NCBI RefSeq assembly: GCF_035594765.1
Contig: NC_085845.1
Location: 131,022,897 to 131,086,896 of the forward strand
DNA from: Anolis carolinensis
Lineage: Eukaryota
Reading direction: 5' to 3'
DNA: 64,000 nt
Made by a program: the position numbers and the translations under genes. The notes beneath the pieces are model-generated. The model was not told the DNA's origin. It ran no database searches and saw nothing but the letters and a program-made list of their open reading frames with translations. This document shows, piece by piece, positions 1 to 64,000 of the stretch (within the stretch, counting starts at the first letter, position 1; every line of letters begins with the position of its first letter).

Positions 1-510
1 TGCTGGAAGAAGCAAAAACCACCAGCATTGGAGTGAAGGTCCCCTGCCATCAACTCCGCTGGACTGGTTACGTTGTCCAAATACTTGATCACTGACTCCC
101 AAAGCAGTTACTGTACTCCCAACTCAAGAATGGAAAATGGAATTTGATGGACAGGAAAAGAGATTTAAAGATGGCCTTAAAGCTAACCTTAAAAACTGTG
201 GCATAAATACTGAGAACTGGAAAGCCCTGGCCCTTGATTGCTCTCACTGGAGGTCAGCTGTGACCAGCAGTGCTGTGGAATTCAAAAAGGCATGAATGGA
301 GGGCGAAAGGAAGAAACGTGCCAAGAGGAAGGCATGTCAAGCCAACCCTGACCGGGACTGCCTTCCTCCTGGAAACTGATGCCCTCACTATGGAAGAACA
401 TGTGGATTAAGAATAGGGCTCTACAGCCACATACGTATCCACCGCAAAGCCACAAGATTTGGAAGACCATCCTACTCAGACAATGAGGGATCAGCTAAGT
501 AAATTAAGTA
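1..510 (+). mobile_element. RTE-clade LINE, degraded 3' end (runs off window start)
   Basis: Frameshifted translation gives HQLRWTGYVVQ..D..LPKQLLYSQLKNG..RFKDGLKANLK and a C-terminal CPH.GRTCG.RIGLYSHIRIH zinc-finger-like motif, typical of the RTE ORF end; short TAAG-like tail near 495-510. Confidence 0.8.
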
Positions 511-599
511 GTACTCCTCTTGCCAATTTTAGATTGCAACCCTCATCTCCACAAATATTATCTACTCACAATACCTGGTTATTTAGACATTTCTACTCT

Positions 600-1125
600 G
601 CAGAAAGAGAGTTTTCTGGGAAGGGAGTTTTAAACATTGGAGCAGCCATTGAAAAGGCCCTCTCTCATTTTACCATCAGATGTAACTGTGAGGATGGTGG
701 GACAGAGACAAAGGCCTCCTCAGAAAATCACCAAAGACAGGTGGATTCATAAGGGAGAATACAGTTCTTTGAATAGCCTGGTCCTAAGCTACATAGGTCA
801 AAACCAGCTCAAAATACTGCCCAGAAACAGAGCAACAGCCAGTAGAGCTGTTGCAATAAGGGAGTTGTGTGTTCCATGTAGCCAACCTGTCTTGGCAATC
901 TGTCTTGACCTCTTTGGACCAGTTGAAGTTTCCAAACACTCTTCAAAGACAGGCCCAGGTTGAGTGTGCTACAGTAATCCAACTACGATGTAACTATGTT
1001 TCAACATGGCCAGATCTTATGTCTAAAGGAATGGATGGCGTACAAACCTTAACTGTATGAATATTCCTGGGCCCCACTGTAATGCAAGCTTCCAGGCTCC
1101 AGGAAGAAAACCAAACTGAGGGCTA
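600..1125 (-). mobile_element. Old L2 LINE fragment (C-terminal part of ORF2)
   Basis: Reverse strand encodes a VTS.LDYC-like motif, LPLK..KLQLVQ-like and GPGY-like L2 motifs, with many disruptions. Confidence 0.7.
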
Positions 1126-1143
1126 GCATCATCTTAGAAGTGC

Positions 1144-1189
<46 letters not shown>

Positions 1190-1780
1190 TTTAAAAAACT
1201 TTATATATCCCCCGCCACCATCTCCCCGCAGGGACTCGGGGCAGCTCACATGGGGCAAAGCTCTGTCAACATAGTTCACAAAAGTAACAACATAAACACA
1301 TTAGCACAATATACACAGGTTAAAACACAATAAGTTAACAAAACAAGAGTTAATACATCAGTAATAATATCAAACAACCACCAATACAATTCAGTCAACT
1401 TTATAGGTGGGGGAACTGCAGCAGCAATATAAAGATAGAATCATCAGATTAAAATACCCAAATAAGAGGGACCTAGTAAAATCCAGAATAGAATTATAAT
1501 GAGGCTGGTCATCCAGTGACTGTCTCCTCAAAGGCCAACCTAAACATCCAACTTTTCAGTTGTTTCTTAAAGGAGGATAGAAAGGGCGCCAACCTAATCT
1601 CCCTAGGGAGGGAGTTCCAGAGCCGGGGAGCCACGGCCGAGAAGGTCCTCTCTCTCATCCCCACCAGACGTATCTGTGAAGAATGCGGAAGCGAGAGGAG
1701 GGCCTCCCCGGAAGATCTCAGAGATTGCGAAGGTTCATAGGGGACAACGCGGTCATGAAGATAGGCAGGTCCCGAACTGT
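1144..1780 (-). mobile_element. 5'-truncated L2 LINE with (TTA)n tail
   Basis: Reverse strand encodes GPAYLHDRVVPYEPSQSLRSSGEALL..RTFSAVAPRLWNSLPREIR, then the L2 3' terminal stem (CCCCGAGTCCC..GGGGAGATGG) and an AAT microsatellite; flanks TTAGAAGTGC (1134-1143) and TTAGAAATGC (1781-1790). Confidence 0.9.
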
Positions 1781-3080
1781 TTAGAAATGCAGTGAAATCC
1801 TATTAGTGAATTGTGAAGATGCATGTCAGATCAGCAGGTGAATCTCTATCCCATGATCTGTCTATTAATTGACCGAGAACATCACCGTCTTTCTAGATTG
1901 AATTTCAGTTTATTTCCTATCAGGAATGAATTGAGTGGTAAAAAACACTGTTTTGGGAGTGAAATGTCTTTATTGGGTTGTTGTGGAAAAGAGTAATAGA
2001 ACTGGGTGTTATCTGCATACTGATGGAAATGAACTGCAAAATTCCAGGCAACCTCTCCCAGATGTTTAATCTATAGTCGACCTTTCCGTTTTTGGGTTTT
2101 ATCCTCACAGTTTAGATTATTTGTGAGCTCATACCACTGCATGCCTCTCTTTTAGTTGGGGCCATCTCTAGGATGTGAGTGAGATGGGTTGTCCTGCCCC
2201 TCCCTCCCTCCCTCCCTCCCTCCCTCACACAATGTATGGCTCCCAAAGCTGGGCTGCCATTTGAACAGTCATACAGTCAAGAAGTGGGAGGAGGTAAAAG
2301 ATCACCCAACTCCTGAAGATGGGCTGCTGTATGAACATCCAAACAATAGCCCTGTTATCAGTAGGTGAGCAGGAGGCTTGCATAGGGTCCTGAAGATAGG
2401 ACTGCCCTATGAATCTTCATTGTACAGGTCCATCATTGGGAGCTGGGAGTAGGAGAGAGAAGAAAGAGTCTTTCTAATATTGCTCCTGAACTCGGGGTTA
2501 GCATATTCCAGAACTTGGATGGTCTCACCGGCCATGTTTCAGCTGTTCTGACATTTTGGAAGGGCACAGTCATGTTCAAATGACCGTTATCTGGAGAGGC
2601 CAGATTGAGGTTGCATCATTCCCCATCATTTTTAGTGCTGATTTGTGGGCGGTGGTTCTTATAGTTTGAGGCCCATAAAGGGAGCACCCCCCCCCCCCCA
2701 AAAAAAGCCTATCTACATGTAAACAATTTTAATGTTTTGAAACAGAAAAAAAGCTTTTGTGGCTAATCTGGGGGAGATGCTGGGTTTGGAAACCCGTGAC
2801 TACAAGGGATGTGTGTGACACACAGTCTGCACTATCTCCACTCCTGTTCTGGACTTTGGAACTTAGTTGTAGGGAAAGCTAGAATCAATTCTTCTGTGTC
2901 ATCTCGTCTGACATCAGACAAAGCCTTTTACATTCTGACAAGAGTTTTATGAGCTATTGGTTGTTACTGTTCTTGAAGACTTTTTAAAATGTGGTGCTGT
3001 ACTGATTATTAGATAATATTTTTTATTTTGTCTTTGTAATGCACCTTTTAAATTATTTTAATATTACTGATACTATACTT

Positions 3081-3412
3081 AAAGGTAAAGGTAAAGGTTT
3101 CCCCTGACGTTAAGTCCAGTTGTGACCGACTCTGGGGGTTGCTGCTCATCTCCATTTCTAAGCTGAAGAGCCAGCGTTGTCCATAGACATCTCCATGTCA
3201 TGTGGCTGGCATGACTGCATGGAGCGCCGTTACCTTTCTGCTGGAGCAGTACCTATTGAGCTACTCACATTGGCATGTTTTTGAACTGCTAGGTTGGCAG
3301 AAGCTGGAGCTAACAGCGGCCACTCACACCGCTCCTGGGATTTGAACCTGGGACCTTTCGGTCTGCAAGTTCAGCAGTTCAGTCCTTTAACACACTTCAC
3401 CACCGGGGCTCC
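3081..3412 (-). mobile_element. Sauria SINE, full length
   Basis: (ACCTTT)n tail, conserved body and tRNA-derived head (GGAGCCCC..GGTTCAAATCC) on the minus strand. Confidence 0.95.
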
Positions 3413-4529
3413 AGATGAAATATACTTATATGTCAATAAAAATTTATGTTTGTTTTTTTAAAGTTGCATTTGTTTCAAATTATCAGTGATCATGAGTCCC
3501 AATTCTGGGGGGAAAGGTGTGAAGGAGTGGACAAATGTTTTTTTATCCAAAGTCCCATAATGCCCCAGCTCTCCTAAGATCTCCTCACATGGGCTAAATT
3601 GCCCATCTTATGACAGTTAGGCCTCACTTCAGGCATGGAGCCTGCTGTATCACCTTGCACGACATAGATCTACTTCTGGCAGGGCTCTGTGCTTGAAGTG
3701 AAGTCAAACTGTCATAAGACGAAGCGGCAAGAACATAGGAGGCTTCCCTTATTCCATAAAGAAGAATGGAGTGAAGCCAGGCAGTGACACTTCTTCTTGT
3801 GGGATTGCATAAGATGTGATGCAGGGCACGGGGCGGTGGGTTCCCCATGCCCCACACTAGATTCACCAGGATCCATGGCAAATCTCTCTGCTATTGCAGG
3901 GCTTACTTGACCTCAAGGTCCTTCAACTATATTTTCTCTCTTCTCTGTTTCTGATAAGATTTGTCTACATACAGGTGAAGCATTGGCAGATAGGTGTGTC
4001 ATGTCATAGTGAACCTGTTTCACCTGGTGCAGCTGTTTTGTTTTATTGCCAATCTTGTAAAGCAAGAAATCCTTAAACATAAATGTAGACATGATTTCAT
4101 CTTACTGTTGCTGAATCATATTATGCTTTTAAAAAAACCTATTGCTACACAGCAGATTTTAAAGTGTTTTACTACTGACCTGTAAGCAAATCAATAACAC
4201 TGTGCCCAGACTGAAGATCGGGATTTCAGATGAGTCAGCAACTTGCTTACTGATTTGGATCTGCTCAGATATTATGAAAGACCAGACTGCTACCGCAATC
4301 ACTTTGTTTTTGTAACTTCTAGTTCGGGTGAAGAGGTTCCTTGCCTGTGAGCATGTAGTTCACCATCTCAGACTGATTTTCTATCCCTGTCCTCATTGAA
4401 CCAACTATATAATAATGCAGTATCACAGTTGAACCACCTTGCCCTTGATGACAAGTTAGCCAATGATGTGAAATTGGATTAGGAAGTGTGGAGTACAACG
4501 AGACCTCATCTTACATAGTATTAAATTAG

Positions 4530-4898
4530 ATGAAAGATTGGAAGAACTACGTATGTTTAGCCTGGGGAAGAGGAGATGTGATAGAACTTTTCAAGTATCT
4601 GAAAAACATTGTTATTTGAGAAGAGACCAAAGTCTTGCTTTTTGCACTGCCCAAGGGCAAGACTAGCTCAAATGGTGTTACACTGTATGAAAATGTGTTT
4701 TTGGTTGAACTTTGCTAGAAATGTCATGACAGTAAGAATACTTAACAGTTATTAAGCTCTTCCTTGGTCTCTTCCTTGTTAAAGGACTTCAAGAAAAGCT
4801 TGGGGAGGTCCTAGCTCTGGATTTTCTGTAATCAGGGAGAATAATGCGACCAAGTGACCTTAGTGACAAGGACATCTCCAATATTATGATTCTATGAC
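4530..4898 (+). mobile_element. Old CR1 LINE 3' end
   Basis: ERLEELRMFSLGKRR-like coding remnant and ATTCTATG terminus. Confidence 0.7.
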
Positions 4899-5331
4899 CT
4901 AAATGTCACATGGAGGAGACACAAATGGTAATATCTCTGACTCATTTAATTAAAACCTGAAGTGAGACTTTGGCCAGCAATGTCTAAACTTCACTACGCC
5001 CTCGTATAGTCGGTAACTATTTTGCATTTCATGTTGTGAAAATGCATACCATCTAGCTATGTATACAAATTAGCTATGCTACCTTCATTCACTTCTCTAG
5101 ATAGCTGGGAAGCACACGTCCAGTCAAAAGTTTCTTCTTGAATCAAATGTGGACAAAAGAAAGGCAATTGAGCCAGTTTGATCATTGAAACTTTCATTAT
5201 AAAACTTAAAACCATACCCATCTCTCAGTGACATCACAAGGATTGGTGCCACCCAAGCAGAAAACCTTCCATACCAGACCAGGGATGGACAAGCCACGTT
5301 CATCTGCAGACCTCTATTCTTAAAAAGGTAT

Positions 5332-5500
5332 TAGGCTTGCACAAAAAATTCAGAATTTTTGTAAGTTGTATTAAACTTGGTCAAATCTGTACTTCTAAAG
5401 TGATATCCAACACATGGGCTTGGCCTGCGCTTAAAACTTAAAAATCAAACTTACCCGATCTTTCTTTGTATTAATTTTGTAATGCTCAGAAGCCTCCCAA
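5332..5500. mobile_element. Possible orphan end of a TAGGCTTG-type hAT element
   Basis: Begins TAGGCTTGC like the TIR of the 9126-10757 element; no partner end or TSD found. Confidence 0.35.
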
Positions 5501-5623
5501 AGTCAGTTTCATATTCATGGCAAGCAGCCAAAAAGGATCCAATTCTTCTTTAAATTAATGGCCTCCTGCCATTAGAAGAGGAAAAGTGGGGAAAAAGGAG
5601 AGTTCGATGGGAAAGAAAGCACA

Positions 5624-5711
5624 GAACTCTGGGAAATGTAGTTTGGGAATGTGAGAAGCCCTATGGTAGAGAATGCAAAAGGCCCTGCTCTAAACTACAG
5701 TTCCCAGAATT
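5624..5711. repeat. Short palindromic element with inverted ACTACA..TCCCAG arms
   Basis: CTGGGAAATGTAGTTT ... AAACTACAGTTCCCAG inverted pair about 50 bp apart. Confidence 0.5.
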
Positions 5712-5839
5712 TTGTTCACATCAGAAAGCCTCAATCAGGAGAGGGGAGAAACGTGTCGCTCCATAGCAGCAGCCAGCCAGTCTTCCAATGAATGGTTGAA
5801 TTTGCAAAGAGGAGGACTGACTGATACTTTTAGTAAGAA

Positions 5840-5890
<51 letters not shown>
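5840..5890. repeat. (AAT)n microsatellite
   Basis: Direct reading. Confidence 0.95.
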
Positions 5891-5967
5891 TTTATTTAAA
5901 TCAGCACTGGGCTGAGAAGAAAGCCCTAAATGAATGGCCCTTGGGGATCTCAAGCATATTATTTAGT

Positions 5968-6082
5968 TTAGAGGCTGGATGGCCATCTGTCAGGAGAGTT
6001 TTGATGGTGCCCTTCTGCCTAGAAGAAAACAGTTGGACTACATGGACCTTGGGGATGCCCTCCAACACTAGGATTCTATGAA
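5968..6082 (+). mobile_element. CR1 3' UTR fragment
   Basis: AGAGGCTGGATGGCCATCTGTC..TTGGACT..TCCAAC..ATTCTATGA matches the end of the CR1 at 56875-58145. Confidence 0.75.
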
Positions 6083-6996
6083 AATGAAGAATTCTATGTT
6101 ACATTGTCTTATTGACTGACTTACCTTCAGTGTTAATGCTACAACAATAAGGGAAAGGAACTTAATGTTATAGAAGCCAAAATCTATGATTTCCACTTTC
6201 CCAATCCCAGCAAGACTCTGAGCTGAAAAATACTAGCCTTTTGCATAATAGGATATGTGAAGATGCAGAATTCATGGATTATAGAAATATTACAAAAATT
6301 CATAGCCTTTGCCTTTCCATTTGTATTCATTATGAGCACAATATACATACAATCAACAGCTAAGCACAAGTTGTTTTGAAAAGTTGGCCCAGAACAGACA
6401 CACATCTTCATTACTTTTTTAACCTAATACTTTTTTTAACCAAAAGGAATCACATTAGATTTGGAAGGAAGCTGACAAGTGATGAAAACATTGTCTAAAT
6501 GTTAGGTGTGCCTCTGAGGTTCTAAAACATGTCAAAGCCTGTTATAGGAAGACAAAAGAGCTTAATAAAGCAGGTTACCTGGCAAGAAAACTGAGGGATT
6601 TTTAAAAATATTGTCAGGTGTTTAAACTTCAAGCACTAACCTAAAGAATCCTAAATGAAGCACAAGAAGCTTTTGTATGAGAGCTGTAAGGTTCTGTATG
6701 AGTAATCTGGGCAGCTCTTGCCTTCATTTAATGAATGACTTTTCTCAATGGTCTTGTCTATACTGCCCCAAACATCCAGACTCACTGCAAATCCACCACA
6801 TTCTGTCTCCTATGATGTACAGTGACATCCAGTGAATAACCCAAGTTTTCTGGGTTTTATCTGACTATATCCTGCTTTAGGTGAATTTGGGAGATACATT
6901 GCCCCGATTTAGACAAAGTTGGTTGATTCCTTTCTTCTTGGACGCATAGTGCTCTGTCATTGGTGATAACACAGTGGACAAGATGGCAGCCTAGTG

Positions 6997-7952
6997 CAGT
7001 GGTTCCCAAACTTATTTGGCCTACCACCCCCTTTCCAGAAAAAATATTACTTAGCGCCCCCTGGAAAGGGTGTGTGGCTTAGAGGGGTGGGCGTGGCTCC
7101 TGCTCAAGAGGGCAGGGCTGAGCCTCTCCCCTAGTCCAAGATGCAGAGCTGGGAGGGGGAGGTGGGCGGGGCCACAAATGGGTGGCCAGGACTGGGATGG
7201 ACGGAGTTACGAGCTCTGAGGCAGGGTTGAGCTTCTATCCCTGTCCTGCGGCGCCTGCCAGGACAAAGGGGGTGGGGTTAGAGGAGGGGGCGGGGCCTCT
7301 TCCCAAGTGCCTGACAGGGCTGAACCTCTATACCCCGCCCCCATGTTCTAACAAGCGCCTCAGGGAAGGTATACAGAGGCTCAGCCCTGTCTCACACTCT
7401 TGGGAAGAGGCCCCACCCCCACCCCTAGACCCACCCTTTAGTCCTAAAAGGCCTCTCAGGAAAGGTATAGAGGCTCAGCCCTGTCTTGGGCTCTTGGAAG
7501 GAGGCCCCGCCCCTTCCCTAGCTCTGCCTTCTGTGTCCCAACAAGCACCTCAGGAGAGGTATAGATTCTCAGCCCTGTCTCGGACTCTTGGGAAGAAGCC
7601 ACGCCCACTCCTCTAGCTCCGCCCCCTGTGTCCTAACAGGCGCCTCAGGGGCTCAGCCCTGTCTCCAGCACTTGGGAAGAGGCTCTGCCCCTCCCCTGTG
7701 CCCACCCCCATGTTCTAGTAGGTGCCTCAAGAGAGAGGTAGAGGTTCAACCCTGCCTCACACTCTTGGAAGAGGTCCCGCTATGAGCGGAATACATACAT
7801 CAATTTTTCTAAATTTTCTATTCTTTCTTTTCTGCTTTCACTTCCCCCTAACAGTTATTCATCGCCCCCAAATGCACCTGTGGCCATCACCGCCCCCCTG
7901 GATTGCTGCAGCGCCCACCAGGGGGCAGTAGCGCCCACTTTGGGAATCACTG
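6997..7952. mobile_element. Non-autonomous hAT (Buster/Charlie-type) element
   Basis: TIRs CAGTGGTTCCCAAA and TTTGGGAATCACTG; 8-bp TSD GCCTAGTG/GCTTAGTG with central TA. Confidence 0.9.
7330..7780. repeat. GC-rich ~94-bp minisatellite inside the hAT element
   Basis: Unit start CAGCCCTGTCT recurs at about 7382, 7476, 7570, 7654 and 7747 (last copy degenerate); inverted copies at about 7070-7330. Confidence 0.85.
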
Positions 7953-8715
7953 GCTTAGTGTAACTGATGCTATCCTGGCCTGTGAAGACACGCCCGAGTC
8001 AAAAAGCAAAACTATAATGTCTGGCTTTCTCGGAGGCCGTCAGAATACCCTCTGGTGAAATCAGGTCCTTAACATAAAGGCACTTTAGACAGTATTAAAG
8101 TTAACCAAAACAAGTTTACTGGAAAACAAAGGAGCATTGGGTTAACTCCACCCAGTGCAATTAAAAGGGTAACTTAAAACAATACATTACAAAGGAAGAA
8201 TTTGTTGAATGCAGACATCTTTCTGGGATTGTGGAGGTTCCTGATGCAAAAGGACTTGGTTTCCTCTTTATGAAACTTGGGCTGGCTCCAAGTTTCTGGG
8301 GTCGCTGGGACTGGTGGTATGGACTGTACAGAACACCAGTCCAAGACTGGATCCATGCTGCTCCAGAGCAGCCTGGTGTAGACATGGGCAACATGTACTA
8401 TTCTCCCTATTAATAACATTCTCAAGCATTTTGTGTAATTGGTCTCTGTGAATTTAGAGAGAAAAAATCGATAATATCCATGTTTTCAATCTCTGGGATC
8501 ACCACTAGGTTTTTCAGAAAACTGCCTCATTAGAAAAAACCATAGAAATTTAAACACATCTTCATAAGCATGTGGCACCCTCTGTAACATGCCTGAGCAG
8601 AAAGTCTGGTAAATAAACTGACACTGTAGAATCTCTTTGGCATTATAACTTCAAGCCTTTGCCTTGATGATGCTGTAGCATAAATAGAAACAAACCACAA
8701 AACAAATATGTATCT

Positions 8716-8877
8716 GGGTTGTTGTGTGTTTTCCAGGCTGTATGACCATGTTCCAGAAGTATTCTCTCCTGATGTTTCGCCTATATCTATATGGGCGAAA
8801 CGTCAGGAGAGAATACTTCTGGAACATGGCCATACAGCCCGGAAAACACAAAACAACCCATGAAAGCCTTTGACAAC
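8716..8877. mobile_element. Penelope-like element terminal fragment in inverted (hairpin) configuration
   Basis: About 66-bp inverted arms (GGCGAAACGTCAGGAGAGAATACTTCTGGAACATGGCC and its complement); flanking ACAAATATGTATCT and ACAAATATATATCT duplication. Confidence 0.85.
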
Positions 8878-9685
8878 ACAAATATATATCTGTCTGTCTG
8901 TCTGTCTATCTAGTAAAAGTCAATATATATATCAGAATAGCCCCCACTTTTGGAGAGCTGTGTGTATCCTACTCATGATGGATATAGATGTCCATGGGTA
9001 TGTGCAGATAGGTGTCAATAGTTAAGCGCACATAAGTGTCTATGACTAAGCACTCATAGGTGTCAATGGGTGTGTGTGCATGGGTGTTTATGGGTGTGTA
9101 TGCATACTTATCTATATGTTTGCACTAGGCTTGATCGATCCACGAAAAATTTGATTCTAAACTCGTTTCAAAACTAGAGGGGGGCAGCGTTTCGTTTCTG
9201 AAGGTATTTCCGAATTTTGCCCCCCAAAAAATTCGAAATTAACGAAAATTCGTTATTTTCAAAATTAATTCGTTAATGGCGGACGCGCATGCGCAATTCC
9301 CAAAAACAGCACAGAGGGAGAGGACTTTACAGGACTCTCCCACCCTCATTTTTTGAGTGATCTTCTTCAAACTTGGTACAGTGGTAGAACACATTTAACA
9401 CTGATAGTTCACCAAAATTTGGAACGTTTCCCTTATCCTCTGATTTTTGGAGAATTTTCATAGCTTTTATAATAAACCATTTTTTAATAATTGCAGAAAT
9501 CTGTTCCTGGTTTAAAAGTCTTATTTCCTGTTAAATTGGGTTGTCTTTACTGTGAAAGTCATTGTTCTACTTCAGAAACTTTGTTTTTGTGGCTGAAACT
9601 TTGTTAAATTGGTGTGTGTGTGATATATACTGTGTATATATATATAGTCCCTGCATATGTGTGTGTGTGTGTGTGTGTGTGTATA

Positions 9686-9842
9686 GGTAAAGGTAAAGGT
9701 ATCCCTTGACGTTAAGTTCAGTCATGTCTGACTCTGGGGGTTGGTGCTTATCTCCATTTCTAAGCCCAAGAGCCAGTGTTGTCCATAGACACCTCCAAGT
9801 TCATGTGGCCGGCATGACTACATGGAGTGCCATTACCTTCCC
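9686..9842 (-). mobile_element. Sauria SINE 3' half inside the hAT
   Basis: (ACCTTT)n tail and body matching other copies; head absent. Confidence 0.9.
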
Positions 9843-9849
9843 AGAAACA

Positions 9850-10206
9850 CCCAGAAAATGGGAATTCCAGACAGGAAACAATCAGGGCCAGCTAATACCT
9901 CCCAACAAAGGATTCCCCCAGGTAGGAAGCAGCCAGGCTTTGAAGCTGCAAGGCTATTCAATGCTAATCAAGGTGACCAATTGCAACATTCACACTTGCC
10001 TCCCACAGACAAGAGTTCTTTCTCCCACCCTGGACCTTCCACAGATATATAAACCCCACTTGCCTAGCTTCGCACAGACGTCAAAACCTCTGAGTATGTC
10101 TGCCACAGATGTGGGTGAAACGTCAGGAGAGAATGCTTCTGGCACATGGCCATAGAATACATACCACAACAGTGTGATCCCGGCCATGAAAGCTTTCGAC
10201 AACACA
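9850..10206 (+). mobile_element. Penelope-like element 3' / pseudo-LTR fragment inside the hAT
   Basis: Ends ..GAAACGTCAGGAGAGAATGCTTCTGG..GGCCATGAAAGCTTTCGACAAC, the same terminus as 8716-8877; TATATAAA upstream. Confidence 0.85.
10087..10127 (+). ncRNA. Degenerate minimal hammerhead ribozyme motif of a Penelope-like element
   Basis: CCT-CTGAGTA-(stem II)-GAAAC-GTC-AGG; the canonical core is CUGAnGA...GAAA..NUH, and one core G is a T here. Confidence 0.5.
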
Positions 10207-10249
10207 ACCACAGTATCCATTCAAGTTCATGTAGCGTGGTATGGAGACC

Positions 10250-10530
10250 TGTATTGGGGGGAGGGAGGGTGCGAATCTGGGCCCCTGGGAGTCGTAGTCC
10301 TTCCTCCCTCCCCGGGAGCAGCCGAGGACGGGCCTGGCCCACACCCCCTCGCATCCCGGGCCTCTTCCTCCTCACCGCCGGGCCCCTCTCTGTCACTCTT
10401 GGTCTCTCCAGGCCTGAGCTGAGGCGAGGCGGCGGCGGCGGCGGCCATTTTCCCCCTCCGTCTTCCTCCTCCTCCTCGGCCTCCTTCCCCCTCGCCCCCT
10501 CCCATTGGCTGAGCCCGTGACGCCCCTTTT
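10250..10530 (-). promoter_or_regulatory. CpG-island-like promoter and first-exon-like segment within the hAT
   Basis: Minus strand: CGTCA half-CRE, CCAAT (10504-10508), AAAATGGCCGCC start (ATG at 10448), MAAAAAASPQLRPGETKSDREGPG, donor G|GTGAGG at 10376, ZNF143-like GGACTACGACTCCCAG (10285-10300). Confidence 0.55.
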
Positions 10531-12417
10531 GCTGAGGGGCAAAAGGAAAGGGCCTGAATGGTGGGAGTTTGGGTGATTTGCAAAAGCTTTTTTTTCCTAA
10601 CGAAAAAAACGACAAAATAAGAAAAAACGGCCTCTCGCGATTCGAAACCGCGATATCCAGACGTGTGGACAATCAAGGCCGTATATTGCTTCAAAACAAA
10701 CAAAAATAACGAATTAATAACGGGTAACGGGGAAATTGAATTATTTGAGCAAGCCTAGTTTGCACACATATGTTTCTATTGGTTTGCATGCATACATGTT
10801 TATGAGTCAACATGCATTGGTGTCTATGGGTGTGTGTGCATGGGTTTCTCTGGATATGTGCACATATGGGAATTACAGTCAGTCATATCTGGAACTGGTG
10901 AAAATTGCAGCCTAGTTAGGTGTTGGGATGATGGGAGTTACACCCCATCCACTTTATGATTTTATGGTCCCATTATGCATTTTCTAATGGGACCATTTAT
11001 ACTATCCAAAACATGACAAGCATTACAAAATAACTAACCTGGACAACCAGTTTTCCTCCAATTTTATCCCCTAGATATGTACAGTTAAAGTTTAAAATAA
11101 CCTTTTATTTTCCATATACAGACTCTATATTTGATTTATTTCATGATTTCATTTATAGAAGTGTTGTGTGACCAATATAGCTATCATACAAAAATTCTCT
11201 GTGATTCACACTTGTGATATGCAAACAAAATAGAATGTTTGCATTTTGAGCCCATAGCTTGGTCTGCACAAAGCATCTTTTTTCTACAAGGAATCTAATT
11301 TCATCCTTTTAGTTCTAAATACGGCAGCCTAAAATGACTGCTCTTTACTAAACACAAGGATGCACTGAGTTTACCTTGTTGTGGCTGGAAGCATTTCTTT
11401 GCATGGACACCACTTATTCTGGAATCTTGACCTGCTGGCTGCCTGACTCCTACTCGTCATTGACTATTGTTTTTTAATAGGGCTCCAAAAAAGAGAGCAA
11501 AAGAGAAACTAGATATTTGCATAAAATATGCTAATACCAATTTACATGAATAAACACAAATTGCAACATATTTTACCACATTGAGGATGACTGCGATGAA
11601 CTGTTTTCCGGCTCTCCCTTTGTATGAATGTATGTATGTATGCACGTACTAAATTTATATTTCTCATTTTGGCTTTTAAAAAAGGTACTGAGCTGGCTTA
11701 CAAGAGCAAAACTAGAAAAAATTAAAACATAAATGTAGATTAGAAATATATTTCAGAAAAATCTTTCAGTGTTCAATTGGGAAATATTTTCACACTTATG
11801 ACACCTTCAAACAGAGGGTGGTTCTTGTAACTTATGCTACAAGGCTCTATTCTTTAAATTGATTGAGTCTGGCATTTTGCTGCACTATATGCTGCCATAT
11901 GAAATTATCTCCTTCCAGAAATGTTTTATTTTCACTTCTATTTTTTCTGAATCACCATGTAGGGTTTTTAATTTTTAGATATTTATAAAATGTTGATTTC
12001 TTCTGCCAACACACTTTTAAAAACATTAATATATATTTGTTTCAAGAACAAATGAACATAACAGAAGGAAAAAAAAATGAAATAATGCACAAACAGGCTC
12101 AGGATGTGGACAAGGCACATGCGATGTTTAACAGAATGTTTCATTAGAATGAGTATCTAGAATGTGTTGGGTGTTATTTGTTAAGATAAGCACATGGTTT
12201 TCTGTGAGCGATCAATTTCATCAAAGACATCCTTCCATAAATCAGTATGTTCTGATGGTGGTCATGGTAGGTTTGATCTAAAGTTAACACAGGACCTCAT
12301 TTCACAAAGGGAGGAAAACAGGAGGTTGCGTCTTCTTCCCATTGCATTCAATGGCAATGTTGCACCCCAAAGCTGCGAGAGCACTCTGAAAACCACACTA
12401 GAGCCAGAATCATAAGC

Positions 12418-12549
12418 NNNNNNNNNNNNNNNNNNNNNNNNNNNNNNNNNNNNNNNNNNNNNNNNNNNNNNNNNNNNNNNNNNNNNNNNNNNNNNNNNNN
12501 NNNNNNNNNNNNNNNNNNNNNNNNNNNNNNNNNNNNNNNNNNNNNNNNN
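12418..12549. other. Assembly gap (132 N)
   Basis: Run of n. Confidence 1.
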
Positions 12550-12810
12550 GTAAAGTGAATAGTCCATAATATAAAGTCCTCAACTGTTCAATAGTTAGTC
12601 CAACAAAGTCAAAGTTGTAATCCACAAAGAACTCGATAGTTCCACCAAGAAATCAAAGTCAGCAAGGAGCAAGAGACTGAAACGGAGATTCTTCTCCCAA
12701 GGATGGCAATGTTGACACCGCAATGAGAACAAGGAAAAAGGCACCTATAAGGAGTTCTCAAGGCTACAAGGCAGTGAGAGTCAGGACACTTACAACTTCA
12801 CATGGGAAAG

Positions 12811-13122
12811 TTACTCATTAGTGCGCTTGAGAGCCAAGCGCCGGCTTCTTCTCACACCCTCCCTTCTACTCCTATCCTCTGCAAAAGATTGTCTTAGATC
12901 AAAAGTCACATCCTCATCTGCAACAACACCATCTGGCAAACCCAACCTTGACTGAACATCAGAATGTTCCCCAATTAGCGGTTTTTCTGAAAGCACAACT
13001 TTGGGCACCTGCAAAGCCATTGGACTTTGATCCAAGTCCTGGAGAGGCCCAAAATCTGAATCAGAATCTAAGTCAAACTTTGTCTCCTGTGGATGGCCAG
13101 ATCCTGACAGCTGAGCTACAAC
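12811..13122 (-). CDS. Open frame in LTR U3 (103 codons, acidic then Arg-rich); probably the C-terminal tail of an internal ORF reading into the LTR
   Basis: Open from LTR nt 2 (VVAQLSG..FDLDSDSDF..RSRREGVRRSRRLALKRTNE*); no initiator ATG at the start. Confidence 0.45.
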   Translation of the reverse strand, partial: VVAQLSGSGHPQETKFDLDSDSDFGPLQDLDQSPMALQVPKVVLSEKPLIGEHSDVQSRLGLPDGVVADEDVTFDLRQSFAEDRSRREGVRRSRRLALKRTNE

Positions 13123-13160
13123 AGGCAATCCGTTTTGAAAGAAGCCAGGGAATTTGATTA

Positions 13161-13470
13161 CAGAAGAGTCTCACTTATCCAACCTTCCCTCATCCAATGT
13201 TCTGTATTATCCAATGCACGGATCCACAGCTGTTTCTCTAGGCAGCAATGTGCAGCGGGGCAACATGCCCAACAGCAACACAAGTGCAGTCACGCTCCCA
13301 AACAAGTGGCAGACTTGTTGTAAAACATGATGTTTTGGTGCTCAATTTGTAAAATCATAACGTAATTTGACATTTAATAGGCTTTTCCTTAATCCCTCCT
13401 TATTATCCAACATTTTCACTTATCCAACGTTCTGCCGGCCCGTTTATGTTGGATAAGTGAGACTCTACTG
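13161..13470. mobile_element. Tc1/mariner-superfamily MITE (CAGTAGAGTCTCACTTATCCAA family)
   Basis: About 23-bp TIRs and TA TSD; related copies at 23599, 42848 and 44216. Confidence 0.9.
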
Positions 13471-13494
13471 TACTTCCATCACACAGGATGCACC

Positions 13495-13762
13495 TCTGTT
13501 TGTTTCTAGTTAAACTATGTGCTGTGGTTTTTATTTTTATGTCTCTCTCACCCCGAGTTTTAACTTAATGTTCATGTAGTCTGCCCTTGTTTTTCATTGT
13601 CTCCTTGTTTTATTTTGTAATGGATATTATTATTTATTGTATTGCTTATTGTATTGTGATGTGCTGTTCTTTTATATGCTGTTTATATTGTATTGTTTTG
13701 GGCATGGCCCCATGTAAGCTGCCCCGAGTCCCCGTTGGGGAGATGGTGGTGGGGTATAAATA

Positions 13763-13806
<44 letters not shown>
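13495..13806 (+). mobile_element. L2 3' UTR and tail with (ATT)n
   Basis: T-rich UTR, GTAAGCTGCCCCGAGTCCCC..GGGGAGATGG..AATAAA then ATT repeats. Confidence 0.85.
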
Positions 13807-13808
<2 letters not shown>

Positions 13809-14887
13809 TCCTCATCACACTGGCTCCTCCTATTCTGTTATCCACAAGTACTCAGGTCACAGGGTTTTTTAAAATTACACAATTGCAAAAGAGCTTTTAA
13901 AACAAGAAATTATCCCCAAAAAAAGGAGAATATAATTATTTACCAGTCCATTTCTGTATCCTAGGAGTAATGGCAGCAGAAGGAGGTTTGAGTGGCACAA
14001 AAAGACCTTCCATGAACTGAAAATAGGCAAATAGACCATTTCCCATCCCACAGAAAAATACCCATTTCTAAGCATTTCTAAGCAGAGAGAGACAAGTGTA
14101 GTCAATTTCAACCCATCTTCCAATTCCACCCATTTCTACGCATTGCAGAGACAGAGTCCCATGGACAATCCATGGAACAGGTTGTGTGTCATTTGATAAT
14201 ATCCATGACATGTCATTTTTGAAGCATGTAGAAATGGAGGGAACCTTTCATGTGAGGAAATCATTAGTCAATAGAATGTGGGTTCTTGTGTCCAGCTGAT
14301 GAGCTGATGTTCGATGAGAGCTTTTCAAATAGCCATGTGTTATAAGTGAATTTTGATTTATAACCACCATCCAGAAGTTTTTGATTTTAGAAAAAATCAT
14401 CCACAGGTAGAGATAGGTGAAAACCTGTTTGTGTCCCCCTCCCAACACAGTAATGAGGTAATTTTAGTTGTTCTTGAGAATTGGATGAAAGGCAAATACC
14501 ACGAGTGAGCTGTTTTTAAGTATTATAAAAACTTCTATCATCTGACTATCTATCTGAAACAACATTTGACATGGTTTCAATTTATTTACTGCTGACATGA
14601 CCATTTATTCTATTTTTTCCATTATTTCAAAAATATTCTAGGTATTGGTGCATTTTATTATCTTATGAAAAAAACTAAATGCCAGTGAAAACTAAATATC
14701 AGAAATTATTATTATCATCATCTGCACTAAATAGGCAGTTGGAATCAATGGTCCATGGGACCTCTTCGAACTCTATGACTCTTTGATTCTAAAATATTTC
14801 GATTCACCAACACCAAAACCACTATGATCACCATCAAAGAATAAACAGAAAAAAGTTTTTGTTGTGAGTCCAATATATCCCTCAGTA

Positions 14888-15216
14888 CAGTATGACCTGT
14901 ATATCCATTTGGGGAGGAGTTCCTGAGTTACTGTGGAAACAGAAGATTATGGGTAATAGCAATATTTACTAAAATGAATGAATTCTGCCAGAGGTTACGA
15001 TAGAATCATTTTGGAGGACCTAAAGATTCCTAAAGAGATATTCTATATAGGAATTTTCAGGATATTCCAGGAATATTCTTTGGTAATCTCTGGTGGAAAC
15101 CTACCATGGAATTTTCTTGAAGACAGGAAATTCCTAAAAATGACATTTTTAGATTATGCTGGCAAGTGAAACCACGGGTACTGGTCCCATGGGTATGGGG
15201 GGGGGGGGTCATTATG
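14888..15216. mobile_element. Degraded Tigger/pogo-like MITE
   Basis: TA-flanked degenerate inverted ends CAGTATGACC and GGTCATTATG. Confidence 0.4.
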
Positions 15217-16465
15217 TATTGTCACTATTTCTTCTTTTAAATAATAATAATAAATCAGGAAGAAATCTATGTGTCCATGAAGATGTAGCAACACACACAA
15301 GGAAAGGTGAAGTACAAAGAGTAGTAGTGCAAATATATGCAGAGGGGAAACTGCTGAGACCTATGTTTCAAGGGACATAGCTCTTGTCCTCATCTTTCTA
15401 GATCTGAAATCCAACAAGTATAAACAACAAATAATTTGTTCTTTCCAATTCAGCTTCTTGTCTACTGCATCAAAGCAACCTCTACCTGTCCTTAAAGTGC
15501 TACACACATTTGGTTATGTTAGGTGGTGTGTTGTCTTTCTACCTCATTCCATCTACTAGGTGATTATGATATTTTTATCTCTATATTATCAGTATTGCTT
15601 ATCATTTTTTATTCCACTCTGTTTGTTGTTCGAACTATGTGAGATAGTCCTGACCTTTTGAAAAGCTTTAACAATTAAAGGTCACTGCTTTGGCAATTCA
15701 TGCTTTAATTGGTTTTTTTTTTCTTCCTTTACCCATGTTTATTTTCCTCTTCTGTTCTTACAACTTTTCAGGCTTGAGTACATGAAGTAGGTGCACACTG
15801 TGCAGGCATTCTTCAAGACCTTCAATGACACAAGCATAATTCATCTGAACATCTCGGGCCAATGAGTGTGAGCATACTGTGCCTTAAATGTTCCATAGTC
15901 TAGTGTCATCTTGTACTTTGCCATACTTAAACATTAGACACATTGTCATTGCTTATGCATCCATGGTAAAGTCATTGAGAGTTAACAAGTGAGACGCTGC
16001 CTGACAGAAGTAATTTCAGAACCACTTATAATAATCTTAGAGAATTTCTGGGGAACAAGAGACGTTTCAGCATACTGGAAAAAGGCAAATGTCCCATCTT
16101 TAAAAAGGTGAAAAATGAGGACCCGCACTATTACTGTCCAGTAAGTCTGACATCAATATCAGGAAAGATTCTGGAGCAGATTATTAAGCAGACAATCCAT
16201 GAGCACTTAGAAAAGAATGTCATACTTACAAAAAATCAACTTGGTTTCCTCAAAAGCAAATCATGCCAGACAAACCTTATCTCTCTTTTTAAATAGAATT
16301 ACAAGCTTAGTAGACAAAGAGAATTTCTCAATTCAGTGAGGCTTTTGAGAAGGCTCCTCATGACATTCTCACAAAGAAGCCAACAGAAATTTTGGCTAGG
16401 CAATGCTACTGTTGGGTGGATTGGGAACTGGTTGACTGGCCGAACCCAAAGGTTGCTTACCAATG

Positions 16466-16611
16466 ATGTTTTATTGTTGAGTAATTTGGTTTATTGTTTT
16501 GCTTTTGCTTTTATATTGTTGTGTCTGGGCAAGGCCCCATGTAAGCCGCCCCGAGTCTCTTTGGGGAGATGGGGCGGGGTATAAGAATAAAGTTATTATT
16601 ATAAGTTATTA
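16466..16611 (+). mobile_element. L2 3' tail inserted in CR1
   Basis: L2 terminal stem and AATAAA; flanking TTACCAATG and TTACCAGTG duplication. Confidence 0.85.
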
Positions 16612-17320
16612 TTACCAGTGGCTCCTCTTCATCCTGAAGACAAGTGGTATTTGAGGTGCCACAGGGTTCTGTCCTGGGCCCAGTGCTAATCAACATCTTT
16701 ATCAATGACTTGGACAACAGAATAGAAGGCTTACTTGTCAATTTTGCACCAGATTGAGAAGGATAGCTAATACCTCAGAGGACAGGATCAGAATCCAAAA
16801 TGACTTTAATAGATTAGACAGCTGGGTGAAGCTTACAAAATGAATTTCAACAGGGTGATATGTACAATACTGCATTTAGGTGATAAAATAGAATGCAAAT
16901 AAAATGGGTGGGTGACACTTGGCTAGAAAACAGTACATGCAAAAGGGATCTAGTAGTGTTAATAGATCATAATCTGATGAGTCAGCAGTGTAATGTGGCT
17001 GCCAAAAAAAAAACCAATGCTATTCTAGATTGCATCCATAGGTGTATAGTGTCTGGATTGAGGGAAGTCACAGTCTCACTTTATTCTACGTTGGCTAGAC
17101 CTCACCTGGAATACTATGTCGAGTTCTAGGAACCAAGAGGATATTGACAAATTAAAAGGTGTCCAGAGAAAGGCAACCAAAATGATCAAAGGTTTGGAAA
17201 TCAAACTTTGCTTGGAGGAAAGAAGGTGGAGAGGGGACATGATAACAATATTTAAATATTTGAAAGGATAACATATTGAGGAGGGGGCAAGCCTGTTTTC
17301 TGATGCTCTGGAGACTAGAA

Positions 17321-17405
17321 CAGGGGACCCCAAACTTTTTAAACAGGGGGCCTGTTCACAATCCTTCGGACCATTGGAGGGCCGGACTATAGTTGGCCAC
17401 CAAGC

Positions 17406-17444
<39 letters not shown>

Positions 17445-17718
17445 AAGAATAATAAAGAGGGTTGGAAGAGACTCTTTGGGCCATTGAGTCCAACCTCCTT
17501 CTGCCTTTGTGCACCAAAAGCACAAGCAAAGCACCCCTGACAGATGGCCTCCCAGCCTTAATAATAATAATAATAACAACAACAATAACAACAACAGTAA
17601 TAAAGAGGGTTGGAAGAGACCCCTTGGGCCATTTAGTCCAACCCTCTTCTGCCTTTGTGCATCAGAAGCACAAGCAAAGCACCCCTTGACAGATGGCATC
17701 CCAGCCTCAATGTTAATG

Positions 17719-17769
<51 letters not shown>

Positions 17770-17890
17770 GAGAAGAGGAGAACCCTTGGGTCATTTAGCC
17801 CAACCCCCTTCTGCCTTTGTGCCGTGTGGGCCGGATAAATGGCTTCAATGGGCCGCATGTGGCCCCCGGGCCTTAGTTTGGGGACCCCTG
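17321..17890. mobile_element. Non-autonomous hAT (Buster/Charlie-type) nested in CR1
   Basis: TIRs CAGGGGACCCCAAAC and GTTTGGGGACCCCTG; perfect TSD GACTAGAA. Confidence 0.95.
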
Positions 17891-19626
17891 GACTAGAAAA
17901 TGGAGCAATGGACATGGAGCAATGGATTATTGCTGGAAGTAAGATTACACCTAAACATTAAAAAACCCCCACTTCCTTACAGTAAGAGCTGTTTTGGCAG
18001 TGGACTATGCTGATTCAGAGTGTGCTGGAGTCTTTAGAGGCTTTTAAGCAGATACTGGATGACCATCTGTCACATGTGCTTTGATAAAATGTTCCTGAAC
18101 AGCAGGAGGTTGGACTGGATTGTCCTTGTGGGCTCTTCCAATGGTATGATTTTCTTATTCTAATATGTTTGTAATCATGGTATAGCACAGAGAGGTATGG
18201 AGAAAGCCCAAAGATCACTAATGAACCATTGGTCAGTTTCTGGTGGATCATCTAACACAGACTCCTCCAGATATTTTGGACTTCCTTGGAGCTCAACTGA
18301 GCACAACCAGTGGCAAAGGACTATGGGAACTTTAATCAGAAGCATTTCCACACCCAGAGTTCCAAAACCCCGATCCAATGATGGGGAGGGGGCTATCATG
18401 ATTGTATATTATTTCTTCCAAGAAATAACAGTCAACGTAACTATTAATCTGAAACACTGGAATAGTATTCCGTTATTTAGCAAGATCAAGCTCACTTAAT
18501 ACAGAATTGTAATGCTCCATATAGATTCTGAGTTAGAAACTGTGAATTGAAGATGTTACAGTTCAAAGAACACAAAGACAAAGAGGGCTATGAGGGGAAA
18601 CCACTTACATCAGTAAAGTGCATCTGAATCAACCCCCCAAACATAGATTCTAACAAGATTCTTCATTTTACTATTTGAAAGCAGGACCTGGAGTTAACAA
18701 ACACTGGATATGAAGGAATCCAATCAGTATTCACCATTGTTGATAATCTCAATAAAAATAACACTATGGATGAAACAAAGCTCAGTAAAGTGGGTAGAAC
18801 CAAACATTCCTCATTGTTCATCCATGATGTGAAGATCGGGTCTATTGCATTATCTTTGAACTATACCTGTTTCATATCATGGGTCCAATATTGTCTGTTC
18901 TGATTATAAATGGCTTTGATCTGATCCAGACCTGCTAAGACCATTGAATTGGAGATTTTCTGATTCAAACAATGTTTTGCATACATATTCTTATTAGACG
19001 CTTGAATTATTAGAGTGATCTTGAAATTTAAGTAAGTCATACTTTTTTTAAAAAAAACACTTTTGTTTTGCTTCCCACATTCCTGGAGATTTTCTAAATG
19101 AGAAATAAATCTTAATGATACTGGCCCTGTTGTTCTAGCTGGTTTAAAAGACTTCATTTTTTTTCAAGTGGGTCATGACTGTAATGCTTCTGAGGAAAAT
19201 AATGCCCTGTTCCTTCACTGCTTTTGAATGTCTTGCTTTCTATTTATGCTTAGAAGAAAGAGACTCCAACTGTGCTTTCACGAATGTAGCAATTCATCTC
19301 CTGGACCGTTATCAGGAGCCAAGTTCTTATAGCTCTCATGAACAGCATATGCGCTATTAACTGGTGGGAAAAAATGGAAGCACTTTCTTTGCATTCCAAC
19401 AATATTATTTATGGCAGCTTTTCAGTTATGTCATACCACAGGAGCCTACAGCTTCATAAACATGGCAATTTTGAAGACCAGTAATAATACCTATGGGTGT
19501 ACTGATATATAGTGATTTCATGTCAGATAGGAAAAATAACCTTGGATTTTTAATTCATATATTTCAGGGACATGCAACCTAAAGTCTAAATTGTCATTGG
19601 GTGTTCATGAGTCCTCATTTTAACTA

Positions 19627-20222
19627 CTGTATATACTCGAGTATAAGCCTAGTTTTTCAGCCCTGTTTTAGCACTGAAAAAGCCCCCCCTTGGCTTATAC
19701 TCGGGTGAGGGTCCTGGTTAGCTTATATTCATGTTGGCTTATACTCGAGTATATATGGTACATTTATTATTATTTGGTATTATTACATTTATTATTTTAC
19801 TCTATTTTTATTACTATTAATACATTTATTATTTCACTCTGATATTATTATAATTGTTATTACATTTATCATTTTACTCTATTATTGCATTTATTATTTG
19901 ACTGTATTTGTTCATCTTATTACATTTATTATTTTACTCTATTATTATTAAAAGGATACATAAGCACATTTACATTGAAGAAGATGAGAATGATGATTTA
20001 ATCAAAGTTAGAAAGCCTTATCTTAAATTACAGTTTTATGTAAATATTCAAAAACATTTCACCTTCTGATGCCTCAATTAGTGTAATTTTATTGGTATCT
20101 ATTTTTAGTTCTGAAATTTACCACTTTCGGCTTATGCTGGAGTCAATGTTTTCCCAGTTTTTTGTGGTAAAATTAGATGCCTCGGCTTATATTCGGGTCG
20201 GCTTATACTCGAGTATATACGG
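19627..20222. mobile_element. Tc1/mariner-superfamily (Tc2/pogo-like) non-autonomous element
   Basis: TIRs CTGTATATACTCGAGTATAAGCC and GGCTTATACTCGAGTATATACGG; TA TSD. Confidence 0.9.
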
Positions 20223-21857
20223 TAGTTTTTTTTCCTCTTAGGGATCCTGTACCTTTAACAGCAGATGATGCAGATATTCATCAATTGCAAATCCATGTAA
20301 TGGAAATTCAAAATGTTTTGGACATTACTTGATATATCTAATCTGATATATAAATTTCTTATATGAAGTGTCCATGTATGTATATGTAACCAGACTTTAA
20401 ATCTTTCTTTCCTATCCACCTTTTTATTCATTAGAATACACTTTTCCATTTGACATTGTGTTCTCTTTTTTCACTTTGCTTTACCCTATATCTAAATGCC
20501 ACCTCCATACAACCTGAAGTAGGTATTTGATACCTAGAAAGCTTGGAGACCTGTTTGATGGAGAAATCTCAACTGATGGCAGTGAAAAAAAGCCAGAAGA
20601 AAAGTCCAAATACGAATATGGGCACATTATTTAGCCTATATTCCCTACCACTCACTAAATATTCTAGATCATTGCTAGTCTATGACATATAGTCACTAAA
20701 GAAAATGATCTAAGAACTTCACGATCTTTCTTGCAGTTCTAGTACTCATTAAGAATGGATTATGACATTTACTAAACACATCAATGTTTTCATAATAACA
20801 ATATATCTTTTTTAATATAACTACCACATAGTTCCTTTTTTCTGTGATATTTCTTCTATCACCCATTCCCCTGAAGTCTGGGAAAGTGTGAAGTTGTTTC
20901 CCCTCCCTAAGCATTGTTGACCATATGCTGCTGTCAATTAATCAAATGAGGGCTGATTCCCTACCCTACAAAGAGACGTAGTTTAATTATTCTTCAACTA
21001 GCCACATATGGATACAATGCAATCTCCACCAAGGACACCTACATTTATCTAAATTGGATACAAAAGTGACAGTGATAGATGATAGCGTTGAGTTCAAGCT
21101 GATCAACCACAGGCCTCCCATATAACAATAAATACAAGTTGTGCACTAATAGGGATAAAGCATTCAATTAAGCAAGTTGGCGGGAAAGCTGTTGCATTTG
21201 AGGCATGTCCAATACAATAATGAGCAACATCATTTTGAGCAGATCCACTTGTGCCCTCATCCCACAAAGGTAAAGCACCATTTCTGAAATGTACTATTTC
21301 ATGTGGTAGATAAGGCCATGGTTCTTAGATTTTAGTGCTCCATATATTTTGAATGCCTGCTCCAGAATCTCTGAACATCATCCAAGCTGGTTTTCTCTTC
21401 TGTAATCGAAAGCCCCAAACACTCAGATAACCAAAATTTGGCAACCAGGAAGTAAACATGTACATGTGCCTCCAAGTCACCTTATAGTGGATTCATGAAT
21501 TTCATAGGGGTTTCTTAGGAAGAAAATACTCAAACGTAGCCTATCATGTGATGATCCATATTCCAAATACTAATCAGACATGAGCCAACCAAAAACCTTC
21601 CAGATAGGATTGCATGCCTTTGGGGTACTTTCTTTATAAAAGAAAAAAAAAGCCTTGTTGATAGAAATCCAGTGAGTAAGAAGAGTTATATCATTTGATA
21701 CTGCAGTGTAGATGGGTCTTAGTGCTCATAGTTCTAAATTATTCTATTGAGTCAAACATATATTTATTGCGCAAACATACCTCCAAAGTTATGTCATTAA
21801 AAAACTGGACCCCAAATTATAAAATATATGAATTATGGCTCCATTAAGTCATATAGC

Positions 21858-22195
21858 GAGCCCCTGGTGGTGGCGCAGTGTGTTAAAGCGCTGAGCTGCT
21901 GAACTTGCAGACCGAAAGGTCCCAGGTTCAAATCCCGGGAGTGGAATGAGCGCCTGCTGTTAGCCCCAGCTCCTGCCAACCTAGCAGTTTGAAAACATGC
22001 AAATGTGAGTAGATCAATAGGTACCGCTCCGGCGGGAAGGTAACGGCGCTCCATGCAGTCATGCTGGCCACATGACCTTGGAGGTGTCTACGGACAACGC
22101 CGGCTCTTCGGCTTAGAAATGGAGATGAGCACCAACCCCCAGAGTCGGACATGTCTGGACTTATCGTCAGGGGAAACCTTTACCTTTACCTACCC
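21858..22195 (+). mobile_element. Sauria SINE, full length
   Basis: tRNA head and ACCTTT tail; perfect 13-bp TSD TAAGTCATATAGC. Confidence 0.97.
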
Positions 22196-22362
22196 TAAGT
22201 CATATAGCAAGTTTGCCTTTTCCTTTGTCCTGTAGTAACCCTTCATGAAATGCTTTGGAATGTTGCTTAACACACCCTAGACTCCAGGAAACAATTCCTC
22301 AAATTACCATAATCCTTTCACAAACAACTAGACAACTAGAGAGACTTGAGGAGGGGGGCTTA

Positions 22363-22940
22363 TGTCAGAGCTATGGCCTTTTTTCCTGTTTTTCCTAATA
22401 TGACCTGGGAATGTTTCCTCTTCCATGTCCCAAGCCAGACCCATCCTTGTGACACCCATTGATATAGCCATAACCCTAAAGCACCAGTTGTTTCTCTGGA
22501 CTAACACTTTTGTCTCTACCAGAGCCAGGACATTAAGCCTGTTATCAATTGCCACACTATGTTCCTTTCCCATTGTGCCCTTCTCAGGGGCAGATCAATA
22601 AATGGACAGACTCTTCAAAATAAACTAATGACATTTTATTAAAGTTTCCTGCCAAAGCAAGAACCACCAGCAATGATGTAGGACAGAGCCCTGGATCACT
22701 TGGAGCAGATCCTAGCTGGACAGTTTCTGAGCCAATCGGAAACCAGCACAATAGACTTGAATAGCTGTCAAAATGTAATAAATATGCTGTTTTTACAATT
22801 GCAGTATATCAGATATTTGGAGTGCTTTCTCTGTTTTCATCCTCTCTGCCATTGTGAATAAACGACTGATTTTTCCTTCAACCCATCTTTGTCTCATTTA
22901 GTTTTTGGGAAGCTAGACATGCTGGTCCCCCAAACCTACA
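22363..22940 (+). mobile_element. Probable ERV-like 3' LTR preceded by a polypurine tract
   Basis: GAGGAGGGGGG immediately upstream of TGT; then CCAAT (22732), an AT-rich TATA-like box (~22777), AATAAA (22857) and an ACA end; no TSD. Confidence 0.55.
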
Positions 22941-23083
22941 AGTACTGTAGCTGCTGAAATCACACAACAGTTAAAACTCTAGGAAATCCCTTGATAACGG
23001 CAGGGGGTTCCTTTTTTCTTGATGCACCATCTAACTTATCATGCAAATTCCTTTATCTCTTGTCCTTGAAGGACACATTAGAG

Positions 23084-24103
23084 CAGGGGTCCTCAAACTT
23101 TTAAAGCAGAGAGCCAGTCCACAATCCTTCGGACTGTTGAGGGGCCGAATTATCATTTGAAAAGAAATACGAACAAATTCCTATGCACATTGCATATGTC
23201 TTATTTGTAGTGCAATACAACAATAAGAATTAAAGAACAATACAATATTTAAAAATGAAAACAATTTTAACCAACATAAACCTATTAGGATTTCAATGGA
23301 AAGTGTGGGCCTGCTACTGGCCAATGAGATAGTCAAGTTAATTAGGATTGTTGTTGTTGTGTGCCTTCAAGTCATTTCAGACTTTGGGCGAGCCTAAGTC
23401 TAAAATTATTTATTTATTTATTTACTACATTTATACCCTACCCTTCTCACCCCGAAGGAGACTCAGAGCAACTGTATGTACATACAATATATTATAGTGT
23501 TAGCATAGCACGATATTTGCATTATATATTACTATATTGAACTATACCACTATACTGTAATATTATATGTAATATATAATATATAATTAATATTATTACA
23601 GTAGAGTCTCACTTATCCAACATAAATGGGCCGGCAGAATGTTGGATAAGTGAATATGTTGGATAATAAGGAGGCATTAAGGAAAAGCCTATTAAACATC
23701 AAATTAGGTTATGATTTTACAAATTAAGCACCAAAACATCATGTTATACAACAAATTTGACAGAAAAAGTTGTTCAATATGCAGTAATGCTATGTAGTAA
23801 TTACTGTATTTACAAATTTAGCATCAAAATATCACGATGTATTGAAAACATTGACTACAAAAATGCGTTGGATAATCCAGAACGTTGGATAAGCGAGTGT
23901 TGGATAAGTGAGACTCTACTGTATATGGTATTATTATTAGTATTATATTGTATAACATTATAATATTTTTATCAATATTATATGTATATATTATATTATT
24001 AAAACTGATATAAAATATTATATTATAAAACTGAGGGTGGGGGGCAGGTAAATGACCTTGGAGGGCCGCATCCGGCCCCCGGGCCTTAGTTTGGGGACCC
24101 CTG
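23084..24103. mobile_element. Non-autonomous hAT, same termini family as 17321-17890
   Basis: TIRs CAGGGGTCCTCAAAC and GTTTGGGGACCCCTG; perfect TSD CATTAGAG. Confidence 0.95.
23599..23921. mobile_element. Tc1/mariner MITE nested in the hAT
   Basis: CAGTAGAGTCTCACTTATCCAAC TIRs, TA TSD. Confidence 0.95.
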
Positions 24104-25265
24104 CATTAGAGTCTTGTTTAAGAAGCAAGAGGCTATCTGAGGTTAGGGAGAAGATCATCAACTTCAAGCTATTTTACAGTCATCAAGAAGCAAGAGGAGT
24201 ATTAGTAAGTGATCTGTTCTTCTTGTGCTCTTATGAAACTGAGACTAGAGTAATTATGAAGAGTGTTTTACAATATTTGTGAAAAACTGCAGCGCTTTGT
24301 ATCTTAGAAAGTATTACACTGAAAGCTAAGTTGGTTTAATGACTTGAGTATGATGAAACAAACATAGGGTTAGGGAATGAAAAGTGGCTGGTGCTCCAAT
24401 TTGGAAAAGCATGGACATTCTCACCCTAAATGGCAAGAAGAAGAAAAATTTAAGTTGGTTTGACTGGTGAAAATACCCCAATATTGCCTGTTTTTATCAT
24501 AGGAGTGAGATTTGACACTTTGTGCTCATATTTGTCTTTCTGCCATTCTGCATGTTCACAGTTTCTATCATTATTTCCACATCCTTAAAAAAAGGAATGT
24601 CCATTGTGTCATCACTTAAAGTCACAATAATTTTCCTAGTGCTGTAAGCTTCCCTGAAGAAAGAACCCTACCAGAGTTGGTGTCATTCCAGCAATTGTGT
24701 TGACTCCATGGGACTTTCATTTCCTGTTTCCTTCGTGCCTTAGGCAGTGAAATTGCATATAATTTTAATTTTTGGCAGGAGACTATTGCTCCAACATCAA
24801 GCAAATCACTGTTGATTGTGATGGCCATGACAGTGTGGCTTAACAATAATTTAAATACAATGCGTTGAGTGGCAAAGTCTGAAACAGTGCGACTTCTTAA
24901 AAAACTTACAAGTCAGTTTTTGAGGAGCACTGAGCAATCATCTTCTGAGTAGTAGTAAAGCGAGTGTGGGATCTCCTTTCCTCTGATATTTGTGTAAAGG
25001 TCTAAATATCCTGATGGTGCTATATCAAGCATCAAAACATGGATTGATTTTTTAAAAAATGTCAAACCATTTTTTTTAAAGAACCACTTTCCCCAAACCA
25101 TTATGCTATTTACATTTTGCAAATATTTTTCTTTCTTTAATTTTACAGCTTGTTACTAATTTAAAAGCTGTGACCATAAAAGATAGGAGAACAATTTAGA
25201 CTGTTTTTTTTTTAGAAAAAAATTTACAACATGATTGCAGTACAAAAAGTAATATAATCAGGAAT

Positions 25266-25544
25266 CAGGGCCGGTTCAACAATGAGGCGAATTAAGTGGT
25301 CGCTTCGGGCGCAAAACATAAGGGGGCGCAGTCGAGACTGCTTTTTCTGTTGATTTGTTGTAAAACATAATGTTTTGGTGCTTAATTTGTAAAATCTTAA
25401 TGTAATTTGATGTGTAATAGGCTTTTCCTTAATCCCTCCTTATTATCTAACATTTTTGCGTATCCAACGCTTTTATTTTTCAGTGATTGGTTTGGGGGGG
25501 GATTCTGTTCACCTACACTTGAAAAATACCTAGGGCCGACTCTG
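25266..25544. mobile_element. Short hAT MITE (CAGGGCCGG-type TIR)
   Basis: Imperfect TIRs CAGGGCCGGTTC and GGGCCGACTCTG; perfect 8-bp TSD TCAGGAAT. Confidence 0.85.
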
Positions 25545-26545
25545 TCAGGAATGCATAGAAACATTGAAAACATGATAAGAAAGTTAGTGATTGTGCCCCC
25601 TTCATCTTTTGCGAGGGGATTTGTGATACACACACATCAATAAAACAATAATTCTACAAACAAACAAAAGTAATACAAAATACACAAATTTAAATAACAG
25701 TCCACCCACAAAAACAAAATAATAAGATACCTTTTCTTAATATAAAAATACTACCTCAGCTAACAAAGCACAATCTAAAATAATCTTCCTCACTACAACT
25801 ACCCCAACTCTGTGCCCTTAAACAGATACTACACATACAACGGCAATCTACTGTGGTTTTAACTTTTTCTAATTTTCTTCGCAATTGCTTCTATAAGACG
25901 TGAGCATGAGAAGAATCAGGAGCATGAAACAGCAGTTTTATAAGTGCTGATGAAGAGACTGTGGTTTACGTCATGCCAAGGGCAAGGCTCTTTTACAAGC
26001 AGGAGAGATTTGCGCAACATTGCGTGGATGTGTCTCATCTTGAAAACTTCTTGCACTCATCACAAAAAGCAACAAAATCAATATTGGCTACTGTATGCAA
26101 GGTATTTCATATGTCAGTGGAGCTTGAAAGTCAAGGCACAGTCTAATAAACTGAAATTGAGATGGCAAATAAAGATGTAGTAGGAGAGGCATTGGAGGTA
26201 GATTAACATTAAGGCTTGGGCCTTGTGAATCATCATCCATAGATATGTCAGTGATACCTTCAATACCACACTGATAAAAAAATAACATACAGAAAAGTAG
26301 AATTCCTGCTCACTCCCCACTATTTGCCTATAGTTCATTTCCACAGCAACATGTTAATGCTTATATTTAAATGGCAATACATATAGAGAAATCTCCAAAG
26401 TCAGTCCCATATAAAACCATCAGCCTTATTCCCAGTTCAGTGCATATATGACCACAGTTGTAAAATATAAGAAATGCATGCAAAAGGAAGAGTTCATATA
26501 CACTGGACCCGATGCAACAGAATGGAAATATTCTATGTGTGGATA

Positions 26546-26888
26546 CAGTGTTCCCTCAGTACTTCGCGGTTCACTTTTCGCAGATTCGCTGTTTTGCGGT
26601 TTTTCAATAAACTCTAAAAGACTATTATAAATAATAAAAAGTTACAATTTACAGCCTAACGAAGGGAGGAAGGAGAAGACAAAGGGAGAGAAAGGGAGCC
26701 CAAGCGGCAACAGGAGAAGAAGGAGGTGATTTATCAACACACGATTGGTTGATAAAGACTTAAAATAGTGTATAACTACTAAAATAATGTATAAATATTA
26801 AAATAAATATAGCATCCCTACTTCACGGATCTTCACTTATTGTGGGTGGACCTGGAACCTAACCCCCGTGATAAGTGAGGGAACACTG
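26546..26888. mobile_element. Tc1/mariner (Tigger-like) MITE
   Basis: TIRs CAGTGTTCCCTCA and TGAGGGAACACTG; TA TSD. Confidence 0.9.
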
Positions 26889-26919
26889 TATTGTAAAAAA
26901 AGATATGATTAGAGTCAAG

Positions 26920-27210
26920 AAATTGTAGAATCAGAAAGTACTACAAAAGTCAAAGCCCTGACATGCAAGTATTCCTAAGAAATAGCCATCAATTGCAATT
27001 AAAGAACTTCAGTGTAACATCCACCCGCCTCCTGAAGCAGCAGATTCCATGAATGAATGGCTCTTACCAACAGAAATGTCTTCCTAATTTTGCACAGAAT
27101 CTCTTTTCTTGCCATTTGTAATAATCAATTTGTGCCTTAGCAGGAAATATGTTTCCTCGATCATCTGCACAACATCTCTTCAGATAGTTAAAGAAGGGCT
27201 ATCATGTCTT
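26920..27210 (-). mobile_element. Old CR1 3' fragment
   Basis: Reverse strand resembles the CR1 ORF2 end (DMIA.F.YLK..RF..IRK.F..VRA..WN.L). Confidence 0.6.
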
Positions 27211-28608
27211 CCAGATATCCACCCATTGAACAATGTGACTGGAAGTCAATTTGTTGTTTCTTCTCCTCAGTAGTCAAGTCATCTCTATAATCCTTCCAAA
27301 GATTGGGGAGATCTTGGGAAATTAGATATCCCTATTACAGAAAATATTTCCACATGGCTTTCTACAAGATCCCTCTTCACCTACAACGTAGCATGCTCGA
27401 TTTATGGGATTATTTGAAAAACTTCCAATCATACACTATTTACACTGGTCATTCAATAGGAATATAGAAGATACAGCAAGCTGAAGCAATCCCAAGTGTT
27501 AAGTAATCTGTTTATTTCATTGCTTGTCCAAAACACAATAAAGAATGATTACTGGTTCTTCAGAAGTGGTTAGCCCAAGCTATAAGTTGTTGACATGTGG
27601 TTGACCATCTTTGCTAGTTTCAGTAACGTGATCCAAACCTCTTCAAAGACAATTGAACATTGTTCTGTGGTTTCAGCAGAATTTAGCCCCAGGGACTTTT
27701 TGTGTGAAGAAACAACTCCAATTGATATTGCATTCAACAAAGTGTGAAAAAGCTAACTCGCCTTTCCAATTTTAGCTTAGTGCAGCAGGTTACATAAATT
27801 CTACAGAAAAGCCTTTCATAGTCAGGCATAATTAAAGTTGATTCCATAGAGGGATAATCTAGTAGGTGCCTGGTAATACAGATTTTGGTTGATGGCTCAT
27901 TTTTCTATTGTCCCGCACAACAAATTCCTCTGGGCAATAGTGGAAACAGGTGTGGTCAATCTGTATGATCTCCATGTAGGATGTGATCCTGAAAATTTCC
28001 TTTGTATATGTATGTCTTTTACCCCATTCTTTATCATTGCAACAGAAAAGGTCCACATGTTTACTTTAGTTCAGAGATGGCTGAAATAAGCCTTGCATTG
28101 TGTAAGCATCTCTCTGGCAATCTGCAGTTTTCCTGGATGTGCACACTTCAAGGTAAGGCATTGCAGAAGGCAGGGCAACTCACTGCCATGATGATAATGC
28201 TTGATAAAGTGGAAAGGAATGACTGAGAGGAGAGGTTACTCCTTCAGGCAGGGGGGAATCTTTTTAAATCCCACCGCTGCCACCAATATAATGTAAAGAC
28301 TGAGCGGACACCAAATATATCGGATACCTCTCCACTCTACTCATGCTCACACACAAGCACATGTATGTGAGAGGCGAGGGTATACCGTTTGATTTTAGAT
28401 TTTCTTTTAAAATGGTAGCTGCCACCAACCTAAAATGTCTTTAGGATTTTTGCTGTTAAATGTGTCTGAGGCAAGTATCTCCCATTCCCTGCCCACAATG
28501 TTTCTACCCCTGGCTCCCAAACTGATGTTCACTATGAGGCTTTTCTGTGGTATTTTATTGTTGTATTGCTGGAACTTTTATAAAGGCTTCTTGATGGAAA
28601 ATATACAC

Positions 28609-29247
28609 TGTGGAGGCTCTTGAGAGTTGAAAATAGAATAAAAATTTATTTTCTTAAAAACAGGCAAATGATTACTTCAGAGAGGTTCATATGCGTAATC
28701 GGTTACAGACGTTCTTCAGCTTAACTTAGTTGTACGTTTCAGATTACTTCACTTAGTTTCAAACAGTTCCAACCAACCAATCTATCTATTGGTCACAAAA
28801 ACCCTCGCTCTATTTGCTGAGAATAGTCACGAGTTCCCCTGGGTTGTTAATTAACTCTAACCTAGAGTCCTTCTATTAACCAGCCCAGTAGTGACAGTCA
28901 ACTCCTTGAGTTATCTTCCCCTCAAGAGATCCAGACTGCCTGACCTAGCCTGTCAGTTTTTACAGCTTTCTGTTCTCTCTCACACACACACCCTCCAAAC
29001 TCCAAAACCGAACTGCTCTCTTCAAACCCCAAAACAGAACTGCCTGGAGCTCTTTTTTTCCTCTGCACTCTAAGACTTGGCTCCTCCCATCTGCTCTGGC
29101 TGGCCAATCCTAGGAGTCTCTCTCTAAGCTCCTCCCCTTTCTGACCACACTCAAGATGGTTGATTGGCATTCCTCTACAAAATGGAGGCTTGCCTCACTC
29201 ACTGTTACCCAGGCTTCATTCCCGGCCTAATAGATAAGGTTCACTAC
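28609..29247 (-). mobile_element. Putative solo LTR
   Basis: TGT start, reverse AATAAA about 30 bp inside, promoter-like CCAAT/CCTCCC block and short tandem duplication at the other end; right boundary and TSD not resolved. Confidence 0.45.
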
Positions 29248-29920
29248 CTTACCTATTAGGCCTGGATGTGGTATTAAATGCCACATTGTAGATGGATTTA
29301 CTCAGACCCTAACTACACTGATGATCAAACTGATTTGAAAAGGCAGTGGCTACAAAATACATGTTACAAGTGTGTGCTGCAGCATTAATCAAGGCCATTA
29401 ATTCAAATTAAGCAAAGCAATGGAAGGTATGAGTTTGGTCTTTTAATACGCACCAGCAAACCCAAAATGTAAACAACATTGAATGGTGAAAATGGTTACA
29501 AAGAATCTGCATTATATATTGTACTCGTACTTGTTAAAGCACTTTGTAGAATTCAGAAGATGAGGGCCAAAAATGCCCCAGGGTATGGCTGCCTAGAAGG
29601 GGACTAATTGACCCCCTGGGATTACCTCACTCCTAACTGTCATTTTCCTTTTCTTTTAATCTCCTGAGCACTGGTGCGCATGTATCCTGGAAAAGCGGGG
29701 GCACAGAAGCCAGGTTGCACACTAACTGTAATCACCTTCCTGGCTTCAAACCAGTTCCATTACCTATCCATTTAATTACTCACACCATGAAACTGATTCC
29801 TTCCAAACTGGTTCCAAATCAACCTAATTTGTCAATGTAGATGTGTCCTCAAATCAAGAAAGCTACAGCCCTGAGCTTTCAGATCTTTTAATTTCCAGAA
29901 GATCATCTACATAAGCAATA

Positions 29921-30305
29921 GTTGTCGTCTCACTCATTCAGTCATTTTCGACTCTTCGTGACCTCATGGACCAGTCCACGCCAGAGCTCCCTGTCGGCCG
30001 TTGCCATCCCCAGTTCCTTCAAGGACGAGCCAGTCACTTCAAGGATACCGTCCATCCATCTCGCCCTTGGTCGGCCTCTCTTCCTTTTTCCTTCCATTTT
30101 CCCCAGCATCATGATCTTCTCCAAGCTTTCCTGTCTTCTCATGATGTGGCCAAAATACTTCATCTTTGCCTCTAATATCCTTCCCTCCAGTGAGCAGTCG
30201 GGTATTATTTCCTGGGGGATGGACTGGTTGGATCTTCTTGCGGTCCAAGGCACTCTCAGGATTTTCCTCCAGCACCAGAGTTCAAAAGCGTCTATCGTCC
30301 TTCGC
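29921..30305 (-). mobile_element. BovB (RTE) LINE 3' fragment
   Basis: IDAFELWCWRKILRVPWTARRSNQSI..KYFGHIMRR..GRPRARWMD..VHEVTKSR. Confidence 0.95.
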
Positions 30306-31195
30306 AATATAACACATATTCACTGTGAGTTACATTGTGCTTGCCCCCTCCCCATGATGTCCCTGTACTTCCAGTAAACCACATTAATCCAGTTTAGTCC
30401 CTCATAAAGAAAAGTTGAGGGATGCTCCAGAGGTTGCCTGCAACTTTAGAATAACCCCATAGCTTCATGGCAGTGTGGACATCAGTATTGTGTCCTATTT
30501 GGACCTGTCTGCTGTTCACATGAGGCACTGCCACCATATGCTTTTATCTGCACTCATTACAACCATGTTGTTGCTGTTGTCACTCCCAGAAAGCTACAGA
30601 GCTCTGTGTGAGTTTCTGGGCATTGCAGGCACCCTGTGGTGACATCAGCAGAGGTGCCTACATGATTCAGGAGGTGGGGAGCTTCGCTCCTTGCTTTTTT
30701 TTCTTTTCCATGTGGCTATCTCTGTTGATATCGGCATGGGGCATTCGAAAAAGCCAATAGTTCACATGGATCTTGATAGCTGCCTTGGAGGAGCCATGGT
30801 GACATGGTTGGCAAAGTTGTTCAGAGGGGCCAATGCGGTCTGATTCCAGTTGAACTGGCTAGACTCCAATCAAACACCATAGGTTTGGGTTAGTGTGTCC
30901 AGTCACTGTAGACATGTCATAGAATATTTGGAAATCTCTCATTCACAGGGTCACCAAAAGTCAAAGCCATCTTGATGTCAATAAAGAGCTACAGGAAAGG
31001 CACCCTGAAGTAATCCTTACCAAACTACTTTTTCAGATCAAGAAGTTAAGGTAGCCAAGGAGGTTTTAGGTTTTACATTAGCAGAGATAGCTGCAATAGA
31101 AATAAAACTACAAAGTCCTCCTGGTTATCTCTTGACAGTAAATTTACATGCACAATCAAAATAAGTGGGAAAATAGAAGTCTTCATGTGGGTAAT

Positions 31196-31507
31196 GTAAA
31201 GGTTTCCCCTGACATTAAGTCCAGTCATGTCTGACTCTGGGGGTTGATGCTCATCTCCATTTCTAAGCCGAATGTCCGTAGACACCTCCAAGGTCATGTG
31301 GCTGGCATGACTGCATGGAGCGTTGTTACCTTCCTGCCTGAGTGGTACCTATTGATCTACTCACATTGGCATGTTTTCAAACTGCTAGGTTGGCAGAAGC
31401 TGGAGCTAACAGTGGGCGCTCACTCCGCTCCCGGAGATTGAACCTGGGACCTTTCGGTCTGCAAGTTCAGCAGCTCAGCGCTTTAACACATTTCGCCACC
31501 GGGGCTC
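31196..31507 (-). mobile_element. Sauria SINE
   Basis: Matches other copies, small internal deletion. Confidence 0.95.
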
Positions 31508-33541
31508 ATTTTCAATGAGGGAGAACATTTTCAATAAAATGAAAGACTATTGTCCTTCTGTCTGTGCAATTCAGCATACACAACAGGAGTGGAGCATCTT
31601 CCATGGGTATATGTGCATCCCACTCTCCAAACCGATGGTGAACCATTTTATGCTGCCACCACTAATACTGAATTTCTGCTGAAAATTGGTGCAATGTTGG
31701 TATGAAAATCATCTTTTAAAACTAACACCCCCATACTGTTTTATGTTTATAAATAATATGTTCAGTTCAAATACGTCTCGAAACTTCCTGCTATGTCTAC
31801 TTTTAAGGAAGGTGAGTGAGAAGCATATCCCACAATTAGAGGAAAATGGTACTTTTAAAGAAAAGGTGACAAGGGGCTTTCAAACTGATGGTGGCTGTCG
31901 TGGTACTACAGCCATCAACTTTAGATTATGGAGGAAAGAGTAGAGGCTACATATAGCACTTTCATATACACCTCACTTTCCACATTTCTAGTGATAGATA
32001 AAGGACCTCTGTGGTTTTTTTCCCCTTTGTCATTCATATCTGGTTTAAAAACAAACGGTCTCGAAACATTGCAAATGCAAATGAAACACTTAATTAAAAT
32101 TACATTGTCATCTTGTGTGTGTGTGTCATATATTTGCTTAGGTATTTCCTTGTAACATCTTAAGACTTATCAATACTAGATAGCATTGATGAATCTTAAA
32201 TCTAGTATGTATGGATGTATTGTTTATCTATCAACTAGCTAGGCATTGTTTGTCTGCCATCTATCTGTCTATCTATTTATCCATCTAACCATCTGTCCAT
32301 CTACCCAAATATACATAATAAACTGTACATAATATAGGCATTTTACAATTGATGAAATAAGTCTAGTCACATCTGAAACCATTTTCATATTAGTGCATGA
32401 CAGTCACTCATTACCCCGAGTTCATATCTCAGAAAACACTTGATGTTAAATTCCCTTGAACTCTAGAGATCAGTTCCCTGCCAATCAAATGTTAAAACTG
32501 ATCAAAGAAGTGATGAAGCATAGCCTTGGCTACAAAGATGGGATTAGCAGAAAGTGATCATTAGCAATTGCAAACCACTTGAGGCCTTTGCCTACAGGCA
32601 AAGCCTGAAGGCAGATAAATATTTTAAGAAGCTGGTATCAACAGCTATATATGTTCCAAGATCATTACTACTCTTAGATCATACTGGACAAGGTCATGAC
32701 CTTTGCCCCAAATCTCCCATTCCCTGTGAGCATCCTGCAGTGTTTTGTAAACTCTGTTTTGAAAATGGACAATATTTGCTTCTTTGAAAAGTGTTTCTGA
32801 TGAAATCAAGAGTTATTCTATAAAACCTAAAGACTCTTATTGTGGCAAAATCCTACAGCAACGAATTTTCAGATAGATTTGTGTTGAGTGTTCTCCTTCA
32901 GCAGTGAATAACTGCATCCAGTTTGTATACATTTTAGATTGTCATCACACAATGGACACAATTTCTGAGTTACAGCTCAAAGAAGGCATTTTCAAGAATT
33001 GTACTGAAAATATGAATGGGAAATATTCTCCAGAGGTAATTGTACAGAGCTGTAAATGGAAATTCACATTTCAATAAATACTTTAAAATACTTTAAGATT
33101 CTTCATTTCAAAAAGCTTCACTTTAAAATATATTCTGTGTTAGGATATTTATAGTGAACAAGAGGACAGTAAGTTCCAATCTATATGTTTGTTAGATAAG
33201 GGTCATTCAGGTGGTTTATACCAGGCATTGCAAAAAACCCTGAACTCTTCAAATGTAGCTTGAACAAAGAAGTTCCATGAGAGGACAATGAGAGTGGAAA
33301 AGCAGTTTTATTCACCTAAATTTTTACAGAATAGGAAGGAGTCATCCTAGCCTCTCTATAGAGGAAATTCCGAAATCTGAGAACAACCACCAGGAAGGCC
33401 CTCTCCCTTGTTTCCACCAAACAAATCTAAGAAAGTAGTGGGACAGAGAAAACACCTCTCTAAATTGTAAAGCACAAACAAGTTCATATAGCAAGTCAGG
33501 GTTTGCAAAAAAGCAAGCTTATAAGCACTAGGAGTGTGCAC

Positions 33542-34549
33542 TAGACATGTCCAAAAAATCATTTTGAATCATATATCGGAATTATTTTGGATTGTTCTCG
33601 CTTTTTGATACGCATTCCGAGACATTGTCTCACAGTGCAACCAGCAATGTAATTCAAACCATTGTTGGCCCATTCTCTAATTGTCTCTTAATGTTTCGTT
33701 AATTTTTTCCCCAATTTTTTAAAAATATATTTTTAAAAATACTTTAATTTTTTTTTGTTTCTGCAACCTACCTTGAATGGGAGCTTAGTGCAGCCTAACA
33801 TGGCTGCTGCTCCCCGGCCAATCAGAAGCTTCCACGACGGACGCAAAGGTGAGGGCTGGGGTTTTCTGCGTCCACGTGGGAGATTGCCATAAAAGCCTGT
33901 TGTGTAGCCCGGGCGAGCCATTCTGGGCTGGGCTTTGCGCGGAGAGGGTGGTGGTCTGCAAACGGAGAGCAAGCAAGCCTCTTGAGGGAGAGAGAGGATG
34001 AAGGGGCCCAGTCTGACTGCTCCCACAAAGGGGTTTGGAGAAAGGGTTAGGGTTTTGTTGCTGGTTCTTTCTCTTAGCAAGGGAATTTCGAGTTTTCAAA
34101 GTATCTGCACTCCTTGCCAGGGCATTGCTTGGCGTGGTGGTCACTGGTCCATTTCTAATTGAAGGCATTGGGTTGAGGCTTGTGGGATTACATAGCCAGA
34201 GACACCATTGATTTCCAGTGTCCTTCTTGCTTACAAATATAGCAAGGGAATTTCTAGTTTTCAAAGTATCTTTGCACAACTTGCAAGGGCATTGCAAATT
34301 TGATGAGGATAGCTCAAGAAATGAGGACGGGAGAGTCCTGTAAAAGTCCCCCCTCCCCGGTTTTTTTTTTTTAGCGATTGCGCATGCGCGTCCGCCATTT
34401 TAGAAACATTTAGAATCATTACGAATTTTCGGAAATATCTGAAAATTTTGGGTGAAAAAATCAGAAATACTTTTTATATCGAAGCGCCAGCGCCCCCTAC
34501 TTTAGAAACGAGAATTGAAACTTTTTTTTTCATTGATCGGACATACCTA
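33542..34549. mobile_element. Non-autonomous hAT related to 9126-10757, opposite orientation
   Basis: TIRs TAGACATGTCC and GGACATACCTA; TSD GTGTGCAC/CTGTGCAC (nTnnnnAn); 34290-34549 is reverse-homologous to 9126-9380. Confidence 0.88.
33818..33836 (+). promoter_or_regulatory. Perfect ERSE consensus (CCAAT-N9-CCACG)
   Basis: CCAAT CAGAAGCTT CCACG, followed by CACGTG and CATAAAA within 60 bp. Confidence 0.5.
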
Positions 34550-34979
34550 CTGTGCACAACTCTAAAAACCTGTTTGTTTGTCTTAATGATAATTGCATTA
34601 CACCTCCACCTTTTGATTCTATCGTGTTTTGGAAAAATTGTAAGGGGCCAGTGTCAAAACCATTATGGAGTTCCAAAAAGGTCATTGGTTTCTTTTGGTT
34701 ATGTTATTTGCCCATTCACACCAATGGGGACACTAATGGGGTGCCTCCCTCCCTCAGTGGACTATTGTGACAAAACTTGCTATAATTATAGTACACATTT
34801 ACTGCTCTAAGTCCTCCAAGTTTCAGAATGTTTCACATATCCACTGATTTTGGGGATTTTTTAAGGCTTTTATGAACAACATAATCAGTGCATCATTCCC
34901 TCAAGTTTTATAAAGAACTACACATCCACTAATGTTTAGGGAACTGTAACCAAAATAAACTTAACAGTACTATTTCACT

Positions 34980-35121
34980 GGAAGGCCATCCAGTCCAACT
35001 CCCTTCTACCATGCAGAAAAAGCACAATCAAAGCAGCCCAACAGATGCCCATCCAGACTTTATGATATTAATACTACTACTCCTACTACTACTACTACTA
35101 ATAATAATAATAATAATAATA
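34980..35121 (-). mobile_element. CR1 3' UTR fragment plus (TAC)n/(AAT)n microsatellite
   Basis: GAAGGCCATCCAGTCCAAC..ACAGATG.CCATCCAG, the reverse of the CR1 UTR. Confidence 0.65.
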
Positions 35122-35181
35122 GGAAACCTACTGGGTAAACTTTGGAGATACTGCCTTTTAACTTTGCCTATCTCATATTCA

Positions 35182-35508
35182 GGAGCCCCGGTGACGAAGT
35201 GCATTAAAGCGCTAAGCTGCTGAACTTGCAGACTGAAAGGTCCCAGGTTCAAATCCTGGGAGCGGCTTGAGCGCCTGCTGTTAGCTCCAGCTCCTGCCAA
35301 CCTAGCAGTTCAAAAACATGCAAATGTGAGTAGATCAATAGATACTGCTCTGGCGGGAAGGTAATGGTGCTCCATGCAGTCATGCCGGCCACATGACCTT
35401 GGAGGTGTCTACGGACAACGCCAGCTCTTCGGCTTAGAAATGGAGATGAGCACCAACCCCCAGAGTCAGACATGACTGGACTTAACGTCAGGGGAAACCT
35501 TTACCTTT
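35182..35508 (+). mobile_element. Sauria SINE, full length
   Basis: tRNA head, body and ACCTTT tail. Confidence 0.95.
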
Positions 35509-36269
35509 AATAAGCACCAATGTTCCCACATTATGGGCAGAGGGATTGAGGGACCAATTATACTGTTATTGTTACTTTTTAATATAAGCAGTAAAATGCA
35601 CTTATTGTTCTTAATATGTATTTTGGGAGACTTTGAAGGTGGGGTTTGACTATGTTTCTTGTATTCTTCACTGTAGTTTAAGGTCCTTTATTATAAATTG
35701 TTAATAGGCACAAGAGAGACTTGAGAGCCATATCCAGTTCCAGGAGGACCCTAATGTTTGTCCAGACTTTGAGTGTGTAGTGAGAATATAAATTCATTAA
35801 TTTCATTCTCATAGGCAAGAATGAATCATTTTACCCTTTCTCTTCTTACCACAAGAAAGTGGCCAAAAATGAATTTTTCAAAGAATACCATATTCACAGT
35901 TAGACACTTATTTCATTCAAATCAAAAATGTATGTGATATACGTGGGTGCATGCAGAAAAAATACATTTATGTGTTGAAAAAAGTATTTTTGCTATAAAA
36001 AATCTGCTGCACAGAAATGTTATTTTCATCATGGATAATGGTGTTTTCTATGGAGGGAATTTACCTTACATTTTGTGTAGAAAATCCTGATTTCATATGA
36101 AGATTCCGCAAATTGCAAAGATTCATGCCCATTTAGACTTCTCCTTATCATAGTTTCTTGACACTTGAAAAATATGTTTTAAGCATTAATGAAGATTTTT
36201 AAATACTCTTTCCATCACTAGTCTTTAGAAGCAAAGAAGAAAACAAAACAGAAACTCCCCTCCCCCTCA

Positions 36270-36960
36270 AAACAATCTTGCTTTGATACAGATGTTATTT
36301 ACTTTGCTGAAGCAACCTGTTTTGGTTTAGGATCGAACAATGGCAAAAAAGTATAACCCTAGTTATTCAGCAAGGGAAAGAACCACAAGTTAGAGATGAG
36401 ATTCAAAGAAATACGAAGGATTTAGTTTACCTGATTTTTGGAGCATTTTGTTTTTGCTTCGATTAAAAAGTAGCTGATGTTAAGAAGGACATTCATAAGG
36501 TTGGATGGCATAGGTTTTTGTGGTATGATAAATTCAAGATGAATGTAGAGTTTAATATGAATGTAGAATATGAAACAGATATAAACCCAGATTGTGCCTA
36601 AAAATGCCTTTATTTGTCTCAGCACAAGCTTTGTTTAAGAAAAGTAACAGGCAAAGATGTATGGGTAATGCATCAAGATTATTTTGGGAACGGTACCAAG
36701 GGGGATACAAAATTAAATCAAGAAAATTCCTCAAAGCAGGGGGGGGTTCTTTTCAAATGTATTCACAATTACAATTATTTAAAAGATTTACAAAGGACAA
36801 AAAGATGTATGGTTTTATACAAAATAAGTAAGAGTTTGAAATGCAGTTGTGTACAGACGATGAGCATATAAATATTAAGATATACTATCTCTTGATGAGA
36901 TTTGAAATGGAGAAAGAAGTAGTTATAGAAAATGGGCTTAGAAGTTCTAAGGATTTTAAA
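36270..36960 (+). mobile_element. Degraded L1-clade LINE ORF2 fragment (downstream of RT)
   Basis: A-rich; remnants QGKEPQVR, GFSLPDF and GWHRFLWYDKFK resemble the FIW.GK.PR / GGL.LPD region of L1 ORF2. Confidence 0.65.
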
Positions 36961-38645
36961 TGTACATCATGTTATGATCTCAAGAGGAATTTTGAAACGT
37001 GTGTTAATAGTTGCTATATGCTGAGTTCCCTTTATTAATATATTCTGGTCCCTTTTGTTGCTGTCAGAAGAACTGCAGAAGCTCTTTCAGGCTTCTTGTA
37101 CAATCAATAAACTGTCTACTATCATATCTTTGGACAGATATAGATGATTCTAGGAAGGGAGCCCAATTTTCATCTCCTCAGAATTAAGTCACTTGATTAC
37201 GGAAAATGATGTGTGTTTATTTTCAAATACAAGAACAGTACATACTAATATTTTGCAGCTCTTGATCCAACAAATAATGACAGGTTTGTGTACAGTCTTA
37301 TGTTACTGAAGATTTTTTTCTTCCTTTTTTCAAAATGAGTTTGTTATTTGTTTTTTGGTTACCCATGTTCCATCTTCTGCCCACTCAACTCCTCCTCGTG
37401 GCTGCTGCTTTTAATAAGCATTTCAAGTCCTCTGTTAACTTTGGATCTAAAACATTTTGCCCACTTGAGTTCAAGTGTCATATTCCCAGTGCTTAACCAT
37501 TATTTTAAAAATGTGTGGCGTTGTATGAAGTGCTATGCAGAAACACCCTTTAAATCCTACTTCTATTTACTTACAGGGAAGCCTCAGCTTTCTGAAAGGT
37601 CCTAATGAGAAAACAACATTGGTTTCCAGAGAATCCATTGCAAACTAAATCTTTACTAGTGTTCAAATTTTATAGCAGAGGTGGTCAAGGTACACCCTGC
37701 TATAGATCTTTGTGATTTTTGCCCCAAATTCACAAAGGCCATCAAATTCTGTAAAACACACAAATTATCCCACCTACTCCCAAAGGCACCATTGAACCTC
37801 ATAATATCCCCAAAGAACTCTCAAAATGGAAACAAGACATTGTATAAAATCACTTTCTTTAAAATGTTCTTTAAAAAGAAGGAATGTCATTCACCCCTAA
37901 TTTAAATAAACTGTAAAAAAATTTTTTAAAATGCAGACTTATAGAAGTGTTTTATCTCTATATTTTAAATGCATTTTATCAATTTCATGAGTCAAGGACT
38001 GTTAAAATATTCAGTAGATATGAAAGGCAGTGGATAGCTCATGTTTGATTTGTACATTAGTCAGAGATATGGGAAAGATCGGCCTTTACCTCAATTTCCA
38101 AATACCAGGTTCCTCAAGCATCCCTAGTGAATACAAATTATCATTTACCAAGTGGTCACTTCTTTGAGCATGTAGGGAATTAATTAGAAACTAGGTTACT
38201 GGGCATATATTATCAGGATTTATGGAGAATTCTACCTGGTTCAGAACTCTTGAGCACCAGGTTTATTTGCACTGCTCTGTTTATCTTCTTGTTGCAATCC
38301 TGGCTTGGAATAAAGAGAAGGTGAAGAATAATCAGCACCTTGGGAATAGAACCTTTGGATGCCTTTAAACAAACAATGCTCTGAAAATTTTTCCACTAGT
38401 GTAATCCTTAGGCCATCTAGTCCCAGTCTATGGAATGGAATGATCAATAATGATATTTAAAGCCCAACACTAGTTAATTATTACAGATGGGAGCAGGGGG
38501 AGAGTTTGAGATTAGTGCAAGTCCCTGTGTGAAGGACACGTTTTTCTGTTTTTTTTTTCTAATGAATTGAGAACTGAGCTTCTACCTAAAGTAAGTGTAA
38601 AACCAAACTCCAAAAGCATATTTTAAACAGGTTGTTTTTCATATG

Positions 38646-39598
38646 TGATGTGGAGATCAAGGATTTGAGGGTCTCGTTAGAAATGGAGACCAGCACAAGA
38701 CTCCAGAAGGAGGGTTGCGCAACACCTGGTGAGCTTTCGAGAAGCAAATAAAGATTTTCCAATTCCCAATAAAAAGGCTCACCAAGTTTCAAAGAAAAGG
38801 CCAAGTTTTATCTGGTCCAGCTGGAGCAGGATGACGGTCGCAATAAGTTGTAAAAAGAACGGGCATGCCATAATACTAGAAAACCCATATTTTTATACTT
38901 TTTACATTTTGAATTTCCCGCTCCCCCCACCCAACCGGATTCACGCTGATTGGTCAGGGGAATCCCTGATGTCAGAGACTGGGAGGAGTGGTCCGGGGGC
39001 TTGCGCGCCTCAGCCAATGAGAGTGCAAGCCCGGCCTGTGATGCCTCTCCCTGGCTGGCCAATGGGGAAGATGGAGGCGCAGCAGCAGGAGAAACAAAGG
39101 CAATAATATGTTGATGAAGGGATTAATGTGTGACCCTATACTGGGTCTATTGTCAAGTGGTCCAGCGAGAGCCCCAGGGCCCCGTCAGTCAGACCTGTTC
39201 TATTGATACAATCATTGAAATAACAACTTGAATAGGAGTCTGACACCTAGATGTCAGTTTCATTGTCCAAAAGGCTGCAGCATCAACAGTCTTGATGGGA
39301 TTAAATGAGTCAGAGTCCGGGAAGGGGAAATGGCATTGTCTTGACAGCTGTGACACACCTTGTCTCTCTGCAGAGGAGATGTGCCATTCATGTGAAGTGA
39401 TTAGAATGTCCAAAGGTTGCTTCATTCTTAAGTAGTCTGGCTTTGCCCTCCAAGGCTTAAGGAAGAGCCCATTGTTTTATTTATAGGGGATGATCATGGT
39501 AAGTCAATTGAGTTAGGATATGGGCCTGGGGCAGGCTGGTGGCACCTAGGTCAGGATGGAATGCTGGCCAAAGTTCACAATGGGTTCACCGTGCTTCA
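38646..39598 (-). mobile_element. Putative ERV-like solo LTR
   Basis: TGA..TCA ends; reverse-strand order of CCAAT/GC-rich block, TATAAAA (38891-38897) and ATAAAA; canonical short TSD not found. Confidence 0.45.
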
Positions 39599-41376
39599 TT
39601 TTATATGGGGGCAAGATATCATAAAATATAATAATAAAAATATAAAGTTGGTAAGAGACACATGTGGGAATCACATTGGGGGAGAAAAGGAGATCCAGCA
39701 TCCCCATTCTAACTCCCAAAAGCCCTAGCCAGCTTGTTCACTGTTCATGAATTTGAGTGTTGGAGACCCAAACAGATGGAGATCTGGAGTTTAAGGATGC
39801 CTGAAAACTCTGGAATATCCTCTAACTTGAGGAAATGTCAGATTAAGGCCAGAAAACCTATTTTGGAAGCAGCCAACAGTAGGTTTGCTGAGTCCCATTT
39901 TTTTCACCAGTGTAGACAAGCCCTAAGAGTCACATCCATAGCTTTACTCACTGTGGGTTCTCAACTATTTTGTCTTCACAGAAAATAGTTTTCCTCACTC
40001 TAAAAGAGGAAATAAATATTTTGCCATACAACCATATCCCAGAGTGTTGCACAGGATTTAGAGTGTAGACACAAACAAATTATTGTATGAATATTTTCTA
40101 TGCACAACACAGTGTTTTCCTAGAACCTTATTTTCTGTGCAAAAAACAGGGATTTTTTTGTTCCAAACACACATTTTTCTCTCGTTACAGAGTAATTTTT
40201 CAGTATATTAAATACCAGGTGGAAATTGCACGGAATTCTTCCTGTTCTCTTATTTTTCTCAATAGTATTACTGAGCTTTTTGGAGACTGATGTTTCAACT
40301 TGGAAACAAATAATTGAGACCATTCTTGCTAGATCTTTTCTTTAACATTGGTCTGTCTGTTAATCAGCAACAGACTTGTAGCTTCCTCTCCTCTGTTTAA
40401 CTAGAGATGTTAGGGTTTAAATTTGTAGCAAATTTCATATTTCATCTCTGACCAGTGGATCTTTCCTAACAACCTGTTATCTCACCATTTCATTTAACAT
40501 TAAAACACTTCTGGTGAGAATTCATTGACTCTATATCTTATTCTTAAAACTAAATTTATTGCCTTTGTTCTCAAATCTGAGTTCCATGAATGTTCACGTC
40601 TATCTGTTTCTTGCTGATAAATTCAACAGAAAAAAAATAGCATGCCAATTGAAATTCACAATGCCTGCGAGGAAAACATCTCTGTCACAGATATTACAAT
40701 ACTTTACATTTATAGAAATTGGAGGGGAAAATCCCAATAGCTGGTTTTAGGACCAAAATTACATTTATTAATGGTGCAAGGTGAGTATGTCCCCATGGGG
40801 ATGTTTGTATTGTGAGAGCTTGATTGAATAAAACCCATCTATTCTCAATGCAACCTCCAGATTATGATCTAGAGGTAAATCCACAGCAGTCAGTGTTGCC
40901 AAGCATGCTTTCTTGTGTTCCTTTTCAATTTATATTTTATGAAAGAAAAATCAGCAGGGACAGATTATAAAAGAACTATTCTACTGAGTATCAATCCTTT
41001 TGATTCAGTTGCACTGTTGAATGTCTTTTAAAAACCTTAAACATATATTCTACAGACACACAAATAGTGGGAGGTCCACTTGAAACTCTAGCTTGAAATG
41101 AAGGAAATGTGCAGATACCAAGTAAGAATGGTTTGGTTCACCACTGATCATGTTGACTAAAGTATTATGAAGATTGTAACCCCAGAAATGTAATTTGCCC
41201 AGGCTCTGGGTTCTCCTGCTTCGACACAGCCATGAGAAGGGTTCAAAACCACCCACATCTGTTTTAAATAGGATGGCAATTTGTTGTCTCATCTGAAACA
41301 ACAACTCTTGTCAATTTTTATTATGGTTAATCATAATAAATGCAGATTGATCCAAAGGCTAAAGTTAGATTATATA

Positions 41377-41700
41377 AGGTAAGGTAAAGGTTTCCCCTGA
41401 CGTTAAGTCCAGTCGTGTCCGATTCTGGAGGTTGGTGCTCATCTCCATTTCTAAGCCGAAGAGCCGGCATTGTCTGTAGACACCTCCAAGGTCATGTGGC
41501 CAGCATGACTGCATGGAACGCCGTTACCTTCCCACCGGAGCCGTACCTATTGATTTACTCACATTTGCATGTTTTCGAACTGCTAGGTTGGCAGAAGCTG
41601 GAGCTAACAGCAGGTGCTCACTCTGCTCCCTAGATTTGAACCTGGGACCTTTTGGTCTGCAAGTTCAGCAGCTCAGTGCTTTAACACACTGAGCCACTGG
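41377..41700 (-). mobile_element. Sauria SINE
   Basis: Body and tail match; TSD GATTATATA. Confidence 0.95.
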
Positions 41701-42847
41701 AGGATTATATAGGCAAGGAAAAAAATTAAACTTGTTCCATCGTGTTGAAGTTCATGCATAACAGAATCACATGCGGAAAGAAAGAAAAGTTTCCAAATGA
41801 GAGGTATTTCTGGGTTGTGATGAAGACTCCATTCATCCATAATTTTATGAAAGACTGAAACATTCCTGTCAAACCTTTTAGACTTCTGTCAATGAACACT
41901 TTGTTTTCACACATTTCCCATTCTCCCTCTAGCTATACATCCATCTATTCTGTTTTTTATCAAACATGTAACAGCAAGTACATCTCAAGTTTCTTTCACA
42001 ATCTGTTAAGTATGTTTTAACAGCCATTGGATGTGGCCCAAATAAACACAGTCCAAAATTGCTGCAATACTTTCATTAACATTTTGAAGATGTCAGCCAT
42101 TTTCATATAAGGTAACTGACTTGCATTGTGCCATGGGAGTGGGTTGGCATAATGCTCCATCTCTGAACATTGTGCCAGATGTGTCGGTGTCCTTATGAAC
42201 TCCCACTTGGGCTTCTCAGAATTGGCTTTGTAATTAATTGATGCCTTTGGAAAGTCTCTTTGTGATTGCAAGTGGAAAATATGGGCTTTGTCAATGTACA
42301 GTGTAGTAATTGTACCTACTTATATACCTGTGAATATCAACTACTCAAATAGAAAAATATTGTACTTCATATAGGAAGGCTTATCATTGTGTTACTTCAT
42401 TTCCCATCCAATTCTCTTTCCTTTTTCCCCCGGAGACAGAGAGACGAACAAATCTCTCTCTCAAATGCATCCTTTATCAGACCCATTGTAAAATGAGAGT
42501 TTGTCTCAAAATATGTTTTTATCTGAAGAAATTTATTGCAAGCAAATATTTTACTTTTGTATTTAAGGATGTCTAAGAATAAAGCAATGGAACAACAGTT
42601 TTCAAGTATAACATGGATTCCAGAAGGAAAATGAAAAGTTGAAATACATTACATAGAATGATTAAGAACAGAAATATATATATGAAGTACCATATATACT
42701 TGAGCATAAGCCAGGTTTTTTAGTCCTTTTTAGGGCTGAAAAAACCCACCTCGGCTCACACTCGAGTGGGGGTCTTGGCTGGGTTATATTCGAGTCGGCT
42801 TATACTCGGATATAATCAGAGTCGGACAGTCTTATCTTATTAAAGTA

Positions 42848-43165
42848 CAGTAGAGTCTCACTTATCCAATATTCACTTATCCAACATTCTGGATTATCCA
42901 ACACATTTTTGTAGTCAATGTTTTCAATACATCGTGATATTTTGGTGCTAAATTCGTAAATACAGTAATTACTACATTAAATACAGTAATTACTACATTA
43001 AATACAGTAATTACTACGCAATAACCATTTGTTTTAACTTCTGTTTTATCATCTTCTTGTGTTTTAAACTGTGTATATTGTTTAATGTATTTGCTCTGTT
43101 ACTTTTGTAACGTTGTGAGCCGCCCCGAGTCCCCACGGGGAGATGGTGGCGGGGTATAAATAAAG

Positions 43166-43221
<56 letters not shown>

Positions 43222-43397
43222 TAGCATTACTGCATACTGAACTACTTTTTCTGTCAAATTTGTTGTATAACATGATGTTTTGGTGCTTAATTTGTAAAAT
43301 CATAACCTAATTTGATGTTTAATAGGCTTCTCCTTAATCTCTCCTTATTATCCAACATATTCGCTTATCCAACGTTCTGCCGGCCCGTTTAATACTG
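42848..43397. mobile_element. Tc1/mariner MITE nested in the Tc2-like element
   Basis: Left TIR intact, right TIR partly deleted. Confidence 0.88.
43025..43222 (+). mobile_element. L2 3' tail with (ATT)n nested in the MITE
   Basis: GTGAGCCGCCCCGAGTCCCCACGGGGAGATGG..AATAAA and ATT repeats. Confidence 0.88.
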
Positions 43398-44215
43398 TAT
43401 TATTATCTTAAATTACAGTTTTGTGTAAATATTCAAAACATTTAACATACTGATGCCTCAATTAATGTAATTGTATTAGTATCTATTTTTATTTTTGAAA
43501 TTTACCAGAAGATGCTGCATTTCCCACCATCATCTCATACTCAAGTCAATAATTTTTCCCAGTTTTTTTGTGGTAAAATTAGGTGCCTCGTCTTATATTC
43601 AGGTCAGTTTATACTCAAGTATATATAGTAAAAGAAAGTAAGGTGCTTGAGTAGTTTTCTTAAAAGAATAAAAATGTAGCCATTGAAGTGATTGAAAACA
43701 CTGTTGACATGGGGTGATTTTATTACTTGGCTCTCATTAGTAGGTCAGGAATTAAATAGGTCAAATGCAAAATCAGCGCAATGAAAATTATGAAATTGGA
43801 TCTTTTATTACATACAACGTAACACCAAATCATTCTCAAAAGCATTATCTGTTCACTACATGTTTACAAATATTTTACCTTTTTCTTTCAGGATAATTAG
43901 GTCTCTGAAATCCCACTGGAAGTAGTCAATGGGAGTCACAACAATTTCCCCCCATGTAATTCTCTATTTATATGTACTTTAGGAGGCGAGAAGCCCTTTT
44001 AACTGTTTTCAGGTGGTCCATGTTAAAGCAGTACATCAATAATAGTTTTTAAGTGGTAAACCTGTTTGCATACTTTTCATCTATTTAAAATAATTAGAAG
44101 CTTCCCAGACCACATCTTCTAAACTTGAGGAAATATGTTATTTTTATACAGTGAATTCAAATAAGTCATAATAAGATGGGATGGCAAGAAGAAGTTATAT
44201 TAATGATTTCAGTTA

Positions 44216-44538
44216 CAGTAGAGTCTCACTTATCCAAGCCTCGCTTATCCAAGTTTCTGGATTATCCAAGCCATTTTTGTAGTCAATGTTTTCAATATAT
44301 CATGATATTTTGGTGCTAAATTCCTAAATACAGTAATTACAACATAACATTACTGCGTATTGAACTACTTTTTCTGTCAAATTTGTTATATAACATGAAG
44401 TTTTGGTGCTTAATTTGTAAAATCATAACCTAATTTGATGTTTAATAGGCTTTTCCTTAATCCCTCCTTATTATCCAAGATATTCGCTTATCCAAGCTTC
44501 TGCCGGCCCGTTTAGCTTGGATAAGTGAGACTCTACTG
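44216..44538. mobile_element. Tc1/mariner MITE
   Basis: Perfect CAGTAGAGTCTCACTTATCCAAGC TIRs, TA TSD. Confidence 0.95.
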
Positions 44539-44989
44539 TATTGAGTTGTAATTCAAATAGTTGTTTAGCTGTAGCTAAGTGGATACTGTATAGTAGGGTA
44601 GCTTTGGTGTGTGTGTGTGTTGCCCTTTGTGTCTTTTATCTTTGTCTTGAATAAAAATTATTATATAAGAAGCTAGAGAAGTAAATCTTCACTTATTTTA
44701 TCTCAACATGCAAAAATAATAGTTTCAATGTTTTTTCTCCCTGCTGAGTGAATTAATTTTTCACATGTTGGGACCTTCCTTTGCCAAAAAAAAAGAAAGA
44801 AAAGAAAACTATTTTGTGGAAAAGAACTTGGGTTTTGTGAAAAAAAGAAAACAAAAAAATCTGATTTTTTTTAAAAAAAACAAAAACCAAAACCAAAGAT
44901 ATTAAGCCCCATTTTACATTGCCCTCTATCTCTAATTTTGTTGCTGGAGTTATGCACTTTACCCATCAGCCCAGAAATTGATTTTTATT

Positions 44990-45198
44990 TCAGGCTTATT
45001 GGTTGTTGGTTTGATAGTTGCCTTTTTATTCTGTTATAATTGTTGCTGTTTTATTCTGTTTTATGATTTTTTAAAATGTATTTTGGTGTGTTATATTTTA
45101 ACTATGTTGATTGGGCTTGGCCCCATGTAAGCTGCCCCGAGTCCCTCTGGGGAGATGGAGGCGGGGTACAAAAATAAAGTTATTATGATTATCATTAT
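44990..45198 (+). mobile_element. L2 3' tail
   Basis: L2 terminal stem and AATAAA. Confidence 0.85.
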
Positions 45199-46749
45199 AA
45201 AATGCCTTTTCACAAAATAACGATGCACTTAAGAGGAGAACCATTAGAGAACTTTGTTAATGAATGGAAACCAATGATCCAACATTTCAATGTAAAATTA
45301 ATCTAAAAATGTACATAGAGGAAGCTAATAGACTGAAGGCAGTGAGGAAACGGATATAAATTTGGAACTTACAATATTTTTATATGTACTATTCAAATAG
45401 AAGACTGTGACCCCTTATTGAAAATATATTGTCTGAGAATTAATTATGAAAGACTAATAGATGAAAGTATTGCATTGTATGCAACAAACACTTGCAATGT
45501 ATGTATATTTGAATGAATGAAAATAAATAAACATTATATATTTTAAAAAATGCATTTTCAAATCTTTTGGCATTGATGATTTTTATCAAAAAGGAGTCTT
45601 GGACTGTCAAAGCACTCTTTCCCATTGAGAATGAGAACAATTGGAACAATTTTTAACATCTTTATTCAATACGCACAAGCACACATTTTTGTCCCTTATC
45701 CCTTTGCATTTAACTTTCCAAATGATGTCTTCTTTCTTACAGCAAAGTCTGATAATAGCAGCACCCTTAGACAAATACATCAGAAACAGAGGGAGCAGAG
45801 CTTTTTCCATTCTACGTAGACCAGGTGAGAGTCTTGTCACCTGTAGCCGTTCAGGTTTCCTTAGATCTTTGCCACTGTTTGATTTTCCAATTCTTGTCTG
45901 AATGGCTTCACATTCACCTGTTAGTGTTGGACAAGGTGTAGTTCTTGGTACCCAGCGACTTGTCATTTTGACGAACACAGTGTTTGACAATGGAAACAGA
46001 AGGCCATTATCTTGCTTCTCAAATAGGAAAAAAAAACTTTGAACACTTCTCTGACGATGTCAAGGTGTGCTTCAGCCAAAAGCAAACTGCACACACATCT
46101 GTACTGTTGATTTGACATTTCTTTTATTGAAAATGACCTGTTATGGAGGTTGATAAATGTGATCATGTCAAAGTTTTCTTCTAGAAGGCCGGACCCAGGG
46201 TCATTATCTAAGTATCTTCCTCAGCATGAAATTTATGGGATAATATAGTCATATACACTAGGCTTCTCTTCAGTATTGCAGACTCCTGTTTGTATTCCTG
46301 AATTGCTAGGCATCTACAGCTTTGCTTATCTAATCCAGACGCTGTTTTTCCATTGTGATTCATTATAGAAAAGCAAATGTGAGTGAAACATCCACTTATT
46401 ATATCGCAAAAGTGACTGGACTTATCTGGGCTGAAGAGGTCAACATTTTAGATTAATATAATTTGGTTTGGTGTGTGTGCATATGCTTTACATGTGTTAT
46501 GAAACCTAGTGGGTCTTTTGAGAAGCTGGAAGAAGCTTCAATCAATCTATACTTTCCTGGAGCCAGGGAAAATAACAGTAAATTCAATTGGCTGAATTGA
46601 TTTCAGAATTTTCAATTGATCGAATTAGGCTACAGTCCACATGGAGTAAGTCCCTCTCAACTCAAAGAAACCAGACCTCCAGAAGACTCTGTTGTAAAGT
46701 CTTACCATTTATTTTCTACTATGAAACATGCCAATGAAATGTGCCAAAA

Positions 46750-48095
46750 TCTATATTTTTTATATTTATATTTACATAATAGAATTGAAAGTGTGGATGT
46801 ATGTGGCTAGATCTCCCACTTCCACAAACAGCTATGACCTCCCCTCTCCCCCAATGAGGACCCACCTGACATTGGAGGTTATAGAGAGCAACATGAATAT
46901 GTACAAGAGCCGCCAACTCCTGCCAATGTTCTCCACAAACACAATACTGCCCACCACCCACGTGAATGCTTTCATACAGGGACAATTTCATCCTAGATTC
47001 TATGTATTTCCTCCACCATAGGCGTCTCAGTGTTTCTTATTCTCTCAGTTGGTTTGGAATTTGCATGATCCTACCCACTGCCTCTCTCCTAATCCTTTCC
47101 TACTCTTTTCTACCACGCACAGCAGAATTGATCAGCAACTGAACATATCGGAAGGGTTTGAGGGACTGACTCAACATGATGGAAGTTATAGTTCACCCTG
47201 CATCACGACAAAGCATTGTGACCCCACTGACAATGGACCTGGACCAAATTTGGCACTCAAAAACCCCATGACCAATGCAAAATAGTGGAAAGACTTGGGG
47301 TGGATTGACCTTGATTTATAGGAGTTATAGTTCATCTACATCCAGAGAGCACTGTGAACCCAAACAACGATGGATCTGATCTGACCTAATACACCCAAAT
47401 TTGAATACTGGAGGAGTTTGGGAGGGATTGACCTTGACATGTGGGAGTTGTAGGTACTGGGATTTATAGTTCACCTGCAATCAAAGAGCACTCTGAACAC
47501 CAACGATGAACCCGGACCTAACTTGGCACACAGAACCCCCATGACCAACAAAAAATAATGGAGGCTTTTTGGGGGAGTTTGATGTGATTTGGGGGAGTTA
47601 TAGTTTACCTACATTTTGAGAGCACTGTGAACCCCAATGACGATGGATCTGGACCAAACTTGGCGCAAATATCTGATTGTCCAAATTTTGTATATCTGAG
47701 AGACTTGGGAGGATTGATCTTGATTTTTAGGAGTTGTAGTTCACCTATATCTAGAGAAACTGTGACCCCAACTAACGATGGGCCTGGATCAAGCTTAGCA
47801 CATAGAAGCTCCATTATCAACTGAACATACTGGAAGCATTTGAGGGGGCTGACCCACCATGGGGGGAGTTGAAGTTCATCCTGCAGCAAGAGAGCACACT
47901 CAACCTGACCGATGATGCATCTGGAACAAACTTGCCATACATGCCCAACATGACCAACTTGAAGTACTGATGGCATTTGAAGGGGTTAACCTGCCATCAT
48001 GTGAGTTGTAGTTCACCCACATCCTTATGCATTTTCTAATGGGAGCATTTATATATAAAAAAAGCAAAGACTGGCTTTCTCTAATAAGTTAGTAC
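46750..48095 (+). mobile_element. Helitron-like non-autonomous element with ~135-140-bp internal tandem repeat
   Basis: TC start into an AT-rich head; repeated GGGAGTTGTAGTTCACC..GAGCACTGTGAACCC..GATGGATCTGGACCAAACTTGGC units; shares TTATGCATTTTCTAATGGGA with 10973-10992. Confidence 0.6.
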
Positions 48096-48878
48096 TAAAT
48101 AAAAGCAAGAGACTACTATATGCAGAAATATATTTCCGTCAGTTTTGAGCCATTTCAGATACCCTAGATGTCCACACATACACAAAACAGTTTAGCTAAG
48201 TCCGTTTAGGTATCATGGCCTCTTGCCATGACCTTTTTGCACTGAAAAGCAGCATACAAATGCTGAAATAGGTAAACAAAGAATTCTGGGAACTGTTGTT
48301 CTGTGAGTATATTGAGTCTATCTCTCCTTCCCTCAATCTGGATCCTTTCCCCAATATCCTTATCTTCTCCCTCTGACCAGAAAATAATAATGTTGGATAT
48401 CCTTGGAAAAAACAAATGGCATTTTAACCAGTCTGCATTGCATTACTGTAAGTATATACAAATGTATGCATGCATTTCATTTATTAGTAGTCTGTTTAAG
48501 TATCTGAGAAACTTCCAAAGAAGCCGACAATAAGGAAAAAATTAGCACACGATAAACACTGTCTTGAGGCTCATTAGCCTAATGAAATTGGTATGTGTTG
48601 ACTTCCACTCAACAATGGATTCAAAGGGTTTGTTTTACCTGGGACCTTATTTGGGTTTAAACCTAACAGACTAGCACGCTTCCCTCAGGGTTAAACGAAA
48701 TCTGTTTGTCTTAAAGGAGCTACAAGCCACTTTACTGTTGTGGAATAGAGTATAGGTTGAGTATCCCTTAACTGAAATGCTCAGATTCTGGAATACCAGA
48801 AAAGTGAATGACTGGTGGCTATTTTTAGTTGATTTCCTGGTGATCATATTAGCTGATCATAAATACATGTAAGCATTT

Positions 48879-49308
48879 GTTGTTGTTTATTCGTTCAGTT
48901 GCTTCCGACTCTTCGTAACCTTATGGTCCAGCCCACAACAGAGCTCCCTATTGGCCGCCGCCACCCCCAGCTTCTTCAAGGACAAGCAAGTCACTTCAAG
49001 GATACTATCCATCCATCTTGCTCTTGGTCAGCCCCTCTTCCTTTTTCCTTCAATTTTCCCCAGCATCATTATCTTCTCCAAGCTTTCCTGTCTTCTCGTG
49101 ATGTGGCCAAAGTACTTAACTTTGCCTCTAATATCCAGTGAGCAGTCGGACTTTATTTCCTGGAGTATGGACTGGTTGGATCTTCTTGTGGTCCAAGGCA
49201 CTCTCAGAATTTTCCTCCAGCACCAAAGTTCAAAAGCATCTATCTTCCTTCGCTCAGCCTTCCTTATGGTCCAGCTCTCACATCCATAGGTTACTACGGG
49301 GTTACTAA
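48879..49308 (-). mobile_element. BovB LINE 3' fragment
   Basis: YGCESWTIRKAERRKIDAFELWCWRK; perfect 12-bp TSD ATGTAAGCATTT. Confidence 0.95.
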
Positions 49309-50724
49309 ATGTAAGCATTTAGTGTGTACATTTTGGTGTCCCCTCTCCCCATAAACAGCACTGGGATGGGGAGGAGCTTGATGGTCAATGGCATCATTAA
49401 CTACAACTCTCAGAATCCACTAGATAACATTATCAATGGAGACAATTAACAGGGAGTTCTAAGAGGTGTAGTTCCCCAAAGTAATCTTTTCAAGCCTTGG
49501 TTCCCCCTCATTGTTTCTCTTTGGAATGAGATCCACTTTGTCTCCATCTCAACTGAAGCGGTGTTGCACAATAATAGTAGTGAGGCAAACACTTGTAGCT
49601 GATCTGTTGTTTTTGATTTCAGCTCTCACAGTGACATCAATTACTTCGTATTTACGGTGATGGCGTCATACACTCATTACCCTGAATAAGACAATCCTAT
49701 TTGTTGTGTTCCATGTTGGAAAGGTCATTTGTAAATCTCAAACAGTCATAACACATTGAAGACATTGCCAAATTTCCATGGCATTGTTACACCCTTTGCC
49801 CTGGGTGAGCTCAGAATAATAAGCCTTTGCCAAGATCTGACATTTAAAAGTCAGGCCCTGCTTTGTTGTTTTTAATGATAATATTTTGATAATATTTGAG
49901 TTATTTGTTAGCACGACATAGAGGAAGATACTGAAGAGAAAGCAAAATAAAATGATATGGTCCCATTCTGTTGGGATTCTGTTGTCTAATGAGATTTTCT
50001 TGTGTTTCTTGCTTTTATACATACATAATTTGGTTCAGGCTTACAGCGTACAACCACAACAGAACAATAGTTTCATCTCCAGGTCTGGGCTACATTGTAA
50101 GTACACAAGGCAAAATCCAACAAGTTTATTCCAGAAAGTAAGTAAAAATTGGAAGTGGAAAATTGTCAGTAATCCCCTTTTTGCTTGATATCTTCTGTGC
50201 TACCAGATCTGTCCTGATTGAGCACATTCTATTAAGTTATTACCTGTTGTGTAAATAAGTATTTTTCTTTTTAGTTTCTAAAAAATTCTATATACACAAA
50301 GAAGCATCAGATAATCAATAAAAAGATAATTCCAAGTTATACAAGGGGTGAGGGAAACTTTCCATTTCAAATTGATATCTCCAATGCTCTATTAAAAATT
50401 TATATATAATGTTATTGTTAATGCACCAGATGTTTCCATACATCTTCTAAGATACTGAATGCATCTAAACTGTGGTTATCATAAGAGATAAAGAGAGTTT
50501 TCTGAAAACTCTGGAGTATCCCACGACTGAAACAGATGAACTCAAACTTCCAAAAGTGTGATGAGGATAAGCAGTGATTTCCAAATTCCTCTTACAAAAA
50601 AATAGTGACAATATATTGTCCTACAAGACCTAAAAAAAGATCTTCTTGAAAAATTCCTTGTTGAATAAAATTAGAGTTATAAGTGGAAAATTATGATTTT
50701 TACTTTCTAATGAATAAAATGGAA

Positions 50725-50725
<1 letters not shown>

Positions 50726-50779
<54 letters not shown>

Positions 50780-50870
50780 TTTATTTTTATATCCCACCCC
50801 ATATCCCCAAAGGGACTCGGGGCGGCTTACATGGGGCCAAGCCCAGGTCAAACAAGCAATACAAAATATG
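50726..50870 (-). mobile_element. L2 3' tail with (TTA)n
   Basis: Reverse of the L2 terminal stem. Confidence 0.85.
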
Positions 50871-50877
50871 CACAAAA

Positions 50878-51098
50878 AGCTAGTGTGGTGTAGTAGTTTG
50901 AGTATCGGACTAGAATTCCAGGTAACCAGGGTTTGAATATTGCTTCAGCCATGGAAAACCACTGGGTGTCTTAGACAAGTCACTCTCAGCCTCAGAGTAC
51001 ATAAATTCTGAAAATGGTCTGCATTCTCTAAATAATTTTTTTCCCCATAAAACATTATGAAAGGGCCACCATAAGTCAGAGTCAACTTGAGGCAACAA
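50878..51098 (+). mobile_element. Old tRNA-derived CORE-like SINE with RTE-type tail
   Basis: A box (GTGGTGTAGTAG), B box (GGTTTGAAT), ACAAGTCACTCTCAGCCTCAG core and CCATAAGTCAGAGTCAACTTGA tail. Confidence 0.65.
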
Positions 51099-53062
51099 GA
51101 AAATGAGCTGTACTGAGAAGGAACAAGGAGAACAGTTGGCAGAGAAAGGGTTATGCCTCTTGGGCTTTTGCTCGAGTCTTTCCTCCAAATACTCTTCTTT
51201 GCAATTCTCTGTCTACAGCACCTTGCCAACAACACACATTTGGCAAAGAAACATGTTGTTCCATGCCGAGCCACAATGGCTCACATGTAAATGTATATTT
51301 AAGTATTTCTGTTGGTGGAGGAATCAGAAGTTGAAAGCCCCTTCAGGCGTCTGGCTGGCGACAACAGCAAATGAATCAGCAGCCTTATCCGCAGATTATC
51401 AATTCTTCATCACCCTAGGACAGAATCAATCAATGTCCTTTAATGTCTGGAAATATTTTCCCTTTCAGATGGCTCCTTCTATTTTTCAAAGCTTTGGATC
51501 ACCATGCAAGGGGAATTTATTCCACAGACAACAAATTAGCCCAATCGATACTACCCAAAAGCTTTAAATTATTAATAATTTGCCCTCCTTGGGCCACCAG
51601 GTTTGCTAATGTATGCATGTGTATGCATGTATCCATCTCTAAAACATGCATGATTAAATAGGCTGCCATTATTCCATATTTCCCAGATAGAGAGACTGAG
51701 ACAAACAGAGACAGAGAGAGAACTATCCCAGGTTTCCAGGAATGCGAATCCAGTTGAAAGAAAAAGAGAGAAGGAAAAGAGAAAGGAAGGAAGGAAGGGG
51801 AAGAGGAAGAGGAAGAGGAAGGAGAGGACAGAAGGGAGGAAAAGGAAAGGAAAAGAGAAGAATTTGCCAATTTTCGTTTCATGTTTTGGCAGGTAATTAG
51901 AATTCTTAAATGCCTTCCAGTTCTCTCACTAGGGAGAAAGATTAAAAAAATAAACAAGTAAGTCAATACTCTTTAATGGCATTCCAGCTGTCTCTGTTCT
52001 CAGAGCCTTGTTTTCAGACAGCCATGTCAGCATTCTCACTGAAATAAATGTTATTGGCCTGAAGTGCCAATACAGAATGGCTCCACAGCAACTGCTGATG
52101 TGCACACTTTGGTGCCAGAGATAGCTTAGGCAAAATGAGTATATCTATATATACATATAGGTATAGCTATCTCTTTGGGGCACAGGAGAGGGACCAGAAG
52201 AGAAAAGATTACAAGTTTCATCATCTGACAAACAACTTAGAAGGAAGGAGAGTGTTCCCAAGATCATTTAAAAAAATCCAAATTAATACAGGAAAAAATG
52301 TCATTCCTTTGGGTTTGCTTTCCATAATTACCAATGCAAATTTGACATTGTCATTCAGTGCTTCAGGGTGTATCCATGATTCCTTAATGTGGATTGCTTG
52401 ACACATTTCACATAGTTCATTCTCTAATTTATCTAGACTTCAGTATAAATATGCAAAGGAATTGTTTAAAGGAAATGCCTATGAGGATGTGAAGACTTAT
52501 CACGCCCTCCCCACTAGATTTGTTTTCTTATTACATTTAAATATTGTTCTTACTTTATTGTAAGGAATATATTGGTGACAATGGCTGTCATCCCTCACTA
52601 ATCACTATAGAGAATGGAAAGTATAGTCTGACAGCACTGGAAAGCCATACATTCCCCATTTCTATTTTACTCATGGACGAACCAGTCTATTTGTCCATAA
52701 ATACTTCACTCCAATTGGCAGAAAGTTACCCAGGGTCTTTCGATCAAGCTACATACTTGCAAATATGTCTCTGCATCTAATATGCACATTTGTCATTTGT
52801 TTAAAACAGGTGGAAGGAATAATAAGTGATGGAAACAGAATAGGCATGGGTGATTTAGTTTTTTTTCTCTCCTGTTGAGGTCCTAAGGAAAATCCTTCTT
52901 TAGTATTTTCTGGAGGGGAGGGAATCTGTCATAGTTGTTTCTGAAATGCTACATTGGATATTGTCAAAGTATTCCAACTAAGTATATATGTTTCACTGAT
53001 GTACTCATGGGTCGTTTAACATGATTTTGGGAGCAGGTGATGTAAAGAAGTTCTTTTCTTTT

Positions 53063-53212
53063 GGATTGCTGTGAGTTTTTTTATTTTTTGGCTGTATGGC
53101 CATGTTCCAGCAGTATTCTTTCCTTATGTTTCGCCTGAATCTGTGAACATGGCCATGCTGCCTAAAAAACTAACAGCAACCCAATAATTCCAGCCATGAA
53201 AGCCTTTGACAA
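53063..53212. mobile_element. Second Penelope-like hairpin fragment
   Basis: GGCCATGTTC..GAACATGGCC inverted arms, ending CCATGAAAGCCTTTGACAA. Confidence 0.75.
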
Positions 53213-53267
53213 TGCATTTCTTTTTTTCCATGGCACTATACTGTAGTTGTTTTTTTTTTTTACCCAT

Positions 53268-53580
53268 TCTTCTTCTTCTTCTTCTTTACTCATTCAGTCG
53301 TTTTCAACTCTTTGTGATCTCATGGACCAGTCCACGCCAGAGCTCCCTGTCGGTCGTTGCTGCCCCCAGCTTCTTCAAGGTCGAGCCAGTCACTTCAAGG
53401 ATACCGTCCATCCATCTCACCCTTGGCCGGCCTCTTCCTTTTTCCTTCCATTTTCCCCAGCATCATGATCTTCTCCAAGCTTTCCTGTCTCCTCATGATG
53501 TGGCCAAATACTTCAGCTTTGCCTCTAGTATCCTTCCCTCCAGTGATCAGTTGGGCATTATTTCCTGGAGGATGGACTGG
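53268..53580 (-). mobile_element. BovB LINE 3' fragment
   Basis: Homologous to 29921-30230; TSD TTTTTACCCAT (53257-53267, 53599-53609). Confidence 0.95.
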
Positions 53581-53598
53581 GTTAGGGTTAGGGTTAGG
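53579..53598 (+). repeat. Interstitial telomeric repeat (TTAGGG)3
   Basis: GGGTTAGGGTTAGGGTTAGG read directly. Confidence 0.9.
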
Positions 53599-54499
53599 TT
53601 TTTACCCATAGAAGCCACAATTTGTTTGTGAGATCAAGTAGTGATTATAGATAAAGGGGTATGAAGACATTTCAAAAGGTTTTACTTGTATTGACTCATG
53701 CTGTCTGAGATCTCATTTACATGAGTTGCTTAATCTGGAGACAGTCCAGAGCTGAAAAGCCCTGGTCTATCCATGGAGGTGGGCACGCAAGAATCTCAGC
53801 CTGTGATGACAGCATATCAGAGTCCATATGGTCTAGATAAACCAAAAACATGTTGCCCCATGCTGGACCTTACCATCTGTATCACAATCGCCACTCCTGA
53901 ATGGCCACAGATCTTCAAGAGCTCCTGGCCATCACAGGTGCCCCATGCTGACATCAGCATGATCCTAAAGAAGGAGGGAGGCAATCTCCACCTCTTCCTG
54001 GTCACATGAACACCTCTGTATAAAACACTCATAATGGCCAGGAGCTCTCACGAAGATTTGAAGTCATCTAGGAGTGGCAACAACGGTAACACAGGTCTCA
54101 CTCAACCCCCTTTCCTGTGCTAATGATGAGGTCTTGTTGTCCACACTGTGCCAAAGCATCCAGGTTGCTCCAGAGTTTTGACCAAACTTTAGAGCATCCT
54201 CTGACATTTCTTAACACAGGGCTAAACCAAGTTAACATGGTTTACTCACAATAATGACTGGGAGTGGCAGAACATAGTGGGAACAACCAGAACAGCTGGT
54301 TTTTAAGCCCATCTAGATAGGCCCTGAGTGTGGTGGTTAAGGCTGGTTAGGATGTCCTACCTTTGTGCGAGATGTTGCATACATTGTGACAGCAAGGAAG
54401 CAAACACTGCAGGAGAGTATGCATTTTCATGCTTTGTTCCATTTGTGCAAAGACCTTCTCTAAAGTCTCTTCACTTTGTGAAGCTAAGCTCACACATAC

Positions 54500-55257
54500 T
54501 GCTGCTGCTGCTCAGTCGTTTAGTCATCTCCGACTCTTCGTGACCTCATGGACCAGTCCACGCCAGAGCTCCCTGTCGGCCGTTACCGCCCACAGTTCCT
54601 TCAAGGCCAAGCCAATCACTTCAAGGATACCGTCCATCCATCTTGCCCTTGGTCAGCCTCTCTTCCTTTTTCCTTCCATTTTCCCCAGCATTTTGATCTT
54701 TTCCAAGCTTTCCTGTCTCCTCATGATGTGGCCAAAATACTTCAGCTTTGCCTCTAATATCCTTCCCTCCAGTGAGCAGTCGGGTTTTATTTCCTGGAGT
54801 ATGGACTGGTTTCATCTTCTCGCGGTCCAAGGCACTCTCAGGATTTTCCTCCAGCACCAGAGTTCAAAAGCGTCTATCTTCCTTCGCTTAGCCTTCCTTA
54901 TGGTCCAGCTCTCGCATCCATAGGTTACTATGGGGAATACCATTGCTTTGACTATGCGGACCTTCATTGCCAGTGTGATGTTTCTGCTCTTCACTATTTT
55001 GTCAAGGTTGGCCATTGCTCTCCTTCCAAGAAGTAAACGTCTTCTGATTTCCTGGTTGCAGTCTGCATCTGCAGTGATCTTCGCGCCTAGAAATATAAAG
55101 TCTGTCACTGCCTCCATGTTTTATCCCTCTATTTGCCAGTTATCAATAGGTGTAGTTGCCATGATCTTGGTTTTCTTGACGTTTAACTGCAACCCAGCTT
55201 TTGCACTTTCTTCTTTCACCTTGGTGATAAGGCTCCTCAGCTCCTCCTCGCTTTCGG
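54500..55257 (-). mobile_element. BovB LINE 3' fragment (758 bp)
   Basis: ESEEELRSL..GLQLNVKKTKIM..FIFLGAKI..YGCESWT; perfect 12-bp TSD GCTCACACATAC. Confidence 0.97.
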
Positions 55258-56874
55258 GCTCACACATACACCATATAGCAAACAAAGCAAGAATGGAGGG
55301 CTTGCTCAAAAAGATGTATCAACTCATCCAATATGTCTACCTTTTAACAGCTCATGTGATGAGGCAGCAGTTGCTGTCTGTTTAAATTTTGTTTGATTAC
55401 AGGTAAGATAAAAATTGTGCAGATTGACCAGAACCCTGTTGGTATGCATACACCAGGTCCCTTAGGGAAGCAGCTGAACATTTTTGTTTGTAGTAGAATG
55501 TATGACTCCAGTTCAAGGTTGTGGTAGCGGAGTTGTGTTTGTAGTGCCACTGAACAGGCATTGGGCATGCAATGTGCATTCCAGTGCACATCTGTCTTTG
55601 GATTCAGGTGCACAGTAAGTTGTGCATTAGGGTGTAAAATCAACTGCATGCTGTTGCAGTTAGGCCCAGTGGTTACATAGTAGCACAATTACTGAGTAAC
55701 TCCATATGTGGGAATTTACTCTACGATATTCCAATGCTGAATTTTGGACATTATCTGCTGGATAAAATCCTTACAATTTCATAACAGTATCCTTTTTTGG
55801 TGCATTCTTGTTCAGTGAGTTAAGATTTACATTTCTACAAGGAAGCTAGAAAATTATACTGTACAATAAAATTTTCTGTGAATATTGTCCATGGTTTGAG
55901 GCTTTGTTTATACTTATTGAATTGGTACAGGACCGCTTGCTTTAATACAACTGACTAATATTGTGTTAGTCGTGCCAATCCCCTTTATATGTTATGCCAA
56001 CTAACTTCAAAAGATGTTTTGATTTTATTACTTCTTCTGCTTCATAAAGAGGTTGAACGGACATCCCTTGTGTTTTTTCACTTGTCTGTTTTGCTCAGCA
56101 AAAGCCCACACTTCCATTTTTGACTCCTTACAGTTGTATTTTCTCCCCACACTTTTCTATTTATGGACATCAGCTCTTGCAAAAGCTTTCAAATCTAGTC
56201 AAATTGATAGCTTCTGAAACATGGAAATGTCAACAGAGTTTGGGTTCAACTGAACTCTAACAAGCCTTTTGAAGTTTACATCTGCTTAGATTCTGTTCCC
56301 AACTGTCAGACCAACCCAAGAATAAGAAGATATAAATAGCTTGGCAGCATCTTGCACTTCCAAACTATCTACACCTAATTTCAGTAGGTTTTATGTCTTT
56401 GTTGAGCCTGGCCAGTGTATGTGCTTAAACTAGGTAGGCTTGCCAAAAAGAAGTATATTTTAAACAGTGAAACCAGCCTCTGCTGCATTTGAAAAGGATA
56501 GCTCTTCCTGTGGTCATGTAAACAATCCTTTTTCTTTTCCTTGTTTTCTTTCAGTATTCTTTTTTTAAAAAATACATTGGGTGGTAACTGTAAAAGAAAA
56601 TTCAAGGTTTAGATTTCCTTTCTGAAATGCTATTTACAAACAGAAAGGGTGGAGGGAAAAGAAGTAAATCTTAAAATAATAAGCAGCATCCAATTTATTG
56701 CATAGGCCATTACACATTTTGCTGCCTCAAATGTTAGCACTGTTTCTGGATATATTTGATCTGCTGATTCCAAAATGGCACCAGTTTTCCCTATTGGATT
56801 TAGTTTTTGAGATACAGAACATATGCCATGGAGACATATGCCATCTGCCACATTGACTAGCCTATTTAGTCAGT

Positions 56875-58145
56875 CTTTTAGATGTGAACATCTAGAAACA
56901 AATGCGGTCATTGCTAATAGCCAACACGGATTTACCAAAAACAAGTCATGCCAGACTAATCTGATCTCTTTTTTCAATAGAGTTACGAGTTGGGTCGATA
57001 CAGGTAATGTTGTGGATGTAGCCTACCTGGATTTCAGTAAGGCCTTCGACAAAGTCCCCCACAACCTTCTGGCAAACAAGCTAGTCAAATATGGGCTAGA
57101 CAAAACTACGGTTAGGTGGATCTGTAATTGGCTAAGTGAACGAACCCAAAGGGTGCTCACCAATGCGTCATCTTCATCTTGGAAAGAAGTCACGAGTGGA
57201 GTGCCGCAGGGTTCTGTCCTGGGCCCGGTTCTGTTCAACATCTTTATTAACGACTTAGATGAAGGGTTAGAAGGCACGATCATCAAGTTTGCAGATGACA
57301 GCAAACTGGGAGGGATAACTAACACAGGAGCAGAATTTAAAACAATCTTAACAGATTAGAGAATGAAGTTCAACAGGGACAAATGCAAGATACTTCACTT
57401 CGGCAGAAAAAATGGAATGCAAAGATACAGAATGGGGGACGCCTGGCTAGACAGCAGTACATGTGAAAAAGATCTTGGAGTCCTTGTGGACAACAATTAA
57501 AACATGAGCCAGCAATGTGATGCGCCTGCTAAGAAAGCCAACGGGATTTTGGCCTGCATCAATAGGGGTATAGCATCTAGATCCAGGGAACTCATGGTTC
57601 CCCTCTACTCTGCCTTGGTCAGACCACACCTGGAATACTGTATCCAATTCTGGGCACCGCAGTTGAAGGGAGATGTTGACAAGCTGGAAAGCGTCCAGAG
57701 GAGGGCAACTAAAATGATCAAAGGTCTGGAGAACAAGCCCTATGAGGAGCGACTTAAAGAACTGGGCATGTTTAGCCTGCAAAAGAGAAGGCTAAGAGGA
57801 GACATGATAGCCATGTACAAATATGTGAGGGAAAGTCATAGGGAGGAGGGAGCAAGCTTGTTTTCTGCTGCCCTGCAGACTAGGACGTGGAACAATGGCT
57901 TCAAACTACAGGAAAGGAGATTCCATCTGAACATCAGGAAGAATTTCCTCACTGTGAGGGCTGTTCAGCTGTGGAACTCTCTCCCCCGGACTGTGGTAGA
58001 GGATCCTCTTTGGAGGCTTTTAAACAGAGGCTGGATGGCCATCTGTCGGGGGTGCTTTGAATGAGATTTCCTGCTTCTTGGCAAGGGGTTGGACTGGATG
58101 ACCCGTGAGGTCTCTTCCAACTCTACGATTCTATGATTCTATGAT
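56875..58145 (+). mobile_element. Relatively young 5'-truncated CR1 LINE
   Basis: QHGF..KSCQTNL, YLDFSKAFD, GVPQGSVLGP, FADD and RPHLEYC motifs; (ATTCTATG)n tail; internal deletion with frameshift. Confidence 0.97.
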
Positions 58146-59329
58146 TTTCATGATCCAACATATGATTTGCAGAATGAACAAATAAGTAATGCAAAATCTG
58201 GCTAACTATATATGGGGAACTAGATCATGGTAACCCTGAGAGAAAGATTCCTCCTTGCCGGTATCAATTAGGGGAAGAATTAGATGTTAAAACGCTGATG
58301 AATAGTAAGGTGGAGGAAAACATAACCAAGAAAATTTGGAGAAATTAACTGCATAATATGTAAATGTATCTCTCCAGTCCCAACTAAAAGGCACAATTAA
58401 GTGCAATTTTCCCCTCTGTTTTTTTTTTCCTGCAAGTAATTTGCAATGTTCTTATAACAGTTTCTTAATTTGAGGTGTAAAACTAATCCATTTGGCTCTC
58501 CCCTGCTATATCTAAAAGTGTGAATCATATGTCCCATAACTAACTGTTTATGTGAGCAATTATAAGATTTACACTGTTTGTACACGAGGTGTATTTTGCT
58601 GCCATGCAAATTATATGTACATTTACACAGGCATATTAAACACATCTGGCTGGGTATATTCTCCATATGGTTTCATATGACACATATTTTCCCAGGAATT
58701 TATCCATCTTGCTAATGATCTATGCCCTTTATTCCTACTGACATACTGTATTTTCTTTAATTTGTTTTAGAGATTTATTCTTTGCTGCTTCTTGATCGTC
58801 TTTTCTTTCTATCTTTTGGCAGACATGCAATCACATTTGACACTTGCCTTTCTTCAAGACCATGGTTTCTGACTTTCCTCTCCTTTGGTTGCACTTACTA
58901 TTGTATATCTTTCATGATCTTATTAGATCTAGGGTAAGGAGGGAAATCCTGTCTGATTTTATTCTCATACACGGGAGCCAAACCTCAACCTTTTTTGTCA
59001 CTGGAAGAGGAATGCCTTATTTTTAAAAGTCTTTTTCACAAAGTGTATGAAGTATTTCTATTCAAATTTTAATGGTTTTTTTTTTTTTTACAAAATACAT
59101 TGCTGCTACCTTCTTGTTAAAAATAGAATAATAGGATTGGTCGTTTGCCTCTTGGATCACAAATTCTGTCCTTGTTTGCTTTGATGCTTAACAGCTGGCA
59201 AAAGTAGCTTCTTGCACAAAGGTTTGAGACTTTGGACTCTTCTAGACTGGCCAGATATCGGGATTTGGCAGTAATTGATTCTGAAATGGTCAGGATTTTT
59301 AAACTTTTCATGTGATTTTTCCTTCAGAG

Positions 59330-59490
59330 GCTTTTCCTTCCCTTCCTTCCCTTATTATATTTTGATTTCCAGAATGAATGATTTTTTTCTCCCCCCACCC
59401 ATTATTTTACAGTTGTAATCCTAAAATGGTATAGTGCTTTAGCGTTTTATTGTTATAATAAAGAAGATTTTAAAAAAAAAAAAAAAAAAA
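59330..59490 (+). mobile_element. Poly(A)-tailed retroposon 3' end (L1-like)
   Basis: Pyrimidine-rich UTR, AATAAA and about 19 A. Confidence 0.45.
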
Positions 59491-60245
59491 CAAACCAGCA
59501 AATGTACTAGTCAGGGAATACAGATGTGGAGGGCAGAACATGGCCAGGAATTGAGTTCATGAGAGGGATGACAAGGAGATTGAAGGAACCAGTAGTTAAT
59601 CATTTCTCAAACAGGTTATTTTTAAAGAGTCAATGAAACTTCTGTTTATATATAGGCCTTCTTAATACAGGAAAAGTTATCACAGCATATGAAACCCAGA
59701 AACATAATAGGTTGACTCATACTAAAGCTATTAACCTGCCTGGTGAAGCCCCTTGACATTGGAAAATGACCTTATATTTTCAGTCTCACAAAACAATGAA
59801 AGACATCATTGTCATCAAGATATTTTTGAGGTGGGGCTTGAGATGCTTTCTCATTGAGGGTGACAACCTTTGGGAATATTCTAGAAAATCCTACTTTGTT
59901 TTAAAGATAAGATTTTGCTTGGTCCACATTTTATTTTAAGTGAACTGACCCAATTCCTTTACTTGCAGTCAAAATGAAATGGAAAAAAATGTCTTGGGGC
60001 CTACATTGGGGAAAAAAGTGGACCAATGCAACAGGGTCTTATGATCTGATTAAATTAGATTGTGGTTAGCAAAATGCATACTCCAGTTATATAAAATGGC
60101 TTAATAAAATTGTGTTCCTTATATAAAATGGCAAAACCAATGCTTGCTATTTGGAATTTTATATTTGAATATTTTGAAGCTGTGGATGCTGAAATATCCA
60201 CATACCGAATAAGTAGATACAGAAGGTTGACAGAAATACATGAAA

Positions 60246-61387
60246 TGTTATGATTGAGCCTCATGGCTCTGTTACTGACAGACGTGGGCGTAAGACTCCT
60301 CGAGAGTCAGATACTCTCGAGGAGCGAGAAAGAAAAAGACTGCGAGACATTTTTGCAGCACCATCTGACGAAGAGTCTTTTGAGGGGTTTACGGAGAGAA
60401 TGGAGGAGGGGCTGGTTAGCTCGGAGGAGGATGAGATGGATTGGACTCGGGTAAGGGAGGAATTGGGTGCCACTGGTCATGATGGGATAGAAGATGAATG
60501 GGGACCTTCAGGATTAGACCCATGGCTTAGCTGGAGGGATGGGACGGGATCCACAGCTGGAGATGCTGTGGGGCGTAGTCAGAGGTGTTCCAGCTCTGAT
60601 GAGGAAAGTGATGAGGAAACGCCCGGGTTAAGGAGGACAGCTGACAGTGATGAGGATTTGTAACTGGCATAAAATGGGGCTTGGGAGCAATTGCAAATTG
60701 CGTTGGGCAAGGTAATCTGGACGAACGCTTGGGATCTGTGTGGGACGCTTTCCTGAAGACTGGTGTGTTTTCCTGTGCTGAGACGTAAGTTGTTTTGGAA
60801 TTCAGGGTCAGACGGCGGGAGGAATTGTGTGGGCATTTGTTTGTGCAAACCTGTGCTTACTCTTATTAGCTTGACCTTCCGTCGTCTTCTTGACGGACGC
60901 CATCTCCTGTTTTGAAAACTCGGACTGAACTGACCACGGCTTGTCTTCCCCCCTTCTTGGACTTGGAATCTACAAACGTCTGCTTCTGGCTTTGATCTAC
61001 GGAAAGGAACTGGGTCTACTCTACTGCTACAATCCTTGGCTGATCTGTTCGTGTTGGAAATCCTGTCTGCTGTGTGTGTGGGAGCGACGCAAGTTACTCT
61101 AAGCACAGTGTTGGCAGCAGAGAGGAATCTGCTGCCAATTAGTTGCATTCTTTTGTATCTTTTGTTCCTCGGCTTTTGTTTTGTTTATCCCCAGGCTGAA
61201 GCAAGCAGTTTGTTTTTACCCGGATTAAACTCCGGTTTAATCCGGTTTATCTTTTGAATGTTTTTCCTTGCCCCTTTTTGCTCCTAAAGGCTAATACTGC
61301 CTGGCCCTTGTATTTTACGGGCATTTTTGAGTTCTGTAATCCAATAAACTCTGTTATCTTGAACCTTGTGGCGTTCTGTCCTTGACA
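60246..61387 (+). mobile_element. Solo LTR, 1142 bp (Gypsy-like retrotransposon)
   Basis: TGTTA...TGACA termini; perfect 5-bp TSD TGAAA; CATAAAA at 60668 and AATAAA at 61343; CpGs retained, suggesting young age. Confidence 0.92.
60250..60663 (+). CDS. LTR U3-encoded acidic protein or protein tail with NLS-like basic patches and an ExFxGF (LEDGF IBD / TND-interacting) motif
   Basis: 137 intact codons filling U3 up to the TATA-like box; frame also open from LTR nt 2; RRGRK..RERKRLRDIFAAPSDEESFEGFT. Confidence 0.65.
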   Translation: MIEPHGSVTDRRGRKTPRESDTLEERERKRLRDIFAAPSDEESFEGFTERMEEGLVSSEEDEMDWTRVREELGATGHDGIEDEWGPSGLDPWLSWRDGTGSTAGDAVGRSQRCSSSDEESDEETPGLRRTADSDEDL

Positions 61388-61670
61388 TGAAACACAAAGA
61401 TTTATATAAAAAACCTATTGCATCCTCCCTTTCGACTCTAGACCTTTTCACATTTTGTGATTTAGTTGTCTGCACAAAAAAAAGTACATAAATGCATAGA
61501 GTAGCCAAGTTTTACTATGGCCCAAAAATCTCTCTATGATCATTTGGAAAGCTTCTGTATAACCCAGAAAAAACATTCAGCATAACGGGGCAATTGCTTG
61601 AGGTTGGAAAATAAGAATTTCAGGAAGGTGCTGAAAGATAGAGCTGCATGTGAGCTGCTCTGTATCCTCT

Positions 61671-62142
61671 GAGCTGTAGCACAGCTGGTAAATCACCAGC
61701 AGTAATAAGAGCTACCAACTGAAAGGTGGCTAGTTCAAAACCCGGTCGGGGTGAGTGTTCGACCTCAAGCCCAGCTCACTGTTTACCAAAGCAGTTCAAA
61801 AATAGCTTATAAGCTGTAAGTAGAGAAATAAGGTACCACAAATTGTGGAGGGGATATTTTACCACTCCATACATAACAAAACCAGAAATGCAGTGACCGA
61901 GAGGAAGGCGGAAGGAGGAAATCCTGATGGCTCTTCGTCATAGAGAATGAAGCAACAGCACCACCTGTGACTGAATCTGAACACAACCTCAACTTCCAAG
62001 GCACCAAAAAAACTGGACTTCAAGACCACATACCAACTTTTATTTGTCCTATTCTATTCTGTACTGCCTCCAAATGGCATTGAATGTGTACCCTGAGTCC
62101 CCTTGGGGAGATAGGGCGGAATATACATAAAGCGTTATTATT
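61671..62142 (+). mobile_element. tRNA-headed SINE with Sauria-like body and L2-type 3' tail
   Basis: GTAGCACAGCTGG A box, AGTTCAAAACC B box, AGCAGTTCAAAAA..GTAAGTAGA..TAAGGTACC body, CCCTGAGTCCCCTTGGGGAGATAGGGCGG tail. Confidence 0.65.
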
Positions 62143-63414
62143 CTTATATAGCAAAGAAAACTATCCCATTGCTAGTGTTAATGTAAGACTGTCAGAAGAG
62201 TTGCTATTTTGTGGTAGAGAAGCTACTTTATCCTTCACATCCAGCAGCAAAATGTCTTGAGCTGCCCCTGTTTATCAAGAATGTTGCTAGATTTGGCTCA
62301 AAGCAAACCTTAAAGTGAACACGGGCTGTTCGTTCTGAGTTAAAAATTCAGGAGTCTTTTGAGTGAAGGCTGAAAAGTGGAATGTCTTCAAGGGTATTGA
62401 AAAGACATGCAATTAATGGTGGCAGGAAAAGAGACATTGCATAACTCTAGTGTCCTCAGAACTTTTGGAAAGGGACAGGAGGAGGAGGAGGAGAAAATAA
62501 TGTAGTAAGTAAATTAAGAAAACAAACAAATGTAAGTCCAAGCCCAAGATCCTGAATCAAACCATGCAAGCCAAAAGAAATCGAAGTATAATCTTCCCAT
62601 TAATAACAAACATTTGCATACGTGAATGCACTTCTGCAGTAATCTCTTACAGGAACTTCTTTCATTCATGTGTGTACGTCATACCTCGGAAAATACTACT
62701 ACAGTGCATTGACCTGCTAGGTAAACATCGTCCTTAATAAATCCTATGAACAGATCTTTTGTTTGCTAGTGGCTGTGTAATAATTTCCTTGAAGATGTGA
62801 GATAGCAAGCACAGGCTCAGGCCCCTGGCAACCTTATAAATCTATGTTTTTTCCTGTGCTCCCCCCTCCCCAAATGTAACCTCTTGAGATGCCACAAAGT
62901 GGTAATGAGTGTGTCACAGCCGGGTTGAGGGATGTGTGTAGAGATGTTGAGTTAAGCTTTGGACAAAGGAAATATATTTAAAGGGGTATCTGAGTTCTCC
63001 TCTTGGTGTTCTAATAGGATTTATGAACAATGAGGAGTGCAGGTGATGGGTCTGCCTTTCTAATGATATGGAATCATATTTTACTTCCCCTGGTAATGAT
63101 TTAGAATGTCTGATTGTCTTTCCTCATTCTTCTTGACAGCTTCTAGACATTTACATGGGAGAGGAAGTGAATGGCAACCTGCACAAAGATACAGTAGAAT
63201 GCAAGTGGTGTTATGGAAATGAGCCCTTTTCCTGGGAAAAGCTTGTGTGCTAATTAGAAGTGTTGTTCAGATGCTGATGGCTGCACAGAATCCCAATTTT
63301 GTAAGTCAGAACACCGTCAAGATACAATTTGACAAAGAGGTGTGACTGAAGAGGCTCATCTCCAGTTAGATCCATAGTAGCTAAGAACTAGCAGCTCCTT
63401 GGATTCTCTAACTA

Positions 63415-64000
63415 AAAAGATTGACAGGGGAGTGTGTCCCTGTTGGTTCTCTTGGACATCTCAGTGGCCTTCGATACCATCGACCATGGTATCCCTCTGG
63501 GTCGACTCTCCAGAATGGGTATTGGGGGCACTGCTCTGCAGTGGCTCCGCTCCTTCCTGGAGGTCCGTACCCAGTTGGTGAAGCTGGGAGATACCTGCTC
63601 GGACCCCTAGCCATTGTCCTGTGGGGTCCCGCAAGGTTCTATTCTATCTCTTATGCTATTTAAAATCTACATGAAACTGCTGAGTGAGGTCATCCAGAGT
63701 TTTGGAGTGTGGCACCATCTCTATGCAGATGACAGCCAACTCTACTACTCTTTTCCACCTAACTCCAAGGAAGCCCCTCGGGTCCTGGACCAATGTCTGG
63801 CCGCTGTGATGGACTGGATGAGGGCTAACAGGCTGAAGCTTAATCCTGACAAGACAGAGGTGCTCTTGGTCAGTCGCTCAACCAATCGGGGTAAAGGGTG
63901 GCAACCTGTGCTTGACGGGATCACACTCCCCCTGAAGGTGCAGGTCTGCAGTCTGGGGGTCCTCCTAGACTCAGTGCTGATGCTTGAGGCTCAGGTGTCG
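63415..64000 (+). mobile_element. L2 LINE reverse transcriptase region (runs off window end)
   Basis: LLVLLDISVAFDTIDH, GVPQGSIL, YADDSQLY and NRLKLNPDKTE motifs; in-frame stop. Confidence 0.95.

What the first reader, a model, noticed from the sequence alone, without database searches (positions are those of the whole stretch)
60250..60663. LTR-encoded peptide carrying a LEDGF/p75-binding (ExFxGF) motif: candidate retroelement chromatin-tethering system
Seen: the U3 of a TSD-flanked solo LTR is filled by an intact 137-codon ORF that ends just before the TATA-like box. Codons 31-48 read LRDIFAAPSDEESFEGFT (DIF..EGF at 60346-60390). They follow basic NLS-like patches and precede CK2-type acidic serine tracts (SSEEDE, SSSDEESDEE, DSDED). 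Established: host partners of the LEDGF/p75 and HRP-2 integrase-binding domain (CDCA7L/JPO2, MLL1, POGZ, IWS1) use a helix, an acidic linker and FxGF, tuned by CK2 phosphorylation, and lentiviral integrase uses the same domain to target transcribed chromatin. From memory, and needing verification, human CDCA7L has VADIFNAPSDDEEFVGF and LRRIFIEDTDSETEDFAGFT, so the match extends beyond the minimal motif. Inference: this LTR element mimics or captured a host IBM to tether integration, or an accessory protein, to LEDGF/TND-domain elongation factors. I know of no description of this for a reptile LTR element.
Basis: partly seen in the sequence, partly recalled or inferred. Interest (0 to 1): 0.9.

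Follow-up and report, generated by a model that had tools for sequence, protein, structure and literature searches.

The report
Lizard retrotransposon integrase mimics LEDGF partners
The reading frame in this solo LTR is the tail of the integrase of an abundant, recently spreading lizard retrotransposon; where its relatives carry a chromodomain it carries a conserved short motif like those host proteins use to bind LEDGF/p75, so it likely hitches onto the same chromatin reader HIV uses, though binding and target-site bias are untested.

Summary
Observation confirmed, interpretation sharpened. Window 60246-61387 is a solo LTR (5-bp TSD) of a young, multi-thousand-copy Tf1/sushi-type Gypsy family of Anolis. 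In full-length copies a 1214-codon pol frame runs through the polypurine tract into the 3' LTR, so the 137 codons are the C-terminal tail of integrase, not a free peptide; they lie upstream of the inferred transcription start. The family has no chromodomain, unlike most relatives. The tail is under purifying selection, strongest at the motif (shared-variant dN/dS 0.06-0.10; 30 of 30 older copies keep [IL]F-x8-FEGF). It has the helix, 8-residue acidic linker and FxGF of LEDGF/HRP-2-binding motifs. A separate wall-lizard lineage carries one or two such motifs after a chromodomain, in unrelated flanks. DNA gives no sign of capture from CDCA7L. Complex prediction with anole LEDGF gave only weak support (0.48, best control 0.00). 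Against targeting: copies are scarce on microchromosomes (7 of 117) and published pooled Gypsy data show no preference for gene-dense regions. Best reading: an integrase-borne LEDGF/HRP-2 tether (about 55%). Not found in ten literature searches.

The parts
60241..60245 (+). left target-site duplication TGAAA
   Evidence: 5-bp TSDs also at 10 other solo LTRs among 30 loci and at 6 of 6 full-length copies
60246..61387 (+). solo LTR (1142 nt) of a Tf1/sushi-type Ty3/Gypsy element; ends TGTTATG...CTTGACA
   Evidence: first 454 nt 100% identical in 40 of 40 scored of 1432 candidates; ends fit the Sushi att motifs TGTYANR/CNTNACA of PMC3601003
60250..60663 (+). U3-encoded C-terminal 137 aa of Pol/integrase (in-frame continuation of the 1214-codon pol frame in the 3' LTR of full-length copies)
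60280..60345 (+). basic patches RRGRK and RERKRLR (NLS-like, inferred); predicted helix residues 23-35
   Evidence: shared-variant dN/dS 0.09-0.14 for codons 11-30
60340..60393 (+). LEDGF/HRP-2-type TND-interacting motif: helix end (L31, I34, F35), 8-residue acidic linker with CK2-type S39, F44-E-G-F47
60418..60435 (+). acidic serine tract SSEEDE (CK2-type consensus, inferred)
60520..60585 (+). second constrained block (codons 91-112), role unknown; may be protein- or promoter-level constraint
   Evidence: shared-variant dN/dS 0.17
60589..60660 (+). acidic serine-rich C-terminus (SSSDEESDEE ... DSDEDL)
   Evidence: dN/dS 0.36 for codons 113-137
60668..60674 (+). TATA-like box CATAAAA
   Evidence: about 30 nt upstream of the self-primer
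60700..60710 (+). 11-nt self-primer, exact complement of the primer-binding site after the 5' LTR; marks the inferred transcription start (U3/R border near 60700)
   Evidence: self-priming is a Tf1/sushi trait (PMC6317226)
60785..60869 (+). 85-nt GT...AG intron-like segment, precisely absent from the short (1056-1057 nt) LTR variant
   Evidence: same skip in contigs of two runs
61343..61348 (+). polyadenylation signal AATAAA
61388..61392 (+). right target-site duplication TGAAA

Best explanation
The ORF is the disordered C-terminal tail of the integrase of a chromodomain-less Tf1/sushi-type retrotransposon, and its conserved helix-acidic-FxGF motif likely binds the integrase-binding domain of LEDGF/p75 or HRP-2, which would tether the integration complex to H3K36-methylated, transcribed chromatin. 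Shown: the frame is continuous with pol, sits where relatives have their chromodomain, and is under purifying selection that peaks at the motif. Inferred: Gag-Pol is made by a -1 frameshift, the tail stays on mature integrase, CK2 phosphorylation of the linker serine raises affinity, and the basic patch is a nuclear localisation signal. Untested: binding and any bias of insertion sites.
For: Read-through: 1214-aa frame PR-RT-RH-IN(H2C2, rve, SH3_Tf2-1) ending in the ORF, no Chromo hit at E<=0.1; 150 of 150 scored copies span the junction without a stop, 128 of them in a 1214-codon frame (counted by eye; best-scoring hits only). Position: of 140 tails of the 150 nearest integrase representatives, 92 match a crude chromodomain pattern at this place; the sister row of this family has a chromodomain and no FxGF (P0309, SH-aLRT 98). 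Selection: pairwise dN/dS 0.16-0.31 against 28 older copies; shared variants 15.5 synonymous vs 5.5 non-synonymous in codons 31-48 (ratio 0.10), 1.06 at the LTR tip; F35, F44, E45, G46, F47 invariant in 29 of 29; 0.06 on 25 intact frames; motif in 30 of 30 older copies chosen by a downstream pattern. Anatomy fits the definition in PMC9987994 (obligate helix, 8-16 aa acidic linker, FxGF special to LEDGF/HRP2); helix 23-35 predicted in an otherwise low-confidence model. Recurrence: 17 proteins of a Podarcis/unnamed lineage carry FxGF motifs after the chromodomain region, three with two in tandem, in flanks unlike this one. Receptor present: anole PSIP1 with PWWP and IBD. Complex prediction: weak support, 0.48 (median of 3) vs best of 3 controls 0.00, runs agree in at least 56% of contacts, partner pLDDT at least 53; at scores of 0.60 or under only 5 of 78 solved complexes and all 4 passing mismatches (of 180) fall, peptides are untested, and like complexes are solved so the pass may be from memory. 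Precedent for integrase-tail tethers: MLV-BET, CRM CR motif in the 3' LTR.
Against: No binding measurement. Sampled insertions are rarer on the small chromosomes and unplaced contigs (7 of 117, 6.0%) than their genome share (15.3%, binomial p 0.003) and no commoner than for a chromodomain-bearing sister family (13 of 111; Fisher p 0.16): no sign of a pull to gene-dense regions, though the proxy is crude, flanks differ between samples and selection after insertion confounds it. Bourgeois et al. (PMC7561263) found pooled anole Gypsy density negatively correlated with recombination and read it as purifying selection without preferential insertion (all Gypsy families pooled). No host exon was recognised around this copy (132 of 286 window ORFs scanned). 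The close match to JPO2 M1 is specific to the youngest subfamily; a profile of 14 copies did not retrieve 6EMO at E<=10. The basic block (codons 11-30) is as conserved as the motif, so selection is not unique to it. The profile search that found the Podarcis motifs had two of them in its query, so their frequency is inflated.
Confidence: 0.55

Rival explanations
1. The tail binds LEDGF/HRP-2, but the benefit is nuclear retention, protection of integrase from degradation or more efficient integration, with little effect on where the element lands.
For: All motif evidence of the best explanation plus the absence of enrichment in gene-dense chromosomes and the pooled-Gypsy pattern. LEDGF stabilises the HIV integration complex (PMC8149907).
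Against: LEDGF and HRP-2 are chromatin readers, so a bound integrase is normally carried to their sites; the motif stands at the usual place of the targeting domain.
Confidence: 0.2
2. The motif binds another TND protein (IWS1, TFIIS, Elongin A, MED26, PNUTS) and links integrase to elongating Pol II rather than to LEDGF.
For: The TND fold is shared by at least 15 human proteins and TIMs share helix plus acidic linker; cannot tell family members apart.
Against: FxGF is described as special to LEDGF and HRP2 recognition and is the invariant part here.
Confidence: 0.1
3. The tail is a generic basic/acidic nucleosome- or histone-binding extension, and the likeness to IBMs is incidental.
For: Other squamate relatives also read 80-110 aa into the LTR with acidic tracts and arginine-rich ends but no FxGF; the E-value to 6EMO is 1.6; constraint covers more than the motif.
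Against: Invariant aromatic spacing under many synonymous changes; same three-part motif, sometimes doubled, in a separate lineage; strict pattern in 13 of 284 held retroelement proteins, all in these two squamate lineages; 0 of 200,000 shuffles.
Confidence: 0.1
4. The ORF is also made as a separate small protein from solo LTRs or a spliced RNA, and acts on host transcription by competing for LEDGF.
For: It begins with an invariant ATG (29 of 29) and thousands of solo LTRs keep it open (26 of 30 older copies open for 136 codons or more); host transcripts reading into an LTR could translate it.
Against: The ORF is upstream of the element's own inferred start; the ATG lies in the integrase attachment sequence at the LTR tip, which explains its conservation; selection measured on shared variants reflects the replicating lineage.
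Confidence: 0.05

Closest known systems
TND-interacting motifs / LEDGF IBD-binding motifs of CDCA7L (JPO2), MLL1, POGZ, IWS1 (PDB 6EMO, 5YI9, 6EMQ, 6EMP, 6EMR; PMC9987994)
   Same: Helix, 8-residue acidic linker with CK2-type serine, FxGF, in a disordered region; 11 of 17 residues identical to the lizard's CDCA7L-like motif 1 and 9 of 17 to its CDCA7-like motif.
   Different: Carried by a mobile element's integrase; no DNA-level relationship to the host genes; binding not measured. POGZ is a domesticated DNA-transposase gene, not an active element.
Lentiviral integrase-LEDGF/p75 tether
   Same: Same predicted host domain and same predicted outcome (integration into transcribed genes).
   Different: HIV-1 integrase binds the IBD through a cleft between two folded protomers; here a linear motif in a disordered tail would do so. 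The element is an env-less Ty3/Gypsy retrotransposon.
MLV integrase C-terminal tail binding the BET ET domain; Ty1 integrase targeting domain binding AC40
   Same: Short motif in a flexible integrase C-terminal tail that engages a host chromatin or transcription factor (Ty1 from abstract listing).
   Different: Different partner and motif; those tails are shown experimentally to steer integration.
Plant CRM group A chromoviruses (CR motif; PMC3059260)
   Same: [quoted passage not shown]
   Different: Plant centromeric elements; the CR motif's partner was not identified in that paper and has no FxGF described; here a specific host partner can be named.
Vertebrate Tf1/sushi chromoviruses (V-clade: Sushi-ichi, Amn elements)
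   Same: Domain order, self-priming, 5-bp TSD, att motifs, tree position among chromodomain-bearing vertebrate elements.
   Different: No chromodomain; 137-aa LTR-encoded tail with an IBM-like motif.

Membership tests
LEDGF/HRP-2-type TND-interacting motif (IBM/TIM) | Short alpha-helix with bulky hydrophobic anchors | tested here: met
   Predicted helix 23-35 (block pLDDT 78 for 21-30, 69 for 31-40); L31, I/L34, F35 conserved in 29 of 29. Prediction only.
LEDGF/HRP-2-type TND-interacting motif (IBM/TIM) | Acidic linker of 8-16 residues | tested here: met
   8 residues between F35 and F44, D40 and E41 invariant; range from PMC9987994
LEDGF/HRP-2-type TND-interacting motif (IBM/TIM) | FxGF | tested here: met
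   FEGF in 30 of 30 older copies and 7 of the 8 hits (the eighth, P0009, does not cover this part)
LEDGF/HRP-2-type TND-interacting motif (IBM/TIM) | CK2 phosphorylation of the linker | not testable with these tools
   S/T39 followed by D-E-E/D fits the recalled CK2 consensus; always S or T; phosphorylation not observable
LEDGF/HRP-2-type TND-interacting motif (IBM/TIM) | Direct binding to the IBD/TND | tested here: inconclusive
   Weak support, 0.48 vs best control 0.00; may reflect memory of solved complexes; peptides untested in the calibration
Tf1/sushi group of Ty3/Gypsy (chromovirus branch) | gag, then PR-RT-RH-IN order with GPY/F-SH3 domain | tested here: met
Tf1/sushi group of Ty3/Gypsy (chromovirus branch) | Self-priming instead of tRNA priming | tested here: met
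   11-nt PBS complementary to 60700-60710; trait per PMC6317226
Tf1/sushi group of Ty3/Gypsy (chromovirus branch) | Placement among chromodomain-bearing elements in RT-RH-IN tree | tested here: met
   Inside an 18-row clade (SH-aLRT 100) whose named members are all squamate, sister to fish and frog elements; quick tree, no reference Sushi-ichi sequence included
Tf1/sushi group of Ty3/Gypsy (chromovirus branch) | Chromodomain at the integrase C-terminus | tested here: not met
   No PF00385 at E<=0.1; the tail follows SH3 after a 30-aa linker. So: a chromodomain-less derivative, not a canonical chromovirus
Captured host gene fragment (CDCA7L/CDCA7) | DNA similarity beyond what the shared residues force | tested here: not met
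   28 of 51 nt in the motif; 4 of 11 shared residues use the same codon; flanks 7 of 36 nt (CDCA7L-like) and 15 of 36 (CDCA7-like); best blastn E 0.56. Ancient capture cannot be excluded
LEDGF-guided integration (lentivirus-like targeting) | Insertions enriched in transcribed gene bodies | tested here: inconclusive
   No annotation available; chromosome-class proxy shows no enrichment (7 of 117 vs 13 of 111)
Stand-alone LTR-encoded gene (nef/sag-like) | Own transcript or splice product with the ORF downstream of a start | tested here: not met
   ORF lies in U3, upstream of the inferred start, and is fused to pol

The most novel reading that the evidence does not exclude
Squamate Ty3/Gypsy retrotransposons have, probably twice, evolved linear mimics of host LEDGF-binding motifs on their integrase tails, one lineage adding them behind the chromodomain and the other replacing it with an LTR-encoded one, and use LEDGF/HRP-2 to steer integration, so that LEDGF hijacking is not confined to lentiviruses and arose by a different molecular route in an endogenous element.
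Probability: 0.5. Interest if true: 0.9.

Novelty: new variant of a known kind. Interest (0 to 1): 0.78.

Why it matters
LEDGF-guided integration is known from lentiviruses, which bind it through folded integrase surfaces. A retrotransposon using a host-type linear motif for the same reader would be a second, convergent solution, and it names a concrete host partner for a vertebrate LTR retrotransposon's targeting domain, which I know of for no other (recalled). The same genome holds thousands of young copies of this family and of a chromodomain-bearing sister, a natural controlled comparison of how swapping a targeting module changes where elements land. The motif is a 17-residue peptide with solved homologous complexes, so binding can be tested directly.

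Tried and rejected
Pfam on the ORF alone: 0 families. ESM Atlas: no usable hit. Earlier scan findings: none by words, sequence or place. Protein search with the ORF alone found only 8 Anolis proteins among 700 candidates; 4 of them are gene models that have absorbed an LTR. Capture from CDCA7L/CDCA7: rejected on DNA comparison. Single origin of the motif: the tree needs two changes and the AU test was borderline, p 0.045 (19 of the 33 rows used), so two origins are favoured but not shown. Expression: no RNA holder listed; the four runs laid are contigs only guessed to be RNA and show cover over all 30 bins but no start, strand or level, and no listed GT..AG joint leading to the tail; not used as evidence. 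Gene context of this copy: 132 of 286 long ORFs scanned, only RT fragments passed cut-offs; unresolved. A gene-body test was considered and dropped: no annotation is available and flank-by-flank exon finding lacked power. In the selection counts L061 and L071 (LTR tip missing) were dropped, and 6 of 30 copies failing an intactness filter; the nine codons of the search pattern were excluded from the overall ratio. P0274's FxGF was set aside as lacking helix and acidic linker.

Full report
Observation. It fills the U3 of a 1142-nt solo LTR at 60246-61387 with a TGAAA duplication. Pfam finds nothing in it. A helix-linker-FxGF pattern, written after seeing the motif, arose in 0 of 200,000 shuffles of the protein and of the DNA.

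What the element is. The genome holds 1432 candidates for the first 454 nt, and all 40 scored are 100% identical; protein hits name Anolis carolinensis. Natural full-length copies have gag (278 aa open frame) and a 1214-codon pol frame with protease, RT, RNase H, integrase zinc finger, core and SH3, and no chromodomain. LTR pairs differ by 0-3 nt and all 6 copies read have 5-bp TSDs; 3 of the 6 have an unbroken pol frame. Pol runs through the polypurine tract into the 3' LTR and ends at the ORF's stop: 150 of 150 best-scoring copies cross the junction without a stop. The primer-binding site is not tRNA-like but the exact complement of LTR bases 60700-60710, the self-priming signature of the Tf1/sushi group (PMC6317226, passages), and the ends fit the Sushi att motifs (PMC3601003, passages). 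Self-priming places the start of transcription near 60700, about 30 nt after the TATA-like box, so the ORF is upstream of the solo LTR's own start and is expressed from the element only as the end of Pol (inference). A slippery GGGAAAA and a strong hairpin (z -3.3, 0 of 200 shuffles) at the gag-pol overlap suggest a -1 frameshift.

Selection. A pattern for nine codons downstream of the motif found 2169 older-subfamily copies (control 0). Of the first 30, all keep [IL]F-x8-FEGF and 26 are open for 136 codons or more. Against the window copy, dN/dS is 0.16-0.31 with pS up to 0.57 (28 copies). Variants shared by two or more copies give ratios of 0.10 for the motif, 0.14 for the basic block and 1.06 for the LTR tip; on intact frames 0.06, 0.09, and 0.17-0.57 further downstream. 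The protein frame, and the motif most of all, is maintained in the replicating lineage. The exact AP-SD likeness to JPO2 is recent: older subfamilies differ there, and their profile does not retrieve 6EMO.

Relatives. Among the 150 nearest integrase representatives most have a chromodomain where this family has its tail (92 of 140 tails by a crude pattern; 3 had FxGF). Two of those three led, through a profile that contained them, to a lineage named Podarcis muralis plus unnamed records: 17 proteins with FxGF motifs behind the chromodomain region, in three cases two in tandem, with tryptophan- or phenylalanine-anchored helices and acidic or S/T-rich linkers in flanks unlike ours (20 of 122 examined including our 3). 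Pfam chromodomain hits are on record for P0137 and P0299-P0305 but not for the P0134 group. Their motifs appear to lie before the PPT, judged from protein sequence only. A strict pattern matches 13 of 284 held retroelement proteins, all in these two lineages. Trees put both in one clade whose named members are squamate, but not as sisters: ours pairs with a chromodomain-bearing, FxGF-less element (98), two changes are needed, AU p 0.045 (quick trees). The host's CDCA7L-like and CDCA7-like genes carry matching motifs at the protein level (11 and 9 of 17) without DNA similarity, so mimicry fits better than recent capture.

Mechanism. The review PMC9987994 (first of six parts and passages read) defines these motifs as helix, 8-16-residue acidic linker and an FxGF special to LEDGF and HRP2; the tail has all three (helix 23-35 predicted). 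Anole PSIP1 has PWWP and IBD. Folding its IBD with residues 20-62 gave weak support: 0.48 against 0.00 for the best of 3 controls, at least 56% contact agreement, partner pLDDT at least 53; in the tool's calibration passes at or under 0.60 came from 5 of 78 solved complexes and all 4 passing mismatches, peptides were untested, and memory of solved IBD-peptide complexes may explain it. Integrase tails are known tethers: MLV to BET (PMC8149907, passages), Ty1 to AC40 (abstract listing only), and plant CRM elements replace the chromodomain with a motif encoded in the 3' LTR (PMC3059260, passages). I therefore favour a LEDGF/HRP-2 tether, about 0.75 for binding and 0.55 for binding that also steers integration.

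Results against. Insertions sampled by flank trinucleotide fall outside the six large chromosomes in 7 of 117 cases, below the 15.3% genome share (p 0.003) and not above the chromodomain-bearing sister family (13 of 111, p 0.16); a third sample gave the same share on C1-C4 as the control (96 of 127 vs 84 of 111). That the small chromosomes are gene-dense is recalled. Bourgeois et al. (PMC7561263, passages and first half of section 9) report pooled anole Gypsy as recently amplified and negatively correlated with recombination, without preferential insertion; their supplements, not read, may hold family-level data. No host exon was recognised in the window. These do not test gene-body targeting directly but they lower it.

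Novelty. Ten searches listed no paper on an IBM/TIM in a retrotransposon integrase, judged from titles and abstract openings; the viral-mimicry passage of the TND review names only lentiviral integrases. The library lacks most subscription journals, Repbase and Dfam were not available, and the family itself is probably catalogued there (recalled); the primary IBM papers were not read. Verdict: a new variant of a known kind (integrase-tail tether), real at the sequence and evolutionary level, with a named partner that is directly testable. Interest 0.78.

Noticed in passing
window 60785-60869: An 85-nt GT...AG segment in the R/U5 region is precisely missing from the short LTR variant (1056-1058 nt), as if a spliced RNA had been reverse-transcribed and founded a sub-lineage.
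   Followed up: partly
L043-L052, after the GDSVM junction (locus nt about 2830-3100 in the strand of the element): A second abundant anole family keeps its chromodomain and also reads about 80-90 codons into the LTR, with an acidic DEEENLGF-like stretch (possibly a partial or decayed motif) and an RRSxRIA end that resembles recalled nucleosome acidic-patch anchors.
   Followed up: partly
proteins P0309, P0313, P0341, P0301, P0304, P0305: Several squamate relatives have long acidic tails ending in arginine-rich motifs after the PPT-like junction, so LTR read-through with short motifs seems a clade-wide habit.
   Followed up: no
L031:3003-3051: Slippery GGGAAAA plus a 12-bp hairpin at the gag-pol overlap, a likely -1 frameshift signal (z -3.3).
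   Followed up: partly
L037:1500-2049 (G000:C2:143718346): An intron-less PSIP1-like copy covering the IBD with one stop, likely a processed pseudogene, about 92 Mb from the PSIP1 exons on the same contig.
   Followed up: no
G000:C2:200847626-200856456, C1:26753391-26769035: Tandem arrays of the element (three to four units about 4-5 kb apart).
   Followed up: no
protein P0009: A database gene model of glucosidase II alpha includes part of this tail, implying a sense-strand LTR copy inside that gene; P0003, P0005 and P0008 are similar chimeric models with LINE pieces.
   Followed up: no
L059 (G000:C1:209480063): The CDCA7-like gene also carries a full helix-acidic-FxGF motif with the same spacing as the element's.
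   Followed up: partly
window 56811-58064, 54815-55320, 63611-64000: Fragments of non-LTR retrotransposon reverse transcriptases flank the LTR; unrelated to the finding.
   Followed up: no
window 7353-7790, 17427-17752, 47225-47923: Minisatellite-like arrays with periods of about 94, 148 and 273 nt.
   Followed up: no
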